NCBI GenBank assembly: GCA_965200875.1
Contig: OZ241456.1
Span: forward strand, 512,001 to 576,000
Reading direction: 5' to 3'
Length of the DNA stretch: 64,000 nucleotides
Source of the DNA: Bdellovibrionales bacterium
GTDB lineage: Bacteria > Bdellovibrionota > Bdellovibrionia > Bdellovibrionales > UBA1609
In this document: positions 1 through 64,000 of the stretch, piece by piece
Numbering within the stretch: the first letter of the stretch is position 1
How the letters are laid out: each line of letters begins with the position of its first letter
Made by a program: the position numbers and the translations under genes
The notes under the pieces: model-generated
What the model was told of the DNA's origin: nothing
The model's input: the letters and a program-made list of their open reading frames with translations, nothing else
Databases searched by the model: none

Positions 1-208
1 CTATTGCATTTTCACAAAATATTCCACAGATTGCAAAATGTGGCAGGACAGTATATATTGCCAACAAAGAGAAATGGGACTATAGAATAAATAACTGATG
101 AAGAATGGTTTGCGGAAAACACGAAAAAACCCGGTTTTTTGGGTTTGTAAGCAAGATTGGAATATTTAAGTGCTTTTTGATGTTTTGAAAACGAAAGTGT
201 GATATAAT

Positions 209-529
209 GTGGCTATTATGAAAGAAAACAAGAATAATGGTTTTTTGCCAGGTTGGCCACCTTTTGAAGACTTTAAGCGTGATATCGCTAATCTTGTGGA
301 TGATAAAATTGATCCTTTGAGAAGGGATTTATCTACAGTAAAGGAAAATCTGGTCAGTCATATTCAAAAAACAGATAGTCATATTAAAAACACAGAGAAA
401 AATTTTGCAGATATAAAACTTACTCTGTCCAATCATATCACTGACACAAATAAAAAGATTGAGATGTTAAATAAGCGTTTTGATGATCTTTATGAAATCA
501 TTGTGAAGGACATAAAAAATAGGTCATAG
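209..529 (+). CDS. Small coiled-coil hypothetical protein (start may be ATG 218)
   Basis: 106-aa ORF with a heptad-like K/D/L pattern; extended -10 TGATATAAT at 200-208 upstream. Confidence 0.6.
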   Translation: MAIMKENKNNGFLPGWPPFEDFKRDIANLVDDKIDPLRRDLSTVKENLVSHIQKTDSHIKNTEKNFADIKLTLSNHITDTNKKIEMLNKRFDDLYEIIVKDIKNRS

Positions 530-598
530 GTTTTTAATATATCTCTATCATCTTTTGAAGTCAGTCTATGATTTTGTAAATTCTGACCAATTTATTGA

Positions 599-619
599 GG
601 CCCGGATTTTACGGGTTTT
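599..619 (+). terminator. Possible intrinsic terminator
   Basis: CCCG-gatttta-CGGG hairpin followed by TTTT downstream of the 209..529 ORF; the stem is short. Confidence 0.3.
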
Positions 620-701
620 CAATTTAATAAACAGTATTCTTTTTAATGTCTTAAAAACTAGCTTTTTATACAGTTTTATCTAGCGATAGGTGTATATTGC
701 G

Positions 702-728
702 CCCCCTTTCTTTATGATTCCCTTTCCT
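702..728. repeat. Dispersed intergenic repeat, copy 1
   Basis: CCCCCTTTCTTTATGATTCCCTTTCCT recurs at 46498-46525 with a 1-nt indel. Confidence 0.75.
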
Positions 729-840
729 TATTCATGTAAAATATTCAAGGCCCATCCGAAAAAATCCAGGGAAACGCCCGTAAACTTTATTTATCCGGCT
801 CATTGTGATATTTATGCAGTGGAGTGGCCCCTATTTTTGG

Positions 841-1728
841 CTACCTCATTTGTGTTGATTTAATATACTCCACAGGTGACTTCATGCCAAGTGCTGAATG
901 GGGAGCTTTATGGTTATAATCATATATCCATTCTTTTAATAATTTCATAGTGTCTTCAGCACAGGAGCAGTCATTCACATACACATAATCTCGTTTTATT
1001 GTCTTTACAAAAGCCTCTGCCATACCATTACTCTCTGGACTGTAAGCCCTCGTAAAACAAGGCTTTAAACCCAGCTGGCGGGCCAATACCTGCACATTAT
1101 ACGCTCTGTAAATACTCCCTCGATCCGATAAAAATTCAATCTCTCTATTTGTTCGACAAGCATCAAATCGCCCTTCTACAGCACTAATCATCAAACCCTG
1201 TATGTCTTCTTCTGATAAAAGAGGCTTTAACGACGCCGTAAAGCTTAAAATCTCCCTGTCACATGTGTCTAACACAAAAGAAACATACACCTTCTCTCCA
1301 TTAAAACAATGAATTTCAAAACAATCAGAACACCACCTCGTATTGGAATACAATGTCATCACTTTTCCTGTACTCTTATGCCCTTCCCTTCTGCTGACAG
1401 CTTTGGGTAACAAAAGGCCATTTTCTTTCATTACACGATAAATACGCTTCTTATTATACTTGCTTAAACCCTTTAAAACCCTCTCCTTGTTGTAAAGAGC
1501 CGTTACACGCTTGTAACCATAAGTGGGACGATCCTTTATCACAGCTCTTATCCCTGATAAAATTTGCTTATCTTTATCCTTTATCTTCATCTTAACACTT
1601 CTCCTCTCACTCACTTTGTAAAGAGACTTTGGATGAATCCCTATTAACTCACAAAATCTTTTTTTACAGCAGATCGCTGAGCAGTGGATGATAAACTCTT
1701 TTGCAAATTCAGTTTTTCTTCCCTCCAC
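841..1728 (-). CDS. IS3-family transposase OrfB (DDE/rve)
   Basis: Motifs YGYKRV, WCSD, SDRGS, PESNGMAEAFVKTIKRDY, YNHKAPHSALG. Confidence 0.95.
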   Translation of the reverse strand: MEGRKTEFAKEFIIHCSAICCKKRFCELIGIHPKSLYKVSERRSVKMKIKDKDKQILSGIRAVIKDRPTYGYKRVTALYNKERVLKGLSKYNKKRIYRVMKENGLLLPKAVSRREGHKSTGKVMTLYSNTRWCSDCFEIHCFNGEKVYVSFVLDTCDREILSFTASLKPLLSEEDIQGLMISAVEGRFDACRTNREIEFLSDRGSIYRAYNVQVLARQLGLKPCFTRAYSPESNGMAEAFVKTIKRDYVYVNDCSCAEDTMKLLKEWIYDYNHKAPHSALGMKSPVEYIKSTQMR

Positions 1729-2030
1729 TTTTTTTTCATAAACTCATTCCATTGCTTAAGAGTGGTGATATCCAATGCTTGATCAGCTACAGTATGCTTT
1801 AAACGAGAGTTCTCCACCTTTAAACGATTTATCTCTAAAAGCAATTCCTCTTGGTCTAATCCTGTTGCTTTCTTTTCTCTGCGCATTTTCTCTCTCCTCC
1901 ATTGATAAATAGTTGCGGCTTGAATCTGATACTTCCGTGATAATTCGGAAATACTGAGACCACCTTGAAAATGCTCTGAAAGTATCAAAAATCTTTGATT
2001 TTTTGAAACCTTTTTGGAAAATCTATCCAT
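1644..2030 (-). CDS. IS3-family transposase OrfA (HTH)
   Basis: HTH SISELSRKYQIQAATIYQWR plus a leucine zipper; overlaps orfB in the -1 frame. Confidence 0.9.
   Translation of the reverse strand: MDRFSKKVSKNQRFLILSEHFQGGLSISELSRKYQIQAATIYQWRREKMRREKKATGLDQEELLLEINRLKVENSRLKHTVADQALDITTLKQWNEFMKKKWREEKLNLQKSLSSTAQRSAVKKDFVS
1728..1736 (-). promoter_or_regulatory. -1 programmed frameshift site (A8G containing A_AAA_AAG)
   Basis: ATG AAA AAA AAG TGG in orfA; orfB is in the -1 frame from 1728. Confidence 0.85.
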
Positions 2031-2066
2031 TTTACCTCCTTTTAGAAGGTAGCCAAATTTTGGGGG

Positions 2067-2315
2067 TCAAGAACAATATTTATTAACAGTTAACCATGAA
2101 ATACATTGCTTTTCTCTAAAAATTCTAGGTGGAGTATTTGTATATTGATTAAATGGGGAAAATTGACTATATTTTCCACCAAATAAACAGTATTGATTAA
2201 AAATAGATGTATTTGAATATTTACTTCCGTATGTTCCGTATGTATTTAATATCGAGTTTTGATCAAATCTGTGGAGAGAGTCTTTAGGTTGTTCTTTTGA
2301 ATTATTTTTATTCAT
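2067..2315 (-). pseudogene. Fragment of a 'YGSKYS' motif hypothetical gene, truncated by the IS
   Basis: SILNTYGTYGSKYSNTSIFNQY...SPFN...PPRI motif; its stop codon lies inside the IS end. Confidence 0.55.
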
Positions 2316-2512
2316 TTTAGGTTCTCCTTGGATTTGAAAAATGGAAAGCTGATTTGGAATGACCTTGTTCATAAATCAATAGGTTTTTGTTGTCAAGAAC
2401 ATGTAGTATCATTATTCCTGCAAATCTCGTCATTCCCGCGTATTGCTGAAATCCAGAACTTAAAAAGTCTTCCGTACAACACCTTTTGTATTTCAAATAC
2501 TGATCTTTTTTA

Positions 2513-3325
2513 TCATGCCACAAGCTCCTGTTTTGTTTTCTCTTTTTTGCTCCATAAAACAGGATGAATACCATATTGCTTAAGAGCTGACGACACTTTT
2601 CCAACAGCAGGTTGAGTATTTAAGGCATTATTGGATTCATTGTCAGGCTCAGATACATTTTTTTTGCTGTCATTAATAAAAGCATATAATTTAGATTTTT
2701 GAGGTCGGGTTTCTTTTATATCCAGCCAATCCATAATAATAGCGTCTGCGCTGTGTTTAGCTGGATGGTTAATGGTTTTTATCAGACGCTCTGGCTGGTT
2801 AGAAGATTTTGGAATAAGAAAATTAAAGTTTCTGTTATAGTGAGATAAACCTGTAAATGATATTCTTTCTGAATAACGAATATAGGATTTTTCAAGCCAG
2901 TCACGTACCTCTTCAAAAAACAAACTGGTTACATAGGATGAAGACATATAAAACATGTCATTAACGGCTAACATAGCTTGAACCAAAGAATGCTTGCAAA
3001 TAGGAAAATCCTCTTCTCCACTTGCTGTTATTTGAAGCCTGCCGTTTTCCTCTTGAACTCCGTACCCTCTGACAGTCATCTGCAATAATTCTTGCCGTTT
3101 TAGACTGTCCAGTTTAAGCCCCTCCATTTTTAAGCCGGTAATAGTCTCCCCATCATCTGTCAACAGATAGCCTGTATTTGTTTTCTTAAGATACATTTGT
3201 ATATAATCATTGTTGCGATCTAAATAAGGAGCTGTGATCTCCACCCATGTATTTATATTCTTAAAAGTGGTCTTTTTTTTAAGCCAAGAATAATATTTCT
3301 CCATAAGTGGATCAATGTTGTTCAT
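2513..3325 (-). CDS. DUF1828/DUF1829-like protein
   Basis: WVEITAPYLDRNNDYIQMY, LTDDGETI and NFLIPKS...PERLIKTIN patterns; ATG 3325 has an AAAGGGGG RBS. Confidence 0.8.
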   Translation of the reverse strand: MNNIDPLMEKYYSWLKKKTTFKNINTWVEITAPYLDRNNDYIQMYLKKTNTGYLLTDDGETITGLKMEGLKLDSLKRQELLQMTVRGYGVQEENGRLQITASGEEDFPICKHSLVQAMLAVNDMFYMSSSYVTSLFFEEVRDWLEKSYIRYSERISFTGLSHYNRNFNFLIPKSSNQPERLIKTINHPAKHSADAIIMDWLDIKETRPQKSKLYAFINDSKKNVSEPDNESNNALNTQPAVGKVSSALKQYGIHPVLWSKKEKTKQELVA

Positions 3326-3761
3326 TAAATAACCCCCTTTGAATCTCTGGTATATTAACAACATGAATGTATTTTAGAAAATCTTCTATAGTTTTATATA
3401 TATCATCCAAATCAGAAAAATCTGTTTTTGGGATTTCATAAGCCCATTGCATATTATAGCCTTCACGATACAGGTGCAGATGTTTTGGCCCCACTTCTTT
3501 GCCATCAGGATTTCTGTGTGGATGCCCTATATCCAAACGAACCAGACCTATTGTTTGTTTTCTTAAGTAATGGTTGCGCTTCGATAGATTTATACTTCCT
3601 CTCCAATAATTTAAAATAAAATCTACATTTTTATTTTGCGATTGTAATAACACCTCAATAGCTCCACCCATAACAGGCCATTTAATTGCATCATTGAGGA
3701 GCCTTTTTTTCATTTTTATAAAAGCCTTAGCTTCAGCTTGTGTAAGAGAATTTTCAGACAT
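3312..3761 (-). CDS. DUF6978-like protein
   Basis: LTQAEA N-terminus; RLDIGHPHRNPDG...HLHLYREGY...WA motif; overlaps both neighbours. Confidence 0.75.
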   Translation of the reverse strand: MSENSLTQAEAKAFIKMKKRLLNDAIKWPVMGGAIEVLLQSQNKNVDFILNYWRGSINLSKRNHYLRKQTIGLVRLDIGHPHRNPDGKEVGPKHLHLYREGYNMQWAYEIPKTDFSDLDDIYKTIEDFLKYIHVVNIPEIQRGLFNEQH

Positions 3762-4626
3762 TTTCTCCTCCTTTTCTTATCGTTTCGGCTTTATTATAAC
3801 AAATGTTAACTTTATTTATATATCGCAACAGGAGGCCGGTTTGATAGATAAGAAATTCATTTTCCACCTCGTTTACATTGTCGCCGTGTTTACTGTGTTC
3901 ATTAAAATATTTATCCAAGCCATTAAAAATTTGAAAAATAATATTTCTTATTTGAGATGGACTGTTATTTTTTAATGTTTGTTGTAAAGATTTTATGTTT
4001 TCTGGAAAACTTTTTTTGTTTCTTAGCTTGTGCCGTAAAAATTCCTCAACAGACTGGCGAAGTCGCTCCGCAGAATCTTTATGTTTTTTGCTTTGGTAAA
4101 ACTTAAGCGCATTTTCAAAATGCTTGTTGCTTTTTTGATCTAAGAACAATAAGGGTTTATTTACCAATTCATCATCTAGTTTTCGCTCCCCTTCAGGATA
4201 TAAAATGATACGGCCTTTGGATTCCCCAACAGCCACATTCAAATCAGACATTTCCACTGCTTGTTTTACTTGTTCTATAATAGATAATCTTTGATTAGAA
4301 TTATTAAATTGCAGTAAAAAAATTACTTCAATTAACCTATAAAATTCTTGTATGTTCTTTTCACATTTTAGGCGATCAATTATAGTGACACTATAATATC
4401 CATCACCAAGAATGCTACCTTGTTCAAACTGTGGCGCAATACCATAATATTGACAAAAGTATTCGCTACTTCCTTCTGTAACCTCTTGATCAATATCTTT
4501 TAAAATATTCAATATTCGTTGTTTGAATTTCTGAAAAGCCTCTACAGGAGAATCAGGCTGTAAAGGGATATTAAATCTTCTGTTAAAGTCTTTTCTATGT
4601 TCTTTCGGGTTCATATTACACCTCAC
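3754..4626 (-). CDS. Putative AbiJ/Abi_C-like HEPN-fold protein
   Basis: Helical C-terminus FENAL...LRQSVEEFLR...YFNEHSKHGD...EFLIYQTGLLLRYI. Confidence 0.55.
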   Translation of the reverse strand: MRCNMNPKEHRKDFNRRFNIPLQPDSPVEAFQKFKQRILNILKDIDQEVTEGSSEYFCQYYGIAPQFEQGSILGDGYYSVTIIDRLKCEKNIQEFYRLIEVIFLLQFNNSNQRLSIIEQVKQAVEMSDLNVAVGESKGRIILYPEGERKLDDELVNKPLLFLDQKSNKHFENALKFYQSKKHKDSAERLRQSVEEFLRHKLRNKKSFPENIKSLQQTLKNNSPSQIRNIIFQIFNGLDKYFNEHSKHGDNVNEVENEFLIYQTGLLLRYINKVNICYNKAETIRKGGENV

Positions 4627-4689
4627 TCATTACCTATTTCTCCATCATATATTTTTCTTACTTTTTTAACAATCATTATGTTTTTCTTT

Positions 4690-5727
4690 CTAAGATTCAA
4701 TAATTTTTTCATATATTTTGGTTACTGAAATTTTTTTAATTTTCGTGCCGGTATTTTTGTCCAGAATAAACACCTTTCCACACCTCCATTTTGGTCGTGT
4801 ATATTGATAAGCAATATCATCTGGTGGTCTTCCTTTATATGGTGTAGAGTCAAAGAAAAGCCTTATAAAAAAACTAATGTAAAAACAATAAAAATCTAAT
4901 CTTTCTACTATATCTTGTTCATTATCTGTAGTAAAACAATGAAAAAATTTATTGTTGTTGCCAAAAAATGCCAAATGGATCAATTCACAATCCACTAAAT
5001 CACCGCCGGGCTTTAAATTTTCACAAATTTTATTATCTTTTAACCAAGTGCCCCTCCAATGAGGATTGTTTTTTAATAATTGTTTTTGTTCCGGATCTCT
5101 TTTTGTTTCCTGAGAAACTCTACACACCAATCTTAAACTTCCCATAATTAAATTATGATGAAGAATACCCATAGTAAGATCAACACATCCTGTTATAAAT
5201 TTTTTCTTATCTTCTGCTGAAAGCTTAGAGATATTTATTTGAGACACTCTGTCCAATAATAAGTTATCAATTACACTACAATAAATATGTTTATTTTTCG
5301 ATCTTGGATCTGGTGCTTTATCAAGAGCTGAAATATATTTATCTATAAGACCTTTTCCCCATTGATTGAGATACGAAGTTTCTCTCTCCTTCTTTTCCTG
5401 CAACTTGCTTCTTAAAAATTCTTTTGATATTTTTTGTTTAATTGTCTTTCTTAAATGAGGTATAAAATCTTCTATTTCCTGAAAAGAGCAAAAAGGATAT
5501 TCATTTAACTTGTTGCCATTGTGTTCTCTATCAAAAAGTTCAGATTTTTTCAGTCCAGCAAACTCCAATAATCCAAAGGGAGTAAGCCTTTGCATCTTTT
5601 TGCCTGTAAGTTGCTTAACATTACGCTGAAAAGAATCGTACTGATTTTTTGATATTTTTTCCATCACATTTTGATCAAAAAACATATAAGGCTTTGTTTG
5701 TTCTTCCATTTTTATTTTTGCTCCCAT
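4690..5727 (-). CDS. Hypothetical protein, PIN-like acidic motifs
   Basis: FFDQN, TPFGLLE, DLVDCELIHLA and FTTD occur in PIN order. Confidence 0.5.
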   Translation of the reverse strand: MGAKIKMEEQTKPYMFFDQNVMEKISKNQYDSFQRNVKQLTGKKMQRLTPFGLLEFAGLKKSELFDREHNGNKLNEYPFCSFQEIEDFIPHLRKTIKQKISKEFLRSKLQEKKERETSYLNQWGKGLIDKYISALDKAPDPRSKNKHIYCSVIDNLLLDRVSQINISKLSAEDKKKFITGCVDLTMGILHHNLIMGSLRLVCRVSQETKRDPEQKQLLKNNPHWRGTWLKDNKICENLKPGGDLVDCELIHLAFFGNNNKFFHCFTTDNEQDIVERLDFYCFYISFFIRLFFDSTPYKGRPPDDIAYQYTRPKWRCGKVFILDKNTGTKIKKISVTKIYEKIIES

Positions 5728-5822
5728 ACCGCTGTAATTGTTTGTTGAATTTTATCCTCATTCAGTTTTATTATTTATCTTGCGCCTTCAATAATTTTTT
5801 GATAACTTTCAACATATAACTC

Positions 5823-7016
5823 CTATCTCAATAAAAATTCAGGCTGTAGTTGTTCTTCTGGAACTTGTTTTTCAAGGGGCAGGTATACAGCACTTTGTAT
5901 GTCCATTTTTTTTAAATATTTACACATTAAAGGTCCAAGCTCTTTCCAATCCAAGCCACCTAAACCACAGCCCAAAGCCGGAAGAGCCAAAGACTCAATC
6001 CCTTGGCTTTTGTAATTATCCACCAACCACTTAAGGCCCTTTTCAATTCCGGCAACAGGGGATTTTTCTCTCCAATGATTTTTTGTGGGAAACAGCAAAA
6101 ACCAACGATGGCCGTTTTCTGTGACAGTGGAAGAAACGGAAGGCACATCTTCCATAAGAGTGCTGATAAAATTTTCTGACCTTTTATATAAATAAGGCAC
6201 TCCCATTTTTAATTTTCTTTGACGACAAAGATCCTGATAAAGAACATACGCATCAGGAAATTGATATTTAGCCCTTGAGGCCAAGCCCTTGCCCATAACA
6301 CCAACAGTATTAACGCTGATTGTAAAGGTTTGCATTTTCGAGAAAAACATATCTCCTTTTTTTAAAGTAATGTAATCAGAAATATCATTTTTATATTCAG
6401 GAAGAAAAAACATATTAGGATTTAGCATAATATTTAACGGGCCTGTTATGTCTTTTCTGATTTTATTGGCTGTTTCTTGATTGGCTGTATAAATACCGAT
6501 GATTTTTTCTTTTGGGATTTTTTTATAAATTAATACTTCGGCCATAATTTTTCTTTTTCCATCTTCAATACTCACCCAATGTCCTTTTTCCAACAAAGCA
6601 CTGTCCAAAACTTTTAAACCTTTATTGATATCTTTAAAAAATGTTGTGTTTTGAGATGTAGCATTGCCGTCCGTAATGCCTGCATCGGGGCTGTTTATAA
6701 TATCAGGATTGATTTGCAGGATTACAATGTTTTCCGCTTTAAATTCTTGAATTACCCGGTACAGCATGGGGTTGCGAGCCTGAAAATAAACATTAGCATA
6801 ATCCCAAAGGGAGTGATTGTTAAATTTTTTCTTTTCTCTGATTTTAATAACATCTGGGCTATGAATGGATTTTATTTGTTGCACCAAACCTATTTTAGAA
6901 CCAATTTTAGAAAATATCCCACCACTCATACATGATCGCGACAATATCCCATTTTTTAAAATAGATTTTAAGTTATCCTTGTGAGCGATATAATAAAAAT
7001 GCTGTGGTGGTTTCAT
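5823..7016 (-). CDS. darT: DarT ADP-ribosyltransferase fused to a DarG-type macrodomain
   Basis: N-terminal YYIAHKDNLKSILKNGILSR, YANVYFQARNPMLY, TDGNA, MAEVLI; C-terminal GDMF, VNTVGVMGKGLA, FPTKNHWR, PALGCGLGGLDW. Confidence 0.9.
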   Translation of the reverse strand: MKPPQHFYYIAHKDNLKSILKNGILSRSCMSGGIFSKIGSKIGLVQQIKSIHSPDVIKIREKKKFNNHSLWDYANVYFQARNPMLYRVIQEFKAENIVILQINPDIINSPDAGITDGNATSQNTTFFKDINKGLKVLDSALLEKGHWVSIEDGKRKIMAEVLIYKKIPKEKIIGIYTANQETANKIRKDITGPLNIMLNPNMFFLPEYKNDISDYITLKKGDMFFSKMQTFTISVNTVGVMGKGLASRAKYQFPDAYVLYQDLCRQRKLKMGVPYLYKRSENFISTLMEDVPSVSSTVTENGHRWFLLFPTKNHWREKSPVAGIEKGLKWLVDNYKSQGIESLALPALGCGLGGLDWKELGPLMCKYLKKMDIQSAVYLPLEKQVPEEQLQPEFLLR

Positions 7017-7307
7017 AAAATCTATTACTCCATAAAAGGTTTTTTTTGAGCTTCTTTTTTAAATGGCATTTTGAATATTTGACACACAATGGACAAATAG
7101 TCCATTGTTTATAAAAGTGATTTTTTCGATTTTTTTTACTTCCTATCTAAAAAGACTTGTCTGCCATTAAAAAGCTCCGAAAAATAACCTCAATCCTGCT
7201 TGGGCGATCATGACAAATTAAAACGAAAGATCCTTTTAAGACTGAACCAGATCAATAAAGCCCGTTCCCGATGGTGGGACAGGGCTTTTAGTATTAAGAC
7301 AGTTCAA

Positions 7308-7336
7308 ATAAAATACATAATTTTTATGTATTTTAT
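7308..7336. promoter_or_regulatory. Perfect 13-bp inverted repeat, operator-like
   Basis: ATAAAATACATAA-ttt-TTATGTATTTTAT between divergent genes. Confidence 0.45.
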
Positions 7337-7513
7337 ACTTATTTTTTCTTGATTATTCCTCAATTATGATAGATATTACTTGCGGGCTTTGTGGAGAAAT
7401 GGAGAACTCTACTAGTATGATTTTCAGGTTTTCGATTTTAACTGACCAAGCTGTTTTTTTGAAAAAGTTATATAAAAATCATATTTGCAAAAATAATAAG
7501 AGAAAAAGGCAAA

Positions 7514-8569
7514 ATGCTAAAAAATATCAGAATTAAAAATTATAAGCTTTTTAAGGATTTTACACTTAAAGATATTCCTCGGATCTTACTGATCGGAGGT
7601 AAAAACAACTGTGGGAAAACCAGTGCTTTAGAGTCAGTATTTTTGCCTTTAGACTGTGCGAACCCAGCTATGTTTATGAATCACTTAAGTGGGAGAGGGT
7701 TAAATACTTTTTCAAATAATTCGGAATCATTGTTTGCACCAGTATACCATAATTTTAACATCAATCAGCCTATAGTGTTTGAGTACACTATCAATAACTC
7801 ACAAAAAAAATTGGAATATAAATTTTTACGCTCCATGCCCGCTTCTTTTGTTGTTCACAAATCTAGAGATTTGTATGGAGTACTGGGTGGAGTAAAAATT
7901 TCTTGCTGGTCAGGAGGAAAAAACACTCACCAAGCTTTTTTAAAACATACAGACATAGGGTTAGAGCTGGTAGAAAACTAGCAACAACAATTAATAAAAC
8001 ATAATGAAGGCACTAAAAGTGTTTTTATACACTCAAACCTTCCCAGCACACAAGACATTTATACGTGTATATATAGTAAATTGGACAGAATAGACAATAC
8101 TGCTAATATTGTAGAAGCATTGCGAATTTTAGAACCCGATCTTAAATCTTTAAGTGTAATCCAATTAAGAAACAAACCAATTCTACATGGGGATATAGGT
8201 ATTGGAAAAAAAATACCGTTGACATTAATAGGCCAAGGGATAGATCATTTCATTTCAATTTTATTAGGTATTGCTGGAGCGAAAAACGATGTTGCATTAA
8301 TTGATGAGATGGAAAAAGGTTTTCACCATTCCGTTCTACCTCGTATATGGAAAATAATAGCAAATTATGCTCAAATCAACAATACGCAGATAATAGCCAC
8401 CACACACAGCAGAGAATTGATGAATGGGGCGGTAAAGGGTATTCCCTCCGAATTAAAAGACGAATTTCAATATATGAGGATAGAAAGAGATGAATATAAT
8501 TTTAAAACAAAAGCATACAACTTTGAATTGTTAAGCACAGCTTTGGAGACAGACTTGGCTATTCGTTAA
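7514..8569 (+). pseudogene. AAA_15/AAA_21 ABC-type ATPase interrupted by one in-frame TAG (7979-7981)
   Basis: Walker A GKNNCGKT in the first part; LIDEMEKGFH and IIATTHS in the second; same frame and no other stop between them. Confidence 0.85.
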
Positions 8570-8685
8570 ACACTTATATATTTATTATGGATAAGAAAGA
8601 ACTTATTTTAAGGGTGATTCAGTCCATAAATTTTTAAAGTGCTTGGTGAATGTAACAATTTGTGTGTTCTTAATTTTTGTTTGGT

Positions 8686-10401
8686 TCACTTTTTTTCTTC
8701 TTTCATATAGCGATCAAATAAATTCTTGAACAGGGTTTTCTGAAACTGTTTTGGTTTGTGGATAATTTTCCAATATCCTCTTTTTTTCTCTCTTTTCATA
8801 AAGCCTGTTTTTTCCCAATGCTGAAACATTTTTGATAATTGTACTATCTCCGACTGGCTGTCAGACAAACCAAAAAGTCGCCTTGCATCTTTATTGGTAA
8901 CATATCCTCGACGATTATCTCGATAGGCATAATCCCTCAACACTTCTTTAAATGTGTACTCTTCAGCAGGGGAAAACACCCGTGAATCTTGTCCTTCCAG
9001 CTGTACCTGTACCCATCGCTTTAAAAGAATTTTAGCTGATGACTGTTTCTTGTTTTTTTTTGAATAGTCAAATTTTAACAAAAATGGAGAGTGTTCATCA
9101 GATAAAATCTCACCTGTGAGCTTTTTGTGATATTCATCCATATAATGTAAAATCTCTTTCAAAGTTTTATCTTTCCACAATACCAATGCCGCCGATATTT
9201 TATATTTGTCAGGATTATCTAAGTATAGGCTTTTGAATCTTTTAAGAAGTTTTAAAAAGTTTTTATCTGGTTGTTCGTTATATAAAGTGACCGACCATAC
9301 TCCGTAATCATCTGAAAGCTTTTTATATTCAAATAAAGGTTCTTTTTTTCCACTTTCAATCATGGTTTTAAAAATTTTACTTTTACCTGAGCCAAGTTCT
9401 TCTGAAAATTGTGCTTTTCTCAAAATTTTTATTAAAAGTGGATTATGAGAAAAATGATCTACAGAAAATCTCTTGTTTATAAAAGCTTCCGCTGTTGCTG
9501 AACAAGGATTGGAAATCACTATTCTATTTTTAAACAAGTGTACTTCCACACCTATTCCTTGTTTCTCAAAAGTAGAATGGGCCACGGCATTAACTAGGAG
9601 TTCTCTTAATACCAAGTCAGGATATGGCTTTTCTTCCATAACAGATAATGAACCGGGTTTTAAGGTAAGAGGTATTTCCCTTGTCCAAGATTGAATATGT
9701 TGGATACAACCCTCTTGCAACAATCTGTACAGATTTTCTGTCTCTTGTTGGTCTAAAATTTCAGAATTTTCATTATAGTGAATAAGGCGGAAAGTAAACT
9801 CTCCAAATAAAATACCGGAAACATTTTTATTTTTTATATTTAACTTGGATAAAACATTATTTGCAGTTATCTTAGTCCAATAAACATTATCGTTTTTTAA
9901 AAACTGTGCAAAATCCAGAACTAAACCAGAGTTTATACTTTTATTGTAGTTGAAACTCGAAAAATCAAGTCCCGGGCGGTTTAAGTCCATATCTTTTTTT
10001 TGCCCTTGAGACATTTTTATAGTTCGCGATCCAATACGATGATATGATTCGTGATTCCAAGAAACACGTTTATTAGGGTTGATTATTTCAATCAACAAGC
10101 AGTGTTTATTATTTATAACCTCAATGGAAATAGATTTAACAGTGACATACGGATCAAGAAATTGATCAATGTGTGCTTCAATCTGTTGTTGTTGTTTTTT
10201 TATCTTTTCCTGGCTTTGGCAAACCAACAATCCCTTGTCATTCACACCGACAATCAGCCAACCACCTCCTGTGTCGTTATTTCCAATGGCGGAAATACTA
10301 TATCCATGTTCCCTTTGCCATTTTTCTTTAAACTCCACAGATTCACTTTCACTTAACTGACCGGCTGAAAGTTTTTTCAATAGAGTGACTTTTGTGTCCA
10401 T
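8686..10401 (-). CDS. Schlafen/AlbA_2 + HATPase_c_4 + wHTH ATP-binding protein
   Basis: ESESVEFKE, GGGWLIVGVND, YHRIGSRT, LRELLVNAVAH, SHNPLL, EELGSGK; C-terminal winged-HTH-like segment. Confidence 0.85.
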   Translation of the reverse strand: MDTKVTLLKKLSAGQLSESESVEFKEKWQREHGYSISAIGNNDTGGGWLIVGVNDKGLLVCQSQEKIKKQQQQIEAHIDQFLDPYVTVKSISIEVINNKHCLLIEIINPNKRVSWNHESYHRIGSRTIKMSQGQKKDMDLNRPGLDFSSFNYNKSINSGLVLDFAQFLKNDNVYWTKITANNVLSKLNIKNKNVSGILFGEFTFRLIHYNENSEILDQQETENLYRLLQEGCIQHIQSWTREIPLTLKPGSLSVMEEKPYPDLVLRELLVNAVAHSTFEKQGIGVEVHLFKNRIVISNPCSATAEAFINKRFSVDHFSHNPLLIKILRKAQFSEELGSGKSKIFKTMIESGKKEPLFEYKKLSDDYGVWSVTLYNEQPDKNFLKLLKRFKSLYLDNPDKYKISAALVLWKDKTLKEILHYMDEYHKKLTGEILSDEHSPFLLKFDYSKKNKKQSSAKILLKRWVQVQLEGQDSRVFSPAEEYTFKEVLRDYAYRDNRRGYVTNKDARRLFGLSDSQSEIVQLSKMFQHWEKTGFMKREKKRGYWKIIHKPKQFQKTLFKNLFDRYMKEEKK

Positions 10402-10460
10402 GTTTCCACCTTAAAATACAGCTCTTAAATCGTCCATACTCTTGAATAAAAATACTCACA

Positions 10461-10966
10461 GCTGAGACGACACGCAGACGACATGAGCTTTAAAAGTGCG
10501 TAATATAGCGGTTTTGAACCAATTTGAGTAGATAATTCTGGCTAAAATGCTTTATTTATCTGAGACAGCAGGGAGACGACATTCAGACGACATGAGCTTT
10601 AAAAGTGCGTAATATAGCGGTTTTGAACCAATTTGAGTAGATAATTCTGGCTAAAATGCTTCATTCATCTGAGACTACAAGGAGACAACATTCAGACGAC
10701 ATAGAGACGACAAGGGCCTTAAAAGTGCGTAAAACAGCTATTTTGAGTCGATTTGGATAGCGTATACAGCCCAAAATGCTTCATTCATCTGAGACAGCAG
10801 GGAGACAACATTCAGACGACATGAGCTTTAAAAGTGCGTAAAACAGCTATTTTGAGTCGATTTGGATAGCGTATACAGCCCAAAATGCTTCATTCATCTG
10901 AGACAGCAGGGAGACAACATTCAGACGACAAGGGCCTTAAAAGTGCGTAAAACAGCTATTTTGAGT
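10461..10966. repeat. Non-coding tandem array of about 4.6 units of 109 bp with nested 11-bp subrepeats
   Basis: Anchor AAAAGTGCGTAA at 10492, 10601, 10721, 10830, 10939 (periods 109, 120, 109, 109). Confidence 0.95.
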
Positions 10967-11103
10967 TGGTCATCCACTGATATAGGTCTATCTAAAAATT
11001 TGACAATTATGTAAAGATTACACTAGCTATATTTAAAGTTTGGTTTTTTTTAGTGTGTCTTATAAAATCCGTCATTATCAATTAATAAAAAAAGGAGACT
11101 GTT

Positions 11104-11958
11104 ATGAAGATTATAATTGTTTTATTATTTTTAAGTTTAAGTTTTTTTGGATATGGCGAAGATGTCAGAATACCAAATACAAACCTAGAGGATGGTCAAG
11201 AACAAAGTGGAGTTGATAATGGTGATGCTACTTTTTTTGGTTTTATGAGAGATAGGGATAATCATGCAAACATAGAAGGGGCAATACTTCAAGGTGCAGA
11301 ATTAAAACAGTCTCATATAAATCTTTTTACAAGAGCAGACTTGAAAAAGTTCCGAAGAATTAGGCGCGAAGAATGTCTGTACAGGGGTAATCTTGGATTT
11401 GTGCAACGTGTTCAAATTTGGCTGGCTGGTGTTGACTATAAGAAAACTGACTCTTCATGTGGTATAAATAATTATTTTAACGAATATAGATATAAGACAG
11501 ATTTTCGCTTCATGTGCGATTTGAGTGGTGCAGATATGCGCAAAATGGATTTAAGTAGTGCGCTTTTGAACTTTTCGAATTTGTCCGGCACGGATTTGAG
11601 AGGCGCGAATATGTCAAATATACAGGCAATGGGGGTAGATTTTACTGATGCGGATTTAAGTAGTGCGATTTTTCGAGATGCGAATTTGGCACTGGCGATT
11701 TTTCGAGATGTGAATTTGACCGGTGCAGATTTTACTGATGCGGATTTGTTCAGTGTGGACTTTCGTGGTTCAAATTTGACCAATGTGAATTTTACAAATG
11801 CGAATTTATTTAGGGTAAAGTTTGAAAATGCGAATTTGACCGATGCAATTTTTACCGGTGCGAAAGTTAGACCATACCAAGTGGCGTATTTAGAATCACA
11901 GGGTATAAGTGGTTTTGTTGTTGAAGAAGCGCATCTAATGAAAACAGTATTCTTTTAA
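11104..11958 (+). CDS. Secreted pentapeptide-repeat protein
   Basis: Signal peptide MKIIIVLLFLSLSFFGYG; A(D/N)LXX repeats in the C-terminal half; AAGGAG RBS. Confidence 0.9.
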   Translation: MKIIIVLLFLSLSFFGYGEDVRIPNTNLEDGQEQSGVDNGDATFFGFMRDRDNHANIEGAILQGAELKQSHINLFTRADLKKFRRIRREECLYRGNLGFVQRVQIWLAGVDYKKTDSSCGINNYFNEYRYKTDFRFMCDLSGADMRKMDLSSALLNFSNLSGTDLRGANMSNIQAMGVDFTDADLSSAIFRDANLALAIFRDVNLTGADFTDADLFSVDFRGSNLTNVNFTNANLFRVKFENANLTDAIFTGAKVRPYQVAYLESQGISGFVVEEAHLMKTVFF

Positions 11959-12078
11959 TTTTCATAATTCAATTTTTAGATGTGTCAAAGGAGGCCAAGG
12001 ATTTGACAACGCGTCCGATTTTGTATATCTAAAACATATCTGGAGACTTTATGAATCAAAAGTGAAGGAGTTATTTTT

Positions 12079-15000
12079 ATGGATGATGGTAAAAGCCCCA
12101 TAAAAAAAATATTTCAATTTTTAAAAGAGTTCAACAAATTAAAAACCAAACCTCTGCTAAATATAAAATCGTATCCACAGGTGCTATGGTTTTATGAAAT
12201 TCCAAAGGAAGAAGAATGTTATGTAATAACCCGCCATATACAGGCAGAAAACACTCATTACAATAAATGGATAGAAATTAAAAAACCTAAAAGAACATCT
12301 TACCCAGAGCCTCCCGAAGAAATAAAACCTTGGCTAAAAGAAGGTGTATTAAATCAATACACAAAAGAGCCTCAGCTTTTCTCTTATATTATTTCAGAAC
12401 CAGAAAATGATTTTATGGAACATAAAAATTTTGAAGAGGAAGAAGAGAATAAGAAAATCTTGTTAGAAAATTGTCCTGAAGTCAAAAAGTCCTTTGAAGA
12501 TTATATAAGACAAAAATGGTGGCCTTGGTCTCAGGAAGAACAGCGTCTAGAAACTGTTTCAAAAGTGTATAACAGGTTTTATGAAATGTATAAAAAAAAT
12601 AAAAACCAAGGTGAAGTATATCAAATTGTTTTAGGTCTGGGGTTTTTATGCTCTAAAAATCGGCAGGGGAAAGATATTAAACGACATATTGTTACAGCCC
12701 CTGCCACTATTGATTTTCATTCTGCTACGGGAAAAATCACGGTAAAACCTGCCGAACAGGATGTAGAGCTTTCTTTAGAGATGGATATGTTTCGGGAAAG
12801 TGAGAAACCGGATAATTGTGGTTCACTCAACAATCAATTATCAGAACTCAATAATGATTTCTGGAAAACAAATCTATTTTATAACCACTTAAAATCTTGG
12901 CTTAATAGTCATAATTCCAGCGGACAGTTTTACAATAGGTTTGACAAACCTTCTTCGTCTGAATCCTTTACAACATTAACTGTGTCTCCAGCCGTAATCC
13001 TTAGAAAAAGAAATGAAAGAGCTTTTATTAAATTTTATGATTCAGTTATCAAGGATATGGAAAGCAAAGTCAATTTAAGCCCTTGTTTTAAGCATCTTAT
13101 TGACAAACCTTCGACCCATCATCAGAAAGAAATTTCTCCAGAAAGTGAGAAAAAAGTAAAACCCGCTCTTGCTGAAAAACATTATTTTCCTTTACCCACA
13201 AATGCTGAACAGGAAAAAATAATAGATAAAGTCTTATATCATAATCAAGTGGTTGTGCAAGGGCCACCAGGGACAGGTAAAACACATTCCATTGCTAATT
13301 TAATATGTCATTTTTTAGCTAAAGGTAAAAAAATTATTGTAACAAGCCAAACAGATCGCGCTTTGCGGGTGCTGAGAAACAAACTTCCTGAAGAGATAAA
13401 ACTACTTTGTATTGAGATATTGGGAAAAGATCAGCAGTCTTTTCAGGAGTTAAAAGACTCATTTTCAGCCATTAACGAAAAATATCAAAATTGGTCTGAT
13501 AGTAATATAAATAATACTCAAGCTGATATTAATCAATTAGAGGATAAAGATAACCAATTAGAGGCTGAGTTAGCAAAAATTAAAAATCAATTAATGGATC
13601 TAAAACGATATGAAACCAAACAGTATGAAAAACTTTTTGACTTCTATACAGGAACACCGGCGGTTATAGCAAGTCATGTAAAAGAAGAAGAGAAACAATA
13701 CAGCTGGATCAAAGAGTTTTTTGATACAGAAAGTTCTGTTGAATGTCCTGTTTCCAATAAAGAAGCAAAAGAGTTTTTCATAATTATTAAAAATTTAAAA
13801 AATATTGATGATTCTGTTTTAAAAGAATCTGTAGAGTTTTTGGATAATATTTTTACTCCTCAACAGCTGGAGGAAAAAATAAAGGCCGAGACACAAGCCG
13901 GACAAACTATTGAACAACACAAATCTTATGAGAGCAAAGAAAGTACAATTCATTATAATCCATTAAACGACATAGAGCTTAACCAACTGCAAGGTAAACT
14001 AGCCGTTTTAAAATCAAAAGTGGAAAGTCTTTTAAATAAAAATGAGGAATGGATTACGCGGGCTTTAAATGATTGCCTTGCAGATAAAGACAGGGCATGG
14101 AGATATTTATATGACTTCACAAATAAAACTTTAGATGAACATAGGGAGATATTTCAGTCAGCGGAAGAATTGAAAAATATAAAAGCTCCCTCTCACTTAA
14201 ATAGCAATGATGACCTGAAGGTTCAAAACCTTTTAAAAGATTTTTTTGACAAATATCAATCTGACGAACAAGTGCCGTGGAAATGGTATCAGTCAAAACC
14301 AAAAATGGTTCGAGAACTAAAAGAGATAAAAATTAATGATAAGAAAATTTCTTCTTATGAAGATGTTAAAGAATTTCGGAATTATGTAATTGCCAAAAAT
14401 GTTCAGAAAAAATTAAATAATTACTGGAAAAATCAAGGTGTGAAAACAAATCTCCAAAGGCCACCGTTTTTTTCCAAAAATTATCATATTTTAAAAGATC
14501 TGTTAGAACCTGTGGAGGAATGCTTGTCTGCCCATAAGCTAACAGAAGATATAAAAAAGATTTTATCTCCAAAAAATATTTCTTTGCCTCAATGGACAAA
14601 AGACTCTATTAAAGAAATAATGGAGCTGGTGGAATATATACAAGCCCAAAATGTTTTGGAAAAAATAAAACAAGAATTTAAAAAAACTTTTGCTATTCTG
14701 AAACCTTATGAACAGCAAAAAAATCAGTTTGCAAAAGATATAATGGTTGCCTACAAGAGTAGGGACATAACATCTTATAAAGATATTCTTAATAAAACAA
14801 ACGATTTTAAAATCAAGCAAAAACACTTTTCCAGACTATGTGAAATCAGAAAAAAGTTAAACAATAATAATTTTTATAAAAAATTAAATGAAGATATTAA
14901 AAATCCTGTATGGGAAAGCCAGATTATGTCTTTTGAAAAAGCATGGGCTTGGCAAAGGGCCAACCAGTGGTTAAAAGAACAAACTAGCGAAGAGTTTGTT

Positions 15001-16572
15001 AAAAAGCTTAATCAAGAAAAAGAAGAATTGCGAGAGCAACAAAAAAACAACATGGAGAAATTGGTTTCTAAAAAAGCATGGAGTTTTTGTTTATCAAATC
15101 TGAAAGACTCAGAGCTTTCCAGCTTAAAAGGTTGGATACAATCCATAAGCAAAATGGGTAAAGGCACAGGAATCACAGCCGGAAAACACAGGAAAACAGC
15201 AAAAAAACGAATGGAGGAATGCAAAACAGCCATTCCTGCTTGGATTATGCCACTTTACAGAGTGGTGGAAAATATTAATCCAGCTAATGAACCTTTTGAT
15301 ATTGCTATTATTGATGAAGCTAGCCAAACCGGCCCGGATGGTTTTTTGTTAAACCACTTGGCAAAAAAAATTATCGTGGTGGGAGATAAAGAACAAATCA
15401 GTCCTGAAAATCCAGGGATAAAAGATGAGGATGTTGAAATTCACAAGAAAAAATATCTTTCTGATATTAAGTTTTTTGATTATATTGGAAGAGAATACAG
15501 TTATTATGATTACTGTGAAACTTTATTTACAAAAAGTCATGTTCAATTAAGAGAACATTTTAGATGTATGCCGGAAATTATCCAATTTTCCAATAGTATT
15601 TCTTACTCCGGTACTCCTCTGATTCCTCTGCGTCAATATGGTAGTTCAAGGCTTACCCCTCTTAAAACAACTTATGTTAGAGACGCCATAAGCCAAGTTG
15701 GCAGTGGCAAAGATCCACAAAACGAAAAAGAAGCAAAAGCTATTGTTGCTCAAATTAAAAAGTGTATCAGTGATCCGGCTTATGATGGAAAAACCTTTGG
15801 AGTAATTGTCTTACAAGGCAAAGCTCAAATACAAGTGATTGAATCCGCGCTTTCAGAAATAGACAAAAAAGACCTAGAAGAAAGAAGGATACATGTTGGC
15901 AATGCCTATAATTTTCAGGGAGACGAAAGAGATGTAATTTTTTTAAGCATGGCCGTTGCCAAAGACCGGAGTATTTCAGCCCTTACTAGGGAGACTTATA
16001 AGAAAATGTATAATGTAGCTGGCAGTCGGGCAAAAGATCAAATGTGGCTTTTTCATTCTGTGGAGCGAAATGATCTTTCATCGGAAGATTATCGCCGAAA
16101 ATTACTTTCCCATTGTAAGAGTGATTCTAAACAAATAACTGCTTGGCCACAAAATGAGTTGGAAAAATTATATAGAAAAATTAAAGAAACACAAAATAAA
16201 AAACCAGAAAATGCTCCTGAACTTTTTAGTCGCCCTAATGAAAATTTTGGTAGTTGGTTTGAAGCAAGGGTGTTTCATAAAATAGCTCTTAAAGGTTACC
16301 AAGTGATTCCTCAATTTAAGGTATCTCACTATCGAATAGATATGGTTATTGTTGGTTCTAAAGGGAGATTGGCTTTAGAGTGTGACGGAGATTATTGGCA
16401 CTCAGGGGAAAAAAAAGAAATGGAAGACCAAGACAGACAAGGGCAACTGGAAAGATGTGGCTGGACATTTTGGCGATTAAGAGAAAGTGTGTTTAACAGA
16501 GATGAAGAATCAGCTTTAAAAAGCTTATGGGAGCGACTGGATAAAATGAAAATATATCCTTTAAGGACTTAA
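12079..16572 (+). CDS. SF1 (DNA2/UPF1-like) helicase with a C-terminal Vsr/DUF559-like endonuclease
   Basis: QGPPGTGKT, IIDEASQ, VVGDKEQ, EHFRC, FQGDERD; C-terminal FEARV...RIDMV...ALECDGDYWH...LERCGWTFWR. Confidence 0.9.
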   Translation: MDDGKSPIKKIFQFLKEFNKLKTKPLLNIKSYPQVLWFYEIPKEEECYVITRHIQAENTHYNKWIEIKKPKRTSYPEPPEEIKPWLKEGVLNQYTKEPQLFSYIISEPENDFMEHKNFEEEEENKKILLENCPEVKKSFEDYIRQKWWPWSQEEQRLETVSKVYNRFYEMYKKNKNQGEVYQIVLGLGFLCSKNRQGKDIKRHIVTAPATIDFHSATGKITVKPAEQDVELSLEMDMFRESEKPDNCGSLNNQLSELNNDFWKTNLFYNHLKSWLNSHNSSGQFYNRFDKPSSSESFTTLTVSPAVILRKRNERAFIKFYDSVIKDMESKVNLSPCFKHLIDKPSTHHQKEISPESEKKVKPALAEKHYFPLPTNAEQEKIIDKVLYHNQVVVQGPPGTGKTHSIANLICHFLAKGKKIIVTSQTDRALRVLRNKLPEEIKLLCIEILGKDQQSFQELKDSFSAINEKYQNWSDSNINNTQADINQLEDKDNQLEAELAKIKNQLMDLKRYETKQYEKLFDFYTGTPAVIASHVKEEEKQYSWIKEFFDTESSVECPVSNKEAKEFFIIIKNLKNIDDSVLKESVEFLDNIFTPQQLEEKIKAETQAGQTIEQHKSYESKESTIHYNPLNDIELNQLQGKLAVLKSKVESLLNKNEEWITRALNDCLADKDRAWRYLYDFTNKTLDEHREIFQSAEELKNIKAPSHLNSNDDLKVQNLLKDFFDKYQSDEQVPWKWYQSKPKMVRELKEIKINDKKISSYEDVKEFRNYVIAKNVQKKLNNYWKNQGVKTNLQRPPFFSKNYHILKDLLEPVEECLSAHKLTEDIKKILSPKNISLPQWTKDSIKEIMELVEYIQAQNVLEKIKQEFKKTFAILKPYEQQKNQFAKDIMVAYKSRDITSYKDILNKTNDFKIKQKHFSRLCEIRKKLNNNNFYKKLNEDIKNPVWESQIMSFEKAWAWQRANQWLKEQTSEEFVKKLNQEKEELREQQKNNMEKLVSKKAWSFCLSNLKDSELSSLKGWIQSISKMGKGTGITAGKHRKTAKKRMEECKTAIPAWIMPLYRVVENINPANEPFDIAIIDEASQTGPDGFLLNHLAKKIIVVGDKEQISPENPGIKDEDVEIHKKKYLSDIKFFDYIGREYSYYDYCETLFTKSHVQLREHFRCMPEIIQFSNSISYSGTPLIPLRQYGSSRLTPLKTTYVRDAISQVGSGKDPQNEKEAKAIVAQIKKCISDPAYDGKTFGVIVLQGKAQIQVIESALSEIDKKDLEERRIHVGNAYNFQGDERDVIFLSMAVAKDRSISALTRETYKKMYNVAGSRAKDQMWLFHSVERNDLSSEDYRRKLLSHCKSDSKQITAWPQNELEKLYRKIKETQNKKPENAPELFSRPNENFGSWFEARVFHKIALKGYQVIPQFKVSHYRIDMVIVGSKGRLALECDGDYWHSGEKKEMEDQDRQGQLERCGWTFWRLRESVFNRDEESALKSLWERLDKMKIYPLRT

Positions 16573-16668
16573 CCAACCTGTTGATTTTCAGGATATAGGT
16601 TGTTATATGTTAAAGTAGTTCAGCAGAATAGGTTAGTAAATGGACTTAAATGGATAAGGTGAAACATT

Positions 16669-18381
16669 ATGCCCATTTTGGAATTTAAAGGCAAAGACAT
16701 TATAGATTCCTATCATTTAGGGGTTGCCTTTTGCCCGATCCATATTGATAAAACAAAAAGTAAACTGTCCGTTCAAAACAGAAAAACACCTTCTTTGGAT
16801 GATAATTTGATTATTCATGGGGATAACCTTTTTGCTCTCAAAGCCCTTATACCAAAATATGCTGGCAAAATAAAATGTGTTTATATCGATCCGCCTTACA
16901 ATACAGGAAAAGAAACATGGGTATTTAATGATAATGTAAATCATCCCCTTATGCGGGAGTGGCTAAAAAAAGAAGTGGGCTTAGATGACATGGAAAGGCA
17001 TGACAAATGGCTTTGTATGATGTGGCCCAGACTTTGTTTATTAAAAGATCTGTTAAGTGAAGATGGAGTGTTGATATGCGCTATAGATCATAATGAACGA
17101 GAGCATTTAGGTATGATATTAAAGGAGATTTTTCAAGATCAGGAAATTGTGTGTGTAACGATTGTGCATAATCCCAGAGGAATCCAAGGTGATCATTTTT
17201 CCTATACCCATGAATACGCTTATTTTGTTTTGCCAGATAAAAAAAGTGTGATTGGAAAAAGAAAATTCATAAAAAACAAGGATATAAGCAATTTTAGAAA
17301 TTGGGGAGGAGAATCGTTAAGGGGAGATGCAAAAAATTGTTTTTACCCTATTCTTGTTCGAAGTGGTGCTATTGTTGGTTTTGGTGAGGTGTTGGAGGAA
17401 GGGAAACATCCTGAGGGTCGTGTGGTGAAAAGAGGAGATGGTTCTTATGAGATATGGCCCATAGACAAAAGCGGAGTGGAAAGAAAGTGGCGATATGCCC
17501 GTCAAAGTGTGGAGTCCATAAAACATCTGCTCACCCTCAAGCCAGCCAAAAACCAGGAAAATAATTTTGAAGTGGAAATAGGAAAGGATTTTGGTTCTTA
17601 TAAAACTGTTTGGACAGGTAGTAAGTATGATGCTAATGAATACGGCACAAAGCTCTTAAAAACTATTTTGCCGAATTGCCCTTTTAATTTTCCAAAGTCT
17701 TTTTATACAGTGAAGGATTGTCTGCAAGCTGTGTGCCGTGATGATAAAAATGCCATTATTTTGGATTGCTTTGCTGGATCAGGTACAACGGCTCATGCTG
17801 TTTTGGATATGAACAAAGAGGACGGAGGCCAGCGCAAGTTTATTTTAGTTCAATGTGAAGAGTATAATAAAAAAACCGGGAAACAAATTAATATCACAAA
17901 TGAAATTACAGCAGAGCGTGTTCGTAAAGTTATGGAAGGTTATAATGGCAAAAAAGGCTTTGATGATTCTTTTACCTATTGTGCTCTTGGCAAACCATTA
18001 AGTGAAGAAAATATGTTGAAAGGAAAATCTCTTCCAGATTACAACACTCTTGCTCATTATGTGTTTTGGACAGCTACTGGAAAAACTTTAAACCAAACTG
18101 GCCAGCGAGTTGCGAGGGAAAACAAAAATTTTTATATAGGAAAATCAGACAGCAATCAAGCTTTTTTCTTAATTTACAAGCCCGATATAAAGTTTTTAAG
18201 AAGCAATGAGTCTGCTTTAAATTGGGATCGTAAGCAGGAGATTCAAAAAATTATGCTTCAGCAGGGTTGTAAAAAAGCAGTTGTATTCGCATCTGCTTGT
18301 TTTTACGATATAAGAGAGCTATCTTCAGACGGCATTGTTTTTTGTCAATTGCCTTTTGCGATTTATGCCAGAACAATATAA
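16669..18381 (+). CDS. mod: Type III R-M methyltransferase Mod
   Basis: IIHGDNL, YIDPPYNTG (motif IV), FPK, LDCFAGSGTT (motif I); beta-class order. Confidence 0.9.
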   Translation: MPILEFKGKDIIDSYHLGVAFCPIHIDKTKSKLSVQNRKTPSLDDNLIIHGDNLFALKALIPKYAGKIKCVYIDPPYNTGKETWVFNDNVNHPLMREWLKKEVGLDDMERHDKWLCMMWPRLCLLKDLLSEDGVLICAIDHNEREHLGMILKEIFQDQEIVCVTIVHNPRGIQGDHFSYTHEYAYFVLPDKKSVIGKRKFIKNKDISNFRNWGGESLRGDAKNCFYPILVRSGAIVGFGEVLEEGKHPEGRVVKRGDGSYEIWPIDKSGVERKWRYARQSVESIKHLLTLKPAKNQENNFEVEIGKDFGSYKTVWTGSKYDANEYGTKLLKTILPNCPFNFPKSFYTVKDCLQAVCRDDKNAIILDCFAGSGTTAHAVLDMNKEDGGQRKFILVQCEEYNKKTGKQINITNEITAERVRKVMEGYNGKKGFDDSFTYCALGKPLSEENMLKGKSLPDYNTLAHYVFWTATGKTLNQTGQRVARENKNFYIGKSDSNQAFFLIYKPDIKFLRSNESALNWDRKQEIQKIMLQQGCKKAVVFASACFYDIRELSSDGIVFCQLPFAIYARTI

Positions 18382-18394
18382 GAAGGTTATTTTA

Positions 18395-21010
18395 ATGCAG
18401 TTAAAAGAATTTCAAGATTTATGTTTAAAAAAATTGGATTATTATCTTCAGGTTTTAAAGTCAGAATACCTAGAAGAAAAAGAAGTGATAAAATTTTTAC
18501 GGAGTAAAGGGCAAGAGAGACAAATAAAGGAATATTCAGAAAAGACCTGGAAAAAATTGGAGTTTGAAGGAAAACTTCCACACTTTAAAAACACACTTGG
18601 GAAAATACAACCCCTTCCCTATCTCAATAAAAAAGATGGCTTAGCTCACCCCATTCCCAACATACTTTTAAAAGTCCCTACTGGTGGAGGGAAAACCTTG
18701 ATAGCTGTTTTCGCAGTGGAAAGAATAAACTTTGATTATTTTCAAAAAACCACCGGTCTTATTTTATGGATTGTTCCCACAGATGTCATATACAGACAAA
18801 CCTTTTTAAACTTTAAAAACAAATCCCACCCCTATAGACAAATATTGGAAAGAGCAGGAGCTGGAAGAGTTAAAATTTTGGAATGGAGAAAAAATAAAAC
18901 CAATTCTTTTTCTGTACGGGATTTAAAGGAAAACCTTTGTGTGATGTTGTTGATGTTACAATCAGCAAACCGGGAGACCAAGGAATCTTTGCGGGTATTT
19001 AAAGATTCTGGAAAATTTATTGATTTTTTTCCAAAAGCGAGAGATGGGAAAGCCAATGAAAAGCTGATTTCCTATATGGGAAATTTAGACACATATATCG
19101 ATAAAAACCCACTAGGAGGTGGGACGGGTGCTTTTGTTAAACATAGCTTGGGAAATGCCATAAGGCTTGCCCAGCCGATTGTTATTATGGATGAAGGGCA
19201 CAGAGCTTATTCAGATCTGGCCAGAAAAACTTTGTCTGATTTAAACCCTCGATTTATCCTAGAGCTTTCCGCCACTCCCAATATGAAATCTCATAAAAGC
19301 AATGTGTTGGTTAGCATTTCCGGTGTAAAACTAAAAGAGGAAGAAATGATTAAACTTCCTATAAATATTACAAACACAGGAAAAGGGGATTGGAAAAAAA
19401 CCTTATGCCAAGCTTATGATAAATTGCAAGAGTTACAAAAGTTGAGTAAAATAAACTATAAGAAAACCAAAAAATATATTCGCCCCATTATGCTTGTTCA
19501 AGTGGAAAGAACTGGGAAAGATCAAATAGACACAAACTTTGTTCATTCTGAAGATGTTAAGAATTTTCTTATCAGTCGTTTAAAAGTCAGGGAAAGAGAA
19601 ATCAAAATCAAGGTGGCTGAAAAAGATGAGCTAAAGGATGAAAGCCTGTTGAGCCACACTTCCCCAGTGCGATTTATTATCACCAAGCAAGCTTTGCAGG
19701 AAGGTTGGGATTGCCCCTTCGCTTATGTTTTGGCCGTTTTATCCAATAGTCGCTCCAAACAAGCTATGACTCAATTAATAGGTAGGATATTAAGACAGCC
19801 TTATGCTCAAAAAGCGGAAATGGAATCTTTAAACGAAAGCTATGTTTTTTGTTATAACAGGTTGGTTCAGGAAGTAGTCAATGATATTAAAAAAGGTTTG
19901 CAAAAAGAGGGTATGGCCGATCTGACTCACTATATAACCACAAAAGAAACAGCCCTGAAAAAGGTAAAAGTGAACAGAAGACCAACCTTTAAAGATACTA
20001 AAATTTTTCTTCCCAGAGTGTTATGCAAAACTCAGAACAATGTTTGGAGAAATATCATTTATGAAGAGGATATTCTCAAAAATATAGATTTTTCAAAGAT
20101 ATCTTATTCTGAAAAAGAGCGTCTTACCCCTGAAAACATTGACTCTTTACAGGTTGATTCTATTCAAGTGGATATGTCAGATCACGCAAACCAATTTACC
20201 TTGCCTTATGCGACAAAAACTCGATGGGAAAATCAAGGTATGAAAATGGATTATCCATTTATGATAAAAAGACTCAGCCTTTTTATTCCCAACCCTTGGG
20301 AGGCGGTTAGGATTTTGGATGAAACTATAGACAGTTTAAAAGTTAGAAAAATATCAGATGAACAACTTTACTTAAATAGAAATTGGATACTTCGGGCTAT
20401 GGAGCAGGATATAGAAAAGCAAATAGATCGCCTTTCAGAAAAATTGTTTATAAAAAAACTTAAAGCCGGTGACTTGTGTTTTAAAATCTTTAAAAAGAAA
20501 ATTGATATAAATTGGGAGATGAAATCGGATATGGATTTTGTGGTTTCCAGAAGCGATAAAATTTTAAGACGGAGGGATGAAAGCGATTTTCAGCTTTCGT
20601 TGTTTGATAAAACCTATCAATCTCATTACAATGAATTGGAAAAACAAGTGGCCTGGTATTTGGATGAACAATCGGCGGTTAAATGGTGGCACAGGATAGC
20701 AGTAAAGCAAGGTTATCATTTACAAGGTTGGCAGAAGAGAAAAATATACCCTGATTTTCTAGCTTTTATCAGTTCTGAAAACAAAGTAAAAAAACTTTCT
20801 GTTTTGGAGGCAAAAGGTGATCATCTGAAAGGCAATGATGATACAAATTACAAAAAAAAACTCTTTAAAATTTTGGAAAAGCATGCCACAAATGAGATTA
20901 TGAAAGTAGGGGATATGGAAGTTGTTTCAGAGGCAGAACAAAAAATGGTATTTCAAATTCTTATGGAAAACAGATGGCGTGAGGATTTACAGGAAGTTAT
21001 TGAAAAATAA
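18395..21010 (+). CDS. res: Type III R-M restriction subunit Res
   Basis: VPTGGGKT, DEGH, LSATP, LQEGWDCP, QLIGRILR, YPDF...LEAKG nuclease motif; ATG 18395 follows the mod stop. Confidence 0.9.
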   Translation: MQLKEFQDLCLKKLDYYLQVLKSEYLEEKEVIKFLRSKGQERQIKEYSEKTWKKLEFEGKLPHFKNTLGKIQPLPYLNKKDGLAHPIPNILLKVPTGGGKTLIAVFAVERINFDYFQKTTGLILWIVPTDVIYRQTFLNFKNKSHPYRQILERAGAGRVKILEWRKNKTNSFSVRDLKENLCVMLLMLQSANRETKESLRVFKDSGKFIDFFPKARDGKANEKLISYMGNLDTYIDKNPLGGGTGAFVKHSLGNAIRLAQPIVIMDEGHRAYSDLARKTLSDLNPRFILELSATPNMKSHKSNVLVSISGVKLKEEEMIKLPINITNTGKGDWKKTLCQAYDKLQELQKLSKINYKKTKKYIRPIMLVQVERTGKDQIDTNFVHSEDVKNFLISRLKVREREIKIKVAEKDELKDESLLSHTSPVRFIITKQALQEGWDCPFAYVLAVLSNSRSKQAMTQLIGRILRQPYAQKAEMESLNESYVFCYNRLVQEVVNDIKKGLQKEGMADLTHYITTKETALKKVKVNRRPTFKDTKIFLPRVLCKTQNNVWRNIIYEEDILKNIDFSKISYSEKERLTPENIDSLQVDSIQVDMSDHANQFTLPYATKTRWENQGMKMDYPFMIKRLSLFIPNPWEAVRILDETIDSLKVRKISDEQLYLNRNWILRAMEQDIEKQIDRLSEKLFIKKLKAGDLCFKIFKKKIDINWEMKSDMDFVVSRSDKILRRRDESDFQLSLFDKTYQSHYNELEKQVAWYLDEQSAVKWWHRIAVKQGYHLQGWQKRKIYPDFLAFISSENKVKKLSVLEAKGDHLKGNDDTNYKKKLFKILEKHATNEIMKVGDMEVVSEAEQKMVFQILMENRWREDLQEVIEK

Positions 21011-21037
21011 AATATATAGAAAGGTGGAGTATCCTTC

Positions 21038-22321
21038 TTGAGAATATTAGATCCGGTACATAAGTATATTATTTTGTCTGATCGGGAGCGTCCCTTGGTT
21101 GATTCTGTAATATTCCAGAGGCTTCGTTATATTCGACAGCTTGGGTTTGCGGAATTTGCGTTTCCCGGTGCGGTTCATAACCGTTTTTTGCATTCTCTGG
21201 GAGTTTGTCATTTAGCGGGCAGAGCTTTTGATTCCCTTCTGTTTTTGGATGATTTTTTATCCCCTCAAAAGAAAAAAGATTTTCGTCAATTAATCAGAGT
21301 GGTGGCACTTTTGCATGATATAGGTCACGGCCCTTTATCTCATATTTCTGAAACAGCTATGCCTTTGTTGGCAGACCTGTCTCTTCCCTTTAATGATGTG
21401 GAAGAAAAGGATAGCAGGAAAAAAGCCACCCACGAACACTATACAATCAAATGGATTTTGGAGTCTGAAATAAAAAGTATCATTTCCGCTATGGATATTG
21501 ACCCTGAGTGTGTGGCGCATTTGATTGATGATCGAGTTCACTTTTCCCACTTTGATTTTTTTGTTTCAAAAGGGGTGAATTTTAAACCTTTGTTAAAACA
21601 GATTATCAGTTCTGATCTGGATATGGATCGTGTGGATTATACCCGGAGAGATGCTTTTTTCTGTGGGACGGATTATGGATTTTGTGACCATGAGTGGATA
21701 TTAAACAATCTGTGGGTTCATATAAAGGAAGGGCAGGCTTTTCTGGGAATCGGGCAAAAGGCAGTGTACAGTGTGGAAAGTTTCTTTCTGGGCAGAAGGC
21801 ACATGGGACTTGCCATTTATTTTCACAACAAAATGGTGGCAATGGATGAGATGCTTTACCGTTACTTTATGAGTGATGATTGTGACTTTCATATTCCGGT
21901 TTCTTTGGATGCTTATCTGCTCTGTACGGATTCCGCGCTTTTTGAAAACTTAAGAAATGCCTCTCTTAAAAATGAGTGGGCACGCCGAATCACTGAGAAA
22001 AAGCCTTATGAAAAATTTTATGAAATTCAATACACCTGTTTTGAGAAAGAAAAAGAAATGGAGAAATTGCAAAAAGTAAAACTGTTTTTGAAAAAACAGG
22101 ATATTCCTTTTATACATACTAATTCTCTGAATCATGTTAAAAGACTTTACTTTCAGAATATGGATCATTTGCCTTTGTATATTGTGGATGAATCCACAGG
22201 TTCTGCCGTGGCTCTTAGGGAGAGAATGAAAATGTTTAATCAAAAGGAACATGTCCTGATGATGGATCGGATATATATCCCTCCTGAAGAGAGAAAAAAA
22301 GCCACTGGAGATATTACATAG
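21038..22321 (+). CDS. HD-domain phosphohydrolase (dNTPase-like)
   Basis: DPVH, FQRLRYIRQLG, HNRFLHSLGV, LLHDIGHGPLSH, DMDRVDY. Confidence 0.9.
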   Translation: MRILDPVHKYIILSDRERPLVDSVIFQRLRYIRQLGFAEFAFPGAVHNRFLHSLGVCHLAGRAFDSLLFLDDFLSPQKKKDFRQLIRVVALLHDIGHGPLSHISETAMPLLADLSLPFNDVEEKDSRKKATHEHYTIKWILESEIKSIISAMDIDPECVAHLIDDRVHFSHFDFFVSKGVNFKPLLKQIISSDLDMDRVDYTRRDAFFCGTDYGFCDHEWILNNLWVHIKEGQAFLGIGQKAVYSVESFFLGRRHMGLAIYFHNKMVAMDEMLYRYFMSDDCDFHIPVSLDAYLLCTDSALFENLRNASLKNEWARRITEKKPYEKFYEIQYTCFEKEKEMEKLQKVKLFLKKQDIPFIHTNSLNHVKRLYFQNMDHLPLYIVDESTGSAVALRERMKMFNQKEHVLMMDRIYIPPEERKKATGDIT

Positions 22322-22451
22322 TGGTCCGTGAAAAAGTATATTTTCTTAAGGAAAAAGGATGAAACATTTCCTTAAAAGAATATGTGTGGCATTATGTTTT
22401 GTTCACCAATTGTGTGTTGGGAAGTTTATCGAAAAAAACTAGGAAAAGAAT

Positions 22452-24287
22452 ATGTGTGGCATTATGGGGTATATGGGTTTTCGGAACTCAAAAGAGGTTT
22501 TGCTAAACGGGCTGAAAACCATTCAGTATCGTGGTTATGACAGCATGGGCCTAGCAGTGGCTTTAGATAGTGGCTTCAAAAGGATCCGATCTGTTGGAGA
22601 TATTGAATGTTTGCGAAAAAAAGTGGAGGAGGAGAATGGAAATTTTTCCAGTTCTTGGGGTTTGGCTCACAGCAGATGGGCCACACATGGAGCACCTACG
22701 GAAAAAAATGCGCATCCTCACAAAGCGGAGCATATTTATATTGTGCATAACGGGATTATCGAAAATGCAGAGGAACTAAAAAAACAATTGCCTTATTCTT
22801 TTGTTTCTGAAACGGATTCGGAAGTGGTTGCATATTGTTTGTTGGATTCTTATAAAAAAAACAGCTCCTTGAAAGAGGCGGTGTTCGATACTATATCTCG
22901 GATAAAAGGTGAATATGCTATCGTGGCTCTGTCTGAAAAAAATCCCAAAGAATTTTTTGCCTTTAAAAAAGGACCTTCTTTGTTAATAGGTATGGGAGAA
23001 AAAGAAATATTTGTATGTAGCGATGTGCAAGGCATTCTTCCTTATACGAATAAAATATTTTTTTTAAACGATGGAGAAATAGCTCATATTAAAGATGGAA
23101 AGGTGTTGAGTTTTTATTCTGAAAAAAAAGAAAAAATTAAAAAAAATGTTACAACATTAAAAGTCCCGGCAGATAATACGAATAAACAAGGTTATCCTCA
23201 TTATATGTTGAAGGAAATTTATGAACAACCGGATTGTGTTGCAAAACTGATTCAGCAAAATATAAATACAGGAAAGCTCGCGGTGGAGCTGAATATAGAT
23301 GGAAAATCTGATATTTTGGATCAAATCCTTCAGGAAAGAAGACTCAGCATTGTAGCTTGCGGTAGTAGTTACTATGCGGCACTTTACGGAAAGTACATTA
23401 TTGAAAAACTAAGCCGTATTGCTGTGGAAGTGGATATGGCGAGTGAATTTCGTTATCGATCTCCTGTTCTTCCAGATCGCGCACCGGTTATGTTGATTTC
23501 TCAAAGTGGGGAAACTGCGGACACCCTAGCAGTATTGAAAATGGTGCAGTCTCTAAGTTTGCCGGTGTTAAGTTTGTGTAATGTGGTTCATTCCTCTTTA
23601 GATAGAGGATCTACTGCCAAACTGTATATGCACTCCGGGGTGGAGAAGGGAGTTGCCAGCACCAAGGCTTTTACCTCCACTTTGGTTGTTTTATTTTTGC
23701 TGGCTTTGTTTCTAAGCCGGAAGAATAAAAAGATTAGCTCTTCTAGGGAGACAAAGCTTATTCAGTCTTTGTTTGCTCTACCTTCTCTTATGGAGGAAAT
23801 TTTATCTTGCGAGCGAGAATATGTGTCTGTGTCTCATTTGGCAAAGCCCCTTAAAAGCTTTATATACCTCGGCAGGGATATGTATTATCCTTTGGCTTTA
23901 GAAGGTGCTTTAAAGATGAAAGAGCTGACTTACAGGCATGGTTCAGCTTACCCGGCTGGGGAGATGAAACACGGTCCTTTAGCTTTAGTGGATAAAGATA
24001 TGTTGGTGGTGGGGCTTTTACCTCAATCACAGGTGCGTAAAAAAACACTGACAAATTTAGAGGAAGTACGTTGCAGAGGAGGAGAGCTGATTGTGATTGG
24101 TGCAAAAGGGGATCAGGAGGCAAAAGCTCTTTCTAGGCAGTTTTTATCTGTGCCTTCCTGTAATGAATATTTATTCGCGATTTTGTGTGCTTTGCCACTT
24201 CAGTTAATGGCTTATCATACAGCCTTCTCTTTAGGACACAATGTGGATCAGCCTAGAAATCTGGCCAAATCTGTTACTGTGGAATAA
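22452..24287 (+). CDS. glmS: Glutamine--fructose-6-phosphate aminotransferase
   Basis: MCGI start, HSRWATHG, SQSGETADT, PRNLAKSVTVE end. Confidence 0.98.
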   Translation: MCGIMGYMGFRNSKEVLLNGLKTIQYRGYDSMGLAVALDSGFKRIRSVGDIECLRKKVEEENGNFSSSWGLAHSRWATHGAPTEKNAHPHKAEHIYIVHNGIIENAEELKKQLPYSFVSETDSEVVAYCLLDSYKKNSSLKEAVFDTISRIKGEYAIVALSEKNPKEFFAFKKGPSLLIGMGEKEIFVCSDVQGILPYTNKIFFLNDGEIAHIKDGKVLSFYSEKKEKIKKNVTTLKVPADNTNKQGYPHYMLKEIYEQPDCVAKLIQQNINTGKLAVELNIDGKSDILDQILQERRLSIVACGSSYYAALYGKYIIEKLSRIAVEVDMASEFRYRSPVLPDRAPVMLISQSGETADTLAVLKMVQSLSLPVLSLCNVVHSSLDRGSTAKLYMHSGVEKGVASTKAFTSTLVVLFLLALFLSRKNKKISSSRETKLIQSLFALPSLMEEILSCEREYVSVSHLAKPLKSFIYLGRDMYYPLALEGALKMKELTYRHGSAYPAGEMKHGPLALVDKDMLVVGLLPQSQVRKKTLTNLEEVRCRGGELIVIGAKGDQEAKALSRQFLSVPSCNEYLFAILCALPLQLMAYHTAFSLGHNVDQPRNLAKSVTVE

Positions 24288-24299
24288 AGTTTTATATTA

Positions 24300-24800
24300 T
24301 TAGGGGTTTGAAGAACAAGAAAATACTTTTATTTTGTGAATAAGCCATTTTTTTTCTTTTATCCAATTTATCAGAGAATTACAGGATAGTTTTTTATTTC
24401 CTTGAGTGGCTTTTACGGTAAAGCTTACTTCAGCTGTTTTGTTTTCTTCTGATTTTGATATGGTGACATTCAATTCTTTTGCTGATGGTATGTTTATACG
24501 CCAATTTTTATCCGGTTGCTTGAAATAACCAGCTAAGGCAGATCGTAAATTTGCCAAGGACTGATTTTTGTAAAAGTATTGTTCTGTTTTAACTTCATAT
24601 TCCACAGAGAAGTGCATATACTTTGCTATTTCATGTATTTTTCTGAACATAGTGGCTGTTGAAGAAGGAGTGGAGGAAGGGGACACTATGTGAAGGAGTT
24701 TTATCGTGTGCTTTTTAAGATATTTTTCATCATTTTGGAAAAGCACAAAAGAACCAGCGATTAGAAGAGCTATAAAACAAATGACATATATATTTTTCAT
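24300..24800 (-). CDS. Hypothetical membrane-anchored protein
   Basis: 166-aa ORF with an N-terminal hydrophobic helix. Confidence 0.6.
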   Translation of the reverse strand: MKNIYVICFIALLIAGSFVLFQNDEKYLKKHTIKLLHIVSPSSTPSSTATMFRKIHEIAKYMHFSVEYEVKTEQYFYKNQSLANLRSALAGYFKQPDKNWRINIPSAKELNVTISKSEENKTAEVSFTVKATQGNKKLSCNSLINWIKEKKWLIHKIKVFSCSSNP

Positions 24801-24929
24801 TTTTTATATCTTTATGGTATTCCATATTACCTTTGCAGTCAAATAGTCTTAGTTCATGGAAAAATTATTTGATTTTTTAATCAGAGGAAGTGTATAAAAA
24901 AGGAAAAACAGTTTTAGGAGGAAGAGTAA

Positions 24930-25691
24930 GTGAGCTTAAAACAGAAACTGAAAAATTTTTTCGATATTCCGCTTATCGTAATTGTGTGCGCTATTTTAGT
25001 GTTTCGATGGGCATTTTTTGAGCCTTATGTTATTCCTTCAGGTAGTATGATCCCCTCTTTGCTGATACATGATCATATTGTTGTAAATAAATTTCATTAT
25101 GGCTTGCGTGTTCCTTTTTCCAAAAAATGGCTTTGGAATCGCTCAAATCCTGAACGAGGTGATGTGGTTGTTTTCAGACCGGTTGAAAAAGAAAAGAAAA
25201 AAGGTATGAGATTCATGGTGAAAAGAGTTGTGGGTTTACCTGGAGATAAAATTTACATTGATGATAAAAAGCAATTATGGATTAACGGGGATTTAGTAAA
25301 GAGAACGGACTTAAAGGGTCCAGGGGGTGGAGAAACCTTTTATTCTTTAAAAGAGCGGGATTTAGGGGCTAATTTTTCAGATTATCGTTTTTATTCAGAA
25401 ACAGCAAAAAATGGGCGCGCTTATCGTATTATTTTTAAAGCCGAGGATTTTTCTACACTGGGGTTAGGGGGGCGCACAGATTTTGAGGTGCCAGCAGGTG
25501 CTGTTTTCGTGATGGGGGATAACAGGGATAATTCTAGTGATTCCCGGCGTTGGGATTATTTGCCGATTAATAATATTATGGGAAAAGCCACTCTCATTTG
25601 GCTTAGTTGTGATGAGACATTTTTTAATCTGCCGGTTTTATGTCACCTTGATAAAATCAGATTACAGCGTCTGCTCAAAAAAATATTTTAA
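24930..25691 (+). CDS. lepB: Signal peptidase I
   Basis: IPSGSMIPSL, RGDVVVF, VKRVVGLPGD, GDNRDNSSDSR. Confidence 0.97.
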   Translation: MSLKQKLKNFFDIPLIVIVCAILVFRWAFFEPYVIPSGSMIPSLLIHDHIVVNKFHYGLRVPFSKKWLWNRSNPERGDVVVFRPVEKEKKKGMRFMVKRVVGLPGDKIYIDDKKQLWINGDLVKRTDLKGPGGGETFYSLKERDLGANFSDYRFYSETAKNGRAYRIIFKAEDFSTLGLGGRTDFEVPAGAVFVMGDNRDNSSDSRRWDYLPINNIMGKATLIWLSCDETFFNLPVLCHLDKIRLQRLLKKIF

Positions 25692-25709
25692 ACCATCGTT
25701 GACAACTGA

Positions 25710-27743
25710 TTAAGTGGTAATAGGTTTTGGATCTCCAATAGGTTTCATAGAAGATTTTTCTTTTTCTTTGTCTTTTGGTTTTATTTTCTGAGCGGATTCT
25801 CTTCTTTCCTGTTCTAGCTTTAAATTATGTTCTTTACGATGTTTTTCCAGATCATCTAAACCAGCTCCTCCGATGATCATATCCACTTCTTCACCACTTA
25901 TGGTTTCGTATTTTAGTAAAGCTTTTGCCATTATTTTCAGAATTTTTTTATGCGCTTTTAAAATATCCAAAGCTTGTTTATGTGCAGAGCTGATGAGGCG
26001 ATACACTTCCTGATCCACCTCTTTCGCTTTAGCCTCGGAATACTCTCTGCCTTTTGTGTACTGAATACCCAAATAAACAGGCCCTTCTCTTTTCTCCAAA
26101 GCCAAGGGGCCTAATTTTTCGCTCATACCCCATTCACACACCATACGCCGGGCCAGCTCTGTGGCCTTTTCAATGTCGTTTCCGGCACCAGTGGTGTAAT
26201 CCTTGAAAATTAACTCCTCCGCCGCTCTTCCTCCGAACAGAAAAGCCAAGGTATTTTCCGCTTTGCTTTTGCTTAAATTCAGTGTGTCTTCCTTGGGAAG
26301 AGTTTGTGTCAATCCCAAAGCCATCCCACGGGGAATGATAGTTACTTTATGAACAGGATCCAGGTTAGGAAGCTTTCTTCCCACAAGAGTATGTCCTGCC
26401 TCGTGGTAGGCTGTAATTTCCCGATCTTTTTCGCTAATAACCATAGATCGTCTTTCTCTTCCCATAATAACTTTGTCTTTGGCTTTTTCGATATCAGACA
26501 TTTCAATTTGGTTTTTATCAAGTCGAGCGGCCATAAGAGCAGATTCATTTATCAGATTTTCCAAATCCGCCCCGGAAAAACCCGGTGTTCCTCTTGCTAT
26601 TTTTTCCAATTCCACATGATTGGAAAGAGGTACATTTTTTGTATGCACTTTTAAAATTTCATGTCGACCTTTTAGATCGGGAATATTCACCACCACCCGC
26701 CGATCAAAACGGCCTGGTCTCAATAAGGCTGGATCCAACACATCAGGTCTGTTTGTGGCTGCGATTAAAATAATTCCCGTTTGACTTTCAAATCCGTCCA
26801 TTTCCACTAAAAGCTGATTTAATGTTTGTTCTCTTTCATCATGTCCTCCACCCATGCCAGAACCGCGATGTCTGCCTACAGCATCAATTTCATCCACAAA
26901 AATTACACACGGCGCGCTCTTTTTGCCTTGTAAAAAAAGGTCTCTTACTCTGGAGGCTCCTACCCCTACAAACATTTCCACAAAATCAGAACCGGAAATA
27001 GTAAAAAAAGGTACATTGGCCTCTCCCGCCACGGCTTTGGCCAAAAGAGTTTTACCAGTGCCAGGCGATCCTATTAACAAAACACCTTTTGGAATACGAC
27101 CACCTAATCGGGTAAATTTTTTCGGATTTTTTAAAAATTCCACGACTTCCTGTAGCTCTTCTTTGGCTTCTTCCACTCCAGCCACATTCTTAAAGAGAAT
27201 TTTTTTTCTGTCTGATACCAATCGCGCCCGGCTTTTTCCAAAGGCCAAAGCTTTTCCCCCTCCAATTTGAATTTGACGAATGAAAAAAATAATAAAAGCC
27301 ACGAAGATTAAAATAGGCAACCAGCTCAATAGAAACGCCGTCCAAAAAGAATTGTCTGTATTTACATAGTCAGGAGTGATTCCTGTTTGTTGCAATAGTT
27401 CAAATCCTTTATCTTCAACATTGCCGTAAATGCGAAATTTTTTGCCTTCATATTTTTTCTCTCCAGCAGGAGTCAACTCTCCTGTGATCTCCTGTTTGGT
27501 TTTGTTGAAAATTATGGAATCTGCTTTTACTTCCCCTGCTTTAACAGCTTCAATAAATTTTGGATAGTTAAAGTCGGAAGCATAAGGACTGCGCCGATAT
27601 TCATAGATTTGAAAAAATATCAAACCGATTGCCAAAAAAGACAGCCACAGTAAAAACACTTTTTTTCCGGAAGATTTCATCATTTTTCGTCTGTCTTTTA
27701 GAGGTTTCATTTTTATTTTCCTTATTAAAAAAAGTTTCTCCAA
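25710..27743 (-). CDS. ftsH: ATP-dependent zinc metalloprotease FtsH (true start probably 27710 or 27683)
   Basis: Two TM helices, [29 protein letters not shown]. Confidence 0.98.
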
Positions 27744-27764
27744 ATTATTGACTGATAGTTTTTA

Positions 27765-28940
27765 TCAGGCTTTTTTGTATGTTAATTTTTCTTGTCTGTT
27801 TTTCACAGAGCTTTCATTATTTTTCTTTTTTTCCAGTGAAATCCACTGAGCATCCATTTTCCAAGTTTGTCCAAGCAGGGAGAAGCGGAATTTTTTTTGA
27901 GGTCTGCTTATATGCTTTAGCAATTCCAGTATATGTGATGTGCGATAATTTTTAAAGCCTTGTTGTTTCACATAATAGGCTAAAATTTTTTGTCTGTCCA
28001 CAACGGAAAAGATGGAAATTATGTCTCTCCTTAAGGAGTGAGTTTTAATCAATCCCTGATATATTGTTTTTATCCTTTTTTGGCTTTTTTGTGCTTGGTG
28101 GGACATCAAATCTAAAGATTTGGATAAAGCTTTTACAGAACCGGGTCTTTTTTCTTCCAGAAGTGGCAACCATTTTTGTCGAATCCAGTTTCTAAAACTG
28201 TATTCTGTAGATTGGTTACTGGGATCTTCACACCATTTTAATTTTGTTTTTCTGGCATAATCCATAATTTGAAAGCGATTAATGTGGATAAAAGGCCGAA
28301 TAAGTTTGTGATTTTTAAAAGACATGGCTTTTAAACCTTGTTCTCCTGTTCCACGAATAAGCCGGATCAAACGGGTTTCCAATAAATCGTCCGCCGTATG
28401 AGCTAATAATAGATAATCCGCTTTTGATTTTTTCAGGCAATCGGAAAACGCTTGATAACGATGTTTTCTCATTTCTGCTTCAGATAATTTTTTAATACTT
28501 GGTTTCAAAACATTATGTTTTTTTTGTCCTGTTTTGCCTTCAATTATAATGGGTTTTGTCGCGCATGTCCAATTTGACATCGGTTTTTTTTGTCCTGTTT
28601 TGCCTTTGTTTAAGTGTGAATGTTCAGGAGGTAGAGACCTTTCGTTTTGTTCAAAACGCGCTTGGTGTAAATTTGTTTGCATTAAATCCTGCCAAAAACT
28701 TTTTACAGTTTTCACTGAGTGATCTTGGAATTGTCTTTGATTTTTATCTTTTGCACCATGATGGACATGTATAACAGAAATATGCAAATTTAAAATATTT
28801 CTAACTTCCCACAAAACAGAAAGCAATGTCATTGAATCCACGCCTCCTGATACAGCAACTAAGAGGTGTTTGTTTGTTAATTTCCTGATTTGAAATTGTT
28901 TCAATAAATAATGAAACAAAAAATGTTTTGATTTTTTCAT
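27765..28940 (-). CDS. tilS: tRNA(Ile)-lysidine synthetase
   Basis: [11 protein letters not shown]-loop, [19 protein letters not shown]; tilS-ftsH synteny. Confidence 0.95.
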
Positions 28941-29125
28941 CTAGGTTGGTTTCGGGCAATAATAACTTGTCTATTTTTATACCATCCACAGGAAAGACAC
29001 AGGCAATGAGGCTGGGTAAGTGCTCCACAGTTGAAACATTTTCCTGGATTTTTTGGTTTTATGGCACTATGAGCGCGTCTCATTCCTCTTCTGGATCGGC
29101 TGATTCTACTTTTAGGCTCTGCCAT
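28937..29125 (-). CDS. rpmF: 50S ribosomal protein L32 (Zn-ribbon form)
   Basis: [23 protein letters not shown] and CLSC. Confidence 0.95.
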
Positions 29126-29375
29126 TTTTTACCTCTTTGTTTTATGAAACCTGTATCATTTATTTGCTTTTTTACTGATAAAATCAGGTAAAATCAAGTA
29201 TTGTTTTTTGAAGTTATTGAAAATTTCTCCGAGGTTAAAATGGGTTTCCATGCGACTTGTCAGGGAAAAGTGTAAGAACATAGTTGATTTATTTGGTTTA
29301 TTGCGTTATTTTTAAAGGAATTTCGTTTTTGGAGAGCATAAATAGTGATTATACAGGTTCAAAAGGGAGGAATAC

Positions 29376-30164
29376 ATGAGATGCCATAAAGTAGATTATG
29401 AAATTTTAGGTGATGATCTGCAAGTTGTGGAAGTAGAGCTGGATCAGCACGAAACTGTGATAGCTGAAGCAGGAGCCATGAACTATATGGATGAAGGTGT
29501 TTCTTTCACAGCAAAAATGGGGGATGGTTCCAATCCAGAAGCGGGATTTTTTGATAAAATGCTTGGGGTGGGGAAACGTGTCCTCACCGGAGAGTCTTTG
29601 TTTTTAACACATTTTACGAATCAGGCTCGGGAAAAGCAAAGAGTATCTTTTTCTGCTCCCTATCCAGGAAAAATACTTCCTTTGGACATGAGTCAATATG
29701 GAAATGAAGTGATTTGTCAAAAAGATGCGTTTCTTGCGGCGGCCTTTGGTACTCAAGTCAGCATTACTTTTCGAAAAAACATAATGGCTGGTTTTTTTGG
29801 AGGAGAAGGTTTTATTTTGCAAAAAATAAAAGGAGATGGATTGGCTTTTTTACATGGCGGAGGAACTATTGTTCGAAAACAGCTTATGGGAAACACATTA
29901 AGAGTGGATACCGGATGTCTAATGGCCTTTACTAGGGGAATTGAGTATTCCATTGAACGGGCGGGAAACATAAAATCCATGATTTTTGGAGGAGAAGGGT
30001 TGTTTTTGGCCACTCTTAAAGGACAAGGAGCTGTCTGGCTTCATAGTTTGCCTTTTTCCCGATTGGCAGAAAGAATTTTAAGAAACGCACCTTCTGAGGG
30101 AGGTCGTCAAATGGGTGAAGGTTCTTTATTAGGATCGGCAGGAAAAGTCTTTGAAAGAATATAA
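29376..30164 (+). CDS. TIGR00266/AIM24 family protein
   Basis: [43 protein letters not shown]. Confidence 0.92.
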
Positions 30165-31170
30165 GAGTTTTTTTATGTACTTGAGTATAGTTTTTTCATT
30201 TTTAGTGAAATGTATGAATGCGATTTATTTTAAGTTTCGTATACCTATAACTATAGGTGCTTTACTGATTACCACTTCTATTGTTTTTGGAGAGGAAGAT
30301 ATTGTTGCTGAAGAAGAGCACGATATGACATACAACGATAACTCTGTAAATTCTGAAAATGAAGAACAGGTTCAAGAGCATGTAGAAGGTCAGCTTTTGG
30401 AGACTTCAGCACTAAAGCGTTGGATGCTTTCCATTCCCTTTCAAAGGATTGAGCCAGGAAGTTTTTTAATAGGCAGTCCCACGGATGAATTGGGGAGACA
30501 TTCTGATGAAGACCAACAACAAGTGGAAATAACAAGACCCTTTGAGATAATGGAGACAGAGGTGACTCAAAGCCAGTGGGTTCATGTGATGGGGGAAAAT
30601 CCTTCGTATTTTCAAAGAGCGGAAGACTGTGATGATCATATAAAAGGGATGTGTCCGAATCATCCTGTGGAGCAGGTTTCTTGGGAGCAGGTGCAGAAAT
30701 TTATAAAACAACTTAATGATTCTTTAGGGCTTACGGACTGCGATGGAACACCTGACAGTCAGGCAGGTTGTTATCGTTTGCCGACAGAAGCGGAGTGGGA
30801 GTATTCTGCGAGAGCTGGCACAGAGGTGGCGTTTTCTTATGAAGATGGTTTTTTTTCAGATTTAGAGGATTATGCTTGGTACATAGATAACTCTGAAAGC
30901 AGAACGCATAAAGTGGGGACGAAAAAACCTAATCCGAATGGATTGTATGATATACATGGGAATGTATGGGAATGGGTGCAGGATGGATATGTAAAGGAAT
31001 TGCCGGGAGGAACAGATCCTTTAAATAACCCTTCTGATTCAGTTCAGCGTGTTTATCGTGGCGGGAGTTGGTTTGAGAACATACCTCATTTACGCTCTGC
31101 GGTTCGTGGAACAAAAGAACCCCTCTTTGGGAGTAATGATATTGGATTTCGTCTGCTGAGAACACTATAA
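30151..31170 (+). CDS. Formylglycine-generating-enzyme (SUMF1/FGE-sulfatase) domain protein, probably secreted
   Basis: [47 protein letters not shown]. Confidence 0.92.
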
Positions 31171-31180
31171 ATCATACTGT

Positions 31181-31897
31181 TTAATAGTGACAGGTACTGC
31201 AATTTACAGGAGCTTGATTTTCCTCTTTTCTATGACATTGCACACACCACCCCATAGATAAAGATTCATGTTGATACATAATTTCCATATTTTCCACTTT
31301 TCCATGACAAGTGGTGCAGGTTTTTCGTATTTGCTCTTTAGAAGGAGGTAATCGAGAGGTTTCCACGAATCCTGTTGTCTTGCCTTGTTTTGAACTTTTT
31401 GTTTGTGTCTTTTTGCCGGCTAAGGCTTTGATATGGAGAGAATGATTAAACTTTACAAAATCCGGCAGTAAATGCACTTTTTCCCAAACAATAGGCTGGT
31501 TATTTGTATAAGCCTCCACTAGTTTTTGAATCAAAGGGCTTTCTGGTTTCACTGTTAGGTGACAGTTTATACAAATATCCAAACTAGGCACACCAGCATG
31601 ACGCCCTTCTTCTACAGCTGTGTGGCAATACCGGCAATCCATTCCATACTCTCCTACATGGATAGCGTGAGAGAAAGGAACAGGTTGATCCGGCTGATAA
31701 TTGTTATTATAAGCCAATCGAAGCTTGTTGTTTGAAATCATAAAAATAAAGACAGCAAGACCTGTAAAAATAGCAAAAAACACCACTGCTCCAATCACAC
31801 GGGTGGGAATTGCGCCATGATTCCAAGTGGTGCACTTGAGCACAAAATTCGCAAGTCGCGTTTTTTTATAATCTCTGTTGCTCTTGATATATATCAT
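31181..31897 (-). CDS. Membrane-anchored pentaheme cytochrome c (ActA/cytochrome c3-like)
   Basis: Five CxxCH motifs (CRYCH, CINCH, CTTCH, CVQCH, CSTCH), QPVPFSH, LPDFVKFNHS, LSMGWC. Confidence 0.9.
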   Translation of the reverse strand: MIYIKSNRDYKKTRLANFVLKCTTWNHGAIPTRVIGAVVFFAIFTGLAVFIFMISNNKLRLAYNNNYQPDQPVPFSHAIHVGEYGMDCRYCHTAVEEGRHAGVPSLDICINCHLTVKPESPLIQKLVEAYTNNQPIVWEKVHLLPDFVKFNHSLHIKALAGKKTQTKSSKQGKTTGFVETSRLPPSKEQIRKTCTTCHGKVENMEIMYQHESLSMGWCVQCHRKEENQAPVNCSTCHY

Positions 31898-31978
31898 TGC
31901 TGTTGTTATTCTCGTTTAATGTTTGTGCCCGTAAAAGCACTGGTAAAAAATCAAGTGATAACAGTGTGTTATTACTTT

Positions 31979-32233
31979 TCAGGACCGACTGAGATAGATT
32001 TCAATAGCCACTTTGTAAGCCTCTTCTCTGAGTTTATACTTGTGGATGATTCTGTAAAACTGTTCTACAGTAGGGTTTTCCCTGAATTTTTTTTTAAATA
32101 GAGTGGATTCATTAGTAGCTGTTTTTCTGGAGCTTTTGGTTTTTCCTGTTCGCGGGTTATTGGAAAAATTGATGCTTTTTCTTTTGATGGTGGTTTTAAT
32201 CGGTGAGGGTTTTTTTTGGACATTCTTTTTCAT
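31979..32233 (-). CDS. Small basic hypothetical protein
   Basis: 84-aa Lys-rich ORF co-oriented with the cytochrome gene. Confidence 0.5.
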   Translation of the reverse strand: MKKNVQKKPSPIKTTIKRKSINFSNNPRTGKTKSSRKTATNESTLFKKKFRENPTVEQFYRIIHKYKLREEAYKVAIEIYLSRS

Positions 32234-32436
32234 TACTTTTATTTATTTGTTTTTTTCCATTTGGTCAACAAAAGTTTTTTCACGAGTGACTGGATAGTTG
32301 CTGGTGAAAAAGCTTTGAACATCACTTTTGATTACTTGATTTTTTGATAATTTTCCGGGAAAATAATTGCAAGGAACAAAACCCTTTGTTTTCTTGCACA
32401 ATATGTCAGTGGCGGATTTCTCACAGGAAACACAAG

Positions 32437-33312
32437 ATGCAAATTTTAGATGGCAGATTAGTGGCTCAAAATATAAAGTCGAATTTACAGAAAAAAATCA
32501 GTTTATTTTGTGAGAAAAGTAAAACACCACCAAGTTTAAGAGTGTTGGTGGTAGGTGATAACCCTGCCAGTCAGATATATGTTCGTCAAAAAATCAAATC
32601 TGCAAAACTAGTGGGTATTGATTCTGAAGTATTTGCTTTTCCAGAAACTGTTTCTCTTGGAGAGTTAAAACAAACAATACAAAGTTTTAATCGGGACTCT
32701 GCCGTTCATGCTGTGTTGGTTCAACTTCCTCTACCTTCGGGTTTGCCGTGGAAAGAGGTAATTTCGTACATAGATCCAAAAAAAGATCCAGATTGTTTGA
32801 CGATAGAGAATCAAGGTTTGGCTTGGTCGGGTGCTCCCAGAGTTCTGCCCTGCACTCCTTCTGGTATTATGAGGTTGTTTGAGCATTATAATATTGATCT
32901 TGCAGGTAAGAACGCAGTGGTGGTGGGGAGAAGCCAAATTGTGGGGCTTCCTATGGTTCAGCTTTTATTAAGAGCTAATGCGACGGTGACAGTTTGTCAT
33001 TCCTGCACAAAAGAATTATCTCAGTTTACTAGGCAGGCAGATATTGTCGTATCAGCGACAGGCTCTCCAAGATTCTTGGGAGGAGAAGACTTTAAAGAAG
33101 GTTCAGTAGTGGTGGATGTGGGTATTCATCGAGTGGAAACAAAAGGAACGGGCAAGAACAAATTAACAGGGGATGTTCGTTTTGAGGAATTAAAAAATCG
33201 GGTGGCCTTTGCCACTCCTGTGCCGGGAGGTGTGGGTCCTATGACTGTTGTCATGCTTTTGGAAAATACTTTAAAGCTGGCTGAGTGTTTGCACAAAGAA
33301 AGAGAGTATTAA
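32437..33312 (+). CDS. folD: Methylenetetrahydrofolate dehydrogenase/cyclohydrolase
   Basis: ILDG start, LVQLPLP, PCTP, VVGRSQIVG, TPVPGGVGPMT. Confidence 0.97.
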   Translation: MQILDGRLVAQNIKSNLQKKISLFCEKSKTPPSLRVLVVGDNPASQIYVRQKIKSAKLVGIDSEVFAFPETVSLGELKQTIQSFNRDSAVHAVLVQLPLPSGLPWKEVISYIDPKKDPDCLTIENQGLAWSGAPRVLPCTPSGIMRLFEHYNIDLAGKNAVVVGRSQIVGLPMVQLLLRANATVTVCHSCTKELSQFTRQADIVVSATGSPRFLGGEDFKEGSVVVDVGIHRVETKGTGKNKLTGDVRFEELKNRVAFATPVPGGVGPMTVVMLLENTLKLAECLHKEREY

Positions 33313-33314
33313 AA

Positions 33315-34439
33315 ATGCTTAAGGAAACAGCTCTTGTCAATGAACACCGTCTTTTAGGTGCTAAGTTCATGAACTTTCAGGGATGGAAATTGCCTTTGGA
33401 ATTTAGTGGTTCAGTCGCAGAGCATCTGAATGTGAGAAAAAACTCAGGTCTTTTTGATGTATCTCACATGGGTGAAATTCGTGTGCGAGGAAAAAATGCT
33501 TTAAAATTTTTGGAAAAGCATTTAACAAACAATGTGTCCATTTTAAAAGAAAACCAAACACAATATAATCTTTTATGTAACAGAGAAGGTGGCATTATAG
33601 ATGATTTGATTCTCTATTGTTTTCAGGAAGGTGAAGATTATTTATTATGCGTAAATTCAGCTCGTCTGTCAGCAGATCTGGCTTGGCTCAGACAGTCTGA
33701 TTTGCCAGTGGAAGTACATGATGAAAGTGCTCAGTGGGCACAGATGGCTTTGCAAGGCCCTTCCGCGCCTGCTATACTGACTGATATGCTGAAAAACGAC
33801 TTTCATCCCGTGTCCGAAAAACCTCATTTCATAAAGGATATGAAAAAAAATCATTTTCAGTGGTTTTCTTTTTTGGGTGAATCTGTTCTGGTATCCACAA
33901 CAGGATATACAGGAGAAAAAGGTTTTGAGTTTTTGATTTCTTCCAAAAAAGCTGATAGTCTATGGAGAACCATTTTGGAACAAGGGGCAACCAGAGGTTG
34001 CTTGCCATCTGGTCTGGCTGCACGAGACACTTTACGCATGGAAATGAAATATCCTTTATATGGAAAAGATTTAAACGAAAACACAGATCCTCATTCAGCA
34101 GGACTTTCTTGGGTGGTTCGTAACTCAACAAATTTTATAGGTTCCTCAGCTCTTCTTCAAATTGCAAAAAAATTGCAAAAAAAATGGGTAGGATTTCAGC
34201 TTTTGCCAGAAACAGAGTTTGTGGGAGTGCCTCGCTTAGGTAACCGTATTTTGGTGCATGAAGTGCCTGTGGGGGAAGTTACCAGTGGTGCGAAATCCCC
34301 CAGTCTCTGTAAAATGATTGGCTTGGGATATGTTCCGGTTGAGTACTCTCGGCCAAAACAGAAAATTCAGGTGGAAATTCATCAAAATATTGTGCCGGCG
34401 GAAATTGTCGCAACACCTTTTATAAAAAAAAGGCAATGA
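33315..34439 (+). CDS. gcvT: Glycine cleavage system aminomethyltransferase T
   Basis: GLFDVSHMGEI, ALQGP, TGYTGEKGFE, GLAARDTLRME. Confidence 0.97.
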   Translation: MLKETALVNEHRLLGAKFMNFQGWKLPLEFSGSVAEHLNVRKNSGLFDVSHMGEIRVRGKNALKFLEKHLTNNVSILKENQTQYNLLCNREGGIIDDLILYCFQEGEDYLLCVNSARLSADLAWLRQSDLPVEVHDESAQWAQMALQGPSAPAILTDMLKNDFHPVSEKPHFIKDMKKNHFQWFSFLGESVLVSTTGYTGEKGFEFLISSKKADSLWRTILEQGATRGCLPSGLAARDTLRMEMKYPLYGKDLNENTDPHSAGLSWVVRNSTNFIGSSALLQIAKKLQKKWVGFQLLPETEFVGVPRLGNRILVHEVPVGEVTSGAKSPSLCKMIGLGYVPVEYSRPKQKIQVEIHQNIVPAEIVATPFIKKRQ

Positions 34440-34587
34440 GAGCGACTTTTAAGATTTTGCAGAACATAACAAGGGCAGTCGGGTTTGACCCTTTGCTCAC
34501 AATAATCAAAACACTTGCCTATATTCCAGCAATTTTGTTACTTATATAAAAATTCTTCACTTTTTTCCAAACTAAGGAGACAGTAAA

Positions 34588-36621
34588 ATGGTTGATCTTC
34601 AATTACAACTTCTTTTCCCTATTACTGGTGTTTTAGGGCTTTCTTTGGCCATTATCATTTATCGCACAATCCTTTCTTATTCCGCCGGCACGGAAAAAAT
34701 GAAAAGTATAGCCCATGAGATTGAAATGGGTGCCATGACTTTTCTGAAATCAGAATATTCAAAGTTGCTTATTTTTGTCTTGGCTGTTGCCGTGCTTTTG
34801 CTTTTTTCTTTTAATTGGCAAGCCAGCTTGTCTTTTGTCTTTGGCGCGCTTTGTTCCGGGGTGGCTGGTTTTATGGGTATGAAATCAGCCACTAAAAGCA
34901 ATGTTCGAACAGCTATGGCCGCAAAAGAAAAAGGCTTGGCTGGAGCTTTATATGTCGCTTTTAGTGGCGGGGCGGTTATGGGGCTTTCCGTGGCTAGTTT
35001 GGGTTTGCTGGGTCTTGGATTGGTGTATTGCTTTTTCAGTTCTTCTGGCGAGCAGATTACCTCTATTGTCTCCGGTTTTTCTATGGGAGCTTCCTCTATT
35101 GCTTTATTCGCGCGTATTGGTGGTGGTATATTCACAAAAGCGGCTGATGTAGGGGCAGACCTTGTGGGAAAAGTGGAAGCTGGTATTCCTGAGGATGACC
35201 CCAGAAACCCGGGAGTCATCGCGGATAATGTAGGAGATAATGTGGGAGATGTGGCCGGCATGGGAGCGGATATTTTTGAATCTTATGTAGGTGCTATGGT
35301 GGCCGGCATTACTATTGCTCTTACTATGAGTGCAAAAGTGATGGGGGAATATTTTGGAGCAGGTTTTTCTCGCAGTCTTTTAACAGTTTTTCCGTTGGTG
35401 TTGTGTATGATGGGGCTATTTTCCTCTGTAATAGGCATTTTGAGCATTAAAATATTTCAAAAGAAATCACCGGCTATGGCTTTGCTGTTTTCACAGCTTA
35501 TTGCCGGATTTATCTTTCTAGTTTTTTCAGGAGGAGTTTTATTATCCATAGAAAAAGGCTATCGTCTGTTCATAGCTGTTTGTGCGGGACAAATCGCAGG
35601 GCTTTTAATTGGAAAAATCACAGAATACTACACTTCTTCTAAACCTGTACGCCAAGTGGCGAAAGCTTCCAAAACCGGCCCGGCCACAAATATAATCTCT
35701 GGTTTTGCCTTAGGGCTTGAGTCCACTTTTTTGCCTTTAATTCTTATCGCTATGGCTATTCAATGTTCCTATTCTTTTGCGGGCTTATATGGTATTGCCA
35801 TTGCCGCGGTAGGCATGTTGGCCACTGTGGGCATTACCATGACTGTCGATGCTTATGGACCTGTAGCTGATAACGCCGGAGGAATTGCAGAAATGTCTGG
35901 TATGGGGCCAAAGGTAAGGGAAATAACAGATAATCTGGATTCCCTAGGTAATACCACTGCCGCTATTGGAAAAGGATTCGCCATTGGTTCAGCGGCCTTA
36001 ACAGCCTTGGCTTTATTTGTCGCTTTTAAAGAGGCTGTAAGCTCCAGTTCTGCGCAGGAAATCACTATGAGTTTGAGTCAGCCTTCTGTGGTAATGGGCC
36101 TTTTTCTGGGTTCAGCAATGGTGGTTATATCAGCCAGCTTAACATTGAAATCTGTTGGTCGGACAGCCGGGAAAATGGTGGATGAAATTCGCCGGCAGTT
36201 CAAAGAAATCACCGGGTTATTGGAAGGAAAAGCCAAACCGGACACCAGCCGGTGCGTGAATATCGCCACTAATGCCTCTCTTAAAGAAATGATTTTACCA
36301 GGTGTTATTGCTATTCTTTTTCCCATTGTGGTTGGTTTTACTATGGGTCCTGAAACCTTAAGTGGAGCTTTAGCGGGAGCTTTATTGACAGGTGTGACTT
36401 TGGCTCTGCTTATGGCCAACGCAGGAGGTGCTTGGGATAATGCAAAAAAGTTTATTGAAAAAGGTCAGCTGGAAGGAGCAAAAAAAGGTGGTGAAGCTCA
36501 TTCCGCCTCTGTTATCGGAGACACAGTAGGAGACCCTTTTAAAGACACCACCGGGCCTGCGATGAATATTTTAATTAAATTGCTTTCCATAGTGGCATTA
36601 ATTATAGCCCCTTTTCTTTGA
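34588..36621 (+). CDS. hppA: Membrane ion-translocating pyrophosphatase, K+-dependent type (probably Na+)
   Basis: [37 protein letters not shown] carries the Ala K+-dependence signature. Confidence 0.95.
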
Positions 36622-37919
36622 GAAGTGGGTTTTATCAACCAGTAAGTGAGAGTCATTTGTCATCATCACCTTCTTCTCGTTTTCGTGCTTTATCTCTTGT
36701 TTTTTCTATTGTTCTCTTGGAATTTACCGCTTTTGGCATGATCATTCCTTTAAGTCCCTACCTAGCCAGGGATTTTGGAGCAGATGATCTGCAAGTGGGT
36801 CTTCTGATGAGTGTTTATTCCCTAGCCCAGCTGATTTTCGCACCACTTTGGGGGTACTTAAGCGATCGATTAGGCAGAAGACCCATTATTTTAATTTGTC
36901 TTATTGGTTCTTCTTTTTTTTATCTATGGTTTGCCTTTGCTCACACTTTGGGCACTTTGTTTTTAACTCGTATATTGGCGGGAGCTTTTGGGGCTGTTAT
37001 GTCTGTTGCTATGGCCTGTATTGCGGATATAACAGGAGAAAAAGAGAGATCCAAAAACATGGGTTTGGTGGGAGCTGGCATAGGTTTGGGTTTTATAATT
37101 GGTCCTCTTTTAGGGGGAGTTTTTGGGCTTTTGGGTAATTATTTTGGCACTTCCCCCCCTTTTGGTTCCAACTTTTCCGCCTTTGGAGCTTTTCTTGTCT
37201 GTGTGCTGAATCTTGCCATTACTTTTTTCTTTTTAAAAGAAAGTTTTACAAAATCGGATACAGGTTTTTTGTCCTTCAGAAATATTTTTTCCAATTTTAA
37301 AAAAATACATAAATCCCGAATAAAAAGTTTAACACGAGCTATTCATGCCCCAGTATTGAAGCAGGTTTTATTTATGTATTTTCTGTTAACACTGGCTTTG
37401 GCAGGAATTGAAGCTTCTTTATTTTTATATGTGAGGGATAAACTTTCTTGGTCTCACTTTCCTTCCAGTATTGGGTTCACTTATATAGGTTTAATGCTGG
37501 TTTTGACACAGGGTTTTTTGGTCAGAAAGCTGATACCGTTTTTTGGAGAGAACAAAACAGCTATTTGGGGATTTATTATAGCAGGGATAGGCTTTGCCGG
37601 TGTGGGCTTGACAAACTGGCTTTGGTTTTTAACTGTCAGTGTGACACTTTTATGTGTTGGTTATGGCCTGGCCAGCACTTGTCTTTCAGGGGCTTTAAGC
37701 CTTTTAACGAGTAAAAATCAGCAAGGAGGAATTTTTGGTGCTCAACAAAGCTTATTCTCGATGGCACGTATTACAGGGCCTGCTTTGGGAGGATGGTTTT
37801 ACAGGGACTTAAGCCCCTCTGCTCCTTTTTATGTATCTGGTTTACTGGCTTTGGTCGCCTTATGGGTTTGTTTCAGCTTAAAAGGAAGGTTTCCCCAAAA
37901 AGGAAAGCACAAAACTTAA
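36618..37919 (+). CDS. MFS transporter (TetA/DHA1-like)
   Basis: [11 protein letters not shown] motif [11 protein letters not shown] motif C, about 12 TM helices. Confidence 0.92.
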
Positions 37920-37937
37920 CAACAAAGGAGTATTGCT

Positions 37938-38756
37938 TTGAACTTGCATTTGCCGGATACATTCCAATCTTACAAACCTAATGTGGTTTTTAACACGGAT
38001 TCAGAAAATTTTACGGTTAAAACTGCAGAAACACCAGAAGAGCTGTTGGGGGCTTTTCGTTTGCGAAACAGTGTATTTTATGAGGAGTGGACAGGTAAAT
38101 CGTCTGAGTCTGGTCTGGATATTGATAAATATGACCCTCAATCTGATCATCTTATAGTCATCCAAAAAAAAAGCCAGCAAGTTGTGGGCACTTATCGTTT
38201 AAGTTCCACTAAATTCAATAGTCATTTCTACACTTCGGAGTTTTTCAACATAACTTCTTTTTTAAACAAAAACGCCAGTCATAAAGTGGAAATGGGAAGA
38301 GCTTGTACCCATAAAAGTTTAAGGGGAAGCCAGGCTATTCATCACATCTGGCTGGGTTTGGCCAAATATTTCCGGCACACTTTTTCCCGATATATGTTCG
38401 GGAGTGTAAGTATAGTGAACACTTCTCCAGAATATGTGGCCGGGGTGTATAAAGCTTTTTTGAAAAAAGAAATGATTGATCAAAAAATACCCATACCACC
38501 TCAGGAAAAATTTAAAATAGCCGGGTTTGATAATTTACTGTCTAAAGTGACAGGGGATGAAAAAAATCTCTTAAAAATTCCGCGTATTTTTTTATGGTAC
38601 TTGAGTTTGGGGGCTAAAATACATGGCTTGCCAGTATATGATCCTGAGTTTGGTTCTTATGATTTTTTTATTACACTGGATTTTAAAAATATCGGAAACC
38701 CGAAACTGGTTAATCGATATGAAGATGCTGTTTATTTGAAAAACAAACTTCCTTAA
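37938..38756 (+). CDS. GNAT N-acyltransferase (OlsB-like)
   Basis: FRLRNSVF, DIDKYD, VVGTYRL, VEMGRAC, YLSLGAKI. Confidence 0.8.
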   Translation: MNLHLPDTFQSYKPNVVFNTDSENFTVKTAETPEELLGAFRLRNSVFYEEWTGKSSESGLDIDKYDPQSDHLIVIQKKSQQVVGTYRLSSTKFNSHFYTSEFFNITSFLNKNASHKVEMGRACTHKSLRGSQAIHHIWLGLAKYFRHTFSRYMFGSVSIVNTSPEYVAGVYKAFLKKEMIDQKIPIPPQEKFKIAGFDNLLSKVTGDEKNLLKIPRIFLWYLSLGAKIHGLPVYDPEFGSYDFFITLDFKNIGNPKLVNRYEDAVYLKNKLP

Positions 38757-38771
38757 TATGAGGAGGTATTT

Positions 38772-39119
38772 ATGCGAAACTCTTGGATGATGATTGCGGT
38801 TTTAGGTTTTTCCCTTTCGGCTTTAATTTCCTGTTCAAGTGATGATGTAGCATCTGATTTAAAGGATGTAGAACCAGAAACCGTAGTGCCTAACGCAGTC
38901 GTGGCTACTGACAATTCTGCAAACTCTGTGGAAACTCAAGAGACAGTCGCAGGCGCGTCAGAACATTGGATACTTTCCGTGCCCTTTCGAAAAATTGAGA
39001 TAGGAAATTTTGTAATGGGCAGTCCTTTAGACGAAAACTTAAGGGATGATGAAGACCAACAACAAGTTAAAATTACCAAGCCTTTTGAGATAGGTTTCCG
39101 CCTTGTAAGAACACTTTAA
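38772..39119 (+). pseudogene. Lipoprotein FGE-domain paralog with the internal core deleted
   Basis: Lipobox LISC; aligns to the 30151 gene up to PFEI, then jumps to the terminal GFRLVRTL. Confidence 0.8.
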
Positions 39120-40408
39120 TGACGCTCTCTGATATCATCCGCGATCACATCGTGGCCCAGCCAACAAACGGCTTGGTTTATTTTTGACATTTCCTGAAAT
39201 ATTAAGTTGCCACAGCTGTTGAATAAAACTTCACTTAAAAAAGGTGTAATGCTATGGCCTGGATCTTTATGGAGTGTGGAAAGTTTTTTTGAAGTGTCGA
39301 GCATTATTTCCATTTGTTCTTTGCTGTTATGTTGAGGCCATTTTTCAAACACAGATTGTTTTTTTACTTCTTCAGATTCAAAATATTTTTTTGTTGTGTC
39401 CATGATAATATTAAAAGCCCCGTTCTGCATTTTTTCCAAGCATTGAGATACAATTTCCGCGCCTTTTGAGCCTCCTTGTTTTTTTAGAGCACCTAAAATA
39501 GTGTACAAGGGAATCTCCACTCCCGGAAAAACCGCGCTGGACTTAGTAAGTATTTCTGGCACATTAAAAACGCAAGTGTGTACGCCTTCATTAAAAAATG
39601 CTTTGGAAAATTTTTCCAACTCAAGCTTTGCAAAACCCTGTAAATAAGGAGAGTAGCTTTGCCATTGGTATTTCTCCCCCATTAGGGTTTCTGTGCCATG
39701 ATAGCTATAGGCTGTGTAAAACACTTTCCGGCTGGTTTTGTTTAGTTGTTTTCTGAGAGTGGCACTTGACTCAATAAGGTGTTTGTAGGTCTGGGCGGTT
39801 ACTTCATTAAAATTTTTTTCGCAAAGCCAACCCATGTCTGACTTCCAGAAAATTTCAGAAGGAAAAAACCGTTTTCCCACTCCTTTAAGCACACGATTAA
39901 GTGCCGGTAGGAAAATTTTGGCACGAGGTACGCCTCCCGCCATAGTGTGAGCGATAAGGACATTGCCTTTATCCGGCAGTTTTTGTGAAAGCTCTTTCAC
40001 CCACTTATTGGTTCTTTCTTTAAAAGCCCGGCCTGCGTTTTTTCTTGCAGATTCCATCATATTTTTATCCATCTCAGCTTTATCCCAGCTGTTTAAGGGA
40101 ATTTTTTTTAAGAGATCAATAGGGCGTTTGCCGGAGTCGGCGGGTTCCATATCAAATCCTGCTTCCAAAGGAACATTGATAAAAGGTTCTGGTTGAGATT
40201 CCAGCTCCTGTTCATTGAGTGCTCTAAGTGTTCCGTCCGGGTTGCGTCTTCCCACTGTGGAGTAAATAATTTTCATTCCCTTGGATTGGGCCAATCGAAT
40301 CAACCCACTGACATACCCCCCTGCGAAAACCTCTCCAAAAATTACCAGAGTGTCTTCATTGGTAAAATTAATGTCTTTTATTTCCCTTATGGCTTTCATG
40401 TTATCCAT
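39116..40408 (-). CDS. FabMG-family enoyl-ACP reductase
   Basis: LVIFGEVF...GY, STVGRR, INVPLEAGFD, HTMAGGVPRAK, YHGTE, WQSYSPYLQGFAK; recognised from memory. Confidence 0.7.
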   Translation of the reverse strand: MDNMKAIREIKDINFTNEDTLVIFGEVFAGGYVSGLIRLAQSKGMKIIYSTVGRRNPDGTLRALNEQELESQPEPFINVPLEAGFDMEPADSGKRPIDLLKKIPLNSWDKAEMDKNMMESARKNAGRAFKERTNKWVKELSQKLPDKGNVLIAHTMAGGVPRAKIFLPALNRVLKGVGKRFFPSEIFWKSDMGWLCEKNFNEVTAQTYKHLIESSATLRKQLNKTSRKVFYTAYSYHGTETLMGEKYQWQSYSPYLQGFAKLELEKFSKAFFNEGVHTCVFNVPEILTKSSAVFPGVEIPLYTILGALKKQGGSKGAEIVSQCLEKMQNGAFNIIMDTTKKYFESEEVKKQSVFEKWPQHNSKEQMEIMLDTSKKLSTLHKDPGHSITPFLSEVLFNSCGNLIFQEMSKINQAVCWLGHDVIADDIRERH

Positions 40409-40630
40409 CCTTTGTACTATGGTTTTGGTTTTGTTATTACCTGCTTGATTTTTCAGGAAAACACAGTTTTTTTATAACCTCTTGCAATTATTTTCTGAAC
40501 ATTTTATCAAAAAATCAATGTTTCTTTTTAAGCAATCTAGTCAAAAAAGTGTAAAATAAAAAATTAATGTTGAGCTTTGTTTTTAAAAAGTGTAATTTTT
40601 AGAGCATAAATCAGGAAAGAAGGTGCACGA

Positions 40631-42238
40631 ATGGTTAATATCTTAATTGGACTAGGAGCAGGTTTTGGAGTCGGTTCAGGTATCTCTTGGCTTATCAACA
40701 CATTGTTAAAAAAACAAAAAATCCACCAAACAAAACAGGAAGCCCAGCACATCATACAAAAAGTGAAAGACACAGAAGAGTACAATCGAGAACTGATTTT
40801 AAACAAAGTGGAGGAATATAAACTTTCCCTAGTTCAAAAACAAGAGAAGGAAGTGGAAATCTTATCTAAAGCTCATCGAAAGTTGCAAATGGATATAGAA
40901 CAAATCACCCAACAAACAGAAGAAGAGCTTGGTAAACTGGAAAAATTCAAAATGAAACACACCACTGAGGCTAAAGTCGTATTAAAAGTCAATGAGAAAA
41001 AAGCAAACGAGCTTAAGCAGATAAAAAATCATTTAAAGGAAACTCAAAAGCAAATTATACAAATCCTGACGGATAAATTTCAGATAAATGTGGAAAACCT
41101 GAAGTCACATACAAAGAACATGGAAATAGAACATGCAAAAACGCAAATGTTTCAGCAAATAAAAGAACAAGAGGAAGATTTCAAACATAACATAAACCAA
41201 TCCGCATATTTTATTTTGGAGTTGGCTCTTAATCGTTTTCAGCACCCTTATTGTTCGGAAAGAGGTATAAAAAATGTTAATTTCAGAAGTCAAAATGATA
41301 TAGACAATCTATTGGGACCGGATTTTTCAAAACTGAGAATTTTGGAAAAAGAATGTGGAGTGGATATGAAAGTCAGCGATAATGATACCACTGTCAACAT
41401 TTTAGGCATTGATCCCGTTAGAAAAGAATTAGGAAGAGCATCTTTACAAAGAATGTTCAGGAGAAAACCGCTTAAAGAAAATGAAATTAAGAAACTTGTA
41501 AAAGACACAAAAAAAAATCTGTTTCGTCAAATTAAAAATGATGGAGAAAAAATTTGCCATGTGCTCAATTTAAAAAATGTCAAAACAGAAGTAAAGAATA
41601 TGATGGGCGCTCTGAGGTATCGATATTCCTTCGCACAAAATCAATATTTTCACTGTCAGGAGGTGGGGTGGCTTTGTGGGCTTTTAAACGCAGAGTTGGG
41701 AGAACCGCTATTTCCTGCGCGTCGAGCAGGAATGCTTCATGATATTGGAAAAGCAATGGATCACTCAAAAGAAGGAGGACATGCTGTTATTGGGGCAGAT
41801 TTTATAGAAACCCACGGTGAAGATGTCTCCGTTGTTCACGCAGTAAAAGCACATCATTATGATGTCACCCCTCATCAACCGCTTGATTTTTTAGTTATTG
41901 CCGCTGATGCCCTTTCAGGTGCCCGGCCAGGAGCAAGACGCTCCACTGAAGATTCCTATAACCAAAAAGTTCTTACCTTGGAAAAAATCGGCAGAAGTTT
42001 TACAGGAGTAAAAGACACTTACATTATGAGCGCGGGCAGAGAGATTCGAGTAATAGTGGACAGCACAAAAATTAACGATGTAAAAGCCTTAGAATTAAGT
42101 AAAAAGATAGCTCGTAAAATCGAAGAGGAATGTTCCTATCCAGGTCTGATAAAAGTGACCGTAGTAAGAACAGTCACTAAAACTGTTAATAATAACAGGG
42201 GATTTAATAACAGGGGATTTAACAAAACTTCTTTTTAA
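40631..42238 (+). CDS. rny: Ribonuclease Y
   Basis: N-terminal TM, coiled coil, KH-like region, LHDIGKA HD motif, ADALSGARPGAR, AGREIRV, YPGLIKVTVVR. Confidence 0.93.
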   Translation: MVNILIGLGAGFGVGSGISWLINTLLKKQKIHQTKQEAQHIIQKVKDTEEYNRELILNKVEEYKLSLVQKQEKEVEILSKAHRKLQMDIEQITQQTEEELGKLEKFKMKHTTEAKVVLKVNEKKANELKQIKNHLKETQKQIIQILTDKFQINVENLKSHTKNMEIEHAKTQMFQQIKEQEEDFKHNINQSAYFILELALNRFQHPYCSERGIKNVNFRSQNDIDNLLGPDFSKLRILEKECGVDMKVSDNDTTVNILGIDPVRKELGRASLQRMFRRKPLKENEIKKLVKDTKKNLFRQIKNDGEKICHVLNLKNVKTEVKNMMGALRYRYSFAQNQYFHCQEVGWLCGLLNAELGEPLFPARRAGMLHDIGKAMDHSKEGGHAVIGADFIETHGEDVSVVHAVKAHHYDVTPHQPLDFLVIAADALSGARPGARRSTEDSYNQKVLTLEKIGRSFTGVKDTYIMSAGREIRVIVDSTKINDVKALELSKKIARKIEEECSYPGLIKVTVVRTVTKTVNNNRGFNNRGFNKTSF

Positions 42239-42342
42239 AGACAGATGATAAATTAAATGTAATCGCTCCTTGTAAAACAGACTTTTTTCATCTGTGACTC
42301 ATGGAAATTTATTGGAAAAACAGGAAAAACAATAGAAAAACA

Positions 42343-42870
42343 ATGGAAACGACAAAAAAAATACTGATAGATAAAATTAAAAACAAAGCTCTTTTAAAAG
42401 GTCACTTTATTTTACGCTCTGGCCAGAGTGCCACTGAATATTTCGATAAATACCTGTTTGAATCTTCTCCTCTTTTACTAAAAGAAATTGCCCGTCATTT
42501 AAAACAGCAGATTCCCTCTACCACAGAAATCCTAGCAGGATTGGAAATGGGAGGTATCCCTTTGGCCACGGCTTTGTCTTTGGAAAGTCAACTCCCTTGT
42601 GTTTTTGTTAGAAAAAAAGCAAAAGAATATGGCACAAAAAAAACCACAGAAGGTTGTTCCATTCAAAATAAAAAAGTTTGTGTAGTGGAGGATGTTATTA
42701 CCACAGGAGGGCAGGTTATAATGAGCGTTCAAGCCATGAGGGAAGAAGGAGCTTTAATCAGTGATGTGATTTGCGTAATTTATAGAGGAAAAGAAGATTC
42801 TCTGGCAAAACTTCAAAATGTTGACTTAAATCTGCACCCTCTTTTTACTTGGAATAAAACCTCTAACTGA
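42343..42870 (+). CDS. pyrE: Orotate phosphoribosyltransferase
   Basis: GHFILRSG, YFDKY, FVRKKAKEYG, VVEDVITTGG. Confidence 0.95.
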   Translation: METTKKILIDKIKNKALLKGHFILRSGQSATEYFDKYLFESSPLLLKEIARHLKQQIPSTTEILAGLEMGGIPLATALSLESQLPCVFVRKKAKEYGTKKTTEGCSIQNKKVCVVEDVITTGGQVIMSVQAMREEGALISDVICVIYRGKEDSLAKLQNVDLNLHPLFTWNKTSN

Positions 42871-42956
42871 ATCCCTGAGTGGTGAAGTATTGGTAAAGAG
42901 CATTCCCGCACTAAACAGACTTTTTTCCCGGACCACTCACTATTTACGAGCAAGAA

Positions 42957-45932
42957 CTACAAGGCTGGGTAGTTCTCTCTTCCCGGCCATTTAAAGTTTT
43001 CATAATTTCTTTCTGGATAACTAGGGAATTGTTTAAGAGAAGAGTCCTCTTTTCTTTTTTTGGCATATTCTCCTTGTGTTCTGATACCTTTTTTCTCAAC
43101 AACAACTTGTTGAAATACCTCTAATGGTGGACGATTTACCTTTGTGACACGACTTCTCCCTGGCCATTTAAAGCCCGGATAATTTTTTTCTGGATGGTTT
43201 GGGAATCGTTTAAGTTCTTCATCTTTTTTTCTTTGGTTTTGATATTCCTGTTGCGTTCCAATACCCTTTTGTTCAACCACAATTTGCTGAAACACCTCTA
43301 CTGGTGGACGGTTTACCTTTGTAATACGACTTCTCCCCGGCCATTTAAAGCCTTGATAACTTCTTTTTGGAACACTGGGGAATCGTTGAAGCTCTTCGTC
43401 TTTTTTCCTTTGGTTGTCATATTCCCGTTGTGTTCTGATATTCTTTTGCTCAACAACTTGTTGAAACACCTCTACTGGTGGACGGTTATCCTTTGTGACT
43501 ATATATTTCATCTTGTATTTCATCTCTGGCCATATAAAGCCTTCATAGTTGTTTTCTGGTTCGCTGGGGAAACGTTTAAGTTCTTCGTCTTTTTTCCTTT
43601 TTTTGGCATATTCTCCTTGTGTTCTGATGTCCTTTTGTTCAACCACAATTTGCTGAAACACCTCTACTGGTGGAAGGTTATCCTTTGTGATAACCTTTCT
43701 CTTCCCCGGCCATATAAAGTCTTCATAGTTGTTTTCTGGTTCGCTGGGGAAACGTTTAAGTTCTTCGTCTTTTTTCCTTTTTTTGGCATATTCTCCTTGT
43801 GTTCTGATGACCTTTTGTTCAACAACAATTTGCTGAAATACCTCTAATGGTGGACGATTCCCCTTTGTGACACGATTTCTCCCTGGCCATTTAAAGCCTT
43901 CATAGCTTCTTTCTGGGTGGCTGGGGAATCGTTTAAGTCTTTCATCTTCTTTTCTTTTATTTTGATATTCCCATTGTGTTCTTATATCCTGTTGCTCAAC
44001 AACAACTTGTTGAAACACCTCCAATGGTGGAAGCTTATTCTTTGTGACAGGGGAGACACTCCAAAACTTCTGGACAGTTTCTTCCAATATCTTTCTGAAT
44101 TTTGCTAAATCCTCTCTTTCAAAAATATGTCTGCTTGACGAGTTTGGAGAGGCTTTTACTCCTGTGCTTTCTGTACCTAATTCTTCGTTCACATTATCCC
44201 GTATCGTCCGACTGAAAGACACTGTCTTTATAGTATCCAATATGTTCAATAATTCCCTAGCAACTTGTTCATCACGATAATCTATCAGCAATATAATATC
44301 TGATGAAAACTTCCCAGCTTTCAGTCGCAAAACTCTTCCTATTCTCTGTAACATATTCTTTATAGGGATGTTTGCATTTAAATCGATGTAAGCTGAAAGA
44401 TGAGGCAAATCAATTCCCTCATCCAAACTCCTGACTGCCACAATATAATGTGTCTTTCCTTTTTCATGGGACCTCTCTATAACAACCCTTTTCTCCTCTG
44501 CGGAGCGTTCTTGGTGATAGGAATCAAATTGTATCTCAGGAAAAACATTGCTTAAAAACTCCGTTAAACGTTCTGCCTCACGAATCGTGGCTGTCACAAT
44601 AAATCCTTTTTCATTGGATCTTAAAACTGGGTATAGAATCTGTGCTAATTTTTCATAAAAATCCGGGTTTAAAATTTTACGATTGTTTTTATACTCTACT
44701 GTAAATAGCTCTCCTTCCTTTCCATTGGTTTTGAACAGGGTGTCCGCAATAAAGTACAAATTATCAAAAGGCGTTAAATCTCCTCTTTCTATTCCTTCTG
44801 ATAATTGCCTTAAAATACCTTCCGAAGAATGGCTTTCAAATAAATTACCGGATTTAGTGAGATAAGACCAATGTGTCTTTTCAAATAAACTTCTTAAGCT
44901 CACTTCATGGTGTATCGGGGTGGCCGTAGCTCCATACAGAAAAGCCTCACTTTGTTCTTGCAGGTTCAACAGGACATCTTTTGTGATCTGTGCTCCCAGA
45001 TGATGAGCCTCATCTATAAAAATGGAAGAAAGACGTAAAGAGAGTTGTTTGTAATGTTCTGTATTAGGCTCTTTAAGTATTTTCTTTAAGCTTTGAGTGG
45101 TCATTACAAAAACAGTGGGGCCGTTATGTCTGCTCGCTTGCGCGAGAGTTTTCGCGAAACTATCTCCTGTTTGACTGTTCCAGTTGATAACCTGAATATC
45201 CATAGCATTATCCTGTTTGGTGGATTCAGCTATTTCCGTTTTAATAGCCTGTGAGAGTTGCTCCACAATATGCACTCGATTAACCGTGGCTATGGCTATG
45301 TTTTTTTCTTTGGAGGAGTGTCTTATCTGTTCTATGAGTGCTTTAGTGAGAACCAGCGTTTTCCCGACACCGGTGGGGCATATATGGAGGAAGCTTTTTG
45401 CACCATCATGCAGGGCTTGTTGGTATGCAGAGAGAGCAAGAGACTGTACAGGTTTCATCATGATTTTTCCTTCAGAAAAGTAAGGGTGAAGCTCATGTCC
45501 TACAAGCCAGTATCTGAGTTTGTGGCCCAAAGAAGGATTTTGAAAAAAATCAATAGAGGGAATTTTAAGGGTTTTAGATTTACCGTCTGTGTGAAACTCA
45601 GGGGAGGAGATGCGACTATCTATTTTTATCTCAAAGTTTATGGAGGTTTTGGAGACAAGCTTTAAACATCCAGTGCCACAGGTTTTTAATTCCATATTTT
45701 CCAAAGCTTCCGGCTTTAATATCCCAGTGATAGAGGTTTCAACGAGGGAATGAAATACATTTCCAGAGTCTCTTTGGTTGCTTACAGGCGAGGAGTTTTT
45801 TCCCTGTTCAGCAGGGTTATCTGTTTTTTCATGCTCAGGGAAGGCATCTTTGCAATTTGCCAACAAAGAAAGCGGGAAACAGAAGCACATAATGAACCAA
45901 AAAGATATTATTTTTAAGTGTATAAAATTCAT
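42957..45932 (-). CDS. SF2 DEAH (ResIII-like) helicase with an N-terminal signal-like peptide and C-terminal ~60-aa repeats
   Basis: CPTGVGKT, IDEAHH, GATATP, LDEGIDLP, QRIGRVLR. Confidence 0.88.
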   Translation of the reverse strand: MNFIHLKIISFWFIMCFCFPLSLLANCKDAFPEHEKTDNPAEQGKNSSPVSNQRDSGNVFHSLVETSITGILKPEALENMELKTCGTGCLKLVSKTSINFEIKIDSRISSPEFHTDGKSKTLKIPSIDFFQNPSLGHKLRYWLVGHELHPYFSEGKIMMKPVQSLALSAYQQALHDGAKSFLHICPTGVGKTLVLTKALIEQIRHSSKEKNIAIATVNRVHIVEQLSQAIKTEIAESTKQDNAMDIQVINWNSQTGDSFAKTLAQASRHNGPTVFVMTTQSLKKILKEPNTEHYKQLSLRLSSIFIDEAHHLGAQITKDVLLNLQEQSEAFLYGATATPIHHEVSLRSLFEKTHWSYLTKSGNLFESHSSEGILRQLSEGIERGDLTPFDNLYFIADTLFKTNGKEGELFTVEYKNNRKILNPDFYEKLAQILYPVLRSNEKGFIVTATIREAERLTEFLSNVFPEIQFDSYHQERSAEEKRVVIERSHEKGKTHYIVAVRSLDEGIDLPHLSAYIDLNANIPIKNMLQRIGRVLRLKAGKFSSDIILLIDYRDEQVARELLNILDTIKTVSFSRTIRDNVNEELGTESTGVKASPNSSSRHIFEREDLAKFRKILEETVQKFWSVSPVTKNKLPPLEVFQQVVVEQQDIRTQWEYQNKRKEDERLKRFPSHPERSYEGFKWPGRNRVTKGNRPPLEVFQQIVVEQKVIRTQGEYAKKRKKDEELKRFPSEPENNYEDFIWPGKRKVITKDNLPPVEVFQQIVVEQKDIRTQGEYAKKRKKDEELKRFPSEPENNYEGFIWPEMKYKMKYIVTKDNRPPVEVFQQVVEQKNIRTQREYDNQRKKDEELQRFPSVPKRSYQGFKWPGRSRITKVNRPPVEVFQQIVVEQKGIGTQQEYQNQRKKDEELKRFPNHPEKNYPGFKWPGRSRVTKVNRPPLEVFQQVVVEKKGIRTQGEYAKKRKEDSSLKQFPSYPERNYENFKWPGRENYPAL
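42980..44050 (-). repeat. Six intragenic tandem repeats of 174-192 bp
   Basis: PP(L/V)EVFQQ anchors near 44018, 43841, 43661, 43469, 43295, 43118. Confidence 0.95.
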
Positions 45933-46090
45933 GGCATTTTAACCGGGATTTAAAAGGGTATTTGTTTTTCCATGTGATTTCATTGATTAATAGAGAATTT
46001 TATCAATGATTGATAAAGGATTTTATCAATCATACTAAAAAAAACTATTTTTAAAAGTAAATGGTAATTTTTTACATACTTTATTTTGTA

Positions 46091-46525
46091 GGCAAACAAA
46101 GTGTTTCATTATAACAATTTTGCAACTATTTTCTAGGAAAATGATAAAAAAATCAAGTGATAAAAGTATTTTATCAACATTCCAAAGGCTTTTCACAACA
46201 TAAAATTGCCTGTGTCTTCAGCAGTATTTGCCCTGTGTATTCCCTGATTTTCACAGACTTTGATGTTTTTCCGGCAGAGCTGAATATAGCTCAAAAATGC
46301 TCTGAAAATTCCACTTATATAGATAAACGATGCGAAAAAATTAGAGCTGATATGTGGGATAATGAGGAAAACGGAGCTTGTGATTAAAACCTGAGTACGA
46401 AGGGGTAGGCACTGTTTTCCCCGGTGGCCAAAAATGCCTTTTTTGCGCAGTTTTATATCAGAAAAAAAGATGCTCCCCCTTTCGCGATTGAAAGCCACCC
46501 CCTTTTCTTTATGATTCCCTTTCCT
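46091..46525. other. Mosaic of short fragments homologous to other loci in the window
   Basis: Matches to 50954-50995, 53852-53896 (inverted), 50211-50266 (inverted) and 702-728. Confidence 0.8.
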
Positions 46526-46616
46526 AAAGTCTGGGTTGGGAGAGACGATAAGTGAAAAAGTAGTTATATTTAATTTGGTTCTGAATAAATATTATTTTTA
46601 GGAATAAGCACACAGA

Positions 46617-48785
46617 ATGAGAAATAAACACAGTAGAAAGAATACAGGGCAGTTGGCCATTTTTATTATTCTGCTTTTTCCTGTGTTGTTTACTCTGTTC
46701 GCCATGTCTTTAAATATCACTTTAGTAGTGCATGATAAAATCAATCTTCAAAATTCTGTTGATATCGCTGCCTACTACGGTGCTATGAAACAGGCTGAAA
46801 TGTTAAACGCCATTGCTCATATAAACTATCAAATCCGCCAGTCTTGGAAACTTCTGGTATGGAGATATAGGGTTTTGGGTAGCGTAAGTCTTACGCATCG
46901 TCCAGAGTGGGGAAATCCCGCACTCGCTGTTGAGAGGGAACATTGGCCACAATCTCTGAAAAATCTACAGATAGGACCTTATTTTTTCTGTGTTGGACAT
47001 AAAGATTGGGGTTGGTTCATAAAAAAGGGTGGTGGTTCTGTAAACATTCCAAGGACTAGAGAAGATAAACCAACTGATATGCTTTGTAATGAAATGGGGG
47101 GGCGTATCAACGCACCTAGCGTGCCAAGTTTCAGTGGAAGTTTAGGAAGTCTCTCTGGTGTCCTAAGGAATATAAGCCGTGCCGGGAATACGATCAGGGA
47201 GCAATTAGAAGGCAAATGCAAGCTTTATGGGTATAATTCATGGTTGCTTGGTGCTTTGTCTTTTTCTCATTTTCGCGCGGACCAAACCGCTAGAAAACAA
47301 ATGATATATTACCTTGCAAAGGCTATGTCTGGCAAGCTTGCAGGGTTTCCTCATAAACATGGCACAGATTTAAATGGCGATTCCATAGCTTCTGGAGTTA
47401 AAAAAACTTTTGAAAGAAACTTAACTTATATAAATGGTAAAGCTTTTAAAGAAACACCAGACAACCCTTTTATACAATTTAATTCCCTAGAAAGAGTGTT
47501 GTCACCTTCAGATTGGTTAGAGGACACACCTTTTTGGGCTTTGGGGCTTTTCGCTGATATTCATCCAGTAGGGAAAGCTTGTGAAAAAAACTTAAAATTT
47601 TTGCGTCAAGGATCATCAGTCCTTAGTGATAAGAGTTTAAAAAGTATACTTTTAGGAGAGCAAGATATGAACTGGCCAGGATGTGTCACAGGAAATTCCC
47701 TATGTTCCCCTTCTGCCGGTCTCCATAAAAAAAGAAATTTTCTAATTTTTTACTCTGTAAAAGCTGAACTAAAATATAAATGTCAGATTTTTTTACCCTG
47801 GGGATGTGGTGATGGGGGTAATGTGTATTTAAAAGCAAAAGCTTTCGCAAAGCCTTTTGGGGGAACTATAGGTCCTATAGGACCAAGATCAGCATCATTG
47901 CGTGGAGAAGATCCTTTACTACCTAATCCTCATGGTGAAAGCCCAAGTGGAGATCTTGTGAAACTTGACAAAAAATTCACCCCCAACTATTCCCGCTATC
48001 CAGGAGATAAATTTGGTTTGAGATCATCTTATGTACATTACTACTGGGCTGAGCACATACAACGCTCTCCACATGACACAAAAAATATAAAATTTTACTT
48101 AAAAGGTAATCATGGTGATGACAGAGACCCTTTAGCTAGGGGTATAATCCCACCGGGAGTAAAAAGTTTACTTGCCCGGAAATGGGAGATAATGGCGGTT
48201 GCTCCAGATATTTTTGATGTAACTTATTTCACTATTTTACCTTATTACATGCAAACATACTTTCCAAAAATCAAAGTTCTTTTGAAGAATGAACCCGTCA
48301 ATTTAAGAGGGGGGTTTGGTTCATATAAAGCCGGCAACGACTTTCAATGGAAGTATGGTATTTTAGGCCAGCACAAAACTATAACCGGGCAACCACCAGA
48401 GCTAAGAATCGATGACTTATGGTTTTTAAGTCATTATTCAGCCCCGCGTCCGCGCCCACCTTGGTATAAAATAGCAAAACTTGAACAACTACTCACTGGC
48501 TGGAATCCCCCTAAAGAAAAATATGTATCTAACAGTAATGAGCAATATAACATTAACCGCTCTAAATTTAGTTTATGTGGTAAAACCCTTCGTGAGGATG
48601 ATCAATGGGTACATAATTTTGGAATTAATATGTCTCCCGGAGTAATAAAAGGTAAAATCGCCACAGGCTGTATTTACGGCGGACGAACGGGTTATTCTGT
48701 GAAAATGATTTCTGCTGAATTTATCAAAGGTTTTAGTGTTAGAGGTGTAAGTGATCTTAGAAACCCATTCCCGGCTTGGTATTAA
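46617..48785 (+). CDS. TadG-related pilus assembly protein
   Basis: GQLAIF prepilin-like site, hydrophobic helix, KINLQNSVDIAAYYGA Tad motif. Confidence 0.85.
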   Translation: MRNKHSRKNTGQLAIFIILLFPVLFTLFAMSLNITLVVHDKINLQNSVDIAAYYGAMKQAEMLNAIAHINYQIRQSWKLLVWRYRVLGSVSLTHRPEWGNPALAVEREHWPQSLKNLQIGPYFFCVGHKDWGWFIKKGGGSVNIPRTREDKPTDMLCNEMGGRINAPSVPSFSGSLGSLSGVLRNISRAGNTIREQLEGKCKLYGYNSWLLGALSFSHFRADQTARKQMIYYLAKAMSGKLAGFPHKHGTDLNGDSIASGVKKTFERNLTYINGKAFKETPDNPFIQFNSLERVLSPSDWLEDTPFWALGLFADIHPVGKACEKNLKFLRQGSSVLSDKSLKSILLGEQDMNWPGCVTGNSLCSPSAGLHKKRNFLIFYSVKAELKYKCQIFLPWGCGDGGNVYLKAKAFAKPFGGTIGPIGPRSASLRGEDPLLPNPHGESPSGDLVKLDKKFTPNYSRYPGDKFGLRSSYVHYYWAEHIQRSPHDTKNIKFYLKGNHGDDRDPLARGIIPPGVKSLLARKWEIMAVAPDIFDVTYFTILPYYMQTYFPKIKVLLKNEPVNLRGGFGSYKAGNDFQWKYGILGQHKTITGQPPELRIDDLWFLSHYSAPRPRPPWYKIAKLEQLLTGWNPPKEKYVSNSNEQYNINRSKFSLCGKTLREDDQWVHNFGINMSPGVIKGKIATGCIYGGRTGYSVKMISAEFIKGFSVRGVSDLRNPFPAWY

Positions 48786-48839
48786 CTCATTCCACCGGAA
48801 AGTTTTAAAAATAAGGAGTAAGATATTAAAAAAAAGAAA

Positions 48840-49445
48840 TTGTTATTTTCCAGCAAGGGAAGTTTGACAGTTCAGTTTGTGCTTGGATTTGCTCTTGTGT
48901 GGGGTTTTATAGCACTTTTTGCGGTCATGTGTTTTACCTTGGCAGTAAGTAGCATCACACAGTATATAACTTTTGCTTCCGCCCACGCTTTATTTTTGGG
49001 AGACGGAGATTTAACAGCACAAAAAGACGCGGCTTTTGAAACCTATAAGGATTTGAAGAACAAATTTCGTAATCAAGAAGGTGCAGGTATTTTCAGCCCC
49101 GATGTAATTGATATATACCAAGAACAAGAACTACTAGATATGGGACTGGGACTTAATACGGCTTTTCAAGTTACCAAACCTAACTTGTTTTATGGAGCTT
49201 GGACAAAGTTTGTCCCCAAAGTGTTGAAGATAAACACTTTTTTTGGAGATTCAGGAAAAGATGATAATTTTTTTAAGACCACCATTGGTTCTTATCTTGG
49301 GCGTGAACCGACTATGGAAGAATGTGATCTTTTTTTTGATCAAGAAAGGTCGAAAAAGATATATGAATATCACCAAAACAACTGGCATCATACAGCACCC
49401 CTTCCCCGAATGGTAGGTATTAAGGTTTTTGATAATGGTTGTTAA
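48840..49445 (+). CDS. TadE-like pseudopilin
   Basis: KGSLTVQF prepilin-like N-terminus, QYITFASA, SYLGREP, DNGC end. Confidence 0.65.
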   Translation: MLFSSKGSLTVQFVLGFALVWGFIALFAVMCFTLAVSSITQYITFASAHALFLGDGDLTAQKDAAFETYKDLKNKFRNQEGAGIFSPDVIDIYQEQELLDMGLGLNTAFQVTKPNLFYGAWTKFVPKVLKINTFFGDSGKDDNFFKTTIGSYLGREPTMEECDLFFDQERSKKIYEYHQNNWHHTAPLPRMVGIKVFDNGC

Positions 49446-49704
49446 TGAAGAGGGTGTTATCAACCTAAAGAAGGTGAACTTGTATTTAACAAAGATAGTG
49501 CAAAACTTGATCCCGACCATGAAGCTTGTAAAGCGTTACAAGAAGAAGCTCAGGCTAAGTGTGATGCTTTACCCCCACCAGGGGCTGGTGATATTAAGCA
49601 ATATAGTGGTTCAGCTATTTATAAAGATTACACTTAATGCTCTTAACAGTACAGAAGGCTTTGGAAAATAGAAATATGTTAAAGGGTGTTTCACGGGCGA
49701 AAAA

Positions 49705-50655
49705 TTAGAGCTTTAAGCTTTCCTGTAGCTCTTTAATTTTCTCTGCTGATACACCAGTGATTTCAATGATCATGGAAATTTGCATATTTTTTTGGAGCAT
49801 ATTCAAAGCTATTTGTTCCATGCCTGTCTTCAAACCTTTCTCCATGCCTTTGTTAAAGGCATAAGCTTTTTCTGCACGCTGATCTCTTAAAAATTTCTCC
49901 CGTGCCTCTTCTTCCCGGCGCAAATCCTCATCTTGGGACAAATCTTTTAAATGTTCCATTGCTCTTCTCATCTCTTCCCCCTTACTCGTTGATAATATAT
50001 CCCACTCTCTTTTTCCTATGTGGCAGGACTCTTTTAAAAGATAGCACCATAAGTCCCGCAAATCAACTATCTCCTTCAGACTCTCTGGCCTCGCTCTCAT
50101 AAACTTACTTAATTCCACAAACACTATCTTTTCATCATCGATCAAGGAAGAATGTGGCTCTTTATCCGATCGCAAAGAAAAGGAATTGATAAAATCTCTA
50201 TACTTTTTTACCGGAAGAACATCAAAGTCTGTGAAAACCAAAGAATATGCAGGGCAAATACTGCTGTAATCTGCTGACTTCTTTAAACTCTCCGTGTAAA
50301 GTCTAGACCAATAAAAAAGCACTCTTTTCAAAAAACCTATTTTTAAGACAGACTGTATTTCCACATTCACAGTTTCTCCGGTACTGAGTCTTATTCTCAA
50401 ATCCAGAACAATTTGCTTGTTGTCTGCCAAAGAGGGATAAAGGGAGCTATCTAAGAGAGTTAATGTTTCTTCATCAACAAGGGAATCCAATGCTTTTTTA
50501 TCTCCTATGAAGGATATATCTTGCACTTTTTGATTGGGAGGAAGAGGCAAAAAGGCATTTAAAAGAGATTTCAGGACTTCTTTGTTTTTAGAGAAATAGG
50601 TCTTGAACATGAGGTCCTGGCTTAAGTTTAAAAATTTGCTACGATTTGTTTTCAT
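49705..50655 (-). CDS. Rpn-family PD-(D/E)XK nuclease/putative transposase
   Basis: DLMFKTYF, VLDLRI...VNVEIQ, RVLFYWSRLY, FVELSKF, C-terminal KGMEKG...IALNML...ITGVS. Confidence 0.93.
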   Translation of the reverse strand: MKTNRSKFLNLSQDLMFKTYFSKNKEVLKSLLNAFLPLPPNQKVQDISFIGDKKALDSLVDEETLTLLDSSLYPSLADNKQIVLDLRIRLSTGETVNVEIQSVLKIGFLKRVLFYWSRLYTESLKKSADYSSICPAYSLVFTDFDVLPVKKYRDFINSFSLRSDKEPHSSLIDDEKIVFVELSKFMRARPESLKEIVDLRDLWCYLLKESCHIGKREWDILSTSKGEEMRRAMEHLKDLSQDEDLRREEEAREKFLRDQRAEKAYAFNKGMEKGLKTGMEQIALNMLQKNMQISMIIEITGVSAEKIKELQESLKL

Positions 50656-50703
50656 GTGTAAAGCTCCTTTAAAAAAAGTGATTTATTGTTAATAAATAGT
50701 TCA

Positions 50704-50719
50704 TGCAAAATCCGTGCCA
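50704..50719 (-). promoter_or_regulatory. sigma54 (-24/-12) promoter
   Basis: TGGCACGGATTTTGCA matches TGGCACG-N4-TTGCW exactly, about 50 nt upstream of the Rpn start and its AAGGAG RBS. Confidence 0.8.
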
Positions 50720-50820
50720 AACTGATCTCAAGGGTTTGATATCGCCAAACACGATTTTTACGGGAGAATTGGCAAACGTATTATCTTAAGAGGCCCGTAA
50801 AAAAGAGTATTTATATGTAC

Positions 50821-50939
50821 AGCTTATTTGCTCATACCTCACCGCTCGGTTTCAAACATGCGTTTTGCCACACACGCGTCTTTCAGTCGAGGTGTGCTCA
50901 AATCCGAACTCGCCTCGCGTTGGGTATGAGCAATAAGCT
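50821..50939. repeat. About 120-nt GC-richer palindromic element (REP/MITE-like or structured RNA)
   Basis: Terminal stem AGCTTATTTGCTCATACC / GGTATGAGCAATAAGCT; the core recurs inverted at 52870-52901. Confidence 0.6.
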
Positions 50940-51464
50940 TTTTACATTTTTTCGGCAAACAAAGTGTTTCGTTATAAAACTTTGCAAGTATTTTCCCAAC
51001 TAACAAGTGGCTCGTGAAAAAGCCAAGTTGTTGATTTTTCAGTCCCTTGAAAACGGAAATTTTGTTGAGTTTTAGGCAAATGTTCCATCCATTTTCCTTA
51101 AAAAAATGTACTTTTTCGCGCCTGATTAAAAAGTGATCATAATGTGTTAAAAACTTTTTCACAGGGGATTATCTTAGAGAGTGTAAAATTTACATATATT
51201 CATATTTATTTCCATAAAGCTTGTTTTTTTAAGGGCAGGGTCTTGTCATTGATTCCAGTTTTGTATTATAAAGGTGTAATAGTATTTTCTTGAAAAATAT
51301 TTATTTGGGATATCCAAAAACTTTGAATCCACAGGTTGTGATGGTTCAGACAGTATGATACTCCAGCGGACTTGCTTTTATGCTTTGGGTTCAAAATTGC
51401 AGGATATATCACAATAAATGTTGTGGGTTTACTGGAGCTTTTAAAGTATAAAGAACTACAACAG

Positions 51465-51790
51465 TATGGAAAACAAGCAACATTGAGCTCTGGAAAAAAG
51501 CAAGAAGTATTAAGAATTTTTGAATGAAAGCTGGGAAACAGCAAGAAACATAAACAAGCAACATAAGAATTTTTGAATGAAAGCTGGGAAACATGCAGGA
51601 AACAAGGTTTAATGAGAACTGGTCAAAAACAAGCAACATAAGGTTGAATGAAAGCTGGGAAACAGCAAGAAACATAAACAAGCAATATGAGGTTTGAAAA
51701 ACATCAAAAAAAATGAAAGCTGGAAAAACATCAAAAAAAACAAAAATTAGGAACAAAACAAACAAAAAATCTATAAGGAGGAAACAAAGA
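51465..51790 (+). repeat. A-rich imperfect repeat tract with GCTG-GGAAA-CAGC hairpins
   Basis: TGAATGAAAGCTGGGAAACA at 51521, 51574, 51645 and a variant near 51712; AAACAAGCAA four times. Confidence 0.85.
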
Positions 51791-52749
51791 TGAGAACAGG
51801 AAACAATGTGTATGTAAATGGTTGTACAAATTCAGGTGCTGGTAAAAGAGCGGGTGGTCTTGGAGATACCCACTTAATTGGTTGGGCTTTTTCTCGTTTG
51901 ATTGTTACAAATCTTTTGAAAATTGTTGGTTTGTCTTTGTCGTTGGTGCTTTTTTCCTTAAATGTTTTCGCTGAGATGAATTTTTTTACCTGTCATGACA
52001 TGACTCAGCAGAGCTATGACGAGTATAAACTTGTTTATGAAGATGATCCGGGCAATGTGAGAAAAACTTACAGCATGAGTGTGAAGGCAATTTGTGTAGG
52101 GAAAATGGCTGAGGGTATGACTTTGTTGGAGCGATCTTCTGCCGGAGGGCATGTGGTAGGTTCTTTCTATATGGCTGTTTATTATAAAACAGATAAGACT
52201 TTTGATACTAACAGAGGAACAACCAGAGATCCGGAAAATTTTAATGCTTCTTTATTTTACTACAAAAGGGCAGTGGCTCAGATTGAATCCAACCCCAGCT
52301 ATCCTGAAGGCACTTACAAAAATATACCTTACATGGAAGAACATAACCAAATCAGTGTACGGGCTTTTACAATGGTACCCATGATGTATTATAGAGGGTA
52401 TAGTAACGCTATTAAGGATATACTGGGTAATGTAGATAGAGTGGTGTATATAGATACTTTGGAAGCTTTAGAAAATATGAAACAATCCAGTGAGCAGTGC
52501 CTTGCCCGGCCTTCTCTTCCTGTATGGAAAGAGAAACAAAAGCATGCTTATCAAGTGATGCAGGTGCGTTGTCAGGCCATGCGGGATTTTTCGATACAAG
52601 TTTATCCCTTAGAGCAGGAGCGAATAGGAATAGCTGAAGAGTGTGTTGATTCTTTAAAGGATTGCTCTGAGCACAATACAGTTGTTTATGATAAAATTGT
52701 TCCTTTAATAAAGAAGATGGTAAACGAATACAAATCTATTTCTCTCTGA
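51790..52749 (+). CDS. Secreted hypothetical protein, Sel1/TPR-like
   Basis: AAGGAGG RBS; hydrophobic signal ending VFA; LERSSAGGHVVGSFYMAVYY and ASLFYYKRA resemble Sel1 helices. Confidence 0.6.
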   Translation: MRTGNNVYVNGCTNSGAGKRAGGLGDTHLIGWAFSRLIVTNLLKIVGLSLSLVLFSLNVFAEMNFFTCHDMTQQSYDEYKLVYEDDPGNVRKTYSMSVKAICVGKMAEGMTLLERSSAGGHVVGSFYMAVYYKTDKTFDTNRGTTRDPENFNASLFYYKRAVAQIESNPSYPEGTYKNIPYMEEHNQISVRAFTMVPMMYYRGYSNAIKDILGNVDRVVYIDTLEALENMKQSSEQCLARPSLPVWKEKQKHAYQVMQVRCQAMRDFSIQVYPLEQERIGIAEECVDSLKDCSEHNTVVYDKIVPLIKKMVNEYKSISL

Positions 52750-53065
52750 AACTTTTAAAGAACCTGATAATGCCATTTTGAAGCTGTTTGCAAAAAACCG
52801 GCATGAGATTTGGTTTTGAGTGTGTAGTGGTTGAAAAGGTACTTGTACGACAAAACACAGCAGACGGAGCTGAAAGACGTTTGCGTGGAAAAAACGCATG
52901 TCTAATGGCCCAATTGGTGAAGTATTGATAAAAAATCGTGGATTCAGCAAAGTTCATTTACCTGCAATTAAAGCCTTGGTGCTTTGTCTGATGTTTTTTT
53001 GAAAAAAAAATTAAGAAAAAAGTGTTTTAACCGATAATATTGCTAAGCATGCTTTTTATGGGAGG

Positions 53066-54964
53066 TTGGCTATGCGTATTATCTTTTTTATGCTTTATTT
53101 TCTAAGTGTTTCATATACAGCAAGTGGTAATGATCATCCTCAGATTGGTGATGATTTACTTGACGGTGACGGTGACTCAAGAATAAAAGAAGGTATTTGT
53201 ATAACAAAAGAAGACCATTTAAAATTGAAATATAATAACAGGTCTGTACCTTCTGAGTGTAGTTGTGAGCGACACAATGACGAACAAGAGAAGGTTGAGC
53301 AATGTTTCAACACATATATTTGCAAGGAACAGTGTAAAGATTATATCAGAGAGAATGCAAATTATTGTGACAACATTCCCAACAACAGGAACAATGAGAA
53401 TGCTCTGTGCCAAGAAAGATGTGATGGAAGTAGTCCTAATTTCTCAGTACAATCTTTTTCCCAATCCAGTGATGTAACTGACTGTGTTCGAGAAAATAGA
53501 AGAAAGCTACAAGACCAGTTAGTTGAAAGCTGTCGGAGTAGAATAAACAACATTGAAAACTCTCCCCCTCATACTGGGGCAACATTGGTGTGTCCGGGTG
53601 GAGCCGGCTGTGAAAGGTATTGCCAAAGCATGGCTCAGGAAAAAAGCAATAATATTCAAGGTTGCAAAAAAGTGACAACTAAAGATGTTTTCGATCAGTG
53701 TTTGGAATTGAATAATCGGTTAAGCCATGTTCTTCCACAAAATTCTAGTCAGCTACCTCAGGGTTTTGCATGGGAAAACTGTGATCTGGGAAAAACTTGT
53801 GATCAGGAAATCCAAGTGGTTTTTAATAACACCCATACTGCGTGTGAGAATCTGAAGACACAGGCGGTTTTGTGTTGTGAGAAACCTTTGGAATGTGGTG
53901 ATGAACAAATGGCAACACTTTTTAACTCCGTGGATAAATTCAATGTACAAGGAGGAATGTCTGAAATTTGCCGGAAGGCTGGGGAGAAGTTTAGTGATGT
54001 GGGAGAAGCTGGTCGCAAGATGGCAGAACAATGCAACGCACGCTCTTCTTCTTGTTTGGAGATTTGCCGGCAGAAGATAGAAAATATCAATGTTCTTTTA
54101 CGGAATATCTGCACATTCGATTTACTGAAAGAAAGTTTTTACAATCCTGAAAGACACACTTGCAGTGGTCGGTTGATTGATAAGTATGTTCGTCTTTACA
54201 AACAACATTTGGAACCCGTGGCATTTCAATGTAAAGAAACAAGTAAAAAATCCACAGAAATAGCCAGTATGGCGTCAGAGATTTTAAAGTCTGCTTTGTC
54301 TTCCGCAAATTGTGATTTGGAGGCCAGAGCAGGTATGTCTTCGTCAGGTTCAAATACTGTTTCAGAAAAACAGCATCGTGTTCCTGAAGCGGAAAATCTG
54401 AGGGCAGGGTCTGCTGTTTCAGACAGTTCTTCTCTGAAATGGGGGGGGGCGTCAAAAACCAGCTCGGAAAGCAGTGGTGGTGGAGGTAAAGTTTCAAAGG
54501 ATACATCTTCTGCGCTTAATAATAAAGTGGGAACATTTTCAAACTCTGGAGGAGGAGGGGGTGGATGGTCTGGCTATGATTCCAATGGAGACACTTCAAA
54601 CAGTGGTTTGGCAGGTAGAGGTGTTTCCAATTATAATCAGAATAAGGGAGATATTTGGTCAAAAATGCAGGGATCATTAGGAAAAGATGTTGAACAAGAG
54701 AAAGAAGGTGAAATCCAAGTTGTTGATAAAACCAAAAGCGAGAAGGAAGGTGAAGATGCTCAGGTTTTAGAGGAGGAATTGGCGGGAGCTTTTGGGGCTG
54801 AAAATGGTCAAGGTCTTTCATGGGATAAAATAAAGCCTGATAATGTACATAAGCGTGTCAGTTCTTTTGGTTCTCTGCATGATGATATTTTTAAACGAAT
54901 TTCCGATCGTATTTTTGTTATGTGCAGTACAGATAAACTCATTGATTGCAAAGGTTTTAGGTGA
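53066..54964 (+). CDS. Secreted Cys-rich protein with a Gly/Ser-rich linker
   Basis: Signal peptide, many CxxxC pairs, low-complexity S/G tract, C-terminal HDDIFKRISDR. Confidence 0.75.
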   Translation: MAMRIIFFMLYFLSVSYTASGNDHPQIGDDLLDGDGDSRIKEGICITKEDHLKLKYNNRSVPSECSCERHNDEQEKVEQCFNTYICKEQCKDYIRENANYCDNIPNNRNNENALCQERCDGSSPNFSVQSFSQSSDVTDCVRENRRKLQDQLVESCRSRINNIENSPPHTGATLVCPGGAGCERYCQSMAQEKSNNIQGCKKVTTKDVFDQCLELNNRLSHVLPQNSSQLPQGFAWENCDLGKTCDQEIQVVFNNTHTACENLKTQAVLCCEKPLECGDEQMATLFNSVDKFNVQGGMSEICRKAGEKFSDVGEAGRKMAEQCNARSSSCLEICRQKIENINVLLRNICTFDLLKESFYNPERHTCSGRLIDKYVRLYKQHLEPVAFQCKETSKKSTEIASMASEILKSALSSANCDLEARAGMSSSGSNTVSEKQHRVPEAENLRAGSAVSDSSSLKWGGASKTSSESSGGGGKVSKDTSSALNNKVGTFSNSGGGGGGWSGYDSNGDTSNSGLAGRGVSNYNQNKGDIWSKMQGSLGKDVEQEKEGEIQVVDKTKSEKEGEDAQVLEEELAGAFGAENGQGLSWDKIKPDNVHKRVSSFGSLHDDIFKRISDRIFVMCSTDKLIDCKGFR

Positions 54965-55087
54965 AGTAATCATTTGCATAGAAGATAATAACATAATAAA
55001 GAATACAAAAAAAAGTCAGACAAAACTGAAGCCGGCAAAGACAGAAAACATTTTCTCAAGTTGTATAATCTGATTGATTAAGAAAAG

Positions 55088-56524
55088 GTGATAGCTCAAA
55101 TGGATCTTAAAATAAAAATTGATAACATTGGCAAGTTAAAAAACGCCAATATTTCTGTGCGTCCTTTAACAGTGCTGGCAGGGCCTAATAATACTGGAAA
55201 AAGTTTTTTCTCCAAAATTCTTTATTCTGTTTTTTCCTCTGTAAATACAGACCCTGTAATGGCAGAAATCCAATACCATTTAGAGGAACTAAGTAGCACT
55301 TTACATAGAATGGTTTTTATCGCGAATGGAGATACCGATGATCAAAAGAAAAATCAACAATCAACACCAATACAGTCAATAAACTCAATAGAAGAGCAGA
55401 AGATGAAACTGCATAAAGTTTTCAGTAAAAGACATTTGCTTGCTTCATTAGAAAGTTATCCTGAAATCCAGCAAATTTTAAGCGAGTTACTTAAGTTATA
55501 TAATAATTTATATAACGAATTATATTCACCTCCTGCAAACGCATCACCGGAAAGCCGAATATATGAGTCTTACAATGACACATTTAATACTATAAAAAAA
55601 CACATTACTGTCCTAGAGGAAATTAAAAACTCTCAACCTGAAAAAGCACTCTCAAATGGCTTTGGGAGGGTTCTCAGTAAGAACTTGACTGGGAATTTTC
55701 AAACCCCGTTTTTAAGATTAATAAGAGACTCGGAAAAACCAGCCACTATTAATGGAACAGGCCGGATAAACATTAAAGATCATAAAATTAATACTGATAT
55801 TTCTTTTATGGAATTGGCAAAATTACAAAATAACCAGAATGTCATATATCTGGAGTCTCCTGTTCATTGGAAACTGCGCAATGCCTTGTTAAGTGCTTCT
55901 CGGCATCCGGGCCTTTTTTCTTCCGAAAGGAAAAGTCTCCTAGTTCCGAAATATTTTAAGGATCTGAATTTGATGCTCATGGAAGAATTATCAGGTGAGA
56001 TGGCTTTTCCTGATATTTTTAATGACTTGACTAAAAAACTTATAAAAGGCCGGCTTGCTGTTGATGAATCAGGGACTTTACAGTTTAAAGAATTGAACGG
56101 AAAATCACACAAACTTCCTGTAACGGCAACTGGTATTGTGCAACTTGGCCTCCTAGCTTTATTGATAGAAAAAAAGGTCTTGGACAAAGGCACTATTCTT
56201 TTTGTTGATGAGCCTGAAACCAATTTACATCCATCTTGGCAGGTGAAAATGATGAGTATTCTTTTTAAGCTGATGAAAGCTGGTGCGCGTGTGATTATGG
56301 CTACCCACAGTGCAGATATGCTCAAGTGGTTGGAGGTGCATTTAAAAAAACACCCTGAAGACACAAAGTTAATTTCTTTGAATCAAATGATCCTTCAGGA
56401 AGATGGCACAGCTTATGTAGAATCTTCTGATGAGGATATTCCTGAACAAATTAAAACCATTAAAAAAAATCTTACAAAACCCTTTTTAGATTTATTTTTG
56501 GAGAACTGGGATAACAATACATAA
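55088..56524 (+). CDS. AAA_15/AAA_21 ABC-type ATPase
   Basis: LAGPNNTGKS, ATGIVQLG signature-like segment, FVDEPETNLHP, IMATHS. Confidence 0.92.
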   Translation: MIAQMDLKIKIDNIGKLKNANISVRPLTVLAGPNNTGKSFFSKILYSVFSSVNTDPVMAEIQYHLEELSSTLHRMVFIANGDTDDQKKNQQSTPIQSINSIEEQKMKLHKVFSKRHLLASLESYPEIQQILSELLKLYNNLYNELYSPPANASPESRIYESYNDTFNTIKKHITVLEEIKNSQPEKALSNGFGRVLSKNLTGNFQTPFLRLIRDSEKPATINGTGRINIKDHKINTDISFMELAKLQNNQNVIYLESPVHWKLRNALLSASRHPGLFSSERKSLLVPKYFKDLNLMLMEELSGEMAFPDIFNDLTKKLIKGRLAVDESGTLQFKELNGKSHKLPVTATGIVQLGLLALLIEKKVLDKGTILFVDEPETNLHPSWQVKMMSILFKLMKAGARVIMATHSADMLKWLEVHLKKHPEDTKLISLNQMILQEDGTAYVESSDEDIPEQIKTIKKNLTKPFLDLFLENWDNNT

Positions 56525-57222
56525 TGTCTGATTTAAAAACTATTGATTTATCAAAATTTGAGGAAAAAATCCATTTGGAGGGTTGCGAAGAACCTTTGAA
56601 TATCTATGCTTATCGTATGGATGGAAACCAGAAAAAGAATATACCTGAAATGGCAAAAGATGCTGATCTGGGTACTCCAACCTGTTGTGATTATTTGTAT
56701 GTTTCTAATAATAATCAGTTAGCTATTCTGATAGAGGATACCCAGTTGGTTACACACTGGAAAAACGAACAAGAGAGGTGGTTAGATTTGAATAAAGAAA
56801 AGACCGAAATCAATAGTGAAAATACAGAAAAGAAGCAGTTAGGTTCGAATAATAAAAGCAGTAATAAAACTACAGAAGAAGAACAGAAAAAAGAACGAGA
56901 AAAGGTGTGGGAGCGTATGAAACCCCAGCTTGTTAAAGAAAACTGCCTGAAAGTGTATGGAGCTTTTTTGATCTTATGTCGCTTGGCGCGCAAGTATAAA
57001 AAAATCTCTAATATATTGGATAATAAACAGTATTGGTTTTATTTTGTGATTAATGATGGAGATAATATCAAGGACAAAGGTGATATTAAGGCTTTGGAAG
57101 ATATTATGGATTTTTTCTCGAAAAAATTTGAAAAGTGTCTATTAGGTACGCTCGGTGGTGCGAAATTAGTAAAAAAAGTGAAAGTGCTTTTTCCGTCTCA
57201 TTTGAGAGAACGACTTGACTAA
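56524..57222 (+). CDS. Hypothetical partner of the ATPase, possible PD-(D/E)XK-like nuclease
   Basis: TAATG stop/start overlap; CCDYLYV...ILIEDT motif. Confidence 0.55.
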   Translation: MSDLKTIDLSKFEEKIHLEGCEEPLNIYAYRMDGNQKKNIPEMAKDADLGTPTCCDYLYVSNNNQLAILIEDTQLVTHWKNEQERWLDLNKEKTEINSENTEKKQLGSNNKSSNKTTEEEQKKEREKVWERMKPQLVKENCLKVYGAFLILCRLARKYKKISNILDNKQYWFYFVINDGDNIKDKGDIKALEDIMDFFSKKFEKCLLGTLGGAKLVKKVKVLFPSHLRERLD

Positions 57223-57279
57223 TTTTACAAAACTGAAATATTTTCCAGTGCAATAATAATATATGATAAAATAAGTCTT

Positions 57280-57918
57280 ATGAAACTAATTTATCTGCTT
57301 TGTTTCATTACCCTTACTATGTCCATTGCAAAGGCAAATGAGTGTAACACTTGGTTTGAAACTGCCAACCTCAAACCGGGAGGTGAGTGTTTGTTCAAAT
57401 GCGCAGATGAAAGCACCAATGCAAAAAACTTTCATTGTCCTGATCTGTGAGGCAAATTTTGCAAAAGTTCTCTTAAGGAACAATTTATTTTTAATATTTC
57501 CTCTTTGTATCCCGGATTGACCAAAGCGGAACGTGCCCTTGCAAGCAAGTATCCAAAAAAAATGTTGACAGGTTACAGATTGACATGGAAAGCAGAAAAA
57601 TTATGCCTCTCCCTGTTTAAAGCCAGCGGAACGAATGATGCAAGTGACGCCTGTAGGCACTTTGTGTGGGCCGGGCTTTTGTACAAAAATCTGGGACCTT
57701 TGTTTAGCGCAAAGGTGGTATATGCTCACGAGAAAGACCCAAATCAAACCAAAAAGGAAAAAGCAATGGATGAAGCCAACAATCACTTGGGTTTTCAAGT
57801 GGCGGAAAAGTTACTCACTCAAAACAATTTCAGTGAAAGTGCCTTGATAAAATCTTTTCAGGATAAACTTAAGAGCGGGCAAGTGGTTGTGTTAAAACAA
57901 AAAAGACGTTCCCTCTGA
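57280..57918 (+). pseudogene. Secreted Cys-rich DUF6973-like protein with an in-frame TGA at 57448-57450
   Basis: ATG 57280 signal peptide is in frame with the 57505 ORF; DACRHFVW...AHE...AMDEANNHLG motif. Confidence 0.75.
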
Positions 57919-57996
57919 ACTACCAAACGATTTAAATGCTTGCTATTTTCAGAAAAATCAACATATTTTTAATGAATATGACAAAGGGAGGAAAAA

Positions 57997-58431
57997 GTGA
58001 AAAAAGTAACACTGATTATCTTTGCAGGATTATTATTAACTGTGCCGGTTATGTATATAAAAGCTAAACACTTTTGGCGAGGAGAAACTATGAATCTTCA
58101 AAAAGTGTGTAAAATATGGGGAACTGCACCTTTGGATCTGGAGAAATTTAAACAAGCCACAGAAAAAGAAACAGAGGAAGAAGAATCAGCTGTACGAGCA
58201 AAGATGGCCTGCTCTCTTCTGCAAACTCAAAAAGATTATATCGATAAAGACACAACAGAAATACGAGAACTTTTTGGAGATTACACCGGACATTACTTTA
58301 TTGATATGTCCCCGGCTTACATAATTGGAGGCATTAATAAAACAGATAAAAATACTTGGCAGATTGTGTTCCTCATCAACCGTCGACAAACAATATCCCA
58401 GATCATTGTCCACAAAAACTGCTGTGATTAA
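57997..58431 (+). CDS. Exported hypothetical protein
   Basis: GGGAGG RBS, N-terminal hydrophobic helix, IRELFG motif, ends NCCD. Confidence 0.65.
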   Translation: MKKVTLIIFAGLLLTVPVMYIKAKHFWRGETMNLQKVCKIWGTAPLDLEKFKQATEKETEEEESAVRAKMACSLLQTQKDYIDKDTTEIRELFGDYTGHYFIDMSPAYIIGGINKTDKNTWQIVFLINRRQTISQIIVHKNCCD

Positions 58432-58512
58432 AACAAAGTCAGAGGGTTGATGTTCTTAGGTGTTTTATTAAGTGTTCTAATACAATTCAGTTAATCGCCC
58501 GTTGCTTTAAAG

Positions 58513-60954
58513 TTAAAAAGATCCAAAGGAAAGATGAGGCACAATAACAGATTCTCCCGGTTTAGGAGCAATTTTAAAAGCAACATATCCCGCAATCGGC
58601 CCTAAAGGGGTTTTATATCTCACACCAATGCCAGCAGATTGTCGGTAAGGCTTTGAAAAGTTTTTTCCAGAAATAGTAACAATACCTCCATCATAAAATA
58701 AAGAACCAGTAAAGTTTTTGCTGAGAGAAAATCTGAGTTCTGTTTTAAACAAAAAATAAAAAGAAGCTCGACTGAAAATCAGATCATTGGCTTTATCAAT
58801 GGGAAACTCTTTTTTATCCGGCACTCTTTCCCCTTCAATCAACCCGTCAAAACCTCTTAACGAGCTGACTCCTCCCAGGATAAAAGCTTTACTGACAGGA
58901 AATCCACCTTTTTCCGTACTGTTTATATTGGTGATAAATCCTCCGTGGATGCTATTGGCAAAAACCCATTTGTTAAAAAATGGATAAAAATCAAAGTGCT
59001 TTACTTCTGTTTTTACAAAATTGATTTCCTCTGAGGAGTTAATGATATGGAAAGGTCCTGAGTATTCAATGGAGAGCTGTGATAAAAATCCGTCAGATGC
59101 AAATAATATATTATCACGCTTATCGATCTTCAAGGATATTCCTGTTGTGGCAATATTCAAACCACTGCTACTACATAAGCCAGAGGAGTCAGCAGGATCG
59201 CCAGAACGACAATGTTCTGTTCTTTTAAACTCAGAGCGTCCCTCCCAGCTTAATACTTTCCATGTAAAATCAAGGAAATTATGAAATCTTCTGTTTAATA
59301 AAAAACTGATTTCTGTGGAGTTAACAATATCTGTCTCATTTGTGGTTTTATTGTGTGTAAAGATCTCGGATTCATTAGAGACATTAATTTGACCATTAAA
59401 TCCAGTCCCTAATAAAAAAGGTTCTGTGTAACCTACGGAAATTTGATGTTCTAGATATTCTGGTTCGGAAAGATTAATCTGTATGTACTTTGCTATACTG
59501 GATTGTAGTTTTAACCGGGAGGAAAAACTCCTTCCCGTCCCTGTTATATTTCTGTGCGAAAATTCCACAAATCCTCTGGCTGTTAAAGTCCTCTCTGTAT
59601 TGACTCCCAAGGCAAACCGAAGAGAACGCGGTTTGTTTTCCTCCACTTGGATGATAAGCGTTCTTTCTTCCGGGGTTATGTTGTCGTTTCGGGTTAATAT
59701 ATTAATCGTAGAAAAAATACCGGAATTTCTTAACTGGTTAATAGAGAGTTCTATTTTGTTCGGTGTTACAATATCCCCTTTTTTTAAATAAAGATTTTTT
59801 AATATGAAATCCCTCTTTGTACGTTTGTTTCCTTTGACGATAATATCCCCCACCTTTATTTTAACCCCTTCTGTAAGATTAAAATGTAAAATAGCTGTGG
59901 ATTCTTTTCTGTTGAGCTGAAGAATTTTTTCTGTATCGTTTAATGTCATTTCAATAAATCCTTCATTTCTGTAAAAGTTTGTCAGAACCTGAATATCGTG
60001 CTCCAAATCATTAATATTCAAACCTGCGTGATTTTTTATCTTTAATAAACGCCGGAGTTTTTGATCGGAAAAATATTTATTACCTTCAAAATTTATAGCT
60101 TTTACTGTGGTGAGTGGGCCTTCATTCAACAAAACATCAATAAGAACTTTATCAGGAGAAGAATTGATGATTCTCGCGTGTGCAGTGGCTTTTAAATATC
60201 CTTCGTTTTTCAGAGCATTAATGAGATTTTTTAATCCTGCTTGAATATCAGCATTATAGAATATTTTTTTTTGAATCAAAGATCCACTGTAGTCACTTAA
60301 GAAATTAATATAATAGCTGTCTTTTCTTGAAAACTGCCCGAATATTTTTATCTGCTCTATTTTTGTTTGTGATCCCTCTTTAATGGAGAGCACAACAGTT
60401 TTCAGGAAATGTTTATTGTCTGTTTTAGTTTTTTGGTGGATCACTTGAGTATTCATATATCCTTTTTTTAAATAGGAAGTTTTAATATGGGATATTATTT
60501 TTCTAACAAGTTGATTGTTATTAAAATATTTTTGATATGTTTTTTTGGATAAAAGTTGGTAACTGTCAAAAATTGTATTTCCTTTCAAAATAAATCCATA
60601 CTTGTAGGGATTGTTAATAGTGTAGGAAATATCTGCTTTTTTGTTACCAAGAGAAAAAGAAGGACCTTCCAGATCCGGCAGGAGAATTTTTTTGGTTTTT
60701 AATGTATCCAGTATTTCATTGCGTATTTTACGGTCTAATTCATTGGAAAACACTTGATTTTTGTATTTGAAAATTTTTTTGACAATATCATTTTTTAATT
60801 TTTTATTATCAGTTTTAATATCAATATTCAATATAATCGTTCTTGGTTTTTCTGCGTTTTTTTCTGAAAGGCTACCCGTTTTTGAAACCACAGAAAAATG
60901 AAAGAAAAACCATGATGATACAGCCAGAAAAACCAGCATTTTTTTAGAAATCAA
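58513..60954 (-). CDS. BamA/TamA (Omp85) outer membrane protein with POTRA domains
   Basis: POTRA-like INFEGN and IIVKGNKRT, LGGVSSLRGF, GIGVRYKTPLGPI, terminal Phe. Confidence 0.92.
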   Translation of the reverse strand: MISKKMLVFLAVSSWFFFHFSVVSKTGSLSEKNAEKPRTIILNIDIKTDNKKLKNDIVKKIFKYKNQVFSNELDRKIRNEILDTLKTKKILLPDLEGPSFSLGNKKADISYTINNPYKYGFILKGNTIFDSYQLLSKKTYQKYFNNNQLVRKIISHIKTSYLKKGYMNTQVIHQKTKTDNKHFLKTVVLSIKEGSQTKIEQIKIFGQFSRKDSYYINFLSDYSGSLIQKKIFYNADIQAGLKNLINALKNEGYLKATAHARIINSSPDKVLIDVLLNEGPLTTVKAINFEGNKYFSDQKLRRLLKIKNHAGLNINDLEHDIQVLTNFYRNEGFIEMTLNDTEKILQLNRKESTAILHFNLTEGVKIKVGDIIVKGNKRTKRDFILKNLYLKKGDIVTPNKIELSINQLRNSGIFSTINILTRNDNITPEERTLIIQVEENKPRSLRFALGVNTERTLTARGFVEFSHRNITGTGRSFSSRLKLQSSIAKYIQINLSEPEYLEHQISVGYTEPFLLGTGFNGQINVSNESEIFTHNKTTNETDIVNSTEISFLLNRRFHNFLDFTWKVLSWEGRSEFKRTEHCRSGDPADSSGLCSSSGLNIATTGISLKIDKRDNILFASDGFLSQLSIEYSGPFHIINSSEEINFVKTEVKHFDFYPFFNKWVFANSIHGGFITNINSTEKGGFPVSKAFILGGVSSLRGFDGLIEGERVPDKKEFPIDKANDLIFSRASFYFLFKTELRFSLSKNFTGSLFYDGGIVTISGKNFSKPYRQSAGIGVRYKTPLGPIAGYVAFKIAPKPGESVIVPHLSFGSF

Positions 60955-63900
60955 GTTGATACTCCAAGTCCAACCCTATGGTGTTGGGATTTTTGTCTTT
61001 GTTATCCTGCTCTGAGGTTTCATTCTCCCACAGACCAATGAGGGATATGTTTTTGTTTATTTTATATTTTGCCCTTACATCACTTTCTCTGGTTTCATCC
61101 AACAGGGTATGACTGGATGAGAGGTTCAGCCTGTTAAACATTCTTTTTCTTACAATGAGTTTTGTGGCAGTAGTATTAGTTTTTGAGCTGATATGTGGAA
61201 CAATTAAAAATTGGTCCACCAACCCTAAAGTGTCTGTCAATTCCTGGCCAATGGCTTTCTGAAAAAGAACAGGCCCTAGATGATAATAAGAATATTTTGC
61301 AATATTGTTTAAAGGATTTCCTGGTTCAAATTTCACTGCGCGCGCTCCGAAAGTCAAAAGGGATACGATTTCATTTTCTGTCATAGCTGGTGTACTGGTC
61401 AGCCTAAACACTGGTGCACTTCCTCGGCCTTTTACCCGGAGTAAGATTTTATATTCATTGGAGAAGTTGGTGGTTTCATTGTTTTCCTGTAAAAGGGTAT
61501 TAGCTCTTAAATTAATTAAAGGGTTAGAAGGTTTATCATGGGAATATGAAATCCTAGAAAATTGAATATCAAACTCACGATCTCTAAAATTAATTTTTCC
61601 GCCGGGAAGGCTTTTTAAAACCCCAGATAGAGAAGGACGAAGAGGAGATCCTGTTATTCGCATTTTTCCGATAAAGTCGGACTTCATCGTGGAGTTTTCT
61701 ATGCGCAGAGGTTTTTTAAGACGAAAATTAAAGCTCATTTTAACAGGTGAAAAACTTTCTTTGTTTTCCTCCAAAGGAAAAAGGCGGGGGCTTATTTGTA
61801 CCTGATCCGGTCGTTTTGATATAAACTCTTTTTCTATTATGGAGTTTTCCATATCTGCGGTTATTCCCAAAGTATATGGAAAACCACTACCGGTCAGGGA
61901 TATCCGGCCTGAACCATTGGTGCGGATTCCTTGCAAAGAATCAAACTGCACCCGTTTAAAAAAACCTTTTATGTTAACCTGTGGTTTTGCCGGATTAAAA
62001 AAACTCAAATCACCATTGGCTTGTAAAGCCCCTCCTCCTATTTTTGTACGAAGAGACTGGAAAATAAGTTTGTTATTTTCAATTTTTATGTGTGAAGATA
62101 ACTCTTCAAAAGGTTCTATGCGAGGGTGTATCTGCACAACTCCGTTTCTGATTTTTAAAAATCCAGTGGGGGAGAGCTGAGATAATCGTGCCGTTAAAGA
62201 AATATCAGTATTTATATTACCTTCCCATGTTCTCATAAATGGAAATAAAAATATAAAAAAATCCAGTTTGGCATTGCCACTAACACTAATTTGATCCTTT
62301 TCCTGTTGGATAATGTGTAAGGTATCCTCTCCTGATTTCAAAACTATTGATCCTGTTTGAATATGCCCGTTTTTCAAATCGATGGAAAAAGGGGCTTGAT
62401 TGGTCAGGTCGTAGGAGTTTGCATGTACAAACAACTTATTTATTTTAATATGACCGGTAGCGGACTTGAAAAACTGATCTCTTTGATAAGAAAGATGTAC
62501 CGCTCCAGTTATCCGGGATTGAAACTGGCTGTAGAGTTGAGTGGACTCCCCTTTGGAGAAAAATATTTCTTTGATATTCAGATTGTTTGTAGTAGCTTTT
62601 AACTCCACAAGCCCAGTTTTTTTATAAGGAAAAACCAGATTTTGAATCTCCAACTTGTTGGAGATCGTTCCTTTTGCCTCCGTCTGGTGTTCCCTTATTC
62701 TTAAAATGAGACGAGAGTTACCAAAAGGATATCCCTTGTAAAAGGAGTTTTTAATGTGCACTATCGCTGTGGTTACAGGCTTCAGCCAAAAACCTTTCAG
62801 GTTCATAGTAAAATCGATTACCCCGGTTGTTTCGAGACCTGTGATCCTTGAAATATTAAAAGACTCATGTAAATAAAGTTTTTCTCCCGTTATTTTTGCA
62901 AGCATCTTTCCTTTAGGATCCACTGTTCCCTGAAAAATAATTTTTCCGTCATTTTTCAGAAATTCCACTTTTTTGGTTTTCACATAACCCTTTTTTGCTC
63001 CCAGCTGAATGTCTACACTATTGAAATGTTCCTTTTTCACAGTCACTTTAAAAAACTGGGATTGTAAATTATAGTTCATTTTATTGATTTTCAGAGGGCC
63101 GTCTAGGTAAACAGCGAGAGTGCCTGCGCCCGTTACTTCAAATGGTAAAGATACTCTGTTCTTCACGGCGTACTGTAAATTTTCTAAGTTAACGCGAGGA
63201 AAGTGCGTGAAAAGCTTTATTGTGTTTTCAAAAATATTAATGCTGATATTACCTTTATATTGAGAGGTTTTAATCTGACCAGTGATTTTTCGAAAACGAA
63301 GAACTCCCTTCTCTGTGTAATTCAACAAAGTGGTTCCATTTCCTATACGAAACTGACTGAGAGAAAGCTGTTTAAAATCCAACTGTGATTGAATTTGTAA
63401 TTTCTGTTTATACACTGTTAAATTCCCTTTTTGGATATTCACCACTCCTTTTGGATCCAAGTTGACTAAATTTTTAATATCAGAAAAATATATATCTCCA
63501 GAGTATTCGGAGGAAAAGTGGCGGGTTTGTTCCAGTCGACTTTCTATAATCAGTTTTGAACGAGCACCCAGCTCTGCCGTGGAATAAGCTCTAAAAATAT
63601 TGTCATTAAAGTGAATCTGACTGTTGAGTTTCAGTTTTGGTATATCTAGAACAGTCCATTCCCTCCCTCCGTAAACTGTGAATTTGTTAAAATAAGTATC
63701 TCCTTCACATTTAAGACCTTGCATTTCCAGAAGAGAACCATTGCATTGCCACTTTCCATTTATTATGGAAGAAACAGGGATATTTTTTAATTTGAACATT
63801 TTAAACAATTCATTTAATTGACTGTTCCTGATATCAGCCTCTACCTTGAATCTGTAAGGTTTTTTTAAATGTATTTTTGATTGTTTCAAGTCAATATGCC

Positions 63901-64000
63901 ATAGACCTGCGTGACCAATTTGAAACTGAGAAAGAGAAATAATTTGATTTTTAACAGTGCCTTTGATTTGAACTTGAGAGAGAAAAATATCTCGGACAAA
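60944..64000 (-). CDS. tamB: TamB-family protein (partial; the frame is open to the window end)
   Basis: beta-rich sequence; C-terminal DUF490-like LTSTPAMTENEIVSLLTFG...GLDLEYQLDF; adjacent to the Omp85 gene. Confidence 0.85.
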   Translation of the reverse strand, partial: FVRDIFLSQVQIKGTVKNQIISLSQFQIGHAGLWHIDLKQSKIHLKKPYRFKVEADIRNSQLNELFKMFKLKNIPVSSIINGKWQCNGSLLEMQGLKCEGDTYFNKFTVYGGREWTVLDIPKLKLNSQIHFNDNIFRAYSTAELGARSKLIIESRLEQTRHFSSEYSGDIYFSDIKNLVNLDPKGVVNIQKGNLTVYKQKLQIQSQLDFKQLSLSQFRIGNGTTLLNYTEKGVLRFRKITGQIKTSQYKGNISINIFENTIKLFTHFPRVNLENLQYAVKNRVSLPFEVTGAGTLAVYLDGPLKINKMNYNLQSQFFKVTVKKEHFNSVDIQLGAKKGYVKTKKVEFLKNDGKIIFQGTVDPKGKMLAKITGEKLYLHESFNISRITGLETTGVIDFTMNLKGFWLKPVTTAIVHIKNSFYKGYPFGNSRLILRIREHQTEAKGTISNKLEIQNLVFPYKKTGLVELKATTNNLNIKEIFFSKGESTQLYSQFQSRITGAVHLSYQRDQFFKSATGHIKINKLFVHANSYDLTNQAPFSIDLKNGHIQTGSIVLKSGEDTLHIIQQEKDQISVSGNAKLDFFIFLFPFMRTWEGNINTDISLTARLSQLSPTGFLKIRNGVVQIHPRIEPFEELSSHIKIENNKLIFQSLRTKIGGGALQANGDLSFFNPAKPQVNIKGFFKRVQFDSLQGIRTNGSGRISLTGSGFPYTLGITADMENSIIEKEFISKRPDQVQISPRLFPLEENKESFSPVKMSFNFRLKKPLRIENSTMKSDFIGKMRITGSPLRPSLSGVLKSLPGGKINFRDREFDIQFSRISYSHDKPSNPLINLRANTLLQENNETTNFSNEYKILLRVKGRGSAPVFRLTSTPAMTENEIVSLLTFGARAVKFEPGNPLNNIAKYSYYHLGPVLFQKAIGQELTDTLGLVDQFLIVPHISSKTNTTATKLIVRKRMFNRLNLSSSHTLLDETRESDVRAKYKINKNISLIGLWENETSEQDNKDKNPNTIGLDLEYQLDF

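Follow-up and report, generated by a model that had tools for sequence, protein, structure and literature searches.

A Bdellovibrionota helicase family with a predicted Sec leader, a terminal cysteine tag and interchangeable tails

Introduction

Why would an ATP-dependent DNA helicase be made with a leader for the Sec pathway? The question is raised by one gene in a 64,000-nucleotide stretch of a Bdellovibrionales genome (contig OZ241456.1, positions 512,001 to 576,000), hereafter the window, whose numbering is used throughout. The gene occupies 42957..45932 on the minus strand, as do all of its features given below, and encodes a 991-aa SF2 helicase of exported type with a repeat tail. The original prediction described a Sec-like N-terminus, intact SF2 motifs and six basic repeats resembling those of integrases, and proposed that the protein is an effector delivered into prey or host cells.

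How Bdellovibrio-like predators bring enzymes into the prey cytoplasm is described as an open question (PMC12428579, PMC12622784), and general background is available in PMC12419801 and PMC12622784. A literature search with subscription papers and bioRxiv supplements outside its scope found no description of the helicase family or of the tag reported here. The words 'helicase' and 'signal peptide' are absent from the main text of a comparative genomics study of the phylum (PMC11656739). PF14882, the repeat family discussed below, is not named in the main text of a screen for DNA-binding repeats, whose supplements may bear on the point (PMC11417379). We describe an uncharacterised, conserved and unusual helicase family of Bdellovibrionota.

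Results

The AlphaFold model of the protein (mean pLDDT 80.7) places, in order, the leader, a disordered stretch, a small N-domain and two RecA domains, followed by six helical units that are separate from one another. Independent contig pieces from run X1, possibly the source sample, showed 0 base changes relative to the helicase part and the start region. No RNA data set containing the gene was listed. The folded N-domain (residues 54-150; 45483..45773), modelled with pLDDT mostly >90, contains a C85-x3-C89 pair, with C85 present in 29 and C89 in 30 of 40 aligned homologues. It has no match in Pfam, and its identification as XPB_DRD was rejected, given an Atlas score (0.79) under the useful range.

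The helicase core (residues 157-578; 44199..45464) was delimited using Pfam, motifs and Foldseek searches of the PDB. Pfam ResIII, DEAD and Helicase_C were all above their cut-offs, and the motifs comprise Q163, Walker A (PTGVGKT, residues 186-192; 45357-45377), Walker B (DEAH, residues 307-310; 45003-45014), TAT at 336-338 and the arginines R530/R533/R536. These residues are near-invariant across the 40 aligned homologues, and Q163, G190, K191, D307 and E308 are kept in 46-49 out of 49 diverse family members, so the motor is as intact as the original prediction had stated. With two RecA-like domains, Walker A, DExH and motifs III and VI, the protein is an SF2 helicase. Assignment to a described family was less successful: the top Foldseek matches of the core in the PDB are RadD, and no curated NCBIfam family was reached (the best scored 59.5 bits against a cut-off of 850, and RadD 21 against 720). 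PADLOC matches span the RecA2 part alone. Membership of RadD, XPB, type III Res and Dnd/PbeA was, therefore, rejected, as scores were below the cut-offs and partner genes were missing. No nuclease or methylase domain was found in this protein by Pfam. The periplasm contains no ATP and the motor residues are kept, which argues that the workplace of this enzyme contains ATP and is, hence, a cytoplasm.

Residues 1-25 (45858..45932) consist of a basic n-region, a hydrophobic core (KD-11 mean 2.46) and an L-L-A end at positions -3 to -1, followed by N-C-K-D-A-F. By our own hydrophobicity and charge heuristics, used for all leader calls in place of a dedicated signal predictor, this is a predicted Sec/SPI signal peptide. 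To assess its conservation, we pooled 174 family proteins of at least 550 aa from a close and a distant set, which are not independent, and left out 25 in which Walker A could not be placed. A hydrophobic N-terminal stretch was present in 124 of the 149 scored proteins, down to ~27% identity, while none of the other eight helicase-like hits in this genome had one; a similar hydrophobicity bar was passed by 16 out of 120 long P-loop proteins encoded there. Many of the 25 members without a leader as called start inside the N-domain and look 5'-truncated in the protein calls.

The charges flanking the stretch were also informative. Sec signals follow the positive-inside rule, and the n-side was positive in 110 out of 124 leaders and more positively charged than the c-side in 98. 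This asymmetry predicts an N-in/C-out orientation, as for Sec signals. M80, the first internal methionine to follow the leader, is not conserved, and no conserved internal start downstream of the leader was found among the aligned family members, in agreement with a start upstream of the hydrophobic segment. The Sec-like N-terminus of the original prediction, thus, holds across relatives; paralogues within the genome, with which it could also have been compared, do not exist. On these grounds, the predicted leader is a genuine, family-wide feature, and the helicase very probably crosses the inner membrane.

Immediately after the leader lies a cysteine tag, CKDAF (C-x-x-x-F/L; residues 27-31; 45840..45854), recognised from the family logo and from its terminal enrichment in the genome. 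By rule, the tag follows the leader directly in 84 of the 124 leader-bearing proteins and lies within the last 20 residues in 19. In the close set, it was found at the N-terminus only in 31 proteins, at the C-terminus only in 15, at neither end in 7 and at both in 1, the latter being a false hit inside the signal. Repeated switching between ends, suggested by the N versus C counts (Fisher, p 2.6e-7), was rejected because on a quick tree one change suffices (SH-aLRT 94), with one C-terminal clade. On this tree, the relocation is a single event in which the tag would have gone from one end and been retained at the other. The consensus of a lipobox is [LVI][ASTVIG][GAS]C. A lipoprotein reading was discarded, as this pattern precedes the cysteine in 0 out of 124 proteins and the tag also occurs at C-termini.

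The tag is not confined to the helicase. Across the genome, on which the motif was partly defined, there are 14 CxxAF matches close to N-termini and 9 close to C-termini, against 1.7 and 0.6 expected from protein interiors (2.0, 3.6 and 0.24 per 10,000 positions near N-termini, near C-termini and inside proteins, respectively), and 8 out of 9 proteins with a C-terminal CxxAF have a leader. In three genomes, the strict tag was N-terminal in 19 of 498 signal-like versus 1 of 929 cytoplasmic-like proteins and C-terminal in 11 versus 3, and never at both ends. Among the signal-like proteins in 400-kb samples from two congeners, 8 (N) and 4 (C) out of 137 carried it, compared to 1 (N) and 2 (C) out of 288 cytoplasmic-like ones, with no protein tagged twice. 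Two of the N-terminal congener hits resemble ordinary lipoprotein cysteines. A sample from another genus showed no enrichment of the strict tag and contained a looser form.

About 20 predicted exported proteins of unrelated families bear the tag in the source genome, at either end and never at both. They include five ankyrin proteins, Sel1, TPR, an alpha/beta hydrolase, three helical tandem-repeat proteins, two pentapeptide proteins and an RNase III with a dsRNA-binding domain; richness in ankyrin, Sel1 and TPR is also typical of eukaryote-directed effectors. RelE-like or ADP-ribosyltransferase-like labels, given by eye to two tagged proteins and two tails, were dropped, as Pfam was unsupportive (best ParE, E 0.3). 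No observation links the tag to a particular secretion machine.

The tail of the protein is formed by six repeats related to INT_rpt (42978..44030), located by TRF, profile search and unit comparison. They are ~59 aa long (57-64 aa) and start at residues 635, 694, 754, 818, 876 and 935 (44030, 43853, 43673, 43481, 43307 and 43130). TRF reported 6.0 copies with period 177 and score 1054. As the original prediction described, every unit is basic, with a net charge of +2 to +7. It also had units 2 and 3 nearly identical in DNA, through recent expansion: they share 143 of 150 bases (95%), while the other 14 pairs share 73-83%. Since the high identity is limited to this pair, just one duplication is recent. 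In all 15 unit pairs of this protein, pN was lower than pS.

Variation is concentrated at few positions, as had been noted. At least three states were seen in 9 of 50 unit columns, positions 20 and 38 of the unit were confirmed as variable, and the variable residues form two patches, one at the start of helix 2 and another around the short last helix. Six variable columns, picked from other loci, were then tested across 11 arrays: pN at these columns approached pS and exceeded that of the framework in 11 out of 11 arrays, and at least twofold in 10 (uncorrected, with non-independent pairs). In this protein, pN was 0.31 at variable columns and 0.12 in the framework, and pN/pS at variable columns was 0.84, near 1. 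This variation agrees with modular recognition, but relaxed constraint at surface positions would give it too.

The likeness to integrase repeats stood in part. No direct match of this protein's units to Pfam INT_rpt (PF14882) was found at E<=10. A profile seeded with units from this protein and from its nearest relative recovered, in round one, the repeats of P0013 (66.4 bits) and P0014 (42.8), both above the INT_rpt cut-off, and at convergence detected 212 units in 38 out of 69 proteins. The units are, by this route, homologues of INT_rpt, the link being transitive through relatives that pass the cut-off; an ESM Atlas INT_rpt score of 0.84 serves as a lead only. A three-unit fold model suggested separate small helical domains whose relative orientation is not fixed (pLDDT 80.5, pTM 0.41). 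The proposed Foldseek search for a solved relative, run with three repeats, returned no PDB match, and the best VIA result had Z 3.2; neither a new fold nor a difference follows from this. Giant-virus helicases gave a weak fold match (E 0.054), and Rab32 and Gp28, retrieved when the repeat profile was run against PDB sequences, were weak and taken as chance. TALE repeats are 33-35 aa long, and membership of TALE/STAR was rejected given the 57-64 aa unit, the other helix pattern and the lack of a Pfam match. Context and charge make DNA binding by the repeats likely.

To place the gene in its family, we searched for homologues and retrieved 68 relatives, three named Bdellovibrionales by their sources; an exhaustive search with the core yielded 890 representatives at E<=0.001, of which 125 passed E<=1e-30. 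The best 150 of the 890 included no cytoplasmic sister clade, and plasmid hits reached 22-26% identity. Within the genus, 8 out of 14 other genomes contain the helicase, frequently as several copies; it was also detected in 2 out of 10 from other genera of the taxonomic family, and in 22 out of 200 genomes drawn from the phylum, spanning eight families (four candidates scored per genome). The family-bearing genomes in that draw measure 2.2-5.1 Mb, beyond reduced sponge associates. The patchy presence among congeners indicates that the gene is not essential for the lifestyle.

The tails differ between members. HA-repeat tails were found in 3 of 49 and 2 of 42 scanned members and sigma-70 tails (r2/r3/r4) in 4 of 49; winged-helix arrays are a further type, and numerous tails have no Pfam match. 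The INT_rpt-type repeats of one relative match VPA1269-family integrases on plasmids. From these comparisons, the tails appear interchangeable across the family while the predicted leader is retained. In the source genome, there is no second copy of the helicase, just one solo repeat unit, located in the linker of a lipoprotein and apparently tolerated there; a protein-to-genome scan gave a single weak locus as sole match. The flanking genes are unlike one another at 12 out of 12 fetched loci, which makes the helicase a stand-alone gene and rules out a tie to the adjoining Tad gene.

The source genome (1.87 Mb, 37% GC, 94.5% complete) encodes four secretins, seven traffic ATPases and a gsp-like cluster, corresponding by gene content to type II secretion, type IVa and two Tad clusters (names assigned by eye). 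Markers of T3SS/flagellum, T4SS, T6SS and contractile sheaths (PF00771, PF03135, PF05943 and PF17482) were absent from this 94.5% complete assembly, and the flagellar export gate was not found. Pieces of a close strain (94-99% identity) were present in a sponge metagenome, run X3.

Discussion

The best-supported reading, to which we assign a probability of about 50%, is that this protein is exported and delivered folded, as an effector that targets the DNA of bacterial prey at the expense of ATP. The delivered effector of the original prediction survives as an inferred role, with prey favoured over host; the cysteine tag and the exchange of tails had not been noticed there. It gains weight from the shared terminal cysteine tag and the DNA-acting tails such as sigma-70. 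Judged on its parts, the helicase probably acts inside another cell, and the chances that this cell is a bacterial prey are close to even. A folded protein with a Sec leader requires a second export step. The protein would be exported by Sec and its signal cleaved after A25; the C-x-x-x-F tag, usable at either mature end, would then sort it to an outer route, most likely one of the secretin systems of this genome, type II secretion or a Tad pilus. Entry into the prey cytoplasm might occur via the predator-prey junction. There, each repeat would read DNA through its two variable patches at helix starts, the array would load the motor on DNA, and prey ATP would power translocation or unwinding. 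The motor might strip proteins or block transcription or replication, opening the chromosome to co-exported nucleases. In the current model of B. exovorus, an epibiotic junction opens the prey cytoplasm, and killing by Myxococcus is described as dependent on Tad (PMC12428579). Early predation by B. bacteriovorus is described as inducing exported endonucleases and a helicase (PMC2797640).

The recipient could instead be eukaryotic, with the helicase acting in the nucleus or an organelle of a sponge or protist, as a TALE-like protein with a motor. We consider this unlikely, albeit several observations are in its favour: the sponge metagenome pieces, the reduced 1.87-Mb genome lacking the flagellar export gate, the ankyrin, Sel1 and TPR proteins abundant in the tagged cohort, and K/R runs in the units that are putative nuclear signals. 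Reduced sponge Bdellovibrionota with many ankyrins are also known, described as having no known prey (PMC9944714). Yet the family and the tag extend to large genomes in eight families, T3SS, T4SS and T6SS markers were not found in the 94.5% complete genome, and sigma-70 tails suit bacterial targets, as such regions point to bacterial promoters and polymerase. These tails, and the occurrence of the helicase in large genomes from many families, speak for bacterial prey, which fit better than a eukaryotic host.

Two other readings keep the protein closer to its producer. It might stay periplasmic or surface-bound, a nucleic-acid binder that captures prey DNA, with the tag as an anchor or disulfide link. 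A lone free cysteine close to a terminus would serve for tethering, the C85-x3-C89 pair suits an oxidising compartment and one repeat resides within a lipoprotein, but the family-wide retention of Walker A, Walker B and motif VI is difficult to account for in the absence of ATP, an extracellular use for sigma-70 and winged-helix tails is not evident, and the tag is not a lipobox; we find this reading rather doubtful. Least probable is a cytoplasmic defence or repair helicase, held by an uncleaved inner-membrane anchor or started past the hydrophobic stretch. ATP is available in the cytoplasm, the patchy distribution is typical of defence genes, and the closest models are PbeA, Dnd restriction and RadD, although these matches are partial and far under the cut-offs. 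Against it stand the N-in/C-out charges, the lack of a conserved internal start, the sharing of the tag with plainly exported proteins, the absence of a conserved partner gene at the 12 fetched loci, and a protein devoid of nuclease or methylase domains.

If the helicase is a prey-directed effector, its requirement for ATP is of practical use: an enzyme that needs ATP and bears a Sec leader reports on its own delivery, being functional only once in a cytoplasm. The movable tag provides a five-residue handle for existing B. bacteriovorus secretion assays, and the arrays (six variable columns across the 212 units) offer a natural-variant test for a new modular DNA-binding code. More speculatively, and with less than even odds, Bdellovibrionota may possess an undescribed Sec-dependent route that brings folded, cytoplasm-acting enzymes into other cells, addressed by a five-residue tag at either end, with the helicase family as its modular, DNA-targeting payload and INT_rpt units as a new programmable code for DNA recognition.

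Compared with known systems, the parts are familiar. RadD, XPB and ResIII helicases (6jde, 8h5y; PF04851 and PF00271) share two RecA-like domains and the motifs from Q to VI, at 17-18% identity, whereas their known members are cytoplasmic and have no leader, tag or repeat tail. The repeat relatives carried by family members are INT_rpt (PF14882), from VPA1269/GmtZ integrases, and HA (PF03457). GmtZ is described as a VPA1269-type integrase (bioRxiv 10.1101/2023.03.28.534373), and the passages on INT_rpt in two sources give neither a solved structure nor a tested function (PMC8078820, bioRxiv 10.1101/2023.03.28.534373). Here, by contrast, the repeat sits on a predicted exported protein, with its own units below Pfam detection. 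TALE/STAR proteins (PMC11417379) are secreted tandem arrays with variation limited to few positions per unit, a layout repeated here with secretion predicted. Nevertheless, sequence and fold are unrelated, 59-aa beads on a string with two patches replace a 34-aa solenoid, and, relative to TALEs, a Sec leader replaces the type III signal and an ATP motor the effector domain. The nearest functional counterparts in the same phylum are Bd1244 and Bd1934 of B. bacteriovorus, exported enzymes thought to attack prey DNA, and the helicase Bd1370 rises during predation, in a passage that does not call it exported (PMC2797640). Bd1244 and Bd1934 are ATP-independent nucleases, unlike the ATP-dependent helicase described here, which puts known parts together in an undescribed way: a DNA motor that bears an export signal, targeting tails that can be exchanged and a tag independent of position.

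Variation and spread of the helicase repeat

The helicase repeat unit has been copied from one gene to another, as seen in a lipoprotein gene of this genome, G000, on its contig C1 (G000:C1:1132477-1133667, minus strand; L017:2478-3668). The lipoprotein occurs genus-wide and carries a single helicase-type repeat in its variable linker, with 75% DNA identity to helicase unit 1, while none of the seven fetched lipoprotein orthologues contains the repeat. Within the helicase family, two or three paralogues lie in tandem at loci L110 (contig C223 of genome G007), L111 and L121, with 4-14 repeats apiece, and some of these copies are truncated or frameshifted. In homologues P0041-P0053 and P0019, short tandem peptide repeats upstream of the hydrophobic core extend the leader, and Asn/Ser-rich inserts are also found in the helicase core.

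Other homologues with a predicted export signal are fused to sigma-70 regions 2-4 (P0063, P0065, P0067, P0089 and P0106; L114:3029-7462 and L118:3607-6867). Prey RNA polymerase or promoters could be their point of action.

Genomic neighbourhood

Divergent from the helicase lies a Tad minor-pilin-like gene pair (window 46617-49445), the second gene of which has a near-copy adjoining a Tad secretin cluster (G000:C1:198846-199430). The window also holds a defence-like cluster (12079-21010) comprising a helicase-nuclease fusion (MTES_1575), a DNA methylase and a ResIII protein. In genome G013, a tagged, export-marked protein with a different repeat type adjoins a helicase family gene (L023:7-849, L054:8647-10080).

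Other tagged proteins

An RNase III (G000:C1:754767-756098, minus strand; L006) contains both a dsRNA-binding domain and another part resembling RNase III, and has a predicted signal peptide and then a CSEGF tag ahead of its enzyme domains; it is a second cytoplasm-type enzyme bearing export marks. Two pentapeptide-repeat proteins (G000:C1:1326549-1327154 and 1508519-1509106) end in the CxxAF tag, the other 37 among those listed mostly having a different cap. A family of tagged helical tandem-repeat proteins with predicted export marks (G000:C1:442530-444410, 911013-911849 and 1367455-1369224; L005, L019) has a unit of ~39 aa, varying at a few positions. A Pfam search of these proteins returned nothing credible; a likeness to mTERF is seen by eye only.

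Follow-up and report, generated by a model that had tools for sequence, protein, structure and literature searches.

A three-gene patchwork between broken repeats in a Bdellovibrionales genome: a probable scar of a collapsed accessory island

Within one intergenic spacer of a Bdellovibrionales bacterium, two broken repeats enclose adjoining remnants of three accessory genes that are unrelated to one another, all in a span of 226 bp. We regard this spacer as probably the non-functional scar of a decaying accessory island that collapsed by serial illegitimate deletions. The host genome is metagenome-assembled (1.87 Mb in two contigs, 37% GC, 94.5% complete; labelled G000). Its closest named relatives by RuvB are Bdellovibrionales metagenome-assembled genomes at 78-83% identity; related strains are present in sponge metagenomes, and the genus is called sponge-associated. 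The window is the whole stretch of DNA that was analysed, 64,000 nucleotides corresponding to C1:512001-576000 of this genome; unprefixed positions refer to the window and those with 'C1:' to the whole contig. Genes outside the window were taken from our own ORF caller, with approximate coordinates. Relatives of the same genus include G001-G012, of which G003, G005, G009 and G012 are cited individually, and L-numbers denote loci.

The spacer and its flanks contain the following features.

42957..45932, minus strand: ResIII/DEAD helicase-like gene with C-terminal tandem repeats, the left neighbour of the spacer
46013..46085, no strand: low-copy intergenic repeat with five similar places (BLASTN)
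46068..46176, minus strand: repeat A, an IS5-family left-end stump (55 nhmmer matches), which includes the first piece of the earlier note
46157..46387, plus strand: 76-aa chimeric ORF with a GTG start inside the IS end (ORF list)
46177..46221, minus strand: 45-bp remnant, antisense, from inside the Cys-rich 632-aa gene (about aa 263-277; DNA match)
46219..46274, plus strand: 56-bp internal remnant of an Rpn gene (PDDEXK_2, TIGR01784), sense, with a 3-nt overlap (CAG) with the Cys-rich piece
46275..46308, plus strand: 34 bp for which DNA comparison gave no match, sharing the frame of the piece that follows (frame and the conserved Cys of the lipoprotein family)
46309..46402, plus strand: remnant of a small Cys-containing lipoprotein gene, 88% over 95 columns with a 1-nt frameshift (intact paralog at C1:581523-581867)
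46403..46528, start approximate, no strand: repeat B, a truncated, imperfectly palindromic dispersed repeat (36 profile matches), which includes the fourth piece of the earlier note
46617..49445, plus strand: second copies of two genes, one Tad/TadE-G-like (722 aa) and one TadE-like (201 aa) (related copies at C1:225 kb and C1:199 kb)
49454..49637, plus strand: C-terminal half of a lipoprotein paralog of a second type (sequence comparison)
49705..54964, mixed strands: intact cassette of Rpn (minus), a 319-aa gene (plus) and the Cys-rich 632-aa gene (plus) (ORFs; second partial copy at C1:1608-1612.5 kb)

A BLASTN search of 45900-46650 against the genome returned 83 matches, among which the four short matches listed by the earlier note were all present at their places. 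That note took every piece to be related to other genes. This is so for 46177-46221 and 46219-46274, but its first and fourth pieces are dispersed repeats. Its list was also incomplete, missing the lipoprotein piece at 46309-46402, whose donor at C1:581523 lies 23 kb away and outside the window. The 76-aa ORF that the pieces were said to form does exist, but the two repeat-derived pieces lie outside it. The second contig (C2, 43 kb) has a phage-genome-like gene list, and no mosaic piece maps there.

The Cys-rich piece matches the reverse complement of 53852-53896 at 40/45 positions (E 2e-9) and has no other match in the genome; its flanks agree with those of the donor at only 11/40 and 10/40 positions, and identity beyond the coding pieces generally falls to 6-14 of 40. 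The Rpn piece spans 18 codons, and its match to the local gene (50266-50211; 50/56) is real, but three distant copies among the five paralogs are closer, at 52/56. All coding pieces differ by 7-12% from every present copy. The synonymous bias claimed for the pieces was confirmed in the Cys-rich one, where four of the five changes are synonymous and the fifth is conservative, but does not extend to the Rpn piece (one synonymous, two non-synonymous) or to the lipoprotein piece (two synonymous, five non-synonymous and a 1-nt gap). Both of the Rpn residues that differ from all five copies in this genome are the residues of an intact Rpn in G009. The bias in the Cys-rich piece and the G009-like residues thus suggest that these two donors were other working alleles, in support of the earlier proposal that functional alleles or paralogs, rather than the exact copies now present, had served as donors. 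The lipoprotein piece, on this reading, underwent later decay. The 34 bp at 46275-46308 are probably the divergent N-terminal part of the same lipoprotein remnant, since they are in frame with the piece at 46309 and their last codons fall on the conserved Cys of the lipoprotein family. Across 69 short remnants genome-wide, third positions account for 211 of 429 differences.

The neighbouring Rpn gene (49705-50655) scores well above the family cut-offs (PDDEXK_2, 117 bits against 27.4; TIGR01784, 107.3 against 52.1). From one genome to another the number of PDDEXK_2 matches ranges from 0 to 52. The Cys-rich protein and the lipoprotein match no family in Pfam or NCBIfam and no usable family in the ESM Atlas. 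The 319-aa and Cys-rich 632-aa pair (51790-54964), likewise with no family match, has matches in 12 of 15 genomes of the genus. In G012 it has undergone tandem amplification, with 34 matches (G012:C7:1127000-1166000). Beside the intact lipoprotein gene sits a gene for a 253-aa protein (the two together at C1:580742-581867, L019) with a weak metallopeptidase match (Peptidase_M10, E 0.0016, below cut-off); lipoprotein matches number nine in G003 and five in G009, often with the same 253-aa partner beside them, and the two proteins are possibly an enzyme-inhibitor pair. In metagenome contigs, 192 pattern matches to the lipoprotein yielded none that was confirmed. A contig from run X6 joins the C-terminal half at 49454-49637 in frame to a lipoprotein N-part; hence in that related strain the lipoprotein is intact and the island is arranged differently. 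The idea that a single lipoprotein gene had been split into halves by the Tad pair was weakened, as the two pieces resemble different types, the N-piece that at C1:581523 and the C-piece another. At 46617-49445 the Tad/TadE-G-like gene is itself a second copy, 70% identical, and adjoins the TadE-like gene, whereas the related copies elsewhere are 26 kb apart; G009 also carries two Tad copies, and the pair in the window is possibly a pilus-tip variant cassette.

Both flanking repeats are broken. On the left, 46083-46133 is 88% identical over 51 columns to 50946-50995, the latter being one repeat A copy among dozens. Repeat A also precedes, by 22 bp, a truncated IS5 transposase at C1:171467 (NF033578, 282.6 bits against a cut-off of 275), and in G009 it immediately precedes 10 of 15 transposase matches, including 445-aa copies that exceed the cut-off (467.6 bits for an intact one). 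Hence 46068-46176, like other solo or partial ends of this family, is the left end of an IS5-family element; unlike the intact 445-aa elements of G009, it is a stump and not an active end, stopping about 17 bp short of the terminus seen in three G009 copies and missing the terminal inverted repeat. Because that repeat has been lost, the joint with the Cys-rich piece was not made by transposition. Inside the stump, at 46135-46108 on the minus strand, lies a promoter-like site (10/12, with an extended -10) that points to the helicase gene, and IS-end stumps of this kind may serve as promoters. On the right, 46499-46525 matches 702-728 at 26/27 positions, again one copy among dozens, here of repeat B, for which the 36 profile matches count some loci on both strands. 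Elsewhere repeat B mostly flanks secreted pentapeptide-repeat genes, and the copy in the spacer is without its left arm.

As we reconstruct the collapse, an extra, inverted copy of the mobile Rpn / 319-aa / Cys-rich cassette, of a since-lost allele, would once have lain here, with the IS5 end to its left and a lipoprotein module to its right. Unrelated sequences sharing 0-5 nt of microhomology would then have been joined by RecA-independent deletions: Cys-rich to Rpn sequence (at CAG), the IS end to Cys-rich, Rpn to lipoprotein, and lipoprotein sequence to repeat B. Each cut would have left a short stub. What we infer from the pieces comprises this starting layout, the succession of deletions and the enzymes responsible. 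An origin by tandem-inversion-duplication was also considered, but is indistinguishable from insertion of a second cassette.

The identity, order and orientation of the pieces are observed directly, as are the missing tip of each repeat and the existence of parallel fusions that have collapsed less. When the cassette at 49705-54964 is inverted and 3,585 bp are removed across CAG, the pieces at 46177-46274 result in the order and orientation seen. At C1:1217879-1219101 there is a less collapsed fusion with other end-points and the same polarity, in which an IS end is followed by 372 bp that end in the Cys-rich gene (antisense) and then by Rpn in sense from about codon 50, with a 4-nt overlap at the fusion joint. 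This fusion and the collinearity with the inverted cassette support the earlier suggestion that the spacer is the collapsed remnant of a duplicated locus. In addition, a C-terminal stub of the Cys-rich gene stands upstream of another Rpn gene at C1:585807-587435. A similar scar in G012 consists of an Rpn 3' end with its flank, a 178-bp internal Cys-rich piece (5-nt overlap by BLAST coordinates) and then a repeat; paralogous copies stop there at nested points (136, 154, 242, 294 and 372).

The donor families also keep company in relatives. Islands of G003 (L058-L060) combine Rpn with both the 319-aa/Cys-rich pair and the 253-aa/lipoprotein pair, and in G012 and G005 Rpn shares islands with the 319-aa/Cys-rich pair (12 regions were examined in relatives); the two pairs otherwise occur in varied contexts. 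The donors are therefore island neighbours and not random DNA. Rpn followed by a co-oriented lipoprotein gene was found at none of 12 island regions and 8 lipoprotein loci, where the two are convergent or divergent, and a single collinear ancestor is thus shown for the Cys-rich and Rpn pieces only. Further points weigh against a collapse. Three deletion end-points within about 100 bp require long erosion or luck, and no present copy is the actual donor, nor does any relative preserve the orthologous spacer. Indeed, no alignable orthologous spacer was found in relatives, and in the 14 other genomes of the genus searched the mosaic was seen in none, these having only repeat A, parts of Rpn and short weak matches.

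Among known cases, the decaying pseudogene remnants of host-associated bacteria such as Buchnera (PMC3164680) are alike in being recognisable stubs of lost gene copies with no sign of function. Here, by contrast, the stubs of three accessory genes of unrelated kinds lie side by side, and the genome retains recA and comEC and continues to turn over its islands. No paper on mosaics of this kind in the genus came up in literature searches. As a scar, the spacer matters little; it shows island decay in an unusually compact form.

It is, nevertheless, the extreme case of a genome-wide pattern of remnants. When intergenic DNA was compared with all coding DNA at a threshold of at least 45 bits, repeats with at least five copies being masked, 101 remnant segments were located in 83 of 987 spacers: one donor family was represented in 78 of these, two in four and three in this spacer alone. 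In a chance control, the intergenic-to-coding comparison gave 386 match bins of at least 45 bits and reversed DNA gave none. Donors lay 3-30 kb away in 9 of 87 cases (2.6 expected) and, for single-copy donors, in 6 of 12 (0.35 expected), this locus included.

Several other short pieces were seen. At C1:581948-582041, 94 bp antisense to the 232-aa gene (window 56969-57062) abut an Rpn end with a 4-nt overlap; pieces of 35 and 49 bp lie beside an IS3-like element at window 552-820; and the 24 bp at window 49650-49673 recur exactly at C1:586175.

Short-patch capture during natural transformation offers a different account, one to which we give a low but appreciable probability. By SPDIR or by homology-facilitated illegitimate recombination (HFIR), single strands from related strains would have annealed at microhomologies, or been anchored by the IS-end or Rpn repeats, to bring in either a 98-bp Cys-Rpn fragment that was already fused or a number of short ones. 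The repair and uptake genes comEC, dprA, recO, mutS and recJ were assessed by family searches: the first four are present in this genome, and recJ was found in none of 13 genomes of the genus (G000-G012) but in 6 of 8 genomes of the same order, the only DHH protein here having a 333-aa frame. In Acinetobacter baylyi, SPDIR produces microindels of 3 to about 100 bp (10.1101/2023.11.22.568220); combined loss of recJ and exoX raises SPDIR about 30-fold (10.1101/2024.07.02.601687); and loss of recJ raises HFIR 20-fold, with joint microhomology of 3-10 bp (PMC3240628). The patch sizes of 45, 56 (98 together) and 95-128 bp fit the SPDIR range, and the pieces resemble alleles from other strains. Short-patch capture stays a rival, therefore, as the genus is without recJ and this genome keeps comEC and dprA.

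The likeness to the A. baylyi processes, namely short ectopic patches, few-base microhomology and a recJ loss that favours them, stops at the donors and at the patch ends. Here there are three donors in a row; they are neighbours in one island and two of them are collinear, which random capture would not predict, and larger intermediates exist (C1:1217879-1219101). No recipient sequence that SPDIR would have replaced is recognisable, and no extended microhomology is evident at the two patch ends; at the joints with both sides available, the overlaps are 0 and 3 nt. This genome carries RecA, DprA and RecO, all suppressors of SPDIR in A. baylyi. For HFIR, repeats A and B could be anchors, and one of four joints is blunt.

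The joints themselves carry limited information. The earlier note described the pieces as joined by microhomology; the CAG overlap between the Cys-rich and Rpn pieces was confirmed, but the joint between repeat A and the Cys-rich piece has an overlap of 0, and 6.8% of random blunt joins have an overlap of at least 3 nt. The CAG overlap alone is thus weak evidence of microhomology and is not significant (P 0.07). Two further hand-picked joints each have overlaps of 4 nt, and the four junction sequences (CAG, TAGG, ATCA and blunt) have no consensus. An automatic survey of 209 junctions, with a mean overlap of 7.2 among the 108 whose overlap was at least 0, was rejected as a test, most of its rows being internal to modular repeat families; from it the random-join null was retained, beside the four junctions picked by hand.

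A further alternative, which we hold to be improbable, is that nicks made by Rpn nucleases near Rpn genes provoked template switching or end joining that stitched DNA from the flanks together, so that the mosaic would be a footprint of Rpn activity. PMC5350276 reports RecA-independent recombination for E. coli Rpn proteins and speculates that their off-target activity makes substrates for microhomology-mediated island assembly. In this genome 22 of 73 low-copy patches derive from Rpn genes, and the ends shared by Rpn copies close to the gene are sharp, though variable. The earlier note had proposed looking for mosaics near other Rpn genes. Of 55 spacers with patches of non-Rpn origin, 18 indeed had an Rpn gene no more than 5 kb away, against a background of 109 of 556, but the excess is modest and is what one would expect were Rpn genes merely located in unstable islands. 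The Rpn/YhgA-like family (PDDEXK_2, TIGR01784) includes one piece and the gene next door, but nothing ties the junctions to Rpn cleavage. The junctions lack a consensus, and Rpn ends show neither terminal repeats nor target duplications.

The earlier note had also raised the possibility of a site that captures fragments to yield antisense or guide-like RNA. We consider it very improbable that the spacer is such a dedicated site, acting against the Cys-rich, Rpn and lipoprotein genes, or that it encodes a functional 76-aa protein. Three pieces do match genes within 25 kb at 88-93%, and the Rpn and lipoprotein pieces share one frame. Yet one piece is antisense and two are sense, their sizes are unequal, no repeats lie between or flank them, and the lipoprotein piece is frameshifted. 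Over the mosaic there was no Rfam match at E ≤1, promoter-like sites numbered 4 against 3.7 expected, a terminator was not found, and folding was no better than that of shuffled sequences (z -0.44 and +0.10). Reverse transcriptase (RVT_1, PF00078) had no match in this 94.5% complete genome, and none of the 38 spacers of the CRISPR array, which is located elsewhere and is I-F-like with 32-nt spacers in 37 of 38, matches the mosaic. The mosaic thus fails the tests for a CRISPR/Cas1-made, a reverse-transcriptase-made or an RNA-gene origin, and it recurs in none of the 14 other genomes. With no ribosome-binding-like motif upstream and no Pfam match, the 76-aa ORF can be read as an accident of two in-frame remnants.

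The CRISPR-Cas operon and its 38-spacer array (C1:997933-1013306, outside the window) are bracketed in a composite-element-like manner by two 98% identical direct copies of Rpn (Transposase_31). Its cas1 was identified by Pfam; the other genes are presumably type I-F-like cas genes, labelled so from size and sequence. A three-repeat mini-array (C1:701584-701733) abuts another Rpn copy.

An assembly chimera is the reading to which we give the least credence. The region is repeat-rich and the genome metagenome-assembled, but a contig from run X1 covers 44200-46670 and thus every junction at a depth of 23 (26 for the next contig), with no other letters and one gap; X1 may be the source sample. 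Nor is the 7-12% divergence from the donors expected of a mis-join. An exact search of metagenome contigs for the junction 24-mer gave no match. Among the contigs listed for runs X3, X4 and X6 none crosses the junctions, which has no bearing either way.

Returning to a collapsed island as the preferred account, it is tempting to speculate beyond it, doubtful as the following reading is. A genus that is recJ-less, bears genes for DNA uptake and is expanded in Rpn could build and erode islands by short-patch, microhomology-guided recombination at a naturally visible rate, the three-donor mosaic, and perhaps some 18 direct-repeat spacers, being natural footprints of SPDIR-like or Rpn-triggered stitching. 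Were this true, a stitching so far known mainly from laboratory mutants would be seen in nature. Equally, should one of the rivals hold, a recJ-less, Rpn-rich genus with near-complete genomes would offer a natural setting in which to test if islands are built by SPDIR-type capture or by Rpn nucleases, a matter left as speculation in PMC5350276.

The direct-repeat spacers are some 18 intergenic pairs of 24-40 bp direct repeats, each enclosing an insert of 19-46 bp with a period of 56-72, mostly without a match elsewhere. Examples are at C1: 434341, 502509, 507783, 534373 (window 22373), 647329, 975514 and 1426135; G009 has comparable cases at L051:6483 and L062:10253. Such pairs could reflect template switching or off-target Cas1 integration, but their lengths are non-uniform. 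At C1:501535-501624, 30-bp direct repeats 60 bp apart surround a piece that is 30/32 antisense to a core gene (C1:1476200-1476231), which we take to be nuoG-like, and the 60-bp period is that of the genome's CRISPR array.
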